Assembly: GCA_028534125.1 (NCBI GenBank)
Contig: CM052816.1
Coordinates: 8,062,001 to 8,126,000 of the forward strand
Direction of reading: 5' to 3'
Length of the DNA: 64,000 nucleotides
Source: Lama glama
Taxonomy: Eukaryota
Part shown: one piece after another, positions 1 to 64,000 of the stretch
Layout: the number at the start of each line of letters is the position of its first letter
Numbering within the stretch: the stretch's first letter is position 1
The notes under the pieces: generated by a model
The model's database searches: none
Told to the model about the DNA's origin: nothing
Seen by the model: only the letters and a program-made list of their open reading frames with translations
Program-made: the position numbers and the translations under genes

Positions 1-2289
1 CAAATTCCAAGCCAGTAGAAGTCTGCCTAGTCTCTAGGGACTTGCAGGCCTGGCTTTGACCCCAAAGTATGAAAGACAGGTCAAGCAGGTCCAAAGCTCA
101 GGGCAGAAAGAGCTCTGGGCTGCTGAGACCAGAGTCCATTTCTAAGTTTTTCACATGCAGAGTTTCTCAGCTGGCCCCTAGGTCAACCCCCAGCCTATGA
201 TTTCATACTCTTAACCACATCCTCAACTTGTGACTGTAATACTGCTCTTTGCTTACCCCCTTGTGATAGGAGACTCACTCTCCATGTTTTCATACTTGCT
301 GGCTCCTCCTCCCTTCACCTGTTGATTCTCTTGCTCTGATCATAAAGACCAGGAGAATACAACCGCATGCCAAGGGTCATCCCACCCCTCAGGACTCCTT
401 TCAGCCCCTCCACTCAATGCCCCACATTTCTGAGTCCCCTCAAAGTCCAGCTAAGTAGTGGAATTTCCACTCTTGTTCCTAAAAGCTGACAGTGAACTGT
501 CAGCCCAGGAGGGCCCCCTATTCTCAGGGCCCAGGAAAAGCCTACAGACACTGCAAATCCCAGACGCAGTGCTGGAGTAGCCCTCGGAGCAGTCAGAATA
601 GTAATAATGCACAAACTTTCCTATCCTGAAAATGTCTTTCATTATCTGTTCCCATTCCATTGTTTTAAGATGTCATTTGCTAACTAGAAATTTGTTCTCC
701 ATTTTTTAAGAAATTACTCAAGACCCCCACTCAGAGCCTGATTCACAATCATGAGATAATACCCCCACCAAAAGACTGGGCCAGTACAGGGCACTAAGGC
801 AAATGAAAGTCTGGGCCACCCCACATTCACTCCTGGACTACTTACTGAGGGCCTACAGTGTGCCCTAGGCGCAGAAACCCATATACACATACATTTTCCA
901 TGAGGATTCTGCAATCAGGACAGTGGCTCACAGTCCACCCTTCATTACTGTCCTCAAGGACCCTTGGTGCTGCAGCACCTAGGTCAGCCCATTACTTTAG
1001 CAATGAGGACCCTGCAGATGAGTCAGATAAGAGGACGTCAGGAATATGAATCCCTTGGCCTTATGTCTCCCATCGCCCCAAGGGCTCCACTTCTGGTCCT
1101 ACCTCTGCCCCCTGCTGATCTGAAAGTGACCTGGTCTGAATGGAGTTGAAAGGCTCTGCGGTCCCCTGGGTGCTGGAGAGAAGCCTGTTGACAAAGTCAC
1201 CAGCTGTCCCCAGCAGGAGCCAAGGAGAGCTCCTCCCTGCACCACTCACACTGGGAGAGCACTCCTGTCGCAAACCTAGGCAGCAACAGAACTTGGACCA
1301 TCAGGGAGCTCCAGGCCCAGCAGTAACAAGAGCCAGGGCACAAGACCTCAGTCCGCACCAGTACCAGGCAGAAGGAGCATCACTTGGGGGTAACGGTCAA
1401 GGGAAGAGGGGCTGGTGTCCTCATAATTTCTATGGAAAATGATACCATGAACTCAGTCACAGCAAGATCTTATAGAGCCCTGTAGTTGAGATTCAGGCTG
1501 GGGGAGGAGAGTCAAATCCAAGCTCTACTTCTTCACACCTGTGTGACCTTTAGGATTCTGTGCCTCAGTATCCCCATCTGTAAAATGCTGCTAATAGTAA
1601 TGTGGGAGAATTAAATGAGATAATGTATGTAAAGCAATTAGCCCAGGGCCTGGCACATAGTAAACATTCAACAAATACTTGTTGAATATAAGCTTGCCAC
1701 AATTAACTAAGGTACCACAGGTTCTCGTTTCATCCATATTCTGGCAGATACTATAAATTGCCCATTTTACAGGCAAGGAAACTGAGGCTAGGAGAAGGTA
1801 AGGGCCTATCCCAAAGTTACAGAGCTGACAGACACCCAGGTCAGTCTGAACCTCAGATCAGGGACAATAATGCCCCAGGCTACTCCGAATGCTTTGGGGG
1901 CAAGAGTACAGCACCAGGGCGTGATGGTGGGGCTCTGTAACTCCTGGGTCTAGCATGGCTCCTAGCTGACCCGGGTGCCTGAATCTGGGAAAGAAGCAGG
2001 AGGCCAGTCCCCAGTTTCTCAATCTCTCCTAGGGCCCACGCGTCCACATACTCCCCCTCCTTACCCCTTCCCAAAGTGTTAAAGATCAGCGTTCAAAGCC
2101 GGGGATCGTTGCTCCGAGAACCTGAGGGAGGAGGGGAGTTAGAGACCGGGCCGATCACAGCCCAGAGAAAACCGGTCCGGCTGCCTTACCCTTCCCGCAG
2201 CGGGGACCCGGCCTCTAACCCCCTCCCTCGCCAGACAAAAGTTTCCCCTGTTCGGGAGTAGGGGAGGGGGAGGGGGCATTCCTCGTGAG

Positions 2290-3500
2290 TGACATTATCC
2301 GTGACCTACAGCTGCCGCGCTGCCCTCGCCGGCACCCCGGCCTGCCCCCGGCCCCCGCGCGGTCCCCCACCCCTTTGTCCTCCCACCCCGGTGCGCGGGG
2401 CCGGGCAGATTCTCCCGGCCCGCCCGGCGCCCGCCCGCACCAAACTTGCGCCGGCGGCCGATTGGGCCCCGTGCGGCCTGCACGCCCGGCTCGGGCCCCG
2501 CCGGCTCGGCAACAGGGGACTGGCCGGCCCCGGCCCTCCCAGCCTCTTACCTGCCGCGGCTGGAGCGCCACCCGGGGAGGGGGCGCTCCCGGCCAGCCGC
2601 CGGACGCCTGGGTCCCCCCGGGCGTGCGTGCGCCGCTGGGCACTGGCCGGGGCCGAGGTTAACCCCTTCGCGGCCGCCTCCCGCCTCTCCCACCCCCGCT
2701 CCGCGCCGCAGCCGCCGCTGCCGCCGCCCGCCCCGCCTCCCGCTCGCTCGCTCTCCTCCCCCTCCCCCTTCCCGGCGCCCAGCCCCCAGTCCCGGCCCCC
2801 GGCACTGCTCTGGGGCAGCGCGCAGCCACCCCCTATCCCGCAGCAGGCGGCGGGGGTCTCCCCGAAGGCTGGAAGTTGGGGCGCTGCGCCTTGCCCACCG
2901 CGGGCCCGCGGAGCACAGAGGGGCGAACCCGCGCGCCGAGGGGCCCCCAGCCCATCTCTCCTTACCCCCTCCTGCTCCGGCGCCTACCTCCCCGAATCGC
3001 TGCGGTGGAAGCGGGGTTCGATCTCGTGACGGAGCGTGGGTGCCGGCCGTAGATCTGCTCGGGAGGCCCAGGCGGCCGGCGGGCGTTCGGCGAGCACCCC
3101 GGGGCGGGGGCCGGGGCGGGACCAGGAGCTGCTATCGGGGCTGGATTTCTCGGCTTCCACCCGGATTCTCCCTCGGCTCTCCCGGCCGATTCGGTGCTGC
3201 TCGGCGACCACGTGACGCGGGCTGCCTTTGACCCCAGTCTCGGAGCGGGTAGGGGGCGGGGGCCGGAGGGGGGTGTCAGATGTGGGACCCACGAGGGCCC
3301 GGGGCGGCTGCCTGGAGTCCCGGAGGTGGTGACCCCGGGGAAACAAAGCCCCGGGGAGGCCAACAAGTTATTCGGGGTCAAACAGGGAACAGCGCTGGGG
3401 GTCTAAGAGGCTTCAGAGAGAACCAGGGAGACAAAGACCCGCGCCCGCCGCGCCACTGAGGTCTCTGGGAGCACCCTGGCCGGCCTGAGGGGGCCTCCTG
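2290..3500 (-). promoter_or_regulatory. CpG island promoter, probably of NDST1 (transcribed leftwards)
   Basis: Very GC- and CpG-dense stretch with several GGGCGG boxes and an E-box (CACGTGAC at 3209-3216). Minus-strand splice donors lie inside it. The NDST1 assignment comes only from the conserved order NDST1-RPS14-CD74-TCOF1; no NDST1 coding sequence is in the window. Confidence 0.75.
2551..2760 (-). other. NDST1: Putative non-coding first exon (5' UTR) of NDST1; 5' boundary approximate
   Basis: Strong minus-strand donor GCAG|GTAAGA (plus strand tcttac|ctgc, GT at 2549-2550) inside the CpG island; identity by synteny. Confidence 0.55.
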
Positions 3501-5689
3501 GCTCTACCGCCACTGGGCTTATGACAACCGTCCAGGCCTCTTCAGCGGGCTCCCCAACAGCCAAGTCTGCTGCAGTGACTCCTCCTGGGCAGGCCTTCCT
3601 GGCACCCCTCACCCCTTTGCCCTGACTCTCGAAAACCCCTTTATTTCCTTTACCGTGATTATCTGGTTCATTTACTGGTTTCATTGTTTACTAGAATGCC
3701 ATCTCCCCCAACAAGTTGTTCCCAGCTGAATCCCCAGTGCCTGGCACATAACAGGCAGATGAAGAGGTGGATGGCATTGTGCAAATCTCTCCTCCCGCTG
3801 AGCCTCAGTTTCCCACCCCCAGTGTTATTTCAACCATCTCAAGGACCCCGCGAATTAGGCAAGAGTACAGTGGTCATCCTCATTAAACAGATGAGGAAAA
3901 CGAGGCCCAGGGAGAAGAAATGATTTCTGGGAGTCTCTTAAGTGGCTGAGAGCCCCAGCCTCAGATCTGACTGTTCCAGGTGGAGCATTTTGCCATCCAT
4001 GAGCCAGCCTGTAAAATGAGGGACTGGGTCATTAGTTGATTGGTTGATTAGTGAGCCATAAGGAGCTTGCTAATGATGTAGATCACCAGGTCCCACCCCT
4101 AGAGATCCTGACTCTGGGCCTGGGGTGAGGCTGGAGCAAATTTGGAAAACAGTGGATTGTTAGTTTCCTAAGGACTTGCCTGCTCAGAAGGCCCAGGCGG
4201 CCAGCGGGGCGTGCAGCAAGCACCCCGGGGCAGAAGCTCAAGATCATCTAACGGTAGGAGCAAAGTTTAAAAAACAAACAAACAAACAAACAGTAACCAA
4301 AGCAGAGCCAAGGGGGATAGAGAAGCCAAACTTGACACATGAGGGTAGGACAGACTCATCCCAATTCCCCTAAAGGGTAACCTCCTTGTGCTAGGGAGGA
4401 AGGGGCTTCCAGGCAGCCCACTCATGTCTCAGAGGGGGACAGATGCTGAGGCCTGAGCAAGGTATGATGCCAGGGGATGGGAGCTGGCCCCAGATTCCCA
4501 GGCATGCCCATGTGACAGCTTTGGATGAAGTGTAGTCACCAGGACTGAGCCGAAGGATGGTGACCACAGGCCCAAACTACAGGCCATGTTCAAAGATAAG
4601 CTTGTGACTTCCTAATGCATACTCCAGCCAAGCCACCAGTTTGGCCAGGAAATCATCATCCACCGGCAAACTCTCCTTTATAGTCTATGTTCCTGTGATC
4701 AACAACCTAAGTCCTTGCATATTGTCTGGGTCATAGGCAGGTTAAACAAGCCCCTAGACTCTTACTCATGCTAATTGCTGCTTGGGAGACCATTTCCATT
4801 CACATGAGATCCTGTGAGCATCTTCTCTGTGCTAGGCACTGTGCTCTTGGCAACAGAGGTACAGGGTTGAAAGAGACCTAGGTCTGCACTCTCAAGAAGT
4901 CTGGGTATGTTTGGAGATGATCTGCATGTCCCTCCCTGTGTCTGGAGGCTGCCTGAATTGTGGGCCTGTTGGGGACACCCAGGGTAAGTGCTCTGGCCCA
5001 CAATAAGAGGGGAGCAGAACAAGGGAACTTCGAGAGGAGGCAGGATCTCAAGGGACAGGGCAGGATGGGGGTGGGGGGGAGGCGGTGAGGGGAAATGGAC
5101 ATTCCCAGTACAAGGAACAACCTGTTACAGCCGCATGGAAAGCATTCAGGAAAAGCTGAGTGTTGCATGGGGGAGTGGGGGTGGGGCGGGAAGGGGTGGA
5201 GGAAGCAGGAAGGAAAGAATGAGCAAGAAAACTGGAGAGGTGGGTTAGGAGCGGATTATGGGTGACCTTCTATGAGGGGCCCAATGGAAGGGACATCCGA
5301 GGGCCAGGTGGAGTGAGAAGGCTGTAAGCAGGTGAGGTAGTAAAAGCCCTGCTGTGGGAGGGTCGAGGGGAACAGAGGCCAGTCCTCCTCCCCAAGCTGA
5401 GTGAGAGCCAGCATCTCACCAATCGAGATGCAGATCCAAAGCCTTTAAGGGGCAGCTGTGAGCTGGGGTAACTCCCCATCACTGACAGCTCTTCCTGCTT
5501 TTTTCAAGTCTTCAGAGTTGCTGTTCACCAAGTTGGGTTCAAGGCCCTCCAGCTCACTGTCATCCAGAAAGCCTGTAAAATGCGAGGCCCAGGTCCTACG
5601 CAGGGAACTGGCCTCCATGGGTCTAGGTGAAGCTGAGGACCTGCATTTCTAACCGTACCCTGGGAGGTTCTGAGGAAGACTGTCAAGAT

Positions 5690-6780
5690 GCCCTGCTCCT
5701 CCATCCCCTCAGGACCCACCCACATCTCCCAGAGCTTTGTGCTGGCAACTCCCCCTGCCCACACCTCCCCCTCAGCTTGTGTCCCCCACCACTGCCCACT
5801 TGACATGCTCCTTGGCTGCCCCAAGGTTCGTTTTATCCAATTCTGTAAGTCAAAGGCTGAACTCATTATCTTCCACCCAAACCTGCTTCTCCCCCTCCTC
5901 CTGTGTGTTCAATTCATATGCCTAGCCCAGAAATCTGACACCAGCTCCTTGTCCCCACCGCATTGCATTCACAGACCAGTTCTATTGGTTCTGCCTCCAG
6001 TTTTTTCTTCTCTAACCCAATCCCATTCCTTCCTCTTCATCACTACCACCCTAGTCCAAGCCACCATCTTGTCTTTGCCTTGGCCCATGTTAACAGCCCC
6101 TTAACTGCTCTGCCTCCCTCCCACTCTGTCTCCTCTCATACAACATCAAAAAGCTTATTTCTTACTTAAAACCACCAATGGCTTCCCATTGCTCTCAAGA
6201 TAAATTCTCCACCTTTTTGTCCAGCCTATCTCTTGTCTTGAAATGGCTTGCACCACTTTCCCCTTTACCTAATTCCCCATTAAAATTGTGGATTGCCTGG
6301 GTCTGAATGCCAGTTCTGCCGCTGACAAGTTGTGTGACCGTGGATCAGTTTTTCAACCTCTCTGTGTTCATCTCTAAACTGGGATAATAATAGCCTGTAC
6401 TTCATAGAGGCATTGTGAGAATTAAATGAGTTAAACATGTAAAGCCCTCAGAGTGGCGTCTATCATATGATAAGCATTATTAAAGTGTTAGCAAAATGAT
6501 TATTTGTGATCCTTTGGGCATCAGGTTAAATTTCATTTCCTCCTCGGGCTTCCCCTGTGCCCCTGACCCAGACCACTTCCTGGTCTACATGTCACAATCT
6601 CCCTCCATCACGCTTATAGTTATTTGTCAGCTGCCTCTCTAAACTGTAAGCTGTGTGTGGACAGGACCGTATTGGTCACAGACACAACTGAGTCCCGGAG
6701 CCCCACACAGTGCCAGGCACAGGGCAGGCAACCAGTACAAATTTGCTAACTAAACATATAAAATGAAAGTCAATGGATTC
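5690..6780 (+). mobile_element. L2 LINE remnant with an internal MIR (about 6290-6490)
   Basis: L2-type motifs (ctgaactcattatcttcc, ccaccctagtccaagccaccatc, tggcttcccattgctctcaagataaa) and an L2-type 3' end (cagtgccaggcacagggc). Confidence 0.6.
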
Positions 6781-8884
6781 ATCACAAAACACAGAACACT
6801 GTCTCCCTACAAAATGCCCATCCATGGCACTTCATTCCTTTATTCATTTGACATTGATTAGTACCTCTCCTACAGTCTTCCTCACACCATCCTGGTGGGG
6901 GAGAGGGAGTAGACAGACACAGAGATGGTCAGGACAGATGTGGCCCCTGTCCTCCAGGAATGTGTAGTCTACTGCAGAGACAGACATGTAAATGTATCAG
7001 AAGATACGATGCAATGTAACCGTGCTGTGATACTGGCCTGTAACAATTCTGTTTCCCAGGAAGTCTTTGGAACATGAAAGTGAAAAGTAACTAAAAACAG
7101 ACACTGTTGTCTACTTTAGCCGGCATCCCCAGTTCCCGGCAGGGTCGTCTATAGAGTAGGAAGGGTAGGTCCTGTTCCAAACGCAGTAAGGCCACCCGCT
7201 CTTCCCCTGCCTGAAGACCTCCTATTCAGTCTTCAAGGCCCCAGGTAAGCAGCACCTCACCCGGGAAGCCTTCCTGCTCCTGCCAGGGCTCTGTATGGGA
7301 CTTGGTCATGGCTTGAGTGATTTTCTGGGACTACAGCGGAATGTGTCACAAAGAATCCAAATTCCATGTCATTTGCTTCTTTAAAAAAGTAAAAGGTGAT
7401 TCGATGAATGTGTAACTACATGTGATTTCATGTTTGGACTTCAGTGGAGGCAGAAAATAGCCTCTGTCAGACCACGTGATCTGATTTGTGGTTTGGAGAA
7501 CATGGTCACCGTAATTATAGCATTGACCACATGGTGTAACAGTTTCCTCTCCTCTCTCTCTCACGCACACACACATACACACAGAGTTCTTCAAGGACAG
7601 AGACTATCTGCTCCCTGGCAGAGCTTGATATCTGTTCAACAAATGAAGGGGGAAAGTCTGAAATGGGCAGGCAACCCATGCTTCAGACGGACAATGGATA
7701 CAGATTGTTCTGGAAAGCTACCAAAGACTGAGGCGGGGGATAAGAGCAATTAACAGCAATTACTCTCTTACTCTGGTCATGCTACCTGCTTTCCATTTAC
7801 TCTGCAGCCGAGACAGCTGCACCTCAGGGAGGTGAAGCGACTTCCCCAAGGTCACCCAGACAGGAGTGGCAGAGGAGGTTTCAAATCCAGGTCCACCCAA
7901 CTCAAAGGCTAAGTACTTGCCACGGTTTACCCCACCTCCCAGTGCCCAGGGGCAACGAGTCCACAGACTATGCAAGACCGCCGAGTTCCACGTCCCGTTC
8001 CCTCACACCCACAGGGCTCCCTCCCCACCCTTCCCCGCCATACCCCCACCTTCATCTACACTGCTGCTCTTTGAAGAGCACTTGCAGCTGCGTTCCAAAG
8101 CAGTCCCAACTCCGGGGCCAGGTTTCCTGTTTCAGGCAGATCCCAAGGATGTGTGTGTCATGCCTTCCCAGCCCATCCCTCACTCCCTGGAGCCGTCTGG
8201 GCCAAGGACTCAGCTGCACAATCCCTTTCGCACACAGCACTCTTCCTGTGTTTTATAAAGCATTTTCCCACTCTGTAAACCAATTCCTGGGGACTCCCCA
8301 GCAGTCCTGACAGGTTTTCACAGCGGAGATTTTTCACCCCCATGTGAGATGAGAAAATGGAGGTTTGGCCAACCTGTGGGAGATCCTCCCAGCCGGCCCA
8401 AGGGCAGGGCTGCAGCTAAACAAAATTTCAGACCACCCGCCCACCTTCTTCCAAGTCCCTGGAGGGTTCAACTTGACCAAGAGAACACTTGGATGGAGGG
8501 TGAAAGATCTTCAGAATCCTCACACAGAGAAGATAATGGCTTCTGCAAACAAATGCAAATCGGCTAATTTCCCTTTTTACTGGGTTCATTGTGATGCACC
8601 AGTTACAACCTGGCAAAAGAAAAACACTCACAAGCACATGCGGTCTCTAAATGACATTACAGCAATAGGCTCAAAGTCCTCTGAGGGCAAGGCAGGGTCC
8701 AGAATCCAGTCCCAGCCCGCTAATCTGGGGCAGAAGCCAAGGGCAGAGGCACAAAGGTTCTTTCCCAAACCTCCCTAGAGGGGCTCTGCCCTGCTTGTGC
8801 CTTCACCCCCAGGCCATCTCTCATCCACTCCCCCACTAACTGGCCTCCTCATTCTTCAGTTCTCTAAACTGGATCACCAGAAGC

Positions 8885-9860
8885 TAATTTTTTTTAAATT
8901 GAAGTATAGTTGATTTACAATATTGTGTTAGTTTCAGGTGTACAGCAAAGTGATTCAGTTACATATATATTTTCAGATTATATTCCACTATAAGTTATTA
9001 CAAGATATTGAATATAATTCCCTGTGCTATACAGTGAAACTGTTGTCTCTATATTTTATGTATAGTAGTTTGTATCTGTTATTCCCATATTCTGAATGTG
9101 TACCTCCCTCCAGCCTTCTCTCCTTTGGTAACCATGAGTTTGTTTTCTACGCCTGTGAGTCTGTTTCTGTTTTGTACATAGATTCATCTGTATTACTTTT
9201 TTTAGATTCCACATATAAGTGGTATCATATAGCATTTGTCTTTCTTTGTCTGACTTAATGTCATTAAGTGTAATATTTTCTAGGTCCATCCATGTTGCTG
9301 CAAATGGCAATATTTCATTCTTTTTTATGGCTGAGTAATATTCCATTGTACACATAAACCACATCTTTATCCATTCATCTGCTGAAGGACACTTAAATTG
9401 CTTCCATGGCTTGGCTATTGTAAATAGTGATGCTATGAACATTGGAGTGTATATTATCTTTTTGAATTACAGTTTTCATTTTTTCCAGATACATACCAGG
9501 AGTGAGTTTGCTGGATCATATGGTAGCTCTATTTTTAGTTTTTTAAGGAACCTCTATACTGTTTTCTATAGTGACTGCACCAAGTTACATTCCCACCAAC
9601 AGTGTCCAAAGGTTCCCTTTTCTGTACACGCTCTCTAGCATTTATAATATTTGCAGATTTTTTGATGATGGCCATTCTGACTGGAGTGAGGTGATACTTC
9701 ATCGTGGTTTTGATTTGATTTCTCTAATAACTGGCAATGTTGAGCATCTTTTCATGTGTCCGTTGGCCACCCATATGTCTTCGCTGGAGAGATGTCTATT
9801 TAGGTCTTCTGCTCATTTTTTAATTGGGTTGTTTGTTTTTTCCATATTGAGTTGTATGAA
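8885..9860 (-). mobile_element. 5'-truncated L1 (ORF2 C-terminus plus 3' UTR)
   Basis: ORF 9056-9442 (-) reads [28 protein letters not shown]...[23 protein letters not shown], the L1 ORF2 C-terminus; a T-rich tail lies at about 8888. Confidence 0.95.
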
Positions 9861-10127
9861 CTTGGAGCTAAATACTTTTAACGTCACTTGGAACAAAACA
9901 TTACATTCATCAAAGAGGGGAGGGGACTTCTCAAGATTTCCATCAATTATTCCAGTTTATTCTCACCACTCCCATGGGTATTGGGTGGGCGTCACAACTC
10001 CCACTTCCTAGTTAAAGAAACTGAGGCTCAGAATCCCAGTGCCCCCACCAAGTGAAGCAGACAGGATGGGCTTGGTCACCCGGTCTGGAAGTTGCTGTCC
10101 AGTCTTCCTGGGTCCCCACACTCCTTA

Positions 10128-10150
10128 CACACACACACACACACACACAC
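10128..10150. repeat. (CA)n microsatellite
   Basis: Direct CA repeat. Confidence 0.9.
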
Positions 10151-12164
10151 AAACTGGGCCCACCTTGATTGTTTGCATGCTCCTCCAGGGCTACCTTGTT
10201 GTCTTAGTTTATGATTCCTGAACTAATACAATCTGCCTCCTTGCCGAAATGGAGAAACTGAGGCCCAGAGAGGATCAGGGGCCTGCCCCATCTCCAGTGA
10301 CATAGCAAACCTGCAAAGGCCCCTGCCCGTGAACCTTTCCCCATTGCCCAGCTTCGTGCGCATCAGAAGCTGAGAAGGAGGTGGCACCATCAAGGCAAGA
10401 ACTCCCAAGGTCAAGTCTAGACACCATTCCTGGGCCCTTGGAGACAGGCCAGCATGTAGTGGGTAAGAGGGGAGTGCTGACCCCGGTGGAAAGTTGGCTC
10501 TGAAACTGGCATGGTGGTCAGACTCTTGTCTAGGGTTATTTGCTCCAACAGGCATGGAAATTCTTTTCATTCCAAGGCCCACTCTTCACACAGAGCCGTC
10601 TGGGCTGAGTCTGTCCTGAGATGGAGCTGGGGTTGGGGGAGGGAAGCAGGAGGGAAATTGCAAGAATAACCCCCACCCTGCATTCACAAACAACATGGTC
10701 ACACTCATTCACTCATACGCTGCACAAACCACTCACCCCACCCACCTCCCTTCCCCCAATACTGCCCTCCATCCGTGCTTAAGAGCTTTGCAGTTGGACT
10801 ATCCTGTGTCGAAATCCAAGGTCAGCCCTCACTTACTGTCACTTAATTTGGCTTCAACTGTTTACTTGTAGAATGGGGATAATAGTAGTTACATCATAGG
10901 GTTATTGAGGAGATTAAATGAAATATTAAGAAGCCACTTAGCACCGTGCCTGGCATAGCTGTAGTTGTTACTGCTACTTTACCCAACACTTCCCTACAGC
11001 TCATTGGGGTTCCCCTCTATTGTACATACACATCCCTCCCTGGAGGCTAACTCCCAGGCTGCCCTCAGCCAGCTGACCCACCCTCCAGGCCCTACCACCC
11101 TCTGATCCCTCTACTCCAGGAAGCCTGGGACCCTCCAGGCCTGGGTACAGGCCATGTGTGCACAGCATCCCTTCGGACCAGAATATCCTCACCTCCACTT
11201 CTTTGTGACTCTAACCAGCACCCCCTTCCCTTCAATTCCAGCTCTAGTCTGACCTCCTCCAGGACACCTTCCCCGAGTGACCTCTGATCTTCCTCTTCTG
11301 AATTGCTGAGGCTCCCTGAGTGAGTCATTGCTATTTAGGACTTACTGCCTTGGGACACTTGACTCTGTTAGTGGGAAAGCCTCTTCCTTCTTCCTCCCCA
11401 CAGTCTCTTAAAACTGAAAGAAGCATTTTCCAGGCAGATATGAGGCACCCTAAATCAACCTCCTGATTCCTGTGTCGCCCCACATCCTAGCACCTGTAGT
11501 CACCCATCACATATCTTCCCGGAGCTGAGAGCAGGGCAAGGCCTAGAGCCCATAAGGTACAGGCCAGTTACCCAGATAGGCAAACAGAACACAAATTTGG
11601 AGAGGCTGGGGGACCCTCACTCCATCACTGGGGTCCCAGCAACAGTTCTGCTGAGGGACGGGGAAGCAGAGAAGTTCATCTGGAGCTGAGGGTCCCTGCT
11701 GGGAGGGTTCCTGAAGCTCCCCTGTAGGAACAGGTATCAAGGTAGGCCCTGCAACCAGGAGGGGACGGCAGGACAGGATCCAGACTGCACATCTGTCATG
11801 GGGAGAAGTATGCAGACCTGTCCTGGGAAGCCCCAGAAGGTGCTCTGGGTACCAACCATGAGGGTGGAAGTAGCTGCAGGAAGATTTCTCCCCTGACCCC
11901 GACACCCAGGGACTCTAATCATCCCCAAAGCCCAGCAGCCTCGGTGGCAGTGCGTTCTGCACGGGGGGAAGGGGAGGGGTGGGCGGAGGCTGGTCAGTGC
12001 TGGTCAGGAAGGGCTAGAGGATCCCTGCATTGCGGGGAGAAGGACTAGGATTCTTAGGTTCTTCTCAGCTCTGAGAGTTAGTGTCTAAGACTCACAGTCA
12101 ACTAAAGATATAAAGATCTGGAAATCTCACTCTAACATTCTGTCTCTTTAAAATTCTGAAACAA

Positions 12165-12455
12165 TGCACATGAAATTTCAAATTTTCTAGTAGCCACATT
12201 TAAAAAGTAAAAAGAAACAACAATGTATTTTAGCAATACATTGTATTTAACCCAGTATACCCAAAATGTTATCATTTTGACATGTATTTAATATAAATAA
12301 ATTATTAATGAGATGTTTAAAATTCTTTTTTCTGTACAAAGTCTTCGAAATCAGCTGTGTATTTTACACACACAGCTCCTCTCAATTCAGACTCATCACA
12401 TTTCAAGGGCTCAATAACCACACGTGGCCAGTGGCTACAGTGTTGGACAGCACAG
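12165..12455. mobile_element. MER33-like hAT-Charlie DNA transposon remnant
   Basis: aattttctagtagccacatt...aaaagtaaaaagaaac and a terminal cacgtggccagtggctacagtgttggacagcacag. A second fragment lies at about 40040-40172. Confidence 0.75.
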
Positions 12456-13590
12456 TTCAGAAACCTAAAATCTATGACTCACTTTTCTAAAATTCTGGGA
12501 TGCTGTGCATCTGAGATTCTAGAATTCTGCAGTGTACTAAGGTTCTGTAATGCTCCAACTGTGATTCCACCAGATTAGAATGTTGCCCCAACTCTGCCTG
12601 TGGATAAGGCTTCTCCCCATAGGTCTTTTGTGTGGAAAGAAATCCAGGCCCCTGCAGAGCCCCTGGGTGGGGTGGGGGGAGGGGGAGCCAGGAGCCCTCC
12701 CCTCAGCTGCCCCCACTATCTAGCCCAGCAGGTGGAAGAGGGGGTCGGCACACCCGTGAGCCCAGGGTGCTGCCTCTCCATGTGGAGCTGCCTCACCCGC
12801 CATCCCTCCAGCCCATTGCTCCATCCAAGCGCAGAAGCCTGGAAGTGAGACTCCAGCCTTTGAGTCCTCCTGGGGAGGGGGCGTGCCCTTGCCTCCCACC
12901 CTTGGTTTCTGTCCACTTCAGAGAGCATGTGGGAGCTGCTGCAGCAGATGGAGCTGGGGAGTGTGGTTCAGACCCCAGATGGAAGCCCCTGAGGGTGGAA
13001 CTGGTCTCCATCTGCTCTAAGCTAGGGCCTGGAGGTCTGAGGAGGGCAGAAGTCAGAAACCCAACACTGAACCTCAGAAGGCTCTCTCTTAGTCCTGTAA
13101 TGTATGCCTTGAACAATGCAGATGGGGAAACTGAGGCCCAGGAGCAGAAGGGATTTCCCAATCCAGCCAGGCATAAGGCGAGTGTTGTGCTCTGCCAGAA
13201 GGATGTCTCTTGGTTAGCCACAGGTCTCCTCTTCCTATTTTCAAACTCACTGTCCCATCTCTGCCTGTGGGGAAAGTCAAGGCACAAATTTGGCATGGCA
13301 GGGTGTCCGGGAGGCTGCTGGATACAAGGGGTTGTATCCAAGTGGGTGACTTCTTGGCTTTGAGATGCCTATGCCAAGCCCAGAGACATCCTGGTTCTAA
13401 CCAGACTCTTACCCAGGCTCCTCCTGCTCCAGGCCCACGGGCCCTTCAGAAGGTCTGGAGGATGGGAACTTGGGGCACAGGCAGAAGTTTGGGGGAGGCA
13501 GAAGCTGGAGCTGGGTGGAGAGGGTCTCAGTCGACAGTGATCAGCTTCTGCATCCAGTCATTCATTTTTGTTCTCCATTTCAAAGTCCTT

Positions 13591-13690
13591 GAGGGAAGTG
13601 GGTATAGCTCAGTGGTAGAGCACAAGCTTAGCATGCACCATGTCCTGGGTTCATTCTTCAGTACCTCCATTAAAAAAAAAAACTTAAAAA
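13591..13690 (+). mobile_element. tRNA-derived SINE (camelid Vic-1-like)
   Basis: A box tagctcagtggtag, B-box-like gggttcattc, A tail, and TSD aaagtcctt (13582-13590) / aaagtcatt (13691-13699). Confidence 0.85.
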
Positions 13691-16600
13691 AAAGTCATTT
13701 TGTAGCCGCAGTCCCTGTTATCCTCACAAGAGCCCAAAAAGAAAGGTGGGAGGGAGAACTTGCCATCAGTACATAAACTTCCAGCACAAAGGCCACACAG
13801 AAAGCCTGGTCCTGGACCTCTGTTACCCTTCCACTTTACACCGGGGAAACTGAGGCCCAAAGTGGGGCTATGATCTGTCTTAGTCTACAGAGCCAGAGGG
13901 AGGCCGGTCTAGTCCTCTGGGGAATCACTGGCTCAGCACCCATCCAGGGAGCTCCCCCACCTTGCTGCACTTCCAGGCACCCAGACGCTCTGCAGCTAAG
14001 GAGACAAACACCAGCAGTCACCCGCAGCCACGTGTCCCGGGCTGGGCTGCTTCCAGGCTGGGTTTCCCCTCTGGGGAAAGCCCCAAGGTTGTTCTGCATG
14101 GTCAGGAGAACCAGGGAGGAAATGAGAAAAATCCTGCTACAGAGGGTCACCGAAAACAGCCAGCCCTGCGGCCTCTAGAGACCTGGCTCTGCCAGAGTGC
14201 AGGTGCGGAGGAGGGGGTTGGAGGTGCCACAGGGTGGTGGGCCTGGAATCTAGATTTGGAAAGGCATCAGCTTTGGAGTGAGGGGGGCCCAGGTTGAGTT
14301 CCAGGACTGCTACTTTAGGAGCTGTGTGATCCTGCGTCCGTGACTTCACCTGCGCTCCCTCCCCTGTTAACTGGCTAACCGTCATCTCCAGGATGGTGGG
14401 GATCTGAGTGCACACAAACTAAGCCCACAGTTAGCTCTCCCCTGAATGCCCTTCCAAGAACCGATGAGTTCTGGGGGCCCCTCATCTGCCACACTTTGCT
14501 GCCATAAAAATGCTCCCTAAATATTTTTTGAATAGACAAGTGAATGAGTGATTGTTGCCAGCCAAGAATACAGGAACATATCAGGGAATGCTTTGAACCA
14601 GTCCATCGGGAGATTTGACAGACTCCGTCACAGCTCATCGGGTAGCCTCACTTTTAAAAGCCTGTAATAATAACTAAGCTTTCTAAAGCACTCACTATGT
14701 ATCAGGCCTTGCTAAGAACCTTAGAGCTCTTAGTTCTCCCAGCAACACTCTGAGAACGTGTGACTATTATCCCCATCTTCCAGATGAGGAAACTGAGGCA
14801 CACAGAGGCTAGGTAGCCCTGAGGTCACATTGCTATTCAGCTACAGCACCTAGATGAGGACCCAGCCTTCCTGCCCGCAGAGCCCATGGTCTGCACTTGC
14901 GCATGGCCGAGGACCCTTGAGCTCTCCCCTTTCCGGGCTCCTCTGGCCAGTACTCCTGTTGGTGAGGGGGCTCCCCTTCCCAGGCTGGTTCTGCTCAGGG
15001 CTTCCCATGAGTTTTGGAGGATCCTGCAAATCAGCCTTTGGGGATGTACATGGGAGATGAAGTGGAGGCTCTACCCACTCCGAGACTGCCACCCGGGCCC
15101 TTTGTCAGAGACTAATTCTCACAGCTTTCCGGCTGCTTCCTGCCCAGAGGGAGGCAGGAAGCAAGGCCACTGGGGACCGAGGCTCCAGCTCCTTTGTTTC
15201 CCTCAGCTCATCCTCCCCTCCCTGCCCCGGCTTGTGGACCTTCCTCTTCCTTGCCCAGCGTCAGACCTTGACCTTGAGGTTCACTCCCAGGCAGACTTCC
15301 CAGTGGGAGGGCAACAACTCAGGGCTGGGAAGGCAGGGGCTGGTTCTATGTGCTGCTAAGAACTAAAGGGTGGTTTTCTCTCTGGGGGTGCAAGTAGGGG
15401 TGCAGAACTGGAGAAAACCTGCCCCATGATGGGGGAGGTGAGAGTCAGGAAGGTGCTTACAACTCACCTAGGCACATCAGTTTTCAAGGAAGCTCCACAG
15501 TGATCGCGTGGATCATCCTGACCACCTGGTTAGAGGTGTTACCCTGCTATCACCCCAATTTAACACAAGAGGAAACTGAGGCCCAGGAGGATTAAGAGAC
15601 ATGGTCATGACTGTGCAGACATTTAGGGACAGAAGCAAATGTTTACCCAAGTCTCCAGAGAGTGACTTACGTGATTATAATAACTATTATTATTATTATT
15701 GCAAATATTTCCCTAGTTCTGACTCTGCCAAGAGCTTTCCTCTGTGTGCCTCATTTAATCCTCTCAGAAGTTCTAAGAAGTAGTGATCCCCATTTTACAG
15801 ATGAGCAAACAGGCTCAGAAAAGCAGATCAGCTGCCCCAAGCCCAGCTATTTGCATCCACTAGTCAGAGTGTGGAGGCAATTTGAACCTAAGTCTGTCTG
15901 GCCCCAGGTCTCAGGTCTTACAGTCAGGACAGGGCTGCCTCCACCTGGGGTAGAAGAGTCACCTTACTTCCCAAACTGGGGCCTGGGCCGGGCCTGGCCT
16001 CCCCATCCCCTGTTTATGGTGCTGCTTCTGGCCTGGTGCTCACAGCCCCCGGGAGCCTCTCCAGCACTGGGCCCTGGGAAACGTCGGAGGCACTGCGGGA
16101 CTCTGGGGTGTGCTGGGGCCACAGCTGTGTGTGGACAGCGCACCCGGTCTAGGCCTACGTGGCCCTGTGACAGCCTCACAGATGAGTGCGCACATGCACA
16201 CAGATTCCTTTTTCCCTTCATTCATTTATGAAACACCAGCCTACCGGCCTTTGTATTTCTATGCACAGACATTTGCTCCTTTTGCTGACCTCCCCAAGCA
16301 GGGACAGCTACATAACTGATGGGGCCCAGTGCGAAATGGAAATGCAGAACCCTCCTTATTCAAAAATTAAGAATCCCAGGACAGTGACAGCAGAGCATCC
16401 AACCAGCTGCAGGGCCCGGGTGGAGCGCACAGGGGGCCTGCCCGTGTGCCCTCCTGCCCTGGCTCACCTTGGCCTCTCCCTCTCCGTCTCCCCTCCTGCC
16501 ACCTTATCCTCCTTTCACACCCTCACATGGTCCACAATCTTCTCCACCTCAGGGCTTTTGCAAAGGCTGTTCTCCCCACTGTGAGCCCCTCTTTCAGTCA

Positions 16601-18147
16601 TTCTCTCGGAACTCCTCATTATTCAGCTCTCAGCCCAAATGCCACCTCCTTGGGGAAGCCTCCCTCATCCCCCAGTCTCAAGTGGCCACCCACTTAGCTC
16701 TTCCTCATATCTGCCAGTTGTCCCTTCCTAGTGGGCATCAATCTGTGACCTCATGTGTACTTGGCAGTTTACTGTTTATTATCCATCTTCCCCAGTAGAA
16801 TGCTGCCCCCCAGGGCAGGGTCATGTCTGTCCTGAACAGCACTGTTTTGTTCACCCCTATACAGAGGCCCAATCCAGAGCTTTGCACACAATAGATGTTC
16901 AGTAACTACTGGTAAAACAGTGAATGAATGAATGAATGAATGGACACAGACACCCACCTACCCCCCTCTCCCTGCTACACTGCCTCCCACCCTCCCTCTG
17001 CACCCCAGACAAGCACAGAGATGCTCTCTGAATGTCCTTGTGCCCCAGACATCCCAACACAGAGAGCTAATGAGACCCAGAGGGGCAGGCGGATCCTGAG
17101 GCCTTGAAACAAGGACAGATGGAAGAGGTAAGGCTTGGAGAGAAAGAGAAAAAGATGGAGGGAGGGAGGAGAGGGGGCGAAGAAGGAAAAGAGGAAAGAG
17201 AAAGGAATCAGAGCCAGAAGAAGGAGAGAAAAGGTAGACAAAGAGGGAAGAACAAGCCAGGCTTGCTGATCATCCCGTTTCTCCTCTTTATTAGCGAAAC
17301 TAATAATTACTATTAATACCTGGCCCCTCCCCGGCCCTTTCATCCAGGCTGGTGGGGAAGTTCTGAAGATGAAAGTCTGGGGGCCTCTCAGATGCAGGTT
17401 CCAGGGCTTCACAACCACTAATTAAACTTGGCAGCCCCTTCCAATTACCCCCTCCCCTTCCTCCCCCGGGAGGCTGGGCCACCTGACTCAATGTCTTTCC
17501 AGGTGGGAACGCCACATGTAGCTAGCTGCAACCTGGGCCTGGCCCTCCTTCGAGGGAGGCTCGGTAGCAGCAGTTGAGGGGGGTGGGGCCGTCAGCAGAG
17601 AGACTCATGGGGGAGGGGCCAGAAAGGAACCTCACACCAGGTGGCACTGAAACCCAGGACCCCTGCCCCCAGCTGAAATTACAGCCCCATCCCAGAGGCT
17701 GCCTCCTCCAACCCCTCCCCAGGGTCTGTATCTCTGAGCCCTGCCAGATGGCAGTGGGGGAAGTGCCACCGGGAAGGAAGATCTCGGCAGACAAAGAAGC
17801 AGAGTCAGCTTGACCAGCTTCTTCACACAGGGCCACCAGAGTCCTGGTCTCTCATATCCTCAGGGCCCATTTTGTTCCACTTCCTTCAAAGGGGCCTCCC
17901 CTCTCCAGCAGTCATGACTGACGTCAGCCAGGATTCCCGCACACCTGCAGTGATGGGACCCTCACTATCTCGTTATTGAGCTGCCTGGATGGCGAGCTGT
18001 GTGAGCTTATCCAATCCCTTGACGTAAGTACTATTGAAAGGCTCCTGAAATTACCTCAGCAGCCCTGACCTTTCCAAAGCGCCACAACTGCCTGTTCCAT
18101 CTCTCTACTAGGATGTCACATGAGTGGCTTCAAAAATAACAGGGCTT

Positions 18148-19056
18148 GACCAATAGGCACATGAAAAGATGCTCGAGATCGCTAATTATCAGGGAAATGC
18201 AAATCAAAACCACAATGAGGTATTACCTCACACCAGGCAGAATGGCCATCGTTGAGAAGTCCACAAACAATAAATACGGAAGAGGCTGTGGAGAAAAGGG
18301 AACCCTCCTACACTGCTGGTGGGAAGGTAGTTTGGTGCAGCCGTTACGGAAAACAGTATGGAGATTCCTCAAAAAACTAAAAATAGACTTACCATATGAT
18401 CCAGCAATCCCACTCCTGAGCATATATCCAGAAGGAACTCTAATTCAAAAAGACACATGCACCACAATGCTCATAGAAGCACTATTCACAATAGCCAAGT
18501 CATGGAAGCAACCTAAATGTCCATCAACAGACGACTGGATAAGGAAGTTGTGGTACATTTATACAATGGAATACTATTCAGCCATAACAAAGAATAAAAT
18601 AATGCCATTTGCAGCAACATAGAGGGACTTGGAGTTTGTCATACAAAGTGAAGTAAGCCAGAAAGAGAAAGAAAAATACCATATGATACCACTCATATGT
18701 AGACTTTAACAAAAAGACAGGTGAACTTGTTTACAGAGCAGAAACAGACTCACAGACATGGAGGGCAAACTTATGGTTACCAAGGTGGAAAGGGGTAGAA
18801 AGGGATAAACTGAGAGTTTGGGATCTGCAGATACTAACTACTATATATAAAATAGATAAACAAACAAGTTTATACTGTATAGCATGGGGAACTATATTCA
18901 ATATCTTATAGTAAACTATAATGGAAAAGAATATGAAAATGAATATATGCATGTATATGTATGACTAAACTATTATGCTGCACACCAGAAATTGACACAG
19001 CATTGTAAACTGACTATACTTCAATTAAAACATAAAATAAAATAAAATAAAATAAA
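18148..19056 (+). mobile_element. 5'-truncated L1, copy 1 of a tandem pair
   Basis: ORF 18146-18622 is the L1 ORF2 C-terminus ([25 protein letters not shown]...YDPAIPLL...MEYYSAI); the copy ends in an (AAAAT)n tail. Confidence 0.95.
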
Positions 19057-19788
19057 TGCTGGAGAGGGTGTGGGGAAAAAGGAATCCACCTACACTGTTA
19101 GTGGGAATATAATTTGGTGCAGCCACTGTGAGAAACAGTATGGAAATTCCTTAAAAAACTAAAAATAGATTTACCGTATGATCCAGCAATCCCACTCTGG
19201 GCATAGATCCAGAGAAAACCCCAATTCAGAAAGGTACATGCACTCCCAATGTTCATAGCAGCACTACTTACAACAGCCAAGACAAGGAGGCAACCTAAAT
19301 GTCCATCGACAGTTGACTGGATAAAGAAGATGTAGTAAATATACACAACGGAATACTACTCAGCCAGAAAAGAATGAAATACTGCCACCTGCAGCAACAT
19401 AGATGGACCCAGAGATTATCATATAAAGTGAAGTAAGTCAGACCAAGAAAGACAAATAACATACGATGCCACTTATATGTGGAATCTAAGAAAAAGGGAC
19501 ACAGATGAACTTATTTACAAAACAGAAACAGACTCACAGACACAGAAAACCACTATGGTTACCAAAGGGGAAACGCTGGGGGAAGGATAAATTAGGATGA
19601 GCAGATACAAACCACTATATACAGAATAGGTAAACAGGAAGGTCCTACTGTAGAGCACAGGGAACTAGATTCAAATCTTGTAATAATCTATAATGAAAAA
19701 GAATATATGTGCGTATATGTAAATGCATAACTGAATCAGAAGCTAACACATCATAAATCAATTGTACTGCAATTTTTAAAAATTAAAG
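19050..19788 (+). mobile_element. 5'-truncated L1, copy 2 (diverged from copy 1)
   Basis: Begins aataaatgctggagagggtgtgg and repeats the same ORF2-end/3' UTR region with many differences; degenerate A tail at about 19775-19788. Confidence 0.9.
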
Positions 19789-19789
19789 G

Positions 19790-20615
19790 TACCAGGGCCT
19801 GAGCTTGGTTCCCATCTTCTACCCCAGTCATGACCTTCCCAGGCTCTCCCATCTTAGGAAATGGCCCCACTGCCCACTCATTGCTCAAGCCTGGAACCTG
19901 GAATCATCCTCACCCCTGCAACCAATCCATCTGAAAATCCTATCGATTCTACTTCCAAAGTATCTCTCAGATCTGGCTATTGTCCTCCACATTCACAGCT
20001 GCCACCATGCTCCAAGCCACCATCATCTCTGACCTGCACAACGATCTTCACCTGATTCTCAAAAAAAGGCCAGCGTGGACCTTGAAATACACAAATCACA
20101 GCATGGTGCACCCTGCTTAAAGCTCTTCAGCCTTCTCTCGGTATGTAGACTGTAAAATACACTCCTTGCCAGGGCACCCCAGGCCCCTGGCCTCCTGCAT
20201 GATCTCACCCCTTTCCCTTCTCCTCGCCTGTCCCCACCTCCGTGCAGTCCCTCAGCTCTTCTCCCCCTCGGCAGCTTTTCCACTAGCTGTCCCCTCTGCC
20301 CCAGTGCCATTCCTCCTGCCCTCCTCATGGCTGCACCTCCTCCCCCTCTGGTCTCTTCCTCACAGTCCTGTCCCTGCTCCCTCTGAGAGCAAGCCCACTC
20401 TGCGATCTCCTCCAACCTGCCTGTTTCCTTCTCAGCACTGCTCACAATCCGTAACGATACAGTCGTTGGCCGGTTTGTGGGTATAATGCCTGGCTGTCTC
20501 CCCAACTGGACTGTGCCTTCACGTCTATGCTACTACTGCTTTATTGCTCACCAGTGCCTAGGACAGTGCCAGGCACACCGTGGGCGCTCAACAAACGTGC
20601 TAAACGGATAAATGC
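19790..20615 (+). mobile_element. L2 remnant (continues the L2 at about 18085-18145 that the L1 pair interrupts)
   Basis: L2 motifs and the 3' end cctaggacagtgccaggcacaccgtgggcgctcaacaaacg. Confidence 0.65.
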
Positions 20616-22499
20616 CCGGGACCTGTATCCTGGTACCACCAATCTATTGGGTGCTATTCTTCTCTCTGGGGTGACTCAGAGCAGGTCGGTCCTTCACAAG
20701 CAGATGCTGCCGTGTGGCAAAGTGCTCAGGGGCCCGAATCTGCTCTAGAAGGCTTGGTGGCGATCTCTGTCCACTTACTCCACTCTGAATCAGCAGAATG
20801 ACCTTGGAAATGTCCCTAACCTTCTCCCGCCCCAGTTTCCCAGTCTGGAAAATGAGGACAGTAATCTGAGCTCCCGGGGGTGTGATGAGATAGTAGGGGA
20901 GAATGTACACCAAGGCCACTTCTCAACCACGTCCAAGGTGGATGGCCTGACTGAAGTGCAGATTTACACACACACACACCCTCACACTTACACTCCTCAA
21001 CCCACTTCTGGGCTCAGAAACTACAGAGCCTCTTGCTAACTCTGCGGCCCTCAGCACCCCAGTGTACCAGCCCCAGCCAAGGCCTGGCCTTCCCTGTGGA
21101 GCGTGGAGATCAGACGCCATCTAGCGGACAGTCGGGCGAGAGCCGGCATTCCAACCCTCCTCTCCTCTCAGGGTGGGTAAGGCAGCTCCCTGGGGCCCTG
21201 CCCTGACCGTCCCCACTCAGACTGCCCCCACTCCACACAGCTGGGCCTGGGAGCAAACAGAGGGGCTGCCCATCAAGGCCCTCAGCCTCTCCCCAACGGC
21301 ATAAAGTCCGAACCCTGAGGCCCCAGGGGCCCACCCCCAGTCTTTGAGCTGCCCTCCCTCCCTTCCTTCCCCTCCAATCACACAGAAGATCCCCACAAGA
21401 GATCCTGAGTAATCTAAGTTTTCCTTTGGCTCAAGACCTTCCCACAAGCTGTTATCTCAGCCTGAGAATCCTCCCCACCATCTTCCCCCGACCTGACTGA
21501 CCCCTACTCCCACTCTGCATCTCTAACTAAATGGCACCTGCCCAGAGGACCCTGACCAAGCTAGAGCTGCCCTCCATTGCCCCACAGGCCCCTTAACCCC
21601 CTGTTGCTAAGCCCTCTTCACACACTCCATATTTCTGGCTCCTGCTCCCCATTAGACAAAGGCATTGACAGCAATCCCTGTAATGCATGCTAAGTGCTGA
21701 GAGGGTCCAGGGGCCATACGCTCAAACTGCAGGTGATTCTGTAACAAATCAGAAGCAGGTAGGTCCCAGCCTGTGGAGGACGAAACTGAGGGTTTCCAGA
21801 AAGGATGCAGGGTGAGACTTTTGGCTGGGCCCCATCTCCAAGCCCCAGCACCCACTAGGCTGCAGTTTCCTGGTTGTGTTTCTCTGGTGAACTGACTCAC
21901 CCTCTCTGGACCACAACTTCTTCTCCCCACCCTCCCCTTATTCTCTTTTGTACAACTTCCCTCCAAAGGGAGGAGGGCATAAAGCCCATGGGAAAATTGA
22001 AGTATGAATTGTTGCTAAGAATGGGAAGTACAGGGCCTTCCAGGCTGGGCTTGAGGGACCAGGAAAAGGGTTGGGGTTCTAAAGGCCAATTCCCTGTTTT
22101 TCTTTCATCCATTCAACAGATATTTAGAAAATGCCTGGATTCGAGATTAAAAGTATTGGGACTCTGGAGTCACTGTCTGGGCTCAGATCGTGGCACCATC
22201 CCTGATGGCTGTTGACTACTTGTTTCCTTAGTTGTAAAATGTAGGGGATAAAAATTTCTGCCTCCTAGTAAGGTTACGGGGAGGATTCAATGAGATGATA
22301 TATGTAACTCGCTTGGGACAGGGTCTGGCATGTCGGGTAAGCATTCAAAGTAAGGGCTGTGTCACTACTATTATTCACAGAGCAATGACAGTGTTGTCAC
22401 TGATGTCACGCTGCCTCTCCCCTGCCACCCTACACCCAGGGCCTCCCTTCTCCAGCACTCTGGTCTCTGTGGGTCCTGGCAGCCCCTCCTCAGTCCTCT

Positions 22500-25350
22500 G
22501 TCAGACTCCTGCTCAACACCTAAAGGACTTTCGCTGCTGCCCTCGGGAATTCCAGAACACCTGCAGTGGAATCTCCTCTATCCCAGTCTTTTCTCTCAAT
22601 GAGCCCCTCATGTCTGGGGAAACCTGCTCTCGCCTGAGGAGACTGCATTCCCCTGCAAGCATCCCAGGGGCTTCTCCTTCCTCTTCCACAGCCCCTGGAC
22701 ATGAGAACAAAAGAGGGAGGGAGAGGGAGAAATACCAGGCATGTTGTCCTCCCTGCTCCTCATTTGTCTGTTTCAGGCCAATTTCATTCCCTCCCTGCTA
22801 AAGGATGCTCCTTTTGAATTTTGTCTCCACACTGCAGCACCCATGACCCCACCTTGGTGCAGACTTCTACCAGCCCCCAGGTCGCACCCTCTCATCTTTG
22901 AGGGCTTGACCCTGGACTCAATGTCACTCTCAATTGCAGTTCTTGGTTATTTCAATATTCACATAGTCGATGCCGCCATCACCCTGCCCTCTGGTCCCCT
23001 GACCTGCTCCTAATGATCTTGTCCCCCAGGTCATCTCAGCTAGTCACTCCCATGGTCTGAAACGCCTCCCCACACCACTCTTAGTCTAACACCCTCAAAT
23101 CCCTGACCACCAGCTCAAAGTATCAGCATACACCTTGACTTCAACCATGCCTTGCTCCACTGGGACCTCAAACCCGTTGCTTCGCCACCTTTATGCTGAC
23201 CGTCACCCGCTTGACGCTTTCACTACCCCACTTATCCCAGCTTCATTGCCATGCTCAGTGGTGATAATCATTCCTATGCTTTCACCCTCAAATCCCCTGC
23301 ATCCCTCTCAAGTTGTCTTCTCTGGGCAAAACCATAACCCTGGTTAAATCCAACCCTCCACCTACTCCATTCCTGCATCCATGCAGCTGAACATGGCTGG
23401 AGAAAACCTCGAGTGGATGCTGCCCAGGCATCACCCTCTATTCCCCTAGACTTCAGTGACTATTTCAAACCTTTTCCTGCCTCCAATCCTCAATATCCCT
23501 TCACCCCAGCCACACAGCTGATCGCTTCCTACCTCCCTGCTGAGAATATTCTCAAGCTCCCACTCCCATGGGCACTTACCCTCCAGTGTCTTCCTTCTCC
23601 CCTTCTGCACCAATGTACTAACCACGCTCCTCTCTAAAGCTGGTCCCTCCATCTGTGCACTCGAGGTGGTCACCTCTTTCTACTCAAGGTCATGGCTCCA
23701 TTATCAAGTTTTCCCTCTCTACTAGACCACTCCCATTGGTGTACAAATATCTGTTCTGATGCAAGCTTAAAACAGAAGAAAGAAATGAACTACTTGATCC
23801 TATGTCCTTATTCTTTGCCCTTTTGCACACTTGCACAGCAAAATTCAAACGAGGTCTATAGCTCTCTTTCTTTCTTCCTTTAATCTATCCCATTCAAGCC
23901 TTTGCACATCCCACTCACCCCCATCACACACACACAATGGAACTGCCCTTGTCAAGGTCCCCAGCGGCCTCCAAGTTGCTCCATCAGTGATCATTCTCAG
24001 CCCTCACCTTACGTGACCTCTCAGCGCAAGGACACAGCTGCCTGCTCCCTTCTCCTTGATTCCCTTTCCTCCCCTGGCTTCCTGGATGCCTCCTCTCTTG
24101 GTTTCCCTCCTGTCTTACTGTTCTCTGCGTCTTTTTCCTTGGCTCTCTCCTGCCCTTATCCCCATGCTTTGAAGCTCAGTCCTCGGATCTCTGCTCCAGC
24201 GACACTCAGCCCCTCAGTGGTCACAAGCAGCCTCGTTATTTTAAATACCATCTAGATGCTGAAGACTCCCAAACTGACCCCTCCAGCCCAGATCCTCTGC
24301 TCAATTCCAGACTCATCTATCTCCCCCAAGATATCACATCTCCACTTAGATATAGAAGAAACATCTCAAACTCAGGCCTGAGACTAACACCTAATTTTCC
24401 CCCAAAATCTGTTGCACCATTAGCCTCCCCATCCCCCCGCAGATGGCAGCTCTGTCCTTCCAGTGCTCCAGCCTGAAATGCTAGGATCATCTTTGACAGC
24501 CCTTTCTCTCATGTCTCATGTCTAATCTACCAGGAAATCCTGTTGGATCTACTTTCAAAATGTGACCAAATTTTGAGCACTTCTTTCTATCCCCAACTAA
24601 TGCCACCTTGGTCTCAGCTACCAATATCTTTTGCCTCTTTAACGGTGACCCCTGTTTCCACCTTCACCTCTCACGCCCACCCCCACTGAGAGACTATTCT
24701 CCACAGACCATCTACAGTGATCTTATTAAATCGTAAGTCAGAGTCTGTCACTCCTCTGCCCAAAATCCTCCAGTGGCTCCACTTGGAGTAAAAGCCGAAG
24801 TCCCGACACTGACCTAAAAGCCTATATTATCTGCCCCCAGCACCCATGAGTTCTCATCATTACATCTTGTCGCCCACCTGTCTCCCCTCACTCATTCCAC
24901 TCCAGTCACACTGGCCTCCTTGCCCTTCCTAGAATATGGCCATGGTGCTTCCACCTTTGGGCCTTTGCACATGCTGTTCCCACTGCCAGTAATAATCTTC
25001 CCTTAGATATTGGCATGGCTTGCTCAATCTCCTCCTTCACACCTGCTCAAATCTCTCCTCAGCAAGGCTCTCTTATCCTCTCTATTTAATTCTGCACCTG
25101 CCCCACCCCTTCCCTCAGACCCTTTATATCCTTTATCTTGCTGGACTTGTTTATCTTTCATAGTACTGATCACCTTCTAACATAATAGAAAATTTTCTTA
25201 GATATTGTTCCTGCCCTTCTTGCCAGAAGGTAAACTCCAAGATACTAGGGGTCTTTATCTGGTTCGGTCATTGATGTATCCCAAGTATCTAGAAAAGTGC
25301 CAGATACATACTAGGCGATCAGTAAGTACTTACTGAATGATTGAATCAAC
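22500..25350 (+). mobile_element. Long, internally deleted L2 LINE with an endonuclease-region remnant
   Basis: ORF 22741-23013 contains IAVLGYFNIHIVD, resembling the APE-endonuclease LGDFNIH motif. L2 3'-region motifs follow, ending gtgccagatacatactaggcgatcagtaagtacttactgaatga. Confidence 0.7.
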
Positions 25351-26149
25351 TGTGAGAGGTGATGGTAGACATATTCCCTGTGCTCACAGTATTGACAATG
25401 CGTGGGGTGGGGTGGGATGGGAGAAACAGACGAGGCAGCAGGGAGTTAAGAGCAGAAAGCAGCTCCCACCATTTCTCCAGCCTGATCTCCCTTCTCTCTT
25501 CCCTCACACGCAACACCCCAGCTGTATTGGCCATGTGTTTTTAATTCCTTGAACTCTCCAAGTACCTTCCCACCCCAGGACCTTTGCATGTACGTACTCC
25601 CTGCCCAGACCACTATACCTGCTTTGGTATAGCTAATTCCTACTCTGTTTTCAAGTCTTAGCTTAAATGACATCATTATTGTAAGAGCTTGGCACTAAGT
25701 GCCCAATACAGATATGTTTCAATATACAATTCTTTAAAATATTGTTATTATCCCATTTAACAGATAAGAAAACTAAAGCCCACAGAGCTTACAATTTTTG
25801 CCCAAGGACCCACAACTAATAACTCTTTGTCGAAATAATAAACATGTTGATTTAAAAAAATCACAGTGGAATTTGAAAGCAGTGACTTGTATGGTTTTGG
25901 GGATGAAGACTAGATGGTTTCTGGGACTTCCCTATGGAAAATGTTTCCTGGGGTGATTGTCTGGACTGCCTTCAGGCATAAGATCAAGCAGTGCTCCCTT
26001 CACCAAGCACTCCCTCACTGAGGTTTAGAGGTCTGTTTAATACAGCTCTTATCCAAAGCAGGAAATCACTCCACAATACTCCAGTCTCTGCTAACATACC
26101 TCCTCTACTGGGGAACTCACTACTCAGGAACGAAAAAGTTCCTCTTTCA

Positions 26150-26392
26150 AAGAATATAAATAGACCATTCTCAGAAGAGATGCAAATGCTCCAAAAAAAA
26201 ATCCATAAAGAGTTGTCTGACCTTACTAATCATGGGGAAAATACAATACAGCAAGGAATATATTTATTTACTCAGTGCAGCAAAAGTAGAAATTACCACC
26301 TTCCTGGGAGGCAGTTTAGCAACAAATATCAAAACTTAAAATACATATTCCTTTTGATATCTGGCAATTAACCCTGGAGGAAAGAACAGTAT
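26150..26392 (+). mobile_element. Old L1 (L1ME-like) fragment, left part; continues at about 29448-29560
   Basis: Degenerate ORF2-end sequence (aagaatataaatagaccattctcagaaga...gcagtttagcaacaaatatcaaaacttaaaatacatattcctttg) resumes right after the retrocopy (cctacatgttcaacaacagagaactggttaaac). Confidence 0.6.
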
Positions 26393-26408
26393 AAGTGTGT
26401 TCTTGATA

Positions 26409-29400
26409 GGTCCGACTACCGCCGCCACCTTCCAAGGAATCCGCCCTCTCCTGCCATTGCACTGGCTTGGTCGCCCAGAGACAAAGCCCCGCTGCCGCCA
26501 CTGCCACTGATCGGGTCCCCCACTGCCCCCCACCGGCTGGGCACCTCCTGTCCTGCGGCCGCCCGTCGCCCTAGGCCGCGCCTCTAGGTATTTGAGCACC
26601 AACTATATACATGCCAGGCACTGGAATTCAGAGAACCCCTGCCCTGCTAGAGCAGGCAAAAATGACCCAGCTGTGGAAACAGGGGCCCAGAGACGCTTAA
26701 AGCTTGCTCGGGGTCACACAGCCTGGACACTACAGAGCTGACATTCGAACCGAGAGAAGAGCAGCCGAAGGCGGAACTGGGCAGAGGGCGGGAGGTGAGC
26801 AGCGGCCTGAGAGGTCCCCGGCCCCCGCAGGCCCCAGAGCGGCGTCCTTCAGCCAGGAAGCTGAAGGAGCGCAGCCAGGCCTTCCACGCCGCCCGCGACG
26901 GCCCCGCCGACCACGCGCGCCTCCCGGGCAAGACGCGCGGCGGGCTCGCGGCCTACCGTCGCTGCTGGTCCGTGCTGCGGTGACATGCTCTTCTGCCTGG
27001 AGGACGCGGCCGGCCGCGAGCCCGTGGGCGTCACCATCCTGGAGGGCTGCACCGTGCACACGGTGGGGGCGGCCGAGGAGTTCGCCTTCGCCGTGCGCTT
27101 CGCCGGGGCCCGGGCCCGCACCTACGTGCCGGCAGCCGAGAGCCAGGCAGCCATGGAGGGCTGGGCTGAAGGCGCTGTGGCGGGCCAGCTTCGACGCCCT
27201 GGCCTGCGGCCGGCGGGGCGAAACCTGCAGCAGCAGCTGGCGGCTGTGCTGGCTGCGCTCAGCCCCGCCCCGCCGCCCCGAAGGGCGCCACCCCCGGCCC
27301 GGGCCGGGGCCGCGGCCGCCCCGCCGCAGTGCCTCTGCACCCAACGGGCCTCAGAACTCGGCCTCCTTCGCCTAGCGGCACGAGTGGTACGGACAGGAGG
27401 TCAGGGCGCTGTGGAGCCAGTGGCTCAGGAGGCAGGCCCCTCCTGAGGGAAATCGGTCAAGGCCAGACCTGAAGTCACCAGGGGTCCTGGATCTCGCGTC
27501 ACCTCAGCCCCAGACCCTGCTGACAGGCGCACCCCTGGGACACTAGGGGACCTGGTCGTGAGGGAAATCTTGCTTAGGGTCAGCCCTGAGGCCCCTGCTG
27601 GGCCTGCTTTCAGGGACTCAAGCTCTTTTAGGACCTCTGTAACTCGGAGAAACCCCAGGCTTGAGGGGGCCATCGTGCCTGATTCTCAAGAGAATCCAGG
27701 CTCTGGATGAGCCTCAAGCAGCCAGAGGGCTGGTTTCCAGGGAAGCGTAGCCCCAAACCCAGCCCTGGGCATGCCTTGGTCGCCTGGCCCCTACCGACCA
27801 GCATAAGCCTGTTACTGGCAATAGGCCTCAACTGGGGCGACTCCAGACTGGTCCTCATGTGGGCAGAGGAGTCTGGGCTCCGCCACACCACAGCTGGGCC
27901 TGATCTCGTTATGCTTGGCCCTCCAGGGGAGCTGTCTTGCTTGGGCCCCTGCCTGCCTCCAGAGGCAGCAGGTGCAGGAGGTGGCACAGGCGTGGGTCTT
28001 CATGCGTGACCAGTACGGTGAGATCGCCTGGTCCCCAGGGCTTCTGGAGTGGGGCTGACGCAGGACTTTACCCCGGGGCCTCAGCCAGGCCTTGAGGTGT
28101 GCTTCTGGGACAGTGGTGGCCCTCTGGCCTTGGGCCATTTCTGTGTTCTCTTGGCAGCTCTCATGCTCTCCCAACACTCCTTAACCACACATCCTTCTGT
28201 CTTCTCCTGGAGCCAGCTTTTCGACCCCTGGCCTGGGGAAGGGCCTCTCAGGAGCTCACTTGACCTTGTCCAGTCCTGGGCTGGGCAGCTGTGGCCTGAG
28301 CTGACTTTCCAGCAGGTTCCCCCATGGAGGAGAGGCCATAAGCTGACTCACAGCCCAGAAAGGGCCCAGGTGCCAATCTGATAAGGGCAAAAAAGCAGCT
28401 GCGAAGCCATGTTTGGTTTCCAGAACCCTCTTTCTTCCTATCGCAGCCCTTCTCTGAGCTCACAAACTCAGTCCTCCTCTTACCCACAATGTTCCCACTG
28501 GGAGACCAGGTCTCACTTTGCTTCTAGACAACTGCTACTTCACTGTTTTCACTCAACCGCGGTGGCCATTCTTCATCCAGGGAGAATCTCAGGGGGCTGG
28601 GGCACTCCTGGCCCTCAAGTTGGTCATGTTTACAGTCCTCGGTGCCCCTAAATGGGGACCCCCTGAGGGCACTTCCACCCCAATCTTTATTTCCCCAGAG
28701 GTTTCCTCTTGGTAACAGACTGGGCCCTTGGCCCCTTCCTGCTGTCTTTGGAGACCCCCAGACTTGGGAAAAAATGGGGGGCTGTCTGTGTGTCTGCAAT
28801 CATCAGCTCACTACTGGCTCAGTTGACTGGGGCTTCAGTTTTAATTTAATTTTAATACTTAGGGGTTTTTTTCCCTAGCAATAAGTCTTGGTGTTTTCAC
28901 TGCTTTTGTTTCTTGTTGGCTAGTGGGAAGGGCTAGGGTGCCCTGGTTCCAGGCTTGGCCAGTGGAGGAGGGGGATAGTTGGCACTACCCACAATGAGAG
29001 GACATAGAGCCTTAGATGGAGACAAAGTCACTTCAAGAATCTCACCTGGCTCTTTGCCTTCTCCCTGGCAAGCCCTGCTCTCCTGCAGGTGCCTCTGGGG
29101 GTCTTGGTACACTTCCCATCCCTCTCTTCACCAAGTCCTGAGTGGTGGGGGGTGAGGATGGCAGCTCTTGTCCATAGGCTCTGGGTCTCAGGGGTGTTAG
29201 GGTTAGTGCCCAGTGCCATATCCTGGCCAGACCCAGCTGGTGGTGTGAAGTGTTGGCCCCAGTTCTGATGTAGGTTTACAAGCCCTAAAGGTACAATTCT
29301 ACCCCGCTTCCCCAGCCAAAGCACAACATGGGGTCAGGCTGCCTCTGGAGTTGGGCAGGGGAGAGAGAATAGGCAGCCTGGGAGAGGGATATAAACGCTA

Positions 29401-29433
29401 AAATAAAATAAAAGTTTATCAAGTAAAAAAAAA
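26409..29433 (+). pseudogene. PHETA1: Processed pseudogene (retrocopy) of PHETA1/FAM109A (Sesquipedalian-1, PH-domain adaptor)
   Basis: 26855-27446 translates in shifting frames as (R)KLKERSQAFHAARDGPADHA...AYRRCWSVLR / MLFCLEDAAGREPVGVTILEGCTV...AAEEFAFAVRFAGARARTYVPAAESQAAMEGW / LKALWRASFD / LQQQLAAV / PPRRSASAPNGP..SFA*RHEWYGQEVRALWSQWL, matching my recollection of PHETA1 end to end. The start ATG is AGG (26855), there are several frameshifts, and TAG at 27373 falls in the F&H motif. A ~2 kb 3' UTR has AATAAA at 29402 and 29407, then an A tail at 29425-29433. TSD: aagtgtgttcttgata (26393-26408) / aagtatgctcttgata (29432-29447). Confidence 0.9.
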
Positions 29434-30433
29434 GTATGCTCTTGATAATTTGAAAAGTGTCCTCTTTATATTTGAAAATTCCAGAAATACCCTACATGTT
29501 CAACAACAGAGAACTGGTTAAACAATGATACCACTATACAGAGAAATATGTAGTAACAAAAAAATAGTGCAATATAGGCATTCCAGGTTGCTTGCAAGGA
29601 AGAGGATTGTGTTGCTGGGGACAGAGGTGAGAGGAGTAGGGTGTTTTGTTTTTACCTACTTTTTGATAACTAATTTTTTATTTGTGTGAATGCTTTAATA
29701 TTCAAAATAATAAATGAAATTTTAAATATGTTTTAAAATGTTGTAGAGTTCTATTAGTTGTTATGGGAGGATGTCCACAACATTGTGTGGAAAAATAAAG
29801 TTACCAAATAGCATATAGAATACAATTTCATTTACATAAGATTGAATATTACATACTAAAAATATAGGTACAGATATAAGTATAGAAAGTCATTTCTGGA
29901 ATAATGCTCCAATTTGATAATAGTGGTATCTATAGGAGAAAGAATTTAGAGATGATTTTTACTTTTTGCTACATACCGTTCCGTATTGTGAGGATTGTTC
30001 ATAATAAGCATGGATTTTTTTAAACCATCAAGGAAAAATATTGTAAGGTTATTTTCTTTAAAAAAAAAAAAAAAGGAAGTGGCTCTTCTAAATGTATATG
30101 ATGTTTGGAAAGAACATACACCAAGGAGTTAATAGTGGTGGGTAAGACTGTCATTTCTTTTTTATTTTTTGTTCTCCTTTCTGCCTGTTTCTCTTTTATG
30201 GGTTTTCTGTAAGTAATTACTTTTTGTAAAGGGGAAAGGGAGCACTACATTTAAAAAAAAAATCCTCCCTAAATCGAGCTGCAGTTGTTCAGTGGCATCA
30301 ATCACAGTGCACAAAGGGTTATAGGCTATTTTGCATAATTGCTCATTTTATTAAAAAAATTATATATGTATGTGGTAAGTATATAGTTCATTATGTGGGC
30401 TTTATGTGTATAGGTGTATATGTATATATATAT

Positions 30434-30435
<2 letters not shown>

Positions 30436-30463
<28 letters not shown>
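30436..30463. repeat. (CA)n microsatellite with adjacent TA repeats
   Basis: Direct repeat. Confidence 0.9.
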
Positions 30464-30465
<2 letters not shown>

Positions 30466-30809
30466 TACATAGTCTATTTCTTGGCTCTTCTCCATCTATA
30501 CAGTCTCCCAGTCCGTCAAGGTCCTTAAATATTGTTATTAGAGGGATATACGGAACTAGCTATTAAACATAGGCTTTTAAGTCAGAATTGCAAATTGTGC
30601 ACAGATGTGCAATCTCAGTTAAAAATCCCTTTCTTTAAAAAGTCAAAACAGCATCTATATGATAATTTGGTGAGAGTTAAATGAGGAAATGCATACAAAT
30701 CGCTTAGTCCAGGCTAGCATATAATGGTAGTATTGAATAACTTATTCTTATTTTGCCGAATACACAATAGGTGAAAGTCTACAGCACCGCAGTTTTGTTG
30801 TTGTTGTTC

Positions 30810-31460
30810 ACCTCCGCGCCACGAGATGCGCTGTCGCCTCCAGGCTGAGCAGGCCCAGGGTCAGGGGGACGGAAGTTCTTCTAGCCGCGGCCGCGCCATC
30901 TTAGAACACAGGCTTGCCTCACCAACCGGCTGTGGCTCCTTAATGCCTTCTTAGAGGCAGACCCGCTGGCCGCAACACCAAGCCCCTTAGGCGCTCCTTT
31001 AAGTAAACCGTCTTCTCCAGGGTGTCTAATCTCCTTCCAAACACTAAAGGCGGTGACTTCCGGGAGCCGGCCTCACCCCGTGACCTTACACGTACACTTC
31101 CGGGGGCAGGACGTGACCCGTGACCCCGCCCTCTTCCACTCTCTCTTTCCGGTGGTGGAGTCTGGAGAAGACCATCAGGTAGGAGATCCGGGCGAGGACA
31201 ATCGAGTGGCATCCTGCGGCACGGGGGCTTAGCGGGGCAGTGGTCGCGGAGCTGGGGTCTTTCTGCGGAAGCCAAGTCAGGTACCAGGCGAGAGGAGCAC
31301 GGCCGGCCGACCGAGACTCTAGTTCGCGCCCTGTCTGGGTAGCCGGCGGTCTTGCTTCAGGGAAAGGCGTATAAAGTTGGGGTGAGTTCGGGTCTAACCT
31401 CAAAGGCATAGGCCTCGCTACGACCACAGCCGAATTCAAGCGGCAGCACAGCGTGGTTGG
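30810..31460 (+). promoter_or_regulatory. RPS14: RPS14 CpG-island promoter with a TCT/5'TOP initiator
   Basis: Polypyrimidine initiator ctctctttcc at 31141-31150, ETS/GABP sites ACTTCCGG at 31056 and 31096 and ACGGAAGT at 30869, YY1 motif CGCCATCTT at 30894. Confidence 0.9.
31143..31178 (+). other. RPS14: RPS14 exon 1 (non-coding, 5'TOP)
   Basis: ctctttccggtggtggagtctggag...CAG|GTAGGA donor; start position approximate. Confidence 0.85.
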
Positions 31461-32063
31461 GAAAGAGCGGGGGTCTTAGTCTGATGTGGGCTCCCACCTC
31501 TACTGTGCCAGCTTCTTCCGGTGCGGTTGCAGGCTGGGCTCCTGATTTCTATAGTTTGTTCTCGAATCTGGAAAATAGGAATAGCTGTCGCGTGGGTCCC
31601 ACAGGGATGTAATGTGGATTCAGGAAGGAAATGCAAGGAAAACTGCCGTTTGTTGGGTGCTGCTTAAATCTGAGTGCTAAGTCGGGCACGTTGCAAATTC
31701 TGGGCGCTCAAGGAAGGCCTCTGGAAGCCAGAAATTAGGGTAGGGGCTGCACGTCAATGTTCAGTACCTGCTGTGAACCTATTCCCCCTGAAGGCAGCGA
31801 TGGGGGGCACTCAGAAGTCTTGCCAGGGTGGGTTGGGAGGTGCTGAGGAGGCTTAACTTCCACTAAGAGACACCTAGGAATCCTGGTTGCTGAAGTGTAC
31901 ATGGCTTTGGGAGGCTGGGGGCAGGAGAGCGAATGCTCAGTTGTGTCCCGCGCACCTTTCCCAGAGTAAGTTCTCCCAGAGAAGAAAAGCTTGCGGTTTT
32001 CTTGTAATACTTGGAAAAAGGGGTTCTTGTCCTTAACATTGGGATTCTTTTTCCTTCCCTTAA

Positions 32064-32216
<153 letters not shown>

Positions 32217-32549
32217 TGAGTACCTGGGTGGGCAGAAACCAACTAGCAAAAGCTCGGGTTAGAAACGATCCTGAAACTGAGTGTCAATTTAAGGGGATCT
32301 CTTGAAAGAATTTAAAAGAATATTCAGTTGAGGAAATGTGCTTGGTGGTTTAGTCCACAGATGCTGTTAAGTTTCTAGGCACTGAAGTTTCAAGAGGAAA
32401 GGAAATACATTTGGTGCCCAAGTTTTGGTTTCCTCATACGTAAAATGAGGGTTGGTAGTGCCTGTTTCCTGGTGTAATGGGAAGAATTAAATGAAGGGTT
32501 GGTACAGAGTTTAATTCTTTGAACTCCATCAGGGCAGAGCCCATGGTAG

Positions 32550-32852
<303 letters not shown>

Positions 32853-32914
32853 TAAGGCGGGACTGGGTGGTGAGATCACTGGGCTTGGGCACCAGAGTAC
32901 CTGAATTTGAGGCT

Positions 32915-33171
32915 TGGCAGATATCTCAGTAAAGTGGGTTACATGAATTTTTTTGGTTTCTCAGTGCATATAAATGTTATGTTTTACACTCTTCTGTAGC
33001 CTTTTGAGTGTGCAATAGCTTTATGTCTTAAAAAAGGAAAGCTCTATGTACATACCTTAGTTTAAAAATACTTTAAAAAGTTCTGTCATCTGACAATGGC
33101 GTGTTGCCAGAAACCTTAATTTTGTTAAAGAAAATACAGTTTGTGAAGCTCAGTAAAATGATGTCTGCCTG
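32915..33171 (-). mobile_element. Tigger1-derived non-autonomous DNA transposon in RPS14 intron 3
   Basis: ttttttggtttctcagtgcatataaa...tacataccttag and gttgccagaaaccttaattttg...gtctgcctg resemble the two Tigger1 ends joined by an internal deletion. Confidence 0.65.
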
Positions 33172-34006
33172 TGATTGGTTCCTGCACCCTTCCTTGCTCC
33201 CTCCCCCGCCTCAGCTTACTGTGTTACTTGAGTACTCACTAGGCACTGTGCTCCAGGTACTAGAAGAGAGTGATGGGGGAAGGAAGATATAGTTTCCATC
33301 CTCCTGTGTGGCTCTTAGGCTGGTGGAGAGTCAGACTAAACAATATAGAACAGGGGAGCGGGTGGTTTCTGTTTGTGGCAAGTGTTGGGAAGCAAAAGTG
33401 AGGTGACAGGTTGGTGATAAAGTTTAAACTGAGACCTCAATGTTGTATCAGGAGTTGGTCCTGAGAAGAAAGGACAAGGGAGAGTATTCCAGGCAGAGAC
33501 AACTGGAAGGAAAAGGTCTTGGGGTGGGAATGAGCTTGGCACATCTGTGGGAAAGAATGGCTTGGAGTGTGGTCAGGGAGAGATGCGGGTGAGGGCTTGC
33601 TGGGTCTTGAAGAACCTGGTAAGGATTTGGTCTTTGGTGGGTGGTGAAGGGAATAAAAACTTTTTAATAGTAATGAGCTGATGAGATTAGGGTTTAAGAT
33701 GACTGCTGTGTTGGAAACAGACCACATAGGAAGTTGTTAAAGTGGTCCAGTGGAGAGATGATAGTGTCTTGGTCTTGGGAGGATGAAAATGGGCAGTTCA
33801 TCAAAGAATCATAGCAGGTGACTAGAAGAGGCAAACAGGCTGTCAGCAACAGGGTACAGGCTCTGACCCATGAGGGAAAACTGTAAGTGACCCACTAAGC
33901 CTGGAATATTTACTGCCTGGCCCTTTGCAGAAAATTTGCAGACCTCTGAATTAGAGGGTTGTGGAATCTTAGAATACCCTATGACTTGGCCAAAGGATTT
34001 TAATAA

Positions 34007-34219
<213 letters not shown>

Positions 34220-35018
34220 TAGGTTTGTTAGTGGGGGCTGCAAGAGGTGCTGTATGACAAACTTCCTGAACACCCATGTCACCTTGATGTGAATGTCTTC
34301 CTGCATTGGGACAGCACCTTCTCATTTCTGAACCTCTGCCCAGTGGTGGCTGGTGGAACTAACAGGAGATGTCCTTTTCTGGTGTTCTCAAGGGGGGATA
34401 CTGTTGGCATTTTGTGGGGGCTGTCTCCTGTGTGGTCCTTGACTACTAAGTATCAGTAGGGAGGCCAGTCACTGTGACAGACAAAAATCTGTGGAGGGGG
34501 CAGCAGCCCCCGTGGTTGAGAATCCCAGCAGTTCCCTGTGTTTGTGTAGCACAAACCCTCTTGCTGAGATCTGGCTGCTTACAGCCCTTGCTTTGTTTTG
34601 GTGGCACTGTATGCTGATTCCTCAGTCCAGTGCTCCAGCCCTCTCAACAGGTTTTCATTTCAGAACATTTTTAACCTTTACCTATTAAAAAGGAGAGATT
34701 CTTCAGTTACGCTGGGAGGATTTTTTTCCATCAAAATTAGTGGCCTAGGTGTCAGAAACCTGGATTTGTCACCTGCCTCTGACATTCTATTCAAGTTGCC
34801 TACCCTCTCAGCCTCAGTTTCCCCTTCAGGAAAGTGAGTTCAAACCATATCAGAAATTTTGAGGAAGCAGCAGGTGGGGCAGCTCCACATCCATCTGTTA
34901 TATCCCGAGGACTCCTTGCAAAGCAGCAGGATCCACTGCTGATCTGATAGACCTTGGGAAGCCTGGACCCCTTTTGCATCCAGCTCCAAGCAATGATGTT
35001 TTCTCTTCCTCCCCACAG

Positions 35019-35086
35019 AGGACGTCACCCCCATTCCCTCTGACAGCACCCGCAGGAAGGGGGGTCGCCGCGGTCGCCGTCTGTGA
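35019..35086 (+). CDS. RPS14: RPS14 exon 5, coding part (stop TGA 35084-35086; total CDS 456 nt, 151 aa)
   Basis: (E)DVTPIPSDSTRRKGGRRGRRL*; exon phases are consistent throughout. Confidence 0.99.
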
Positions 35087-35116
35087 ACAGGACTTCTCAA
35101 ATTATGGTTTTCTGTT

Positions 35117-35122
35117 AATAAA
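35117..35122 (+). terminator. RPS14: RPS14 polyadenylation signal
   Basis: AATAAA 30 nt after the stop codon. Confidence 0.9.
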
Positions 35123-38100
35123 TTGCCTTCATGTAAGCTCTTTTGACTCCAGTCTTCTCTCCTTTGTGTAGGGGCCATCCCTTGGGGACATTTGATTCCT
35201 TCCTCCTGTCTACATTTAGCCAGGGTGTGGGACTGACTTGAGGTCATGGGTGCATTGATAAACCAGCAGTCATTTAATAGATTACGTTGCTTCAGAGAAT
35301 GTATGTAACCTGTCAAACAGGAACACAAGAGGTACTCCTCATTCAGTGTCTGCTGTATGTTCTGTGAACTGATCTCCTAGGAGGAGCCTAAGGAGGGGTG
35401 AGAAACTGATGCTGCAGTTGGATCTTTCCTACACTGCTAGTGGTAGCATTAAGTTACCTCAGTCATCTAAAGCAGACCAAGGCCTTGGAGACCTTGTTTT
35501 GAAAGAAGAGGTGTTGGTTCCAAAAATGGACCAATTCTTAAAGAGCCAGAGTGGAGTGGAAACTGTTGAGCCAAGTGTAGCCTGAGCAGAAGAGCCTTCC
35601 AGACATGAGCCGTATATAAACACGTGTGGGTGTATACTCGCCCCCCATACCTTCTGTGCAAAATTGGGAGCGCACTCTATTGCATCTTGCTTTTTCTCAC
35701 TTGGCAGATCTTGGAGGTTGTTCCACATGAGTACATAAAGTACATAAAGATTCAGTCACCCCACAAACACATACCGAGCCCTATTTTCATCTGTGATGGA
35801 AAAGAAAAGTTTTTGCTTTCCGGAAGCTTGCATCCAGCTCCGAGGACCCAGTGGCACCAGATGGTACTGAGTGTTCTGCGAAGAATTAGCCAAGGCCCTG
35901 TGATGGTGACTGCTGTGCTGAGAGGCAAGCTTAATGCTTCATGGTTCTTCGCATAGCATGTTTCAGCACCTCATTCCTTTTTATTACTGAATGACATTCC
36001 ACTTCCTGGATACACAGACCGTATACTTAACAACTCTTCCCACTTGGAAGAGTCCTGGAGAGGTGAGTCTAACCATGGCTCCTGCCAACTACCCTGTGAT
36101 GATAGACAAGTCCTCTTACCAATCTCTTGCTTCATCTTAAAAATGTGATTACCATCTGACGTATAAAATGAATCTGTGCTGATCTAAGTGATTTTAATAA
36201 ATGAACAAGACACAAATCATCCTTATAAAAGGTTCTAAATAGTGTAAGTAGACTCTTCCCCCTTCCAAAAAGTGGAACTTAATTTTCCCTCCCCTTGAGT
36301 AAGGGCTAACCTTACTCACTTTTCCAAAGAATGAAATAGAATATGAAAAGAATAAGGAAGAGGGAAAATGCTAACTTGGCTCTGGAGAGAACTGTCATAT
36401 GCTTCCCTAGCCATAAGGTTCCTGTCGCTTGTGATAGGTCATGTTGACAGTTCTCTGACATAAGATGAGAAGAACCTCTGATGTTTCTGAAAACCCATCC
36501 AATTAGAGGATATTCTACAGCATATCAGCATTTGAATTTAGAAGATATGAAAAGCAAGGACCTAAGACCAGAGGAGCTGAAGGAGGGATGTGATAACAGT
36601 GCAATGCATCCTGGACCAGAAAGGGCATTAGTGCAGAAACATAACATCTGAATCTGGAATCCAATTAGTAATGTACATGTGTTGCTTAGTTTTGACAAAT
36701 GTAAGATATTAATATTAGAGAAAATGGGATGGGTGGTATACAGAAATGCCCTCCCTTTGTAACTTTTTGGTAAATCTCAAAGTATTCCAAAATAAACTTA
36801 CTGGGGTGAAAATGAGGGTGCTTTCCTGCTGTCTATTTTTTAAGGATGTGGTACCTAACTAGAGTTTGGACTCTAACCTTAGCAAGTTAACCTCAGCCAT
36901 TTGGTGAAAATTGCTGTAATAATGGCAGCCTCATAGGATATCACAAGAATTAAATAAGATTAAAGCATTGAGCATAGTGCCTGGCACTGAAGAAGCTGCT
37001 GCTATTATTATGCCTGTACAGTTCTGCCAAGCAACATGAATGACAACTGGCTGGAATCCTGGTAGAAAAATCCTGGCGCTTGCTAGAGCATTCTTTTTAT
37101 TTCCTGTGATGGGACTTTGCAACTTGTCCTGCTGTCTCCTGGTAACCAGGTTTGCAATCAGCCAGGTCTTTGAAAACAGTTAAAGGTTTTGTTTGCAAGT
37201 TGCAAGGAGAGCTAATTTGTGCAGTTTAGGTTGGAGTGTAGCAACCTATTGGCCACTGAGGTGGACAGGGCAGAACTAGATGAACTGTTGCCTGCCTGAG
37301 ACTGCAGACCATGGAAGCCCAACCTTGGCAGGCGAGCCAAGCTGTAAGTGCATCCTCAACCAGTGCCCTAGAGATGGTCCCTGCCTCTCCTGGCTCCTTT
37401 CTCTGACCTGAGTTCCTGAAGCAGCCTCTCTCCTAACAAGTCTCCCTATTTTTCTGGCCCCTGCTTATCCCTAAGCCACACTGCAGCTGTGTGACCTAAA
37501 ATTAATTGGATTATGTCACTCCTCTGCTCATTTACCCCCACCCCTCTTCAGTCTAAAATCTAATCTTGATTCTCCAGTGTTTTATCTGACTCTTCCATAA
37601 CCTTCACCCTCTCACTGCCCAAGCCAAACCTAGTTCCTTTCACTTTTCCAGTTCTTGGTGCCTTCAGTCTTTTGCCCATGCTTCCCCATCCCAGCTTGGC
37701 TCCTTCAGTATCTCCTCTCCCCTATTCCCTCACCACTTTCCGCTCACCTGTTGGAATCTGTTTTTCAGCACTCTCTCAAAGTTATCTTCCTGGATGCCCC
37801 TCAAGTTGCTTCTCCACCCAATTCCCACAGCACCCCTATTCTCCCCGTGGTACCACTGGTCTCCCTCTATTCTAATAGCCTGTTTCCTCACTAATCTTTG
37901 GGAGAGACAGAATGTCTTGTTCAGTGTCTGCCAGCCCAGCACCCAGCCCAGTCTGCACAAGTAGGGGCTCAATAAAGATGTGTTTGATGAATCATTAAGA
38001 GAACAGATGAATGGGCTTCTATCTTCTGTCGTTTAGTCAATTAAATAGTTGAAGGGCTTTTCTAGCTCCTGGATACATTAAAACAAACATGTATCCCTGG

Positions 38101-39187
38101 GATCCAAGGAAGTAAAGAAAATCCGCAGGGGTCCTAAAGAAATGAGAAAAAGGAAATCAAGATGAAATGGAATTAGGGAGCAGAGTTACAGGCAGAGAAA
38201 GCCGGAGTGGCCCTCAGGGCAAATACAGAATCAGTGCCAGGAGGTTAAGCTTAGGCTTCTCAGCCCCAAGGTTAGGGAACTAAACTTGACCTTCATATTG
38301 TTCAGATATCAGGCCTAATGTCCCAGGTAGGAATGTTCCCTAGGCTCTTTGTAGAAACAAAAGCAAGTCTTGGGAGAAAACCATCTACATTTGAGATCTT
38401 GCCTGTTTCTGCTTCCAGTTAGCTTCATTGACCTAGGTGATGGTGTCATGGCTCTCCGCCCAGGAGAATACTTTCGTGGGCATCCTCAGCCTCTTAATAC
38501 AGGATCTGGAAAACCTTTCCCAAAACATGGCCTCAGGGGAGCGTTGTTGACCTTAGATTGTCTAAAGAGAAGATGTGTAAGGGACTTCAAGTAGGTAGAG
38601 TTCTATCTTGAAAGAGGGAGCAGGCAGTCTTGTTGCACGTAGTCCTAAGGTGCCAGTGGGTAGGAGTTGTAGAGAGAGAGATCTAAGCCTTAGGTAAAGA
38701 AGAGTTTTCTAAGAGAGCTGCTAAGGGAATAAAACTGCTTCTGAGAGAGTGATCGCTCCATGATTGGGGGCATACAAGTATAAGCCAGACCCCCAAAGAC
38801 TAGTTACATTAGAAGCTTAGTGTGACAGAGACAGTTGTTCCCCAACGTGCTTCATATTCTGTTGTAAATAGCAGTCTCAATTTTTAGCTGGATGTTTGGT
38901 TGACTAGAATAAAGATTACAGTTCCTAAGTATAGACACCATGCTGTATACTATAGCCCTAGGACTTATTTTATACGGTAAATATCTTAAGGGGACATTCC
39001 CTTTTCTCTAGATACTTGCTTTCAGATCTTTGCTGGGGTCTGTCTGACCTTATCAGATAGTCCTTCCTTGATCACAGATCAATTAATGTTTCTGCCCCCT
39101 GCCCCACCTCTGGCCATCATTCTCAAGCTATGTACCTGCCACATTCATAGCACTTAACCCCACCTGATGTATAGGTCTGTGTCTCCA

Positions 39188-39330
39188 AGTCCAACAGTTG
39201 TCAGCCTTCAGCGTGCGTCAGATTCAGGAGATGTGGGATGGAGGCCTGCCTGAAGATTTGTATTTCTAACCAGTTCCCATGTAGGGCTGGTGCTGGTAGC
39301 CTGGAGACCACACTTGGAGAACCACTGGAC
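39188..39330. mobile_element. MER5A-like hAT MITE
   Basis: agattcaggagatgtgggatggaggcc...ttgtatttctaaccagttccca...ggagaccacacttggagaaccactg. Similar fragments lie at about 4040-4155 and 5545-5680. Confidence 0.7.
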
Positions 39331-41879
39331 TTGTCTGTTTAGGTCACTGCTGTGTCCTGACACCAGGAACAGTGTGTTAAGTCGTGTTGCTATAAATAAT
39401 TGTTGACTAAAATTGCAGGTATTACCTCGTTCCGTTGCTTTAAAATAAGTACTGTTACTATCCACATGTTACATATGGGGAAACTGAGGGCCAGAGAAGT
39501 TAAGTGACTTGTCCAGGGGCACAAAACTAGAAAGGGGCAGAGCAGAGATTCAAACCTGCACTTGTCTGTAACCAGCCACACTTCGTGCCCTCCTCAGTCA
39601 CTATGCTGCCTTCCCCCTGGCAGGCTGGGGCTCATCGCAATCGGGTTGAGTAGAAAGAGGAAGACCCTCCCTGTCTGCGTCTCTGCAGAGGCTTAGGAAG
39701 TAGATGGCAGCAGAGTGCTGCTCCTGAAGGGAGTCCCCTGGCTCTGGAGCTCGTAGCAGTCATACATAGGTGGCCATCAGGTGGCAACATACTGACAGGA
39801 AGCCACAAGCTGGGGGTGGGGGGTCTGGGTTCTGCCACCATTAACTTCTGTGACCCTAGATATAGCCCATTTCTTACGGGCCTCAGTTACCCCATCTTCA
39901 CAGATAGGAGATTGGATTTCTGTAATGTCTCAGGAGCCCTGACAGCTCAAGTACATTCTAGGAGACGGGTGCGGTGACTGAAAAATCACATGCCCCCAAA
40001 CCAAATACACCATTTCTCTTTCCCTCACTGGGGGGAAAATTTTTCTTTTTGTACTAAGTTTTTGAAATCTAATGTGTATTTTACAGTTACAGCACATCTC
40101 AAATCAGCCTAGCCACATTTTAAGGCTTCAGGTGCCACATGTGGCCAGTGGCTGCCTTGTTAGACAGCACGGCACTAGAATATTAATGGCAAACATTTAT
40201 TGAGGTAGGCACTAGTTTTATACACATTATCTTAGTCAGTCCTGGTAGCATCTTATGAAATAGGCAAGATTGTTATTAGTCTAATTTTACAGATAAAGAA
40301 ACTGAGATTCAGGGAGGCTTCTTGGACCAGATCACATAGCAAGTAAGCAGAAGAGTCTGGGTTTCAGCTTGGCTCTGTCTGGCTCTAGAGTCTGGGCTCT
40401 TCATCTTGACATAATCCTTCCCGGATGGTAGATGCTTAGGATATGCATTCAGTGAGGCCCACTGACAGAGAATCCAAATCCAGGAAATGCAAAAGCCTGG
40501 AAACAAACAAGCAGGCCTGTGAGGGCAGGAGGCGAGAGGCATCGAAGCTACCGTTGTCCCACCCCCGAGCTACATGTTTGGCAACACTGAGGTGCCTGGC
40601 AAACAACTAGGCGGAAGTCATGATCTTAGGAAAATCATGTTAGTGTTATGAACAAACTGAGCTTGCAAAAAAAAGGAAATCTGGCATCAGGGAAAAATGC
40701 AAATTGAGAAATGCAGGACAAAAGGAATGACCTGCAAGGAGTGCAAAAGAGGGTGGAATTCCCTGGGGCAGGGCTAGGCCCAAAGGGTGGAGGTTATAGG
40801 GAGCAAGTTGTAGCTCTACCTCCAGAAAAATTACAGTGATGATAGTGTCAGTAGCTAAATCTTAATCAAGCACTTACCAAGCAACTTAAGGCAGGATCTT
40901 ATTTAGTCCTGATAATGATACTAGGAAGTAGATACTACTATTAATACCATTTTACAGCTGAGGAAACTGAGGCATAGGATGCTAGTAGGAAGCAGAGTTG
41001 AGATTCAACCAACTGAAGTCCACACTCTGGATTGCCACACTATTCTACTGCCTAGAACAGTTGCTCATGGAGGTAGTGAGCTCTGTCTCTGGAGGCATCT
41101 AAGCAGATGCCCAGGGATGTGAGGAAATGCTCAAAAAGGATCATTCTTGAGTAGGACAGAACTAGTGAACTGATACTAAGCTGGTCTGGAGAGTAATGGA
41201 GGTAGAAATTGCCACATGAAGCAAAGATTGGGAAGGAATCCATCCCCTTGGAAATAGGGGCTACAGGAGGCATGGCCTTCACTAAGACTGGTCACAGTGA
41301 GTGAGGGGTCTGTTGGGGGCAGTAAGGCATGGTAATTAAGAGAATGGCCTCTGCAGATAGCTAGGACCTGGGTTCAAATCCTGGGTTTGCCACTTGTTGG
41401 CACTTAGCTAGTATTTGTACATCTCTTTTAATCTCCCTGAGACTCACGGGGCCATTGTGACAGTACAATGAGAAAACACTTGAAAATTTACACTCAATCG
41501 AAGAGCTGAGACAGAGCTCCACCAAATCGAAAAAGTCAGGAGCCAAGGCCTTGATATAATTCAGGAAGTCTTACTTTTTTCTCAAATACTTTGGATAGAC
41601 AGGGCTGTTGGTGGCAGCATTTGGGAAATAAGCTGCCAGGCTGAGTAGGGAAGTCGGAGAGCTGGGGAACAGGAAAAGAAGTGGCAGGGAGCAGGTTTGG
41701 CTGCCTTAGAGGAGAGGCAGTCTAGGACCACTCCTGCCTGGAGAGGAGGCTGGGCAGCAGAGCCCCTCAGCTGTAGAGGAGCAGCCCTGTGGAAGCACCA
41801 GGGACTCGCTGTCCAGAACCCCTCCTCCTCAGCATTATCAGTCCCTCCCTCCTGAGTATTTCCCACCTGGACAAACATA

Positions 41880-42940
41880 CTGGAACACCATGACCTGCAT
41901 CCTCCAGGGGCTGCCCCCACCTCTCTGCTCTCCCTTCCATGCTGGCTTCACTTCTTCCCTCCTGGTCCTCACAACCCAATTCTCAGTCTTGCTTTTGTCA
42001 AGATCTCTCATGACCTCCACGTGGCCAGGTCCAGCGGGCATTTCTCAGTGGTTGTCTTCCTTGTCCTCTCATTAGTATTTGACACAACTGACGCTCCTTC
42101 ATTCCGTTATTGGGATCTGTGATCACACCCTCTCCCCATTTTCCTTCTGCTCCCTGACTACTCTGTACTGCTCAGCGTTTCTCCGCATTGCATCTCTATA
42201 GATTGAGGGTCCCCAGAGCTGAGTTCTGGTTCCATGGTTTAAAATATTGTCTGCAGGTTAACAATTTACAAATGTATATGTTCACTCTTTTTTTAAGTTT
42301 CAGTCTGGTATCTTCAACCATCTACTTGATGTCTACATGTAGGTGTAGGTGTCACACAGCATACAGCCGGGATCAAAACTCTGGGGTCTACCTGGCCTGG
42401 AATGCCCCATCTCAGTGAATGCCACCATCCATTGTATAGCTCTAAACCTGGCACCATCTCTCACCTCACTCCCACAGCAAGTCCTGACGTTTCTACCTTC
42501 AAAACAGCTGTTGAACCCATCCACTTCTCCCTGTCTTCACCACCACCTGAAGTCACCACCATCTCTCACCTAAACTACTTTGCTTCTAACTGATCTCCAG
42601 GTTCCCACTCCTGCCCCCTGTAAATCTCTATGCCACACATCATTTTAAAACATAAACCAGCCCCAGCCCCTCCCTGCCTGACACCTTCCACCAGCTTCCC
42701 ACTGTCCTTGGAATAATACCTAAGCTGCATCAAGCCTGCACCATCCTGTTCTGGCCTGTCCCTGCAGCAACATCCGAAACCACTCTCCCCCTCACTCACT
42801 AGGCTCAGACGCACTGTACTTCTTTCTGTTCCTCAAATGTGCCAAGGACTTCTTGTTTCTGTGAATGACATCATCTTCTCCATCATCCAAGCAGGAAAAC
42901 TTAGCAGCATCCTGGTCTCACCCTTCTGTCCATATCTAGT
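41880..42940 (+). mobile_element. L2 remnant
   Basis: L2 motifs (agtatttgacacaactga, catctacttgatgtctac, gccaccatccatt, gcttcccactgtccttggaataa). Confidence 0.65.
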
Positions 42941-43169
42941 CAGGCCTGAGTCCTGACCTCTGTGACAAGTGAGACCTCTTAGTCTATTAGAAGAGAAGGA
43001 GGGAGCTGTCTTCCAACCCATCCTCCTAGCTGGAATTATCTTCAGCCTCCTGTGGGTGAGGACCGGATGACCTTTTAGGTCATCTTCAGCTTTGGCCTAA
43101 AGCTTCTTCACAAGGAAAAGGCTTTAGACTGCCATTTTGTTATCACAGTCAGCTTAGAATCAACTGACT

Positions 43170-44900
43170 TTGATGCATTTGTTTTTATTTAAATGTAATT
43201 TTAATTTGTATCAAAGTTATAAATTCACGTATCTAGAGAACCAAATCCTTCTAAAAGGCTGGCTGTGAAAACCAACAGTTCTTCACCTTCCTTTTCATGC
43301 CACTTTATAACACTTTTCGCTGATTCTTTTGGTATTTACCTCCGTATCTCTGAATGACTTCTGGTACTGTTACTGTTTGATTCTTCAGTTTTAAACATCT
43401 GGTTGGCTTTTCACTGTGGAAGACAAAGATTTAGCCCTCTTTCTTCCTCTGTCTCCCTAGGTGACTCCTCCTGTCCTCGCATCCTCTCCAATGCCTCTAT
43501 TTTTAGTTAGATCGGTATTCACACTTTACCATATTAAGACAATGTAAATGCCATTCATAGCTGAGCTGCATAGTATATAGTATGATGACTAGTCATCTCC
43601 TTTGTTTTCCCAAGAGTTAATAGTTGTCTTGGTTTCTCATTTGCTTAATTTTCTATGAATTTATCAGAATTCAACCTCATACTGTCTAAAAATGATCTAA
43701 ATTGCCTCTCAGTGTGTTCAGACATGTCAGGTATCTATCAGTTTTGTCTTGTTGAGGAAATGTCTTTCAGAGCCTTTGGGCCTGATCCAGTGTGAATCTG
43801 CTATACTTAACTCCCAGGACTTCACCGTACTGTCATCCCAGGGATCCCCGTTCTCTCTCGTGAGTTAAAGTTTAGTTTCCCATGACCCAAGTCTTCCTTT
43901 ATTTTTAGTGAACACTTTTGTTTTGGTGTTCTTTGAAGCTTTCTGAGGAAGGAAAAATTTTTGAGATACTGAATGTCTGAAAATATCTTAATGATGCCCT
44001 CATACCTATCTGATAATTTGGCTCAGTAAACATTTTAGGGTATAAATCATTTTCCCATAGAAATTTGAAGGCATTGACCCAATATCTTCTGGTTTCAAAG
44101 GTTGCTGCTAAGAAGTCCAAAGTCATTCTGGTTCCTGGGACTTTCTATCTGTCCTGTTTTTTCCTTTCTGTGGAATCTTCTCTGTCTTTATTTTTCTGAA
44201 ACTTCATTTGATATGCCTTGGCATGAAATTATTCTGGTACCTTGTCCTTGGTATTCACTGGGCCTTTTCAGTTTGGAAATTTATGTCTTCAATTTCTGGA
44301 AATAGAACTGGATTATTTCACTGACATCTTCCCCTGTATTTTCTCTCTTCCCTATTTCTAGAACTCTGATATTTGGCTTTTGGACCTCCTGGGCTGGTCT
44401 TTAATTCTCTTACTTTTTCTATTTTTTTCCTTTTATCTTTTGGTTTACCTTCTAGGAGATTAAAAAAAATTATCTTTTATCTACTTATTGTTTAATATCT
44501 GCCTTTGTAGTTTTAATCTTTAAGAGATGTGGGGTTTTTGTTCTAATAGTACTTCTATCTTTATAGCTTTCTATTCTTGTTTCATGGGTACAATATCATC
44601 CTTTATCTCCCTAAGGCTGTTTATTAATGACTGTTTGTTTCCCCCATGGTGCTTTTTTGGAGTTTGGTTATTTGTTTTGTTTACTCTCTTTTATATTAGA
44701 GGTTTTCTTCAGATGTCCCATGAGCCTTGATTGTCTAAAAAATCATGTGGAACCTGTGACCAGTAAGTAGGGCTTATTCACTGAGGGCTTCCCTGTAGGG
44801 TTATCTGGCTGTGTTGTTTCATTGATGAGAATCTTTACGTCATTCCTTGTGGGATGGTCATGCTCTCTGGAGAAGGATCCTTTAATTTATTGCCTGGAGA
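43170..44900 (-). mobile_element. Ancient L1-ORF1-containing element (HAL1- or L1ME-like)
   Basis: ORF 43905-44126 (-) MTLDFLAATFETRRYWVNAFKFLWENDLYPKM resembles the L1 ORF1 C-terminal motif (DFS.ETL.ARR.W...FK.L.E.N..PRI). A T-rich end lies at about 43180 with no recognisable ORF2 in between. Confidence 0.55.
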
Positions 44901-46306
44901 GAGAAGGCCTGGCTTCTAGCATTCTGGGAAGTGGGTGGGGGAGAGGGCTGGGACTCATAGCTTCCAAACTGGGCCCATCCCCTGCCCTGGGCCTAGGGAT
45001 AGACTTCAAATCTTAGGGAGGGAGAGGACGTGGATATCCAACTGCTTCTTAAACAAACTTCCAACCAATCCTCTTTTTAGCCCCACCTGTACTCCCACCC
45101 AGGGGCCTCCTACCCCAATGCCTGAGCCTGTTCAATATAAGTAGGCGGCTCCTCAGCTTTTCTAGCTGCAGGTTTAGGATTAAGCTTTCTGGGGTCTGTT
45201 AGGGACTACCTCTAATCCACCTGCCTTCCAGCTTCCAAAATCCTGCTGCTTTGTATCCTGTTTTCTTTGTAAATTTTATATTTACACTTTAAAAAAAGGA
45301 AAAAGGCAATTTGTTATTTTAGTGACAGAAGCCCAGTGAAAGAGGAAGCAAAGGTATATGTGTTCTAGCCATCATTAACAAGTAATCTTTTTTTAAGTTG
45401 AGCTATAAATTCACATACTATAATATTCAAGCTTTTAAAATCATACAGTTCAGTAGTTTTCCATGTATCCGCAGAGTTGTGCAATCTTCATCACTGTCTA
45501 ATTCCAGAATATTTTCATCATCCTGAAAGGAAACCCCACACCCGTTACAATCATTCCGTCCCCTTTCCCCCCAGCCCCTGGCAACTGCTAATCTACATTC
45601 TGTTTCTATGGTTTGCCTAGCCTCAACATTTCACATAAATGGAATTTATGTGAATATGCGGCCTTTTGTGTCCGGCTTATTTCACTTAGCATAATGTTTT
45701 CAAAGTTCATCCATTTTGTGGCATGAACCAGTACTTAATTCCTTTTTCAAAAAATTAGTTTTATTGTAATATTAATCCTTTTTTGAATTAAATAAATAAT
45801 ACTTATTTAATAATAATATTCCATTGTATGGATATACCATATTTTGTTTACTCATTATTTGATGTGTATTTGAGTTGCTTTCACTTTGGGGCTATGACGG
45901 ATGATGGTGCTGTGCGCATTTGTGTACAAGTTCTTGTATGGATATATGTTTTCATTTCTCTTGAGTCGATATCCAGGAGTGGAGTTATTAGGTCATATGT
46001 AACTCTGTATTTAACTTTTTGAGAAATTACCAAATTGTTTTCCAAAGTAACTGTACCATTTTACTTCCCACTAGCAATATGTAAGAGTTCCAATTACTCC
46101 ACATCCTTATCACCATTTGTTATTATCTTTTTGATTATAGCCATCATAGTGGGTGTGAAGTGATACCTCATTGTGGCCTGGATTTGCATTTCCCTAATGA
46201 CTAATAATGTGGAGCATCTTTTCATGTGCTTATTGACCATCTGTATATCTTCTTTGAAAAAGGTCTACTCAGATCCTTTTCCCATTTGAGACTGGGTTGT
46301 CTTTTT

Positions 46307-46441
46307 TGGGGGGAGGGAGGAATTAGTTTTATTTATTTATTTGTTTGTTTGTTTATTCACTTAATGGAGGTACTGGGGATTGAACCCAGGACCTCATGCA
46401 TACTAAACACACACTCTACCACTGAGCTATATCCTACCCCC
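46307..46441 (-). mobile_element. tRNA-derived SINE (camelid Vic-1-like)
   Basis: Reverse complement of the 13591 element; perfect 19-bp TSD gagactgggttgtcttttt at 46288-46306 and 46442-46460. Confidence 0.92.
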
Positions 46442-46957
46442 GAGACTGGGTTGTCTTTTTATTGTTGAGTTATAATAGCTCTTTGTGTATTCTGGAATTA
46501 GACCCTTATCAGATATGTAATTTGTAAATATTTTCTCCTATTTTGTGGGCTGACTTTTCACTCTCTTGATAGTGTCCTTTGAAGCATAACTTACCTATTT
46601 TTCTTTGTTGCTTATGTTTTAAGAAATCTTTTTTAAAAGTCCCATTTTTTAAACAGTCCTATTGAGGTATAACTGACATATAATAAACTTTACGTATTTA
46701 AATTGTACAATTTTGTAAGCTTTGACACACACATCTGTCATGAAAACAGCCCCACATCAAGATAACGAGCATAACTATAACATCCAAAGTTTCTTTGTGC
46801 CCCTCTGTCGTCCCTTTCTCTTGTCCCATCTTGTACCACACTCTCTCAATCCTCAGGCAGCTCTCACTTGCCTTCTGTCACTGCAAGTTAGTTTGCATTT
46901 CCCAGAATTTTATCTAAATGAAATTGTACAGTATATACTCTTTTGTTCTGGCTTCTT

Positions 46958-47098
46958 CTTTGTGTGTGTGTGTGGGGGGGGAAGGTAATTAGGTTTATTT
47001 ATCTATTTATAATTCTTTAATGGAGGTTCTAGGGATTGAACCCAGGATTTTGTGCATGCTAAGCATACACTACCACTGAACTATACCCTCCCCCTGAA
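46958..47098 (-). mobile_element. tRNA-derived SINE (camelid Vic-1-like)
   Basis: Same family; 12-bp TSD ttctggcttctt at 46946-46957 and 47099-47110. Confidence 0.9.
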
Positions 47099-48231
47099 TT
47101 CTGGCTTCTTTTATACAGCATAATTATTTGAGATTCATCCAGGTTGTGGGTTCACTCCTTTCTGTTTCTGAGTAGTATTCCATTTTTGTTTATCCACTCA
47201 CCTGTTGATGGACATTTAAATTGTTTCAAGTTTTCGGCTATCACAGACAACAGTGCTATGAACATTTCAGCCCAAGTTTGTGCGGCTGTATGACTTCATT
47301 TGTCTTGATTATTCAGAAAATATCTTACTAGTAAATATTTGAATAATAACAGTTTCATTTCTTGAGCATCTCCTGTGGTACCAGGATCTGTGCCAAATGC
47401 TTATTTAACATAACAACTATGCAAGTTTAGTACAACTGTCCTTATTTTACAAAGGGAAAAACCAGTTTAGAAATGCTGAGAAACAGGCTCAGGTCTTAGA
47501 CCTGGGATGTTTCTGACTTGGGATTTGGAATTCAGGTCTAGCTGCATGAAAGCTCTTCTCCTTCCCCACAGAACACATATACTATCTCCCTTGACTTCTG
47601 AAATCTAAGACTCATTGAATCTTAGAGCCACAGAGTACTTAAACTTAAAACACAATTATCAATGACAATTTTAAAACACACAAAAGACATAAAGACTAAT
47701 AAAAACAAGTATGGTCTATAAGCCACAGATAGTGAGAAGTAAAACATGCCAACACAGTTAAATCGCCCCTGGGTACCCTTTCCCAGTCCCTCCTCCTTCC
47801 CTCCCCATAGAGACCCCCACTCTCATGAATGTGAGCGACACAATTTGAGCATCAGGAAGCAGAAAGGTAGAGAGGTTAACATCAAGAGCCCAATTCCTGC
47901 AACATGTGATCCTGGGCAAGCACACAACCTCTCAAAGCCTCAGTGTCCCTGTCTGTAAATGGAGATAATAAAACAGTCCTCAAAGGGTCACTGTAAAGAT
48001 GAAATGAAACAAAGCATGTAAAATGATTAGTACAATGCCTGGTACAAGGGAGGGCTTGGTAAGTGGTGGCAAATAATAGTACCAGAGCCTTAGAAGCATG
48101 GACTTAGGTTCAAAAAATGCTTGAGTTAGAAGAGAGGAGAGGGAACACTGAATCCAATTTTCCTCCCCCATTTTTTAGATGACATAACTGAGGCCAGAGA
48201 GGAGAGGAATTTGTCTAAGTTCACAAAGAAG

Positions 48232-48332
48232 TGATACGTATGTTCTATATAACTGAAGAATTGTGCTGTACACCAGCAATTGACACAACATTGTAAACCA
48301 ACTATACTTCAATAAAAATAATAATAAAAAAA
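48232..48332 (+). mobile_element. ~100-bp L1 3' end
   Basis: gctgtacaccagcaattgacacaacattgtaaaccaactatacttcaataaaa plus an A tail; closely resembles the end of the L1 at 18975-19030. Confidence 0.85.
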
Positions 48333-48449
48333 GGAGCAGCCCCTTTCTGTGCCCACTCATCTATGGGTGAGAGGAGAGACAAACAAAGCATTTTCAGCAT
48401 TTTTTGCTTCAAAGTGATTTCCTGTCTAGGGATTGAACGTTTGCCTGTT

Positions 48450-48720
48450 TCTTGGAACATCCAAAGAGCCTTATGAACCCAAAGGTCTGCCCAGAAACAA
48501 GTGATGAGGGCCCTGGGCAGCCAATGGAAGCATGCTGGCCTTTCCACCTGCCTGGGGAGTTCCCCCTCCCTATCCTGCCCCATAAAGGCAGCTTTGCCCG
48601 AGTCGGGGGTATTTCCAGCTTTGTGGCTTTCACTTCCACTTCTACCAGGTGGGCGGAGTGGCCTCCTGTGGACAAATCAGAATCCTCCTCAGCCTCAACT
48701 TCAAGAAGTGAGCCAGAGAC
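48450..48720 (+). promoter_or_regulatory. CD74: CD74 promoter: X box, Y box, two NF-kB sites, ETS-IRF composite element, GC box
   Basis: X-like cccagaaacaagtgatga 48490-48507; CCAAT 48521-48525; GGGGAGTTCCCC 48554-48565; GGGGTATTTCC 48606-48616; TTTCACTTCC (GGAAGTGAAA on the minus strand) 48628-48637; GGGCGG 48651-48656. Confidence 0.88.
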
Positions 48721-48741
48721 TCAGGGTCCCAGACACACAGG

Positions 48742-48765
48742 CAGCAGCAGCAGCAGCAGCAGCAG
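48742..48765 (+). repeat. (CAG)8 trinucleotide repeat in the CD74 5' UTR
   Basis: Eight perfect CAG units ending 30 nt upstream of the ATG. Confidence 0.95.
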
Positions 48766-48795
48766 GAGGCGTGGGGAAGACCAGAAGCCAGAACC

Positions 48796-48872
48796 ATGGA
48801 AGACCAGCGCGACCTCATCTCTAACCACGAGCAGCTGCCCATACTGGGCCAGCGCCCTGCAGCCCCAGAGAG
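48796..48872 (+). CDS. CD74: CD74 (MHC class II invariant chain) exon 1
   Basis: [25 protein letters not shown](S) with leucine-based sorting motifs (DLI, PIL); Kozak accATGg; donor AG|GTACGT. Confidence 0.98.
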
Positions 48873-51800
48873 GTACGTGTGAACAGGAGAGGTGCTGTGG
48901 AAGGAGGTGCAGATTTGGACTCTGACTCCAACACTAACTGGGCAATTTTGAGCAAGTCTCTCGCCTACCCTGGGCTTTGGTTCTACCTCTTGTGAAATGA
49001 GGGGGCGCCTCTAGGGCAGGGATTTTAACTTTCTTTGCATCGTGTGCTTCCCTTCTGAAAATCAGGAGAGCGCTCTGGACTTTTTCCTTTGAGTTTCACA
49101 CAATATCCAGGTGTTCACAGGGCCCCTGAGGCTGGGCCATGAACCCTAGGTTAGAAATTTTGGACAAGATTTTGAAAATATTATGGATTCTAGGTGGAGC
49201 AGCAGAGTTTCTAAAAGAGAATGGTAGAAGCAGCTCATCACAGGAGTTTCCTCCTAACTACCATGGATGGGTATACATGCTTGTATCAAGGGGATTATAA
49301 TTGCAGGTGCCTTGTAAAGTAGATGGAAATGTCTGTTATCACAGGAGCGATTGAGAGATGTTGGAGTCGGGGTTGAGGAAGGGCAAGGGGGGCTCTGGCT
49401 ACATTTGTGCCCCTCTTCCTTGAAGCGAAGGACCCGCAAGCCATCCTGAGGACCTTTCCCCAGTCCCGGTATGGCCTCATCCATGCGGTTCCCTGGGGAA
49501 AAGGGGGGGCTGGTTAGACTGTAGCTACCCCAATGTCCCCGATCCCCCCAATCTCCAAAATAATTTGTAAATTACAGGGACTTAACAGGTATGATGTCAG
49601 CTGTTGACAGGCAGAAAGGGGTTTGGGAGAGACACTCAGAGATGTTATGAGGAACCGCATTCTGGAGGACAGGTCACTAGGTAGAGACCATTAGAGCCTG
49701 GTCTGTGAAAATCCTGGGAATCCCATGGCTAGGAGGGCTCTCTTGTGAGGTCTGGATTCTCATCTAGGTTTTGCTACTGTCACATGTGACTTGTATAAAT
49801 CACTGTTTCTCTCCGGTTCTCAGTAATAATAGTAATAATAAAAACGATTATAGTAGTTATAATAGTTCTTATTTGCTGTATACCCGTCACCAGTCCTTAG
49901 TCACTGTTAGTAATTACTGTGGTTAGTTATGTGCCAGACACATAACTAAATGCTAAACTCAATCCTAATACTCACAGTAACCCTAAGAGTCAGGCCCTTT
50001 AATATCCCCATTTTTATATAAGAGAAAATTGAGACTCATATAATTAGTGATTTACCTAAGTTATCACAACTAAATACTGGAGTCAGAATCTGAACCCAGG
50101 ACCAGCCTGATTTCAAAGTTTGAGTTCATTCTACCACCTGAGACTCTTCTAGAGGCACTGTTTGCAGGGAGGAGAGGTGGTCCCCTCTGAGCTCAGCCCA
50201 CCCAGTGAGTTGCAGACCCAGCATGGGCTTAGAGAACAGAAAGGGTGCCCCCTAGTCAAATCCTTGCCTAGTTTTTCTCTTAGTTCAATTACTGCTTCTA
50301 AAACCGGCGGGGCCTGTTTTCGGACCCTTTCATGAACACTTCTGCCTGGCAACATTCGTGTCATGATTCCTGCTAGTTCTGGTTGGCTCCTGATTTTGGC
50401 CAATTGTTACGCAAGTAGGAGGCAGCTGAAAGGAGGAAGTGAAGAGAGGGGTGACAAAGAGTTGGCACTCATCCAGAACCAGGGACAGGCAGTCAAGATG
50501 CATAAAGAGGAAGGAAACCAGATGCTAGAGTTAACTATTAACTCTCTTGAGACTAGAGCTCAGGGTTACTTATAGTGCTAACTGTGTGCTAGGTATGGAG
50601 CCAAGAGTTTTACCCTGTGATCTTATTTTACATAACAACCTTTTGAGTAGATGTTCTTACCTCAAGTTTCTCACTCAGAGAGGTTAAGTGACTTGCTTCT
50701 GGTCCCCAGGCTAAGGGAGTGGCAGAATCAGGATTCCAGTGGTCTCATCTTTAGTATGACTCTAGATCCTCAGGCCTTATGAGAAATGGGTTCAGAGAAG
50801 GGATGGTGGGAGGCAGAGCTGGGACTGGAGTGGGTGTGAGGTTGCAGAAGGGGAGAGAATGTAGAGCTTGAGCCCAGGCAAGACCCAGGCCTGGGTGGAC
50901 ATCTCACCACCTTTAGAGGCCAGGCCACCCCTGTTCCTTGGGACGGCCAAGAAATAGGATTTGTTTTTCCCCCCTGTCTGGTCTCCTCTTTTTCCCCACA
51001 CGGGGCTTCTGCTTTCTTTTTTCAGAATAATTATCCCGTGGTCTGAGCCTTGACCCATAAATCACAGAGGGCTTGCAAGCAGAGAGCCAATGAGAATGAG
51101 CCATGTCTGTGGTGTCATGAGTTACTAGGCAGAAAGTTCTCCCCAGTGTTCCCTAAACTCTTTGCTGGTTGCTGGAGTAAGCAGGGTACAGTCTCTTCCT
51201 CAATTTCCAGTGGGGTCCCAACAGTTCTACCCCTGGGGTAGGTGGGAAGAACAGGTCAGGAACTCTCAGGGCCCTGGGACAGGATCCTTACATCCCCCAC
51301 ACTGTAACATGTACCTGTGCCCTCAAAACCGTATTGGAGGCCAACAGCTGCAAGGCTCCCTGAGGTCGGGCCACCCCTCCCTGTGCAGACAGCCAGTCTA
51401 GAGAGCAAGAGAAATTCTCCAGGTCATACAGGCTCAGACACCCTGCTCCTGGTGATACCCCTCCTGGGTGGATATTCCTCGTGAGTGGACGTTACCATTC
51501 AGAACACTTCTGTGGTCACATTCAGATCTTACTGCAAAGACCACCAAATTCTATTATTGCTGAGGTGAGAGGTACCCATGTAACAGGCCCAGAGAATGGC
51601 ACGAGGCTTGATCAGAGGCACAGGGAGAGTCTGGGACAGAGGATGTGCTCCCAGAGAGGATGGTGCCTGGCCCTGCTCCAGCCTGGCATTGTCAGAGGCC
51701 CCGAGCCCACTCCTAAAATGGCAAGGCCTCACTTCTCTTTTTCAGGTGTGCTGCAGGCTCCGCCATCCAGGTCCTAGTTGCTTTCTTTTCCTGATTTCAC

Positions 51801-52223
51801 TGCAGGGGTTGGGTGGGCAGCATGGGTGAAAACCCCCTTCCCCTAGAGAGCAGCCCTGATCCTCAGGAGACACCCTGGCAGAGGGAACCTGGGGAGACCT
51901 TCCATCTCAACCCCTCAATGCACAGGAGGGACTGAGGCCCCAAACGGACAGGGCACTTGTCCCTGGCTCTTCTCTAGGCAGCCTAGGCCCAGGGGCGGCT
52001 CCAGGATTTCTACCTGGGAGAGCTGTAGGAGCAGGAATGGTGGGACGTACGGGGCTGGGAGAATGTCTCCAAGCTGCATGTTCATAGGCACTTGTGTGTT
52101 TGTTAGGAGTAGATGAGGGCAGGGGCTGGAAATGGGGCATGCATTCCCCGACTCCCACCTAGTCCTTGAGGCAGCCACCCCCCTGGACTCTCCTCTGACC
52201 TATCTCCTCCCATCCCCTAACAG

Positions 52224-52396
52224 CAAGTGCAGCCGCGGAGCCCTGTACACAGGCTTTTCTGTCCTGATGGCTCTTCTCCTGGCTGGGCAGGCCACCACTG
52301 CCTACTTCCTGTACCAGCAGCAGGGCCGGCTGGACAAGTTGACTGTCACCTCACAGAACCTGCAGCTGGAGAACCTGCGCATGAAGCTTCCCAAAC
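52224..52396 (+). CDS. CD74: CD74 exon 2 (transmembrane segment)
   Basis: [57 protein letters not shown]. Confidence 0.98.
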
Positions 52397-52607
52397 GTGC
52401 GTGTCCCCTGTCTGTCCTGACATCCCCCACCCTCACATCCCTTACCTCAGAGACCCCCATTCCTGCACCCACCTGGGCCCACTGTCCTCTCCTTCTGGTC
52501 TGGAATTCCAGGCCCTCATTTGGGTCTGAGATCTTGGTCCCCAGATCTGAATACCCTCTTCCCCAGGCACTGGGGCCACACTCATGCTGTATCTCCTGCC
52601 CCTATAG

Positions 52608-52681
52608 CTGCCAAGCCTTTGAGCCAGATGCGGATGGCCACCCCCATGCTGATGCAGGCTCTGCCCATGCAAGGCCCACAG
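52608..52681 (+). CDS. CD74: CD74 exon 3 (CLIP)
   Basis: (P)[24 protein letters not shown]; canonical AG/GT. Confidence 0.98.
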
Positions 52682-53217
52682 GTAAGGATAACCAAAGGGC
52701 GGTAGGGGGGAGGAGTTATCCAGCTTGGATGGCGGGCAGATACCAAGGAATAGGGGAGGACTGCCGGCCCAGGGAAAGCCCAGCTGGGGAGGGGGGTCTC
52801 TGACTGCTAGGGGAGGACTGGGCCTACCTTAGGAAGAGGAATTCCAGGGGCAGGGGAAGAGCCTCTTGGGGCCATCCCTGGGAGGGCCCAGCCCGCCACA
52901 ATTTACGAAGTGCTTCTTCTTTCCCAGAGCATCTCAGTCCCTCCTATTCTCAAAGCCCTTGATAAAATATATGGATAATGTTTCTGTCCACAAAGCCATG
53001 GGCAGGAAAGCTTATGCAGATTTGACCAATAGGACATTGAGGCAGGAAGGTAGTGACTTGCTCGAGCTCTCACACTTGGAAGTGTCAGAGATGGGCCTGT
53101 TGAACATCTGGAACTCGAGACTCTCACCCAGATCCCAGCTGCCAGCTCTGCTCCAGGACCCCTCTCTCCATGGGCCAGTGCTGGTAACCTAACACTCTCC
53201 ATTTTTTCCCTCCACAG

Positions 53218-53280
53218 CTCATGCAGAATGCCACCAAGTATGGCAACATGACACAGGACCACGTGATGCACCTGCTCCTG
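53218..53280 (+). CDS. CD74: CD74 exon 4
   Basis: [21 protein letters not shown] with two N-glycosylation sequons (NAT, NMT). Confidence 0.97.
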
Positions 53281-54007
53281 GTGAGTGAGGTGATGCACCC
53301 CCAAGCCCCAGGCCCCTGCTGAGGCTGCACTCCAAGGTCTACACCACGCCAGGCTCACAGCAGACATTTAATACGGGCTCACCAGATTAGCGAAGGAATG
53401 CCAAGTGTGGCCCTTAAACGTTACATGAAGTTCAGCCCCGCTACTACCCGCGTTTTTGAGTGTTTGTGGTGGAGAGACCAAGGTGCAAAGCTCATTTTTT
53501 CCTTCCAAAATTTTTACTGCCTATCTACCCTGTGCCAGACACCATGCAAGGCTCAGGGACTACAACAGGGAGCAGTCAGATCCAGCTCCCAATCCTGTGG
53601 AGATCCTAGGCTAGCACGGGAGACAGACAAGTGACCAAGTGATGAGGGATGTGCAGGGGCCTTTGTGAAGACAGGCCGAGGACCTGAGCTAGCTGGGGGT
53701 TGGAAGGAAGTCCTCCTGGAAGAGATGAGACCTGAAAGATCTCATCTACGTGCCTGAAGACTAGGGAGCTTAGGTGTTGACAACCAGGGGTTATTGGTAG
53801 AATTGGGCCTGGAACTGGTTCTCATGACTCCCAGCGCTGGGGTCTTGGAGCCGTGCAGCCAGATTACCTGTACCACTACCTGCCACCCTCACCAGCTCCA
53901 ATATGCTGAGGTGTAGGCTGCAAGCTTAGCACAGCTTGGGTCCACCTCTCGGAATGGAAGACCAGGAAATTCTTTTTAACCTCCCTTCTTGCCTTGCTAC
54001 CCTGCAG

Positions 54008-54103
54008 AAGGCTGACCCCCTGAAGGTGTACCCGCAGCTGAAGGGGAGCCTCCCAGAGAACCTGAAACACCTTAAGAGCACCATGGACGGCATGAACTGG
54101 AAG
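54008..54103 (+). CDS. CD74: CD74 exon 5 (trimerisation domain)
   Basis: [32 protein letters not shown]. Confidence 0.97.
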
Positions 54104-54381
54104 GTCAGCAGGCTTCCGTGTACTGGTCCCCTCTTTTTCCTGATGTCTAGAGCAGGCCTGGGAAGAGGCGGGGTGACCAGGGAAGCCATTCCGCAAGTTG
54201 GAGACAGCTTACCAGCACCTCGAAAGCCACAAACATGAAAGTGTGCTTGGAGTTTAGAAACCACCTCAACCAAGCCATGTGGGTCATTAAGCTGGCCCTC
54301 CATGCTTCTGTCCTCAGGGGCAAAGTCAGGTGGTGTTGGAAAGGGCAGTTGAGCCTGACCCTCTGCCTCTATCCCCATTAG

Positions 54382-54469
54382 CTCTTTGAGAACTGGATGC
54401 ATTATTGGCTCTTGTTTGAAATGAGCAAGAACTCACAGGAGGAGCAGCCCTTTGAAGTTCCAACAAAAG
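54382..54469 (+). CDS. CD74: CD74 exon 6
   Basis: LFENWMHYWLLFEMSKNSQEEQPFEVPTK. Confidence 0.97.
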
Positions 54470-55503
54470 GTACATGGAATGGGGGCTTTGGGGAGGCAGG
54501 GTTTCTGGGCGCTCCCTCAAGCTCCCCTGGAGCTGCAAAGGGTAGGGCTTTGAGCACTCCCCAATCCAAGCACAGGACTCTCCCAGCCTCCCTCTGCGCT
54601 TACTCGTCTCTCCTGCCTGTTTTTCTGGGCGTGGCTGCCCCCAGCCCCCATCCTCCATTCTGTCTGTACAGAGTCCTCCCTTCAGAAGGTAACCTCCCTT
54701 GTGGAGGATGGTACTGTGCAAGGGGACCTGAAGCAAAACCCACCCAAAACATCCCAAGAGTCATGGCAATGACCTTCCCCATCCAGCACTGCACCCCTGT
54801 GGGTTCCCGGGAGGGGGCTGGGCCCATGATTCCCACCTTTTAGAGGGCTCCTCTCTGAGGCCATACAGCCAGCAGGTACCAGACCAGAGAGCCTTGGGGT
54901 TCTTCCATATCATGGGCAACACCAGGACTTTCAGCCCTAAAGCCTTAAAGGGGCTGTGTTCTTATCCTGGTGCTAATTTGCTGTGCAACTTTGAGCAAGT
55001 CTCTTCTCTCTGGGCTGTTTCAGAAGTGGAAGATCAATGGCCCACTCCACTCTGGGCCTCAGTGTCTCCATCGTAAATTCAGAGAGGGCACCGTAGATGC
55101 TCTCTTGACCAACTCCCAGCTAATGTCTGAATCCCCTCTACAACACCTCCCTCACATGGTAACCCCCACTTCTACTTAGATATGCCCCCAGTAATGGAAG
55201 CTCAGACTTACCAAGGTGTCCACTGCTTTTCTCTAGAAATCAGAATCTTAGGTGCAATTCTGAACCCCAACAGGCATTGAATGTCAGAAGAAATCATGTT
55301 CTGGGATGAATTAACCACATAGCCTCTTTGATCCAGGACCTTACCGGTCCAGGCCCGTTTCCCCATCCGTGCAATGGGTAGAAGTACAGCCACTTGGGCA
55401 GGAGGCATTAGACTGACAGCAGTGGCATGTGGATCTCTGGTTCGGCTGAGACTCTGGCCCAGAGCCCACTGACTCACTATGTTCATCGTGCCTGTCGCTT
55501 CAG

Positions 55504-55695
55504 TACTGACCAAGTGCCAGGAAGAGGTCAGCCGCATCCCCGCCATCCACCCGGGCACGTTCAGGCCCAAGTGCGACGAGAATGGCAACTATATGCCGCT
55601 CCAGTGCTATGGGAGCATCGGCTACTGCTGGTGCGTCTTCCCCAACGGCACCGAGGTCCCCCACACCAGGAGCCGCGGGCACCATAACTGCAGTG
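55504..55695 (+). CDS. CD74: CD74 alternative exon 6b (p41, thyroglobulin type-1 domain, 192 nt, frame-preserving)
   Basis: [63 protein letters not shown], with six Cys and the CWCV motif. Confidence 0.98.
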
Positions 55696-56203
55696 GTAAG
55701 CAGTGGCCACTGCGCCAGGAGCAGGAAGGACCAGGAAGGCTGAGGGGCAGGAGGTCCCTCCTGGCACGCACGGGGCCAGGATACTCAAGGCGGCAGGCAA
55801 CTCCTGGGGAACAGCCACTCAGCCATGCATCCACCCACTTGTGCATTTCTCATCTGTTTGTGCATCTATTATTTTTCTCCTTATGTCCACACTTAACCTA
55901 CTTACTCATTGATCCTTCAGTCATTCCTTTTGTGACTTTTACCCATCCACGCATGCATCCAGGAGTCCTCCAGATCCAACCATCTGATTTCATCACCCCT
56001 TCCTTGGCCTGGCTTACTCGATTGCCCGGCCATACTTCATTGGCACTTGCTGTTATCCAACAAGCATCCTTCCATCCGCAATGGCTCTACCAGGTGCCAG
56101 GCCTGTGGCGAGGCTGGGAAGAATTAGCCCCTCCCAGGCCCCTCACCAATGGGTGCTGTGGGCTGGACTCTAGCTAACAAGTAGCCTTTCTGCTCCTTTG
56201 CAG

Positions 56204-56266
56204 ACCCACTGGAAATGGAGGATCTGTCGTCTGGGCTGGGCGTGACCAAGCCAGATCTGGGCCAAG
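56204..56266 (+). CDS. CD74: CD74 exon 7
   Basis: PLEMEDLSSGLGVTKPDLGQ, containing the SG chondroitin-sulfate attachment site. Confidence 0.97.
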
Positions 56267-56539
56267 GTAAGGGCCCCTGTAGGGAATCCGGTCCCCAGCA
56301 GGTTATCCCCAGAGGGACCACCTCTCTCATGGTGGATGACTCCAGGCCATTCTCCAACGTCCATTTTGCAGATGAGGCCCAGGGTTGGGGGTTTTAGGGG
56401 CTATGGTGGTCAATACTTGTACCAAAGCAGGGGGCAGTGGAGGGTGAAGAGTCCTCGACTGCTCTGCGGCTGCAGGATGCGGGAAGGGACAGGGACCTCA
56501 GGTGACTCCGACCCTAACCTGCTGCTTCTTTCTCTGTAG

Positions 56540-56550
56540 TCATCCTGTGA
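56540..56550 (+). CDS. CD74: CD74 exon 8, coding part (VIL*; p31 = 214 aa, p41 = 278 aa); 3' UTR to about 57180
   Basis: Acceptor ttctttctctgtag|, then tc atc ctg TGA. The summed CDS lengths, 645 and 837 nt, are multiples of 3. Confidence 0.93.
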
Positions 56551-57155
56551 GAACAGCAGACGCAGACGCCAGCACCCAGCCAGCCCTGCATGGCCACGGC
56601 TTCCCTGCTCCCCTGCTCCACAACCCTAGCCGCTCTCTCCTTCCCTTACCCACCCCTCCCCACACTGTCTCCCACTCTGCGCCTCATTCCAGGGGACTCT
56701 GGCACCTGGTTCTCCATCATCCTTGGACACAACAAATCATATCAGAACAGCCTAGACTAATGATGTGGCAGGGCCCTGCTGCCCAAAGCCCCCCACACTA
56801 GCAGGGACAGAAGGCCTAGGGAGGTGGAGCATGAACTAGGCTGACACCCATTTCTGACATCACAGTAGCCTCTAACATGAAGCTCCAGGATCCAGGCCCG
56901 TGGACGAGGTGGGCAGGTGCAGGGAGAAGAGACAACAGTATCCCAAGCCCCAGAACGGACACTCCTGCCATCCTCCCCGCCCCGGCCTCGGCTTTCCAGC
57001 CTGTTTAAGAGGAGGATGAGCCACCCTTCCCCTCTCCCCACCACCCCCCAGGAAGAACCACCTCCCCACCCACAGCCCCTCCTCACTTTCTGCCAACCCC
57101 TAGTTCCTGCTGCGCAGCCAAGCTTGTCATCAGCCCTCAGGGCCACAGCTGTGAA

Positions 57156-57161
57156 AATAAA
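57156..57161 (+). terminator. CD74: CD74 polyadenylation signal
   Basis: AATAAA about 600 nt after the stop, followed by GT-rich sequence. Confidence 0.85.
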
Positions 57162-58489
57162 GGTAGTAAGTAGAACGCTTGCAGCTCTCGGCTGTTCTGT
57201 TAGGTCTGGTTCGGTTACCCCAAGGGGGTTAATTGGAGACCGTGAACCCTGTGGTCTAGGTGGGAGGATGCAGTCCAGGGAGCCCAAACACATGCCCGTG
57301 GGACCAGGCCAGGCTGGGGTGCTGCAGTCATTGGACACAGACACACTTGGCTTCCACGTGTAACACACAGGAACATCCTTTACTTCCAAAAAGAAACAGG
57401 CTCCTGCCCATAGCTCTTTAAGCACAAGCCTCTGTGGGTCCAACTTCCATTTTCTCACGTCCCCATTTTCATTTCTATACTAAGAATGGTACAAGTGTGA
57501 TGACAGATGGCGACAACACGGGGCCCCCATGTCGGGACCACCAGGGAGTGGGGGCTGTGGAACTGGGGGCCTCTGTCCTACTTAAGGGGTGGCTGCAGAG
57601 CCCCAGCCGGTTGTTGCCAGGAGGAGCAGAGGCCCCTGTTGTCAGACTTCTGGACTTTTCAAGAGGAGCTCCAAATCAGGAAGTTCGGTGAAACCCCTCC
57701 ATCTCTAAGTTTAAAGACACTGCTCTGCTGCCTCTGCTCTAGACCAACACATTTATGGGGAGAGAGGCTACCCGAGATGGGCTTTGCCCAAGGGCCCCAA
57801 GGATGCAGCCAGATGCCACCCTGGCTCTCCAGACATCCACAGCCCAGTGCTGTTTCTGCATAACCTCCCACTATCTCTAGGGGGAGGCTAAAAGTCTCGG
57901 AGAGATGTCTCCACGACCTCAGGCGCTCCGCACTGCTCTGGGCCCAGAGAAGTGGGCCTCCGCACCGCCCACCGTCACTATGCCCTGTGGACAACACCCT
58001 GCCACATCTTTTGAGTTCCTCCACTTGCCTTCATCGCTGCAGAACCTTTGTTGCCTACACATGAGGACAACTCATTTCTAACTGACCTTTCTGCTCCTAC
58101 TGTGCCTGCCAGCTATTCTTCACTAGTTACCTCGAGAGAGCCTGCCCGCTAGCAGCTCATCCTAACTTCAAAAGGTGACTTGGAAGGCCCTCCTTCTCTC
58201 TCTTGCTTCTGGGTACCTGCCTGTCCTACCCCAGCATCTGGAAACCAACCACGACCATGCCTGAGCTCCCCCTTAGCTTAGATACCACCTCCTTCAGGCA
58301 GCCTCCTCCACCCCAATGCACACCAGGGCACTTCTAGTCTCCTCTGGCAACCTGCGTCTCACTCACCACAGTATCCCAGAGCCCTGATACGCAGTCAAGA
58401 ATAAATCCTGAGCGATGGTCTGTTCACTTCCAAGTGTCAGACTCTCCCAAGAATAAATGCAAAACATTTGCCCTGGATGCACTGGGAAC

Positions 58490-59002
58490 TTGCACCTTTC
58501 CTTCAAGTCTTTTATTTTTTGAGTTCTTACCAAAAAACCCACAAACAAAATGAGGAAAAGACTAACAAAAGGAGGACAAAGCCTCAGCATGAGCTGGAGA
58601 CCAGGGGTGTGGGAGGAATTGCAGGCTGAACCTCGCCGGGTCTGCAGGGCAGAGGTGGGAAGTCCCGAGGCCCCTGGGCATGTTGGGTCTGAGAAGGGAG
58701 GGGCAGGTCACTTAAAAAAATATATATATACTGTACATGTCCATACGTAGCATCCTGTGTCGGAACAGAAATCAGCCTGGGGTCACTGAGTGGAGGTCAC
58801 GGGAGCTCTGCACAGCTCACTGGCTTGGCCAGCATGGACACCACAGCAGGCCATCTTCTGGGGAGGGAGGGGAAGTTAAAAAAATTCAATTCCAACCCAC
58901 GGTGGGCAAAGGGCAGAGGCATGGAACTGATCACTACTTGGCTAAGAAATCTGGGCAAAGGAAACATGCTCAAATGTAAGATTTCCCGACTGTTTTCTCC
59001 AT
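58490..59002 (-). other. TCOF1: TCOF1 last, non-coding exon (3' UTR); poly(A) signal at 58511-58516; 3' end approximate
   Basis: Minus-strand acceptor tttattttgttctcctag| (AG at 59003-59004); minus-strand AATAAA (plus tttatt). Confidence 0.7.
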
Positions 59003-59694
59003 CTAGGAGAACAAAATAAAATCAAAATCTGGCATCTCCGATGCAGGGAAGGCACATTAACTAACCACAGTGGATCCTTGTTAGTGCTGACCATGTCCCA
59101 GGCAATGGGCTGAGTGCTTTAGATAGAATTTAACTTCAGTGAATCCTCACCACCAGCCCAGACCTGTATTACCCGCATTTATAGGCGGCTGGGTGGCTGC
59201 GGGGGCCTGCTCAGCCTGGCAGAGCACTCAACCCCTTTACCATCACCTGGGAGGCACAGAGCCATTAGAATGGCTTGTTTTGAGCAAACCATCTTTCTTC
59301 CCATGAAGAAATGCCCTCGAATAACAAAATCATAAGGAAAAGGAACTGACAGAGGTGAGGGAGTGACTGAGCCGTCCCTGCCCTCAAGCTTTATCCGCAC
59401 GCACAAGAGGCACCACCTCAGTGCCCACCTCCCATGGTATGCTCAGGGTCAGTCATTGCTAGGACTGTTCTGGATCCTTCTGGGTCTGCAGCTCTGGTTC
59501 CTGGCATGACCCACTGACCTTGAGGAATGGAACCTCTTTCTCCACACCCCCTTCCCTTCAGGGCCCACCCACGAAGCCCTGTCTAGCTCCCTGGGACCAC
59601 GGCAAAAGCTGCAGTTGCCCTCCTGCCCTCCCCGGGTAGTGAATGATCAGCAGGGATTCCAGACTCAGGAAGCGTACCTGCCGCCTGGTGTCCT

Positions 59695-59721
59695 TCAGAC
59701 CGTCTGCTCTGCCGTCTTCTT
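59695..59721 (-). CDS. TCOF1: TCOF1 last coding exon (KKTAEQTV*); the exon extends to the donor at 59678
   Basis: ctcacag|aag aag acg gca gag cag acg gtc TGA...cag|gtacgc; matches the treacle C-terminus. Confidence 0.92.
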   Translation of the reverse strand, partial: KKTAEQTV

Positions 59722-60464
59722 CTGTGAGGAGAGAGGCGTGATGGGCTCTCGTACCTGAAGCATCTCCCCACCCTCACCGCCCCCACAAGCAGGGGACCTG
59801 ATAGTTCCTCCTGAGGATTCGTGGCTCCCCTAGAACAGATACCGGGGATACAGGGACCCCCCAGGGCAGGGATGGTGCCCCATCTACCCTGGAGGAAGGA
59901 GCGCAGAACTCTCAGCAGCAGCTTTTATGACCAGAGCAGGGGCCCTGCTGGCCACAGTGAGAACTGCATTCGTATGGAAGGTGCTGAGGGCGCCCTCTTC
60001 AGGTGATCAGGCCTTGACATGCAAGAAGCAGATGGGTGTTTCTGCGGTGGGGATACCCTGCCAACTGGGGCACACACACCCCAGGGGATGTTTCCTCTCA
60101 CCTGGAAACCTGCAACGGCCTACCTGGCCTCCCTGCCCCCTGGAGGGGCTCCCCTTTCTTCACCCACCATAAGAATATCCTTCTACTTCACAGACGAGAC
60201 GGGGCCACTTCCATGGCTCATGGCTCCTACACACACACAGACTTCGTGCCTCCTCAGGGTGGCCTCACCACCCTCAGCTCTTCCCCAGTGTCTCACAACA
60301 CACAAGCCCCTAACTGGACCCCGAGAATGGAAAGGGCAGAGGGACCAAATCTGGCTCGCCCATCCCCTACCCTGCAGTGCACAGGCTGGGGCTGATCACA
60401 CGCACCCTGGGGACTGGGTTTGGGTCCCTTTTCTGGCCGGAGACCCCTCAGGAATTCACTCTAC

Positions 60465-60562
60465 CTTTTTCTTCTTTTTCTTCTGGAATGGTGAGGCAGG
60501 GTCTTTGGTTGAGGCCTTTTTAGCTTTCTTCTTCTTATCCTTTTTTTCCTTGTCTTTTTTTC
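60465..60562 (-). CDS. TCOF1: TCOF1 lysine-rich exon (nucleolar localisation region)
   Basis: (R)KKDKEKKDKKKKAKKASTKDPASPFQKKKKKK; canonical AG/GT; phase matches both neighbours. Confidence 0.95.
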
Positions 60563-61169
60563 CTAAGGGAAGAAAGGAAACTTGCTAAACAACAGATGTT
60601 AATCTTAAGTGCTGGGGTCAACGTGGAGAGACAGACAGGGCAGGTCTCCGGGGGCCCTGTCCATGGATTGACCACCTGGACTACAACCGTTTTTCTTTAA
60701 CTCACTTTTTAAAACTTCCACACATTTATTTTAAAAAGACACTTTCTACCTGTAAAATGGGAATGAAATGTCACCTACTGTAGATGGCTGGTGTGAGAGT
60801 TAGACAAGGCCCTGTCGCACAGCGAGGTGAGGGAGGGGCGGCTGTTGGCGAGGAGCCGGGACCCCGGGGAGCCTGAGCTGCAGGTGTGCGTGGCTGTGGC
60901 GGCTGTGAGTGTGCAGGGGCGGGGGCGGGGGCGGGGGCGGGGCGGGGGGGAGCTCCAAGAGCGGAACACGCCCTGGAGCATGATCACCTCCCTGGCCGTA
61001 GTGGCCCTGGAGGTCCAGGGCTGGGTTCTGGCTTTGCCAGTCCTGCCCCCATGACCCTGACGACCACACGCAGCACCCCCTGCGCTGGCTGAGGGCCGCC
61101 CGCCCGCCTGCCCGCGTGGTGACCGCAGCCCCCCCACAGCCGGGGCAGTGTGCTCGGCTGGCCACTTAC

Positions 61170-61709
61170 TCTTGTCGGATTTCTTCTTCTCCTTCTTGCT
61201 CTTCGGGTTGCCTTCGTCTCCACCCTCACCCTTCGCCGTCCCTGGCCCCCCTTTCGGCTTCTCCTTGGCCCCTTGGGAGCCGGGAGACTCCTTCTCTTTC
61301 TTCTCCTTGATGTTACCACTCACTCCGTCCCTCTTGGATTTCCCCTTGGGAGTCCTGGGGGCCTTTTCTGGGGAGGGAGCACACTCCCTGCCTTCCCCGG
61401 CCGCCAGCAGCTTCTTCTTCTTGCTCTTGGAGGCCTTGGCGGTCGTCTGGTCTTCTGACAGCTTCCGCTTGTGGCCCAGCCGGCCCTTCTGGCCGCCCTC
61501 CTTGGCAGCATCCACAGCCTTCTTCCTCTCCTGCTCCAGCAGCTCCGTCAGGACCTTCACCACCGAGGCCTGCACCTGCGTGTCGCTCAGGGGCCAGGGC
61601 TCGCTCAGGAGGCGCCGGGTGATGTCGCTCTGCAGAGCCAGAGTGGAGGCCTGAGGGCTCCCAGGTCCCTTCTGGGGCTTCTGAGGTGTGGTGCTAGCCT
61701 CTCTTCTGC
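61170..61709 (-). CDS. TCOF1: TCOF1 (treacle) exon
   Basis: [10 protein letters not shown]...[45 protein letters not shown]...KKEKKKSDK; 540 nt, canonical splice sites. Confidence 0.96.
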
Positions 61710-63576
61710 CTACAGAGAGAGGACCTGGGGTCACAGATCTGGGAGAATCAGGTCACACACCTCTCGTGGTGTGAAAGCCAAGGGGGTCCAGCACAGAACT
61801 GACCTCCTTGGACACGGTACAGACGGGGAAAGGGGGGCCCCACTGGGTCGCGCCCACACCTCTTCACCAGCTTTTAACTGAGAGCTCTTTTCTTGCTCCT
61901 CATACCAAAAACTCAAATTTGGGTTGGGGATGGAAAATAACTCCAGAATGTTAATGAAAGGGCCTGAAATCTATCAATGAAATCTAAGGTCAGACAGGAG
62001 GAAGGTGGGTTTTAGGTCTGACAACCAAACTCCATTTCCCTGTTTGTAAAAGGAGGGATGAACAGTGATCTCCCCTTATTCTAAACCATAGGTTCATAAT
62101 AAAGGTGAAGGTCATGCAGCCATTTAACTTGTGCCCGTCTGCACACAGTGAGCCTACAGCCGTTCATGGTCAGGGGTCCATGCGGCTTGGCCTGGGGGTG
62201 CTGGGTGCGGCATATTCGCACATGGTGGCTGACTAAGCAGGTTCACTGCCTGCCAGAGTGACTTCTGGTACAGCCTTTGTTTAGAATTTTCCACGCCTCT
62301 GCTCTCCTTTGATAATTGTGTGCTGACTACACGTGTGAAAAAACCCTTCCACAGCCCCCTCTAAAATGTCTCCCTGTCGCACCCGCCTCTCACAAAGGGA
62401 AGAAAGTGAGCAATGACTCCTCTGCCGACCCGGCACCAGGTAGGCTGAGGCTGAGAGCTCATGGGCTGGAGGGTGCAGGACATCCACATATGTCCCGATG
62501 CCGCCCCTGACTTCCAGATGACTGGCAGATCTCCTCTCCATCTGGGGCCTCAAGGGCACAAAAGCGACTACACACTGGGCTCTGGGAGGTGCTGGGTGGC
62601 TTGGTCCTGTTCAACATCAGGAGCCAGGGCTGGCCCTGCGGTGGGCCTGCAGCAGTGCATGCCCCAGAGCTCTGGTGGGCCAGGGGAGGTAGGCAGAGGG
62701 GGTCCCAGGACAGATGGAGGCCCAATTCAGTCCTGTGGGGCTTCTGGCAAGGACAGGAGTAGAGAAGGCTACACAAGGCTTGGCAAGGATGGTAGAGAAA
62801 AAGGCTGAGGAGGACACTGTACCTGGGAAAACTCTTTCCCTGCAGCCCACTTCTCTGCTTCCTGTCTACAAACACCCTAGAATACCAAGGCTGGGGAACC
62901 CCTAGAGCTGTCCCAGGTGTGCCCTGTGAGACACCTGTCCTTTAACGCTGGCAGAGTCAGAGGTGACTGATGCCCCAGGCTGGGTGACCTGAGCACTCCA
63001 GACTGCCCCCAAAATACCACGTGGCTATTTTGTTTCCATGTACAGATGATAACCACACATAGAAAACTGCCTGGATGCACCACCCCCCGCCCCCGCCCCA
63101 TACGGTTAAGACACCGAGGCCCAGAGCGGCCAGGGGTTTCTTTGAGGCTTCGGAGCCAGTCAGTCCCTCGCCCAGGGTCTTCCTCATGTGCTGGAGACTT
63201 CTCCAAATGTGGCCCCGCCCTCCATCTGAGCTATCCTGAAGTCCCTACACCCCTCATCATGAGCCCATTTGTTAGGAAGAAAAGTCAACAGGGACAGCTA
63301 CAGAGAGCCAAGGTCTAAGCTTTAAGTCAAGGTGCATGTCATCTAAGGCAGGGGTCCATCACCCTGCCAGGTGCACCAGCATTCCACAGGAGCCAGACAC
63401 CTGGGGTGGGCCCCCCGCAGTTTCATGAGCACCTCCAGGCCTGACATAGGGGTACCAGGCCTCACTCGGGGAGGCCCTGCTGGCAGACAGGATCCTGCTG
63501 GTGGGACTGCTCCTGAGGGAGGGACTGCCTTGTCACTCCATGTCTGGATGTGTCCTCGCTGCAGCCCTTGACTCAC

Positions 63577-63753
63577 CTGTTTTAGGGGACATGGTGCCTG
63601 CTGCTTGGGGCTGCTCCACTTCCTGCTTGCCGTCCAAGGCATCTTTGGTGATCGAAGTAGAAGAAATGGAGGGGTTGGGATCTGGTTTGGAAGTGGCCTT
63701 TGAAGCCTTTGAAGCCTGGGAACTGGCTGGAGTCAGCCTGGGGGTCACATAAC
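63577..63753 (-). CDS. TCOF1: TCOF1 exon (gene continues beyond the window end)
   Basis: (G)[32 protein letters not shown]...[19 protein letters not shown]; ctctcag| acceptor, |gtgagt donor; 177 nt. Confidence 0.93.
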
Positions 63754-64000
63754 CTGAGAGGAGAGACTGAAGAAGCCCAGTGTGAAAGAGGCGGGGGCCC
63801 TGCCCCACCCAGCCCAGTGCATGGCCCGCTGAGGATAGCAGCCCAGGGACCCCTGAGATGGCCGGTCCCGCGGGTGATGGGCACATAAAGCTTCCATGTG
63901 TACCTCCTGCACTATTTTAATTAATACATATTTTAAACAGGCACATTTAAAAGGAAATTTCTTAGTACTAATGTGAATGAAAAAGCAGTAGCACTTGCCA

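What the first reader, a model, noticed from the sequence alone, without database searches (positions are those of the whole stretch)
26780..27400. Pseudogene CDS keeps a CpG island and appears to have evolved towards G/C
Seen in sequence: despite frameshifts and a lost start codon, 26780-27400 is dense in CpG, while the 3' UTR of the same insert is CpG-poor. Against my recollection of human PHETA1, most replacements are weak-to-strong changes: ATG>AGG, Y>H (cac), T>A (gcc), C>R (cgc), F>L (ctc), L>P (ccg, twice), F>S (tcc), N>D (gac), Y>C (tgc), S>G (ggc), I>T (acc). Established knowledge: methylated retrocopies normally lose CpG by C>T decay. Inference: the segment is unmethylated in the germline and has undergone strong GC-biased gene conversion (a local recombination hotspot), or it was co-opted as an orphan CpG-island promoter/enhancer near RPS14.
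Basis: partly seen in the sequence, partly recalled or inferred. Interest (0 to 1): 0.7.

Follow-up and report, generated by a model that had tools for sequence, protein, structure and literature searches.

The report
GC-gaining CpG island in dead PHETA1 retrocopy
A dead, reverse-transcribed copy of the PHETA1 gene upstream of RPS14 has kept and even enlarged its CpG island while its tail decayed, the footprint expected of an unmethylated, recombination-prone spot; it is a clean single example of a known process.

Summary
Window 26410-29426 is a full-length processed retrocopy of PHETA1 (sesquipedalian-1). Four parental exons are joined without introns, there is an A-tail, and the ORF is disabled. 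The retrocopy lies 1.4 kb upstream of the RPS14 promoter CpG island; its own CpG island lies 3.3 kb upstream.

The finding region has 79 CpG in 621 bp (observed/expected 0.87). The contrast with the CpG-poor 3'UTR is largely inherited from the parent mRNA. The informative signal is retention: 32 of 42 parental CpGs survive in the PH-domain part, against 6 of 32 in the 3'UTR.

I polarised the differences with 20 non-camelid PHETA1 proteins. The PH part then shows 20 weak-to-strong against 3 strong-to-weak changes on the retrocopy lineage. The distal 3'UTR, polarised with an older retrocopy, shows 5 against 16 (Fisher p=4e-5).

The weak-to-strong rate is about ten times the baseline, so lack of methylation alone is not enough. 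The GC-ward tract is narrow (about 26710-27160) and strand-symmetric.

Best reading: a germline-hypomethylated CpG island acting as a PRDM9-independent recombination hotspot with GC-biased gene conversion. Methylation, recombination and transcription were not tested. It is a new member of a known kind.

The parts
26410..29426 (+). Full-length processed retrocopy of PHETA1 (sesquipedalian-1) mRNA
   Evidence: It matches four exons of the parent on C34 (L006 603-797, 2094-2176, 2984-3128, 5008-7767; all with GT/AG borders), joined without introns. The parent ORF is 230 aa with a PH domain (Pfam E=6.7e-20). The best named relative is Camelus sesquipedalian-1 at 95%.
29427..29433 (+). Remnant of the poly(A) tail (the A run spans 29425-29433; seven A beyond the parental end)
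   Evidence: The parent continues with unrelated sequence after ...CAAGTAA.
26389..26409 (.). Possible degenerate target-site duplication, 5' copy (3' partner at 29434-29448)
   Evidence: GTAT...TCTTGATA occurs on both sides. A second similar word 19-35 nt further downstream makes the assignment uncertain.
26410..26587 (+). Part derived from parental exon 1 (5'UTR, from the promoter CpG island); decaying
   Evidence: Against the parent there are 8 W>S and 25 S>W differences. 10 of 29 parental CpGs are kept. G+C falls from 0.80 to 0.71.
26588..26813 (+). Part derived from parental exons 2-3 (an exonised dispersed repeat, MIR-like by my recognition); it has 8 CpG where the parent has 0
   Evidence: Six dispersed copies show that the retrocopy keeps an ancestral TTCGAACC CpG that the parent lost, and that it gained others.
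26701..27500 (.). CpG island of the retrocopy
   Evidence: 800 bp, G+C 0.73, 88 CpG, o/e 0.82.
26710..27160 (.). Core tract of GC-ward substitution
   Evidence: Three 150-bp bins give 31 parent-W/retro-S against 11 parent-S/retro-W. The neighbouring bins are balanced or AT-ward.
26855..27444 (+). Disabled CDS-derived part (PH-domain part is 26855-27187)
   Evidence: ATG>AGG, seven indels and a TAG at 27373. Pfam finds no domain in the longest frame.
27445..29426 (+). 3'UTR-derived part, decaying towards A/T
   Evidence: 68 W>S against 111 S>W relative to the parent. 6 of 32 parental CpGs are kept and 15 are now TG or CA. On the retrocopy lineage in the last ~530 nt there are 5 W>S and 16 S>W.
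30801..31600 (+). Neighbouring CpG island, presumably the promoter of the RPS14 (uS11) gene; its exons lie on the + strand within ORFs at 32064-32216, 32550-32852 and 34007-34219
   Evidence: island. (Pfam Ribosomal_S11 in three ORFs, covering profile positions 1-22, 22-73 and 68-96).

Best explanation
An old, full-length PHETA1 retrocopy carried the CpG-dense coding exon of its parent to a new site upstream of RPS14.

The CpG-dense core (about 26700-27500) stayed, or again became, unmethylated in the germline, so it escaped CpG decay. As an unmethylated CpG island it behaved as a PRDM9-independent ('default') recombination hotspot. Repeated GC-biased gene conversion, together with a raised local mutation input, fixed A/T-to-G/C changes in a tract of about 450 bp. 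This raised G+C, created new CpGs as a by-product, and extended the island into the adjacent repeat-derived 5'UTR.

The short exon-1 piece and the 3'UTR, which lie outside this tract, decayed towards A/T like ordinary methylated pseudogene DNA.

Shown here: the retrocopy, its CpG retention, and the polarised, localised, strand-symmetric W>S excess with an elevated rate. Inferred: hypomethylation, recombination and conversion bias.
For: 1. Retrocopy anatomy is established.

2. CpG retention. In the PH part 32 of 42 parental CpGs are kept, only 3 are now TG or CA, and 14 are new. In the 3'UTR 6 of 32 are kept and 15 are TG or CA.

3. Polarised substitutions in the PH part on the retrocopy lineage: 20 W>S, 3 S>W, 9 S<>S and 2 W<>W. 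They fall at residues held by 18-20 of 20 non-camelid PHETA1 proteins. The retrocopy lineage in the distal 3'UTR has 5 W>S, 16 S>W and 3 S<>S. Fisher p=4.2e-5.

4. Rates. W>S is 20 per 96 W sites, against 5 per 241 at baseline. That is 20 observed against 2.0 expected (Poisson 6e-14). S>W is 3-6 observed against 13.2 expected. The implied equilibrium G+C is 0.90 against 0.27. A tenfold rise in W>S cannot come from lack of methylation alone.

5. Changes that conversion bias does not affect are also raised: S<>S is 11 of 238 against 3 of 289 (p=0.013). This fits a mutagenic hotspot.

6. The tract is narrow (26710-27160) and is flanked on both sides by AT-ward decay within the same insert.

7. 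The W>S changes are strand-symmetric: T>C 9, A>G 7, T>G 2, A>C 2. They are not enriched for CpG-creating changes (9 of 20, against 39 of 96 possible).

8. Literature. Hypomethylated CpG-rich loci show gBGC-inferred recombination enrichment in 39 of 52 placental mammals despite intact PRDM9 (PMC11161765; abstract and section 8 read). Dog CpG islands gained substitutions by gBGC, and non-methylation attracts recombination (PMC4350167; abstract).
Against: - There are no methylation, recombination-map, polymorphism or chromatin data for this locus. The one attempt to lay reads failed.
- Counts are small. The baseline rests on about 530 nt, polarised by parsimony with a single diverged outgroup copy, and 12 sites were left unresolved.
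- Synonymous differences in the CDS (5 in the PH part, 12 in the rest) are unpolarised.
- In the second half of the CDS (27188-27444) the bias is weak (10 W>S against 8 S>W), although the CpG island continues there.
- Camelids are not among the species named in PMC11161765 (no occurrence in the main text or in the 4 held supplements). Default-hotspot use in this lineage is therefore assumed, not known.
- A sustained or recurrent hotspot over tens of millions of years is needed.
- A purely mutational W>S bias specific to unmethylated or transcribed CpG islands is not excluded.
Confidence: 0.6

Rival explanations
1. Hypomethylation plus a local mutational bias, without any conversion bias. The island is unmethylated and perhaps transcribed in the germline. 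A CpG-island-associated or TSS-associated mutational process supplies excess A/T-to-G/C and G<>C mutations, which then fix neutrally.
For: S<>S changes, which gBGC does not favour, are about 4.6-fold raised. The total rate in the PH part is about twice that of the distal 3'UTR. A hypermutation peak at germline-active TSSs is reported for human (PMC13712754; abstract only).
Against: The same abstract attributes the G+C excess near TSSs to gBGC together with mutation bias, not to mutation alone. S>W changes are fewer than baseline although mutation input looks higher (3-6 against 13.2 expected). That calls for a fixation bias or a very strong protection effect. No TSS is demonstrated here.
Confidence: 0.17
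2. Co-option. The island has become an orphan CpG-island promoter or enhancer, for example for a non-coding RNA or for RPS14 regulation. Selection for CpG or G+C content or for binding sites maintains and enlarges it.
For: It is a bona fide CpG island 3.3 kb upstream of the RPS14 island. Retrocopy-borne CpG islands can act as promoters: PPP1R26P1 in RB1 (PMC3839921 and PMC4122923; abstracts). Many expressed retrocopies use CpG-island promoters (PMC4772013; passages).
Against: There is no transcript, CAGE or chromatin evidence. W>S changes are not enriched for CpG-creating ones (9 of 20 against 39 of 96). Changes are spread evenly over both strands and many codons rather than concentrated in motifs. 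A directional W>S bias is the signature of gBGC, not of selection. This rival is not exclusive of the best explanation, because an active promoter would also be unmethylated.
Confidence: 0.12
3. Artefact or mis-assignment. The differences would be assembly errors in GC-rich DNA, alignment errors, changes that really occurred in the parent, editing of the source mRNA, or ectopic conversion from another GC-rich copy.
For: GC-rich DNA is hard to sequence. One of the 21 apparent W>S differences did turn out to be a parent-lineage change (codon 21).
Against: - The PH-part alignment has only two small indels.
- The 20 W>S changes are at residues held by 18-20 of 20 outgroup mammals, so the parent state is ancestral.
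- Fifteen DNA runs under 5 organism labels from several studies hold 0.81-0.89 of the sampled words of the 3.2-kb stretch. This is weak evidence, because the share is not localised.
- T>C and A>G are equally common, which excludes A-to-I editing of one strand.
- The own-genome search finds no third copy closer than the parent that could be a donor.
Confidence: 0.04

Closest known systems
PRDM9-independent ('default') recombination hotspots at germline-hypomethylated CpG islands, detected through gBGC substitution signatures (Joseph et al. 2024, PMC11161765; dog CpG islands, Berglund et al. 2015, PMC4350167)
   Same: It is an apparently unmethylated CpG-rich locus with a localised peak of equilibrium G+C, an elevated substitution rate and low CpG decay.
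   Different: Those studies are genome-wide averages over conserved loci. This is a single locus whose CpG island arrived by retroposition of a coding exon, so the ancestral sequence is known from the parent gene. Recombination and methylation were not measured here, and camelids were not found among their species.
CpG islands delivered by retrocopies, e.g. PPP1R26P1 in RB1 intron 2, and 104 human intronic CpG islands of retrocopy origin (Kanber et al. 2013, PMC3839921; Rademacher et al. 2014, PMC4122923; abstracts read)
   Same: A processed retrocopy carries a parental exonic CpG island to a new site, where its epigenetic fate depends on sequence and context.
   Different: Those cases were defined by measured methylation, imprinting and promoter use. 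Here nothing is measured, the copy is intergenic, and the notable feature is the directional G+C gain relative to the parent.
gBGC-driven accelerated regions (human accelerated regions; Fxy/Mid1 at the mouse pseudoautosomal boundary; 'BGC islands' of Cohen, Kenigsberg and Tanay 2011).
   Same: A short tract with clustered, strongly W>S-biased and accelerated substitution that is unrelated to function.
   Different: Those are conserved or functional sequences. This is a dead pseudogene, so purifying selection cannot confound the pattern.
Ordinary processed pseudogenes
   Same: Intron loss, A-tail, disabled ORF, and AT-ward, CpG-losing decay of the 3'UTR and of the exon-1 piece.
   Different: The CDS core does the opposite. 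It keeps 76% of the parental CpGs and gains G+C.

Membership tests
Processed pseudogene (L1-mediated retrocopy) | Parental exons joined exactly at the splice junctions, without introns | tested here: met
   Four exons with GT/AG borders on C34 are contiguous in the window.
Processed pseudogene (L1-mediated retrocopy) | Poly(A) tail at the parental cleavage site | tested here: met
   The A run at 29425-29433 follows ...CAAGTAA, downstream of the AATAAA signal.
Processed pseudogene (L1-mediated retrocopy) | Target-site duplication | tested here: inconclusive
   There are degenerate GTAT..TCTTGATA words at 26389-26409 and 29434-29448, and a competing match further downstream.
Processed pseudogene (L1-mediated retrocopy) | Disabled reading frame | tested here: met
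   The start codon is lost, 6 of the 7 indels shift the frame, and there is a TAG. Pfam finds no domain in the longest frame.
CpG island | At least 500 bp, G+C at least 0.55, CpG o/e at least 0.65 | tested here: met
   26701-27500: 800 bp, G+C 0.73, o/e 0.82.
Germline hypomethylated region | Low CpG>TpG/CpA decay relative to neighbouring DNA of the same age | tested here: met
   3 of 42 parental CpGs are now TG or CA in the PH part, against 15 of 32 in the 3'UTR.
Germline hypomethylated region | Unmethylated CpGs in germ-cell bisulfite data | not testable with these tools
   No methylome was available.
gBGC tract / recombination hotspot | Localised excess of polarised W>S over S>W substitutions | tested here: met
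   20 against 3 in the PH part, and 5 against 16 in the distal 3'UTR (p=4.2e-5). The tract is 26710-27160.
gBGC tract / recombination hotspot | W>S substitution rate above the neutral rate, not merely a lower S>W rate | tested here: met
   0.21 against 0.021 per W site; 20 observed against 2.0 expected.
gBGC tract / recombination hotspot | Strand symmetry of the bias | tested here: met
   T>C 9, A>G 7, T>G 2, A>C 2.
gBGC tract / recombination hotspot | Elevated crossover or DSB rate; derived G/C alleles at higher frequency than derived A/T alleles | not testable with these tools
   There is no map and there are no polymorphism data. Read laying failed.
Orphan CpG-island promoter or enhancer | Transcription start, H3K4me3 or open chromatin at the island | not testable with these tools
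This is no evidence either way.

The most novel reading that the evidence does not exclude
The PHETA1 coding-exon CpG island may be a portable, sequence-autonomous unit that is both unmethylated and a recombination hotspot. Wherever it is retroposed it would re-establish hypomethylation, attract default (PRDM9-independent) recombination, and be driven GC-ward.

Cetacean 'sesquipedalian-1-like' proteins carry mostly W>S-type replacements, and four of them are identical to those of this copy (Y11H, F39S, Y48C, S54G). There are two possibilities:

- If that cetacean gene is an independent retrocopy, the same sequence has followed the same course twice.
- If it is the orthologue, the island has persisted since before the camelid-cetacean split.
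Probability: 0.25. Interest if true: 0.65.

Novelty: new member of a known kind. Interest (0 to 1): 0.4.

Why it matters
A retrocopy is a natural transplant experiment. The inserted sequence is known from the parent gene, the date is old, and no protein function constrains it. This one shows, within a single 3-kb insert, a CpG-dense core that kept its CpGs and gained G+C beside pieces that decayed normally.

That supports two ideas that are mostly argued from genome-wide averages. The first is that CpG density alone can maintain a germline-unmethylated state at an ectopic site for tens of millions of years. The second is that such sites are driven GC-ward, most simply by recombination-linked biased gene conversion, even in a mammal that appears to have a PRDM9-like gene.

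There are also practical points. CpG-island-bearing retrocopies are not neutral clocks. Their W>S-biased acceleration can mimic positive selection. Such orphan islands can be mistaken for promoters.

Tried and rejected
- **Laying reads.** I therefore have no read-level check of the assembly, no polymorphism data and no RNA coverage. The RNA runs' small shares (0.05-0.12) are not evidence of transcription.
- **Metagenome scan.** A scan for PHETA1 DNA outgroups gave 243 pattern matches, none confirmed. There is therefore no DNA outgroup for synonymous or UTR sites other than the older copy on C2.
- **Earlier findings of the scan.** Nothing was found on this genome, gene or sequence.
- **Six-frame Pfam scan of a long stretch.** I scanned 104 ORFs instead.
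- **Supplements of PMC11161765.** No camelid, cow or pig names were found in the 4 files held, so underscore-joined names may have been missed.
- **A-to-I editing of the source mRNA.** Rejected, because T>C (9) is as common as A>G (7).
- **Ectopic conversion from another copy.** Rejected for this assembly. Only the parent (83%) and a 3'UTR-only copy (77%) match.
- **Selection for CpG creation.** Not supported: 9 of 20 against 39 of 96 possible.
- **Orthology with the cetacean 'sesquipedalian-1-like' genes.** Unresolved. Changed positions overlap at 5 of 10 (hypergeometric p=0.08), and no genomic context was available.
- **PRDM9 status.** A PRDM9-like locus exists, but I did not establish whether it is complete.
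- **Literature.** No paper was found with all four terms pseudogene + GC-biased gene conversion + retrotransposed + CpG. Processed pseudogene + CpG island + biased gene conversion gave 4 papers; I opened one of them, which was not relevant. No title listed for PHETA1 or FAM109A with pseudogene or retrocopy concerns a PHETA1 retrocopy.
Full report
**What is there**

The window is G000:C1:8062001-8126000 of a 2.35-Gb mammalian assembly. A search of the same genome with window 26700-29400, and then with 26200-26830, found one homologous multi-exon locus on contig C34.

Blast and inspection of the parent locus (L006) show four exons with canonical GT/AG borders: L006 603-797, 2094-2176, 2984-3128 and 5008-7767. 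In the window they lie end to end, from 26410 to 26587, to 26813, and then to 29426. The copy ends at the parental cleavage site, downstream of the AATAAA signal, and is followed by an A run (29425-29433). Degenerate matching words (GTAT..TCTTGATA) flank the insert, but the target-site duplication cannot be fixed with certainty.

The parent's last exon holds a 230-aa ORF with a PH domain (Pfam E=6.7e-20). Its relatives are named sesquipedalian-1 / PHETA1, and the best named match is Camelus bactrianus at 95% identity. The feature is therefore a full-length processed retrocopy of PHETA1 in a camelid-like genome.

Its reading frame is dead. ATG has become AGG at 26855. There are indels of -2, +1, +5, -7, -66, -13 and -24 nt, and a TAG at 27373.

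Downstream on the same strand lies an intron-containing uS11 (RPS14) gene. Pfam Ribosomal_S11 matches three ORFs between 32064 and 34219, behind a CpG island at 30801-31600.

**The observation**

Window 26780-27400 has 79 CpG in 621 bp, G+C 0.77 and CpG o/e 0.87. The block 26701-27500 is a CpG island by the usual criteria. The 3'UTR-derived part has o/e 0.25, 0.21 and 0.05, and the flanks have 0.09 and 0.15.

One correction is needed. This contrast is already present in the parent mRNA (CDS o/e 0.92, 3'UTR o/e 0.18), so the retrocopy inherited it. What is informative is what happened afterwards:

| Part | Parental CpGs still CpG | Now TG or CA | Other notes |
|---|---|---|---|
| PH-domain part (26855-27187) | 32 of 42 | 3 | 14 new CpGs |
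| 3'UTR | 6 of 32 | 15 | |
| Exon-1 piece (26410-26587) | 10 of 29 | 8 | |

In addition, the repeat-derived exons 2-3 have 0 CpG in the parent and 8 in the retrocopy.

**Direction of change**

Unpolarised counts (parent W / retro S against parent S / retro W) are as follows:

| Part | W>S | S>W |
|---|---|---|
| PH part | 21 | 6 |
| Rest of the CDS | 14 | 18 |
| 3'UTR | 68 | 111 |
| Exon-1 piece | 8 | 25 |

I polarised the coding differences with 20 named non-camelid PHETA1 proteins. The PH domain is almost invariant among them.

- In the PH part, the retrocopy lineage has 20 W>S, 3 S>W, 9 S<>S and 2 W<>W. One of the three S>W is a third-position change assigned together with its codon.
- One difference (codon 21) belongs to the parent lineage.
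- Five synonymous differences stay unpolarised.
- In the rest of the CDS the retrocopy lineage has 10 W>S and 8 S>W.

For a neutral baseline I used a second, older, 5'-truncated PHETA1 retrocopy on contig C2. It is 77% identical to both the parent and this copy, and it serves as an outgroup for the last ~530 nt of the 3'UTR. There the retrocopy lineage has 5 W>S, 16 S>W and 3 S<>S. The parent lineage has 5, 5 and 3, plus 2 W<>W. Twelve sites are unresolved. PH part against distal 3'UTR gives Fisher p=4.2e-5.

**Rates**

- Per W site, the W>S rate is 20/96 = 0.21 in the PH part, against 5/241 = 0.021 at baseline. That is 20 observed against 2.0 expected (Poisson 6e-14).
- S>W is 3-6 observed against 13.2 expected.
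- The implied equilibrium G+C is about 0.90 in the PH part and 0.27 in the distal 3'UTR.
- Changes that a conversion bias cannot favour are also more frequent: S<>S is 11/238 against 3/289 (p=0.013).

From these small numbers, my rough inference is a three- to four-fold higher mutation input combined with a population-scaled conversion bias B of about 2-3. The uncertainty is wide.

A 150-bp sliding count places the GC-ward tract at 26710-27160 (31 against 11). On its left it is bounded by strong AT-ward decay (26410-26559: 7 against 24). On its right the counts are balanced or AT-ward.

The W>S changes are strand-symmetric (T>C 9, A>G 7, T>G 2, A>C 2). They are no more likely to create a CpG than chance allows (9 of 20 against 39 of 96 possible sites). 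New CpGs therefore look like a by-product of G+C gain without decay.

In the repeat-derived part, six dispersed copies of the same repeat family (MIR-like; that name is my recognition, not a tool result) give further detail. The retrocopy kept an ancestral TTCGAACC CpG that the parent lost, and it gained further CpGs. The island has thus spread into sequence that is CpG-free in the parent.

**Age**

3'UTR divergence from the parent is 11.6%. About 0.05-0.06 substitutions per site lie on the retrocopy lineage in the distal part. With commonly quoted mammalian neutral rates of 1-2.2e-9 per site per year (established knowledge), this means roughly 25-60 million years.

At the three assessable codons where the camelid parent has a lineage-specific residue (21, 125, 128), the retrocopy has the residue of other mammals. 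It also lacks 24 nt that give camelid PHETA1 its C-terminal extension. The insertion therefore predates these camelid-lineage changes.

**Explanation**

The pattern has five elements: CpGs protected from decay; a W>S rate far above neutral; an S>W rate below neutral; a tract of a few hundred bp; and strand symmetry. This is the pattern described for germline-hypomethylated CpG islands that serve as PRDM9-independent recombination hotspots and undergo GC-biased gene conversion.

- Joseph et al. 2024 (PMC11161765; abstract and section 8 read) infer recombination enrichment at such loci in 39 of 52 placental mammals. They conclude that gBGC in hypomethylated regions explains the GC-richness of CpG islands.
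- Berglund et al. 2015 (PMC4350167; abstract) reach the same conclusion for dog CpG islands.
- Retrocopy-borne CpG islands whose epigenetic fate depends on sequence and site are known from PPP1R26P1 in RB1, and from 104 human intronic islands (PMC3839921 and PMC4122923; abstracts).

My best reading (confidence 0.6) is that the CpG-dense coding exon kept an unmethylated germline state after retroposition and has been a default hotspot, continuously or repeatedly. The short, isolated exon-1 piece and the CpG-poor 3'UTR were methylated and decayed.

The genome does hold a PRDM9-like locus on C35, with an SSXRD exon, two PR/SET exons and a zinc-finger ORF of 251 aa. I did not establish whether it is complete. 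According to PMC11161765, an intact PRDM9 does not exclude default hotspots.

**Rivals**

1. *Hypomethylation with a purely mutational W>S bias (0.17).* The raised S<>S rate and a reported germline TSS hypermutation peak (PMC13712754; abstract) speak for a mutational component. The deficit of S>W despite higher input argues for a fixation bias.
2. *Co-option as a promoter or enhancer (0.12).* This is untested and is compatible with the best reading. There is no enrichment of CpG-creating changes.
3. *Artefact, parent-side change, RNA editing or ectopic conversion (0.04).* These are countered by the gap-poor alignment, the outgroup polarisation, the strand symmetry, the absence of any donor in the assembly, and the presence of most of the stretch's words in 15 DNA runs under 5 organism labels. 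The last point is weak, because the share is not localised.

**What could not be done**

- No reads were laid, so there is no read-level check of the assembly and there are no polymorphism or expression data.
- There is no methylome and no recombination map.
- There is no DNA outgroup for synonymous sites or for most of the UTR.
- No other mammalian genome was available to test whether the insertion is shared.

**A lead**

Cetacean proteins named sesquipedalian-1-like (P0040, P0045, P0046, P0074) differ from canonical PHETA1 mostly by W>S-type replacements. They share Y11H, F39S, Y48C and S54G with this retrocopy. Changed positions overlap at 5 of 10 (p=0.08). I could not decide whether this is orthology or parallel GC-ward drift of an independent copy.

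**Verdict**

It is a well-defined single-locus example of a known process. It is of moderate interest, chiefly as a natural transplant experiment for CpG-island autonomy and default-hotspot gBGC.

Noticed in passing
L004 1478-2012 (G000:C2:23183830-23184341, minus strand): A second, older, 5'-truncated PHETA1 retrocopy holds only the last ~545 nt of the 3'UTR. It is 77% identical to both the parent and the window copy. I used it as an outgroup.
   Followed up: partly
window 26588-26813; parent L006 2094-2176 and 2984-3128: PHETA1 5'UTR exons 2 and 3 derive from a dispersed repeat (MIR-like by my recognition; 6 copies at 70-76% in the window and loci). The exon-3 reading frame matches the N-terminal extension of a sloth isoform (P0034; 52% over 90 aa, E=3e-21), so the exonisation is old.
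   Followed up: partly
parent L006 around 5710-5733; window 27444: Camelid PHETA1 ends in an extra EGGGEA, whereas most other mammals end at ...AQP. The 24 nt that encode this extension are absent from the retrocopy, which suggests an insertion in the camelid parent after the retroposition.
   Followed up: partly
proteins P0040, P0045, P0046, P0074 (cetacean 'sesquipedalian-1-like'): These are apparently intact 224-240-aa PHETA1-like proteins in toothed whales, plus a low-quality one in minke whale. They carry 15-23 PH-domain replacements, mostly of W>S type, and four are identical to those of the camelid retrocopy. It is unknown whether this is an orthologue or an independent copy.
   Followed up: partly
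L016 1147-6309 (G000:C35, about 26.883-26.888 Mb, minus strand, 12 kb from the contig end): A PRDM9/PRDM7-like locus has an SSXRD exon, two PR/SET exons and a terminal ORF of 251 aa with only a few C2H2 fingers. I did not look for a KRAB exon. Gammaretrovirus-like gag ORFs (Gag_MA, Gag_p30) lie a few kb downstream in L015. A second SSXRD hit is on C37.
   Followed up: partly
window 2001-3400; 55501-55700; 60801-61300: There are further CpG-island-like blocks. The first is large (1.4 kb, G+C 0.74, 151 CpG) and is presumably another gene's promoter.
   Followed up: no
window about 20000-25200: There is a sustained strong negative GC skew (-0.38 to -0.48, C-rich on the + strand) over about 5 kb, interrupted at about 20400-22600. 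No tandem repeats were found.
   Followed up: no
window 26410-26587: The piece copied from the parent's promoter-proximal exon 1 was the most CpG-dense part at insertion (29 CpG in 195 nt), yet it decayed (10 kept, 25 S>W against 8 W>S). This suggests that a short isolated CpG cluster does not protect itself.
   Followed up: partly
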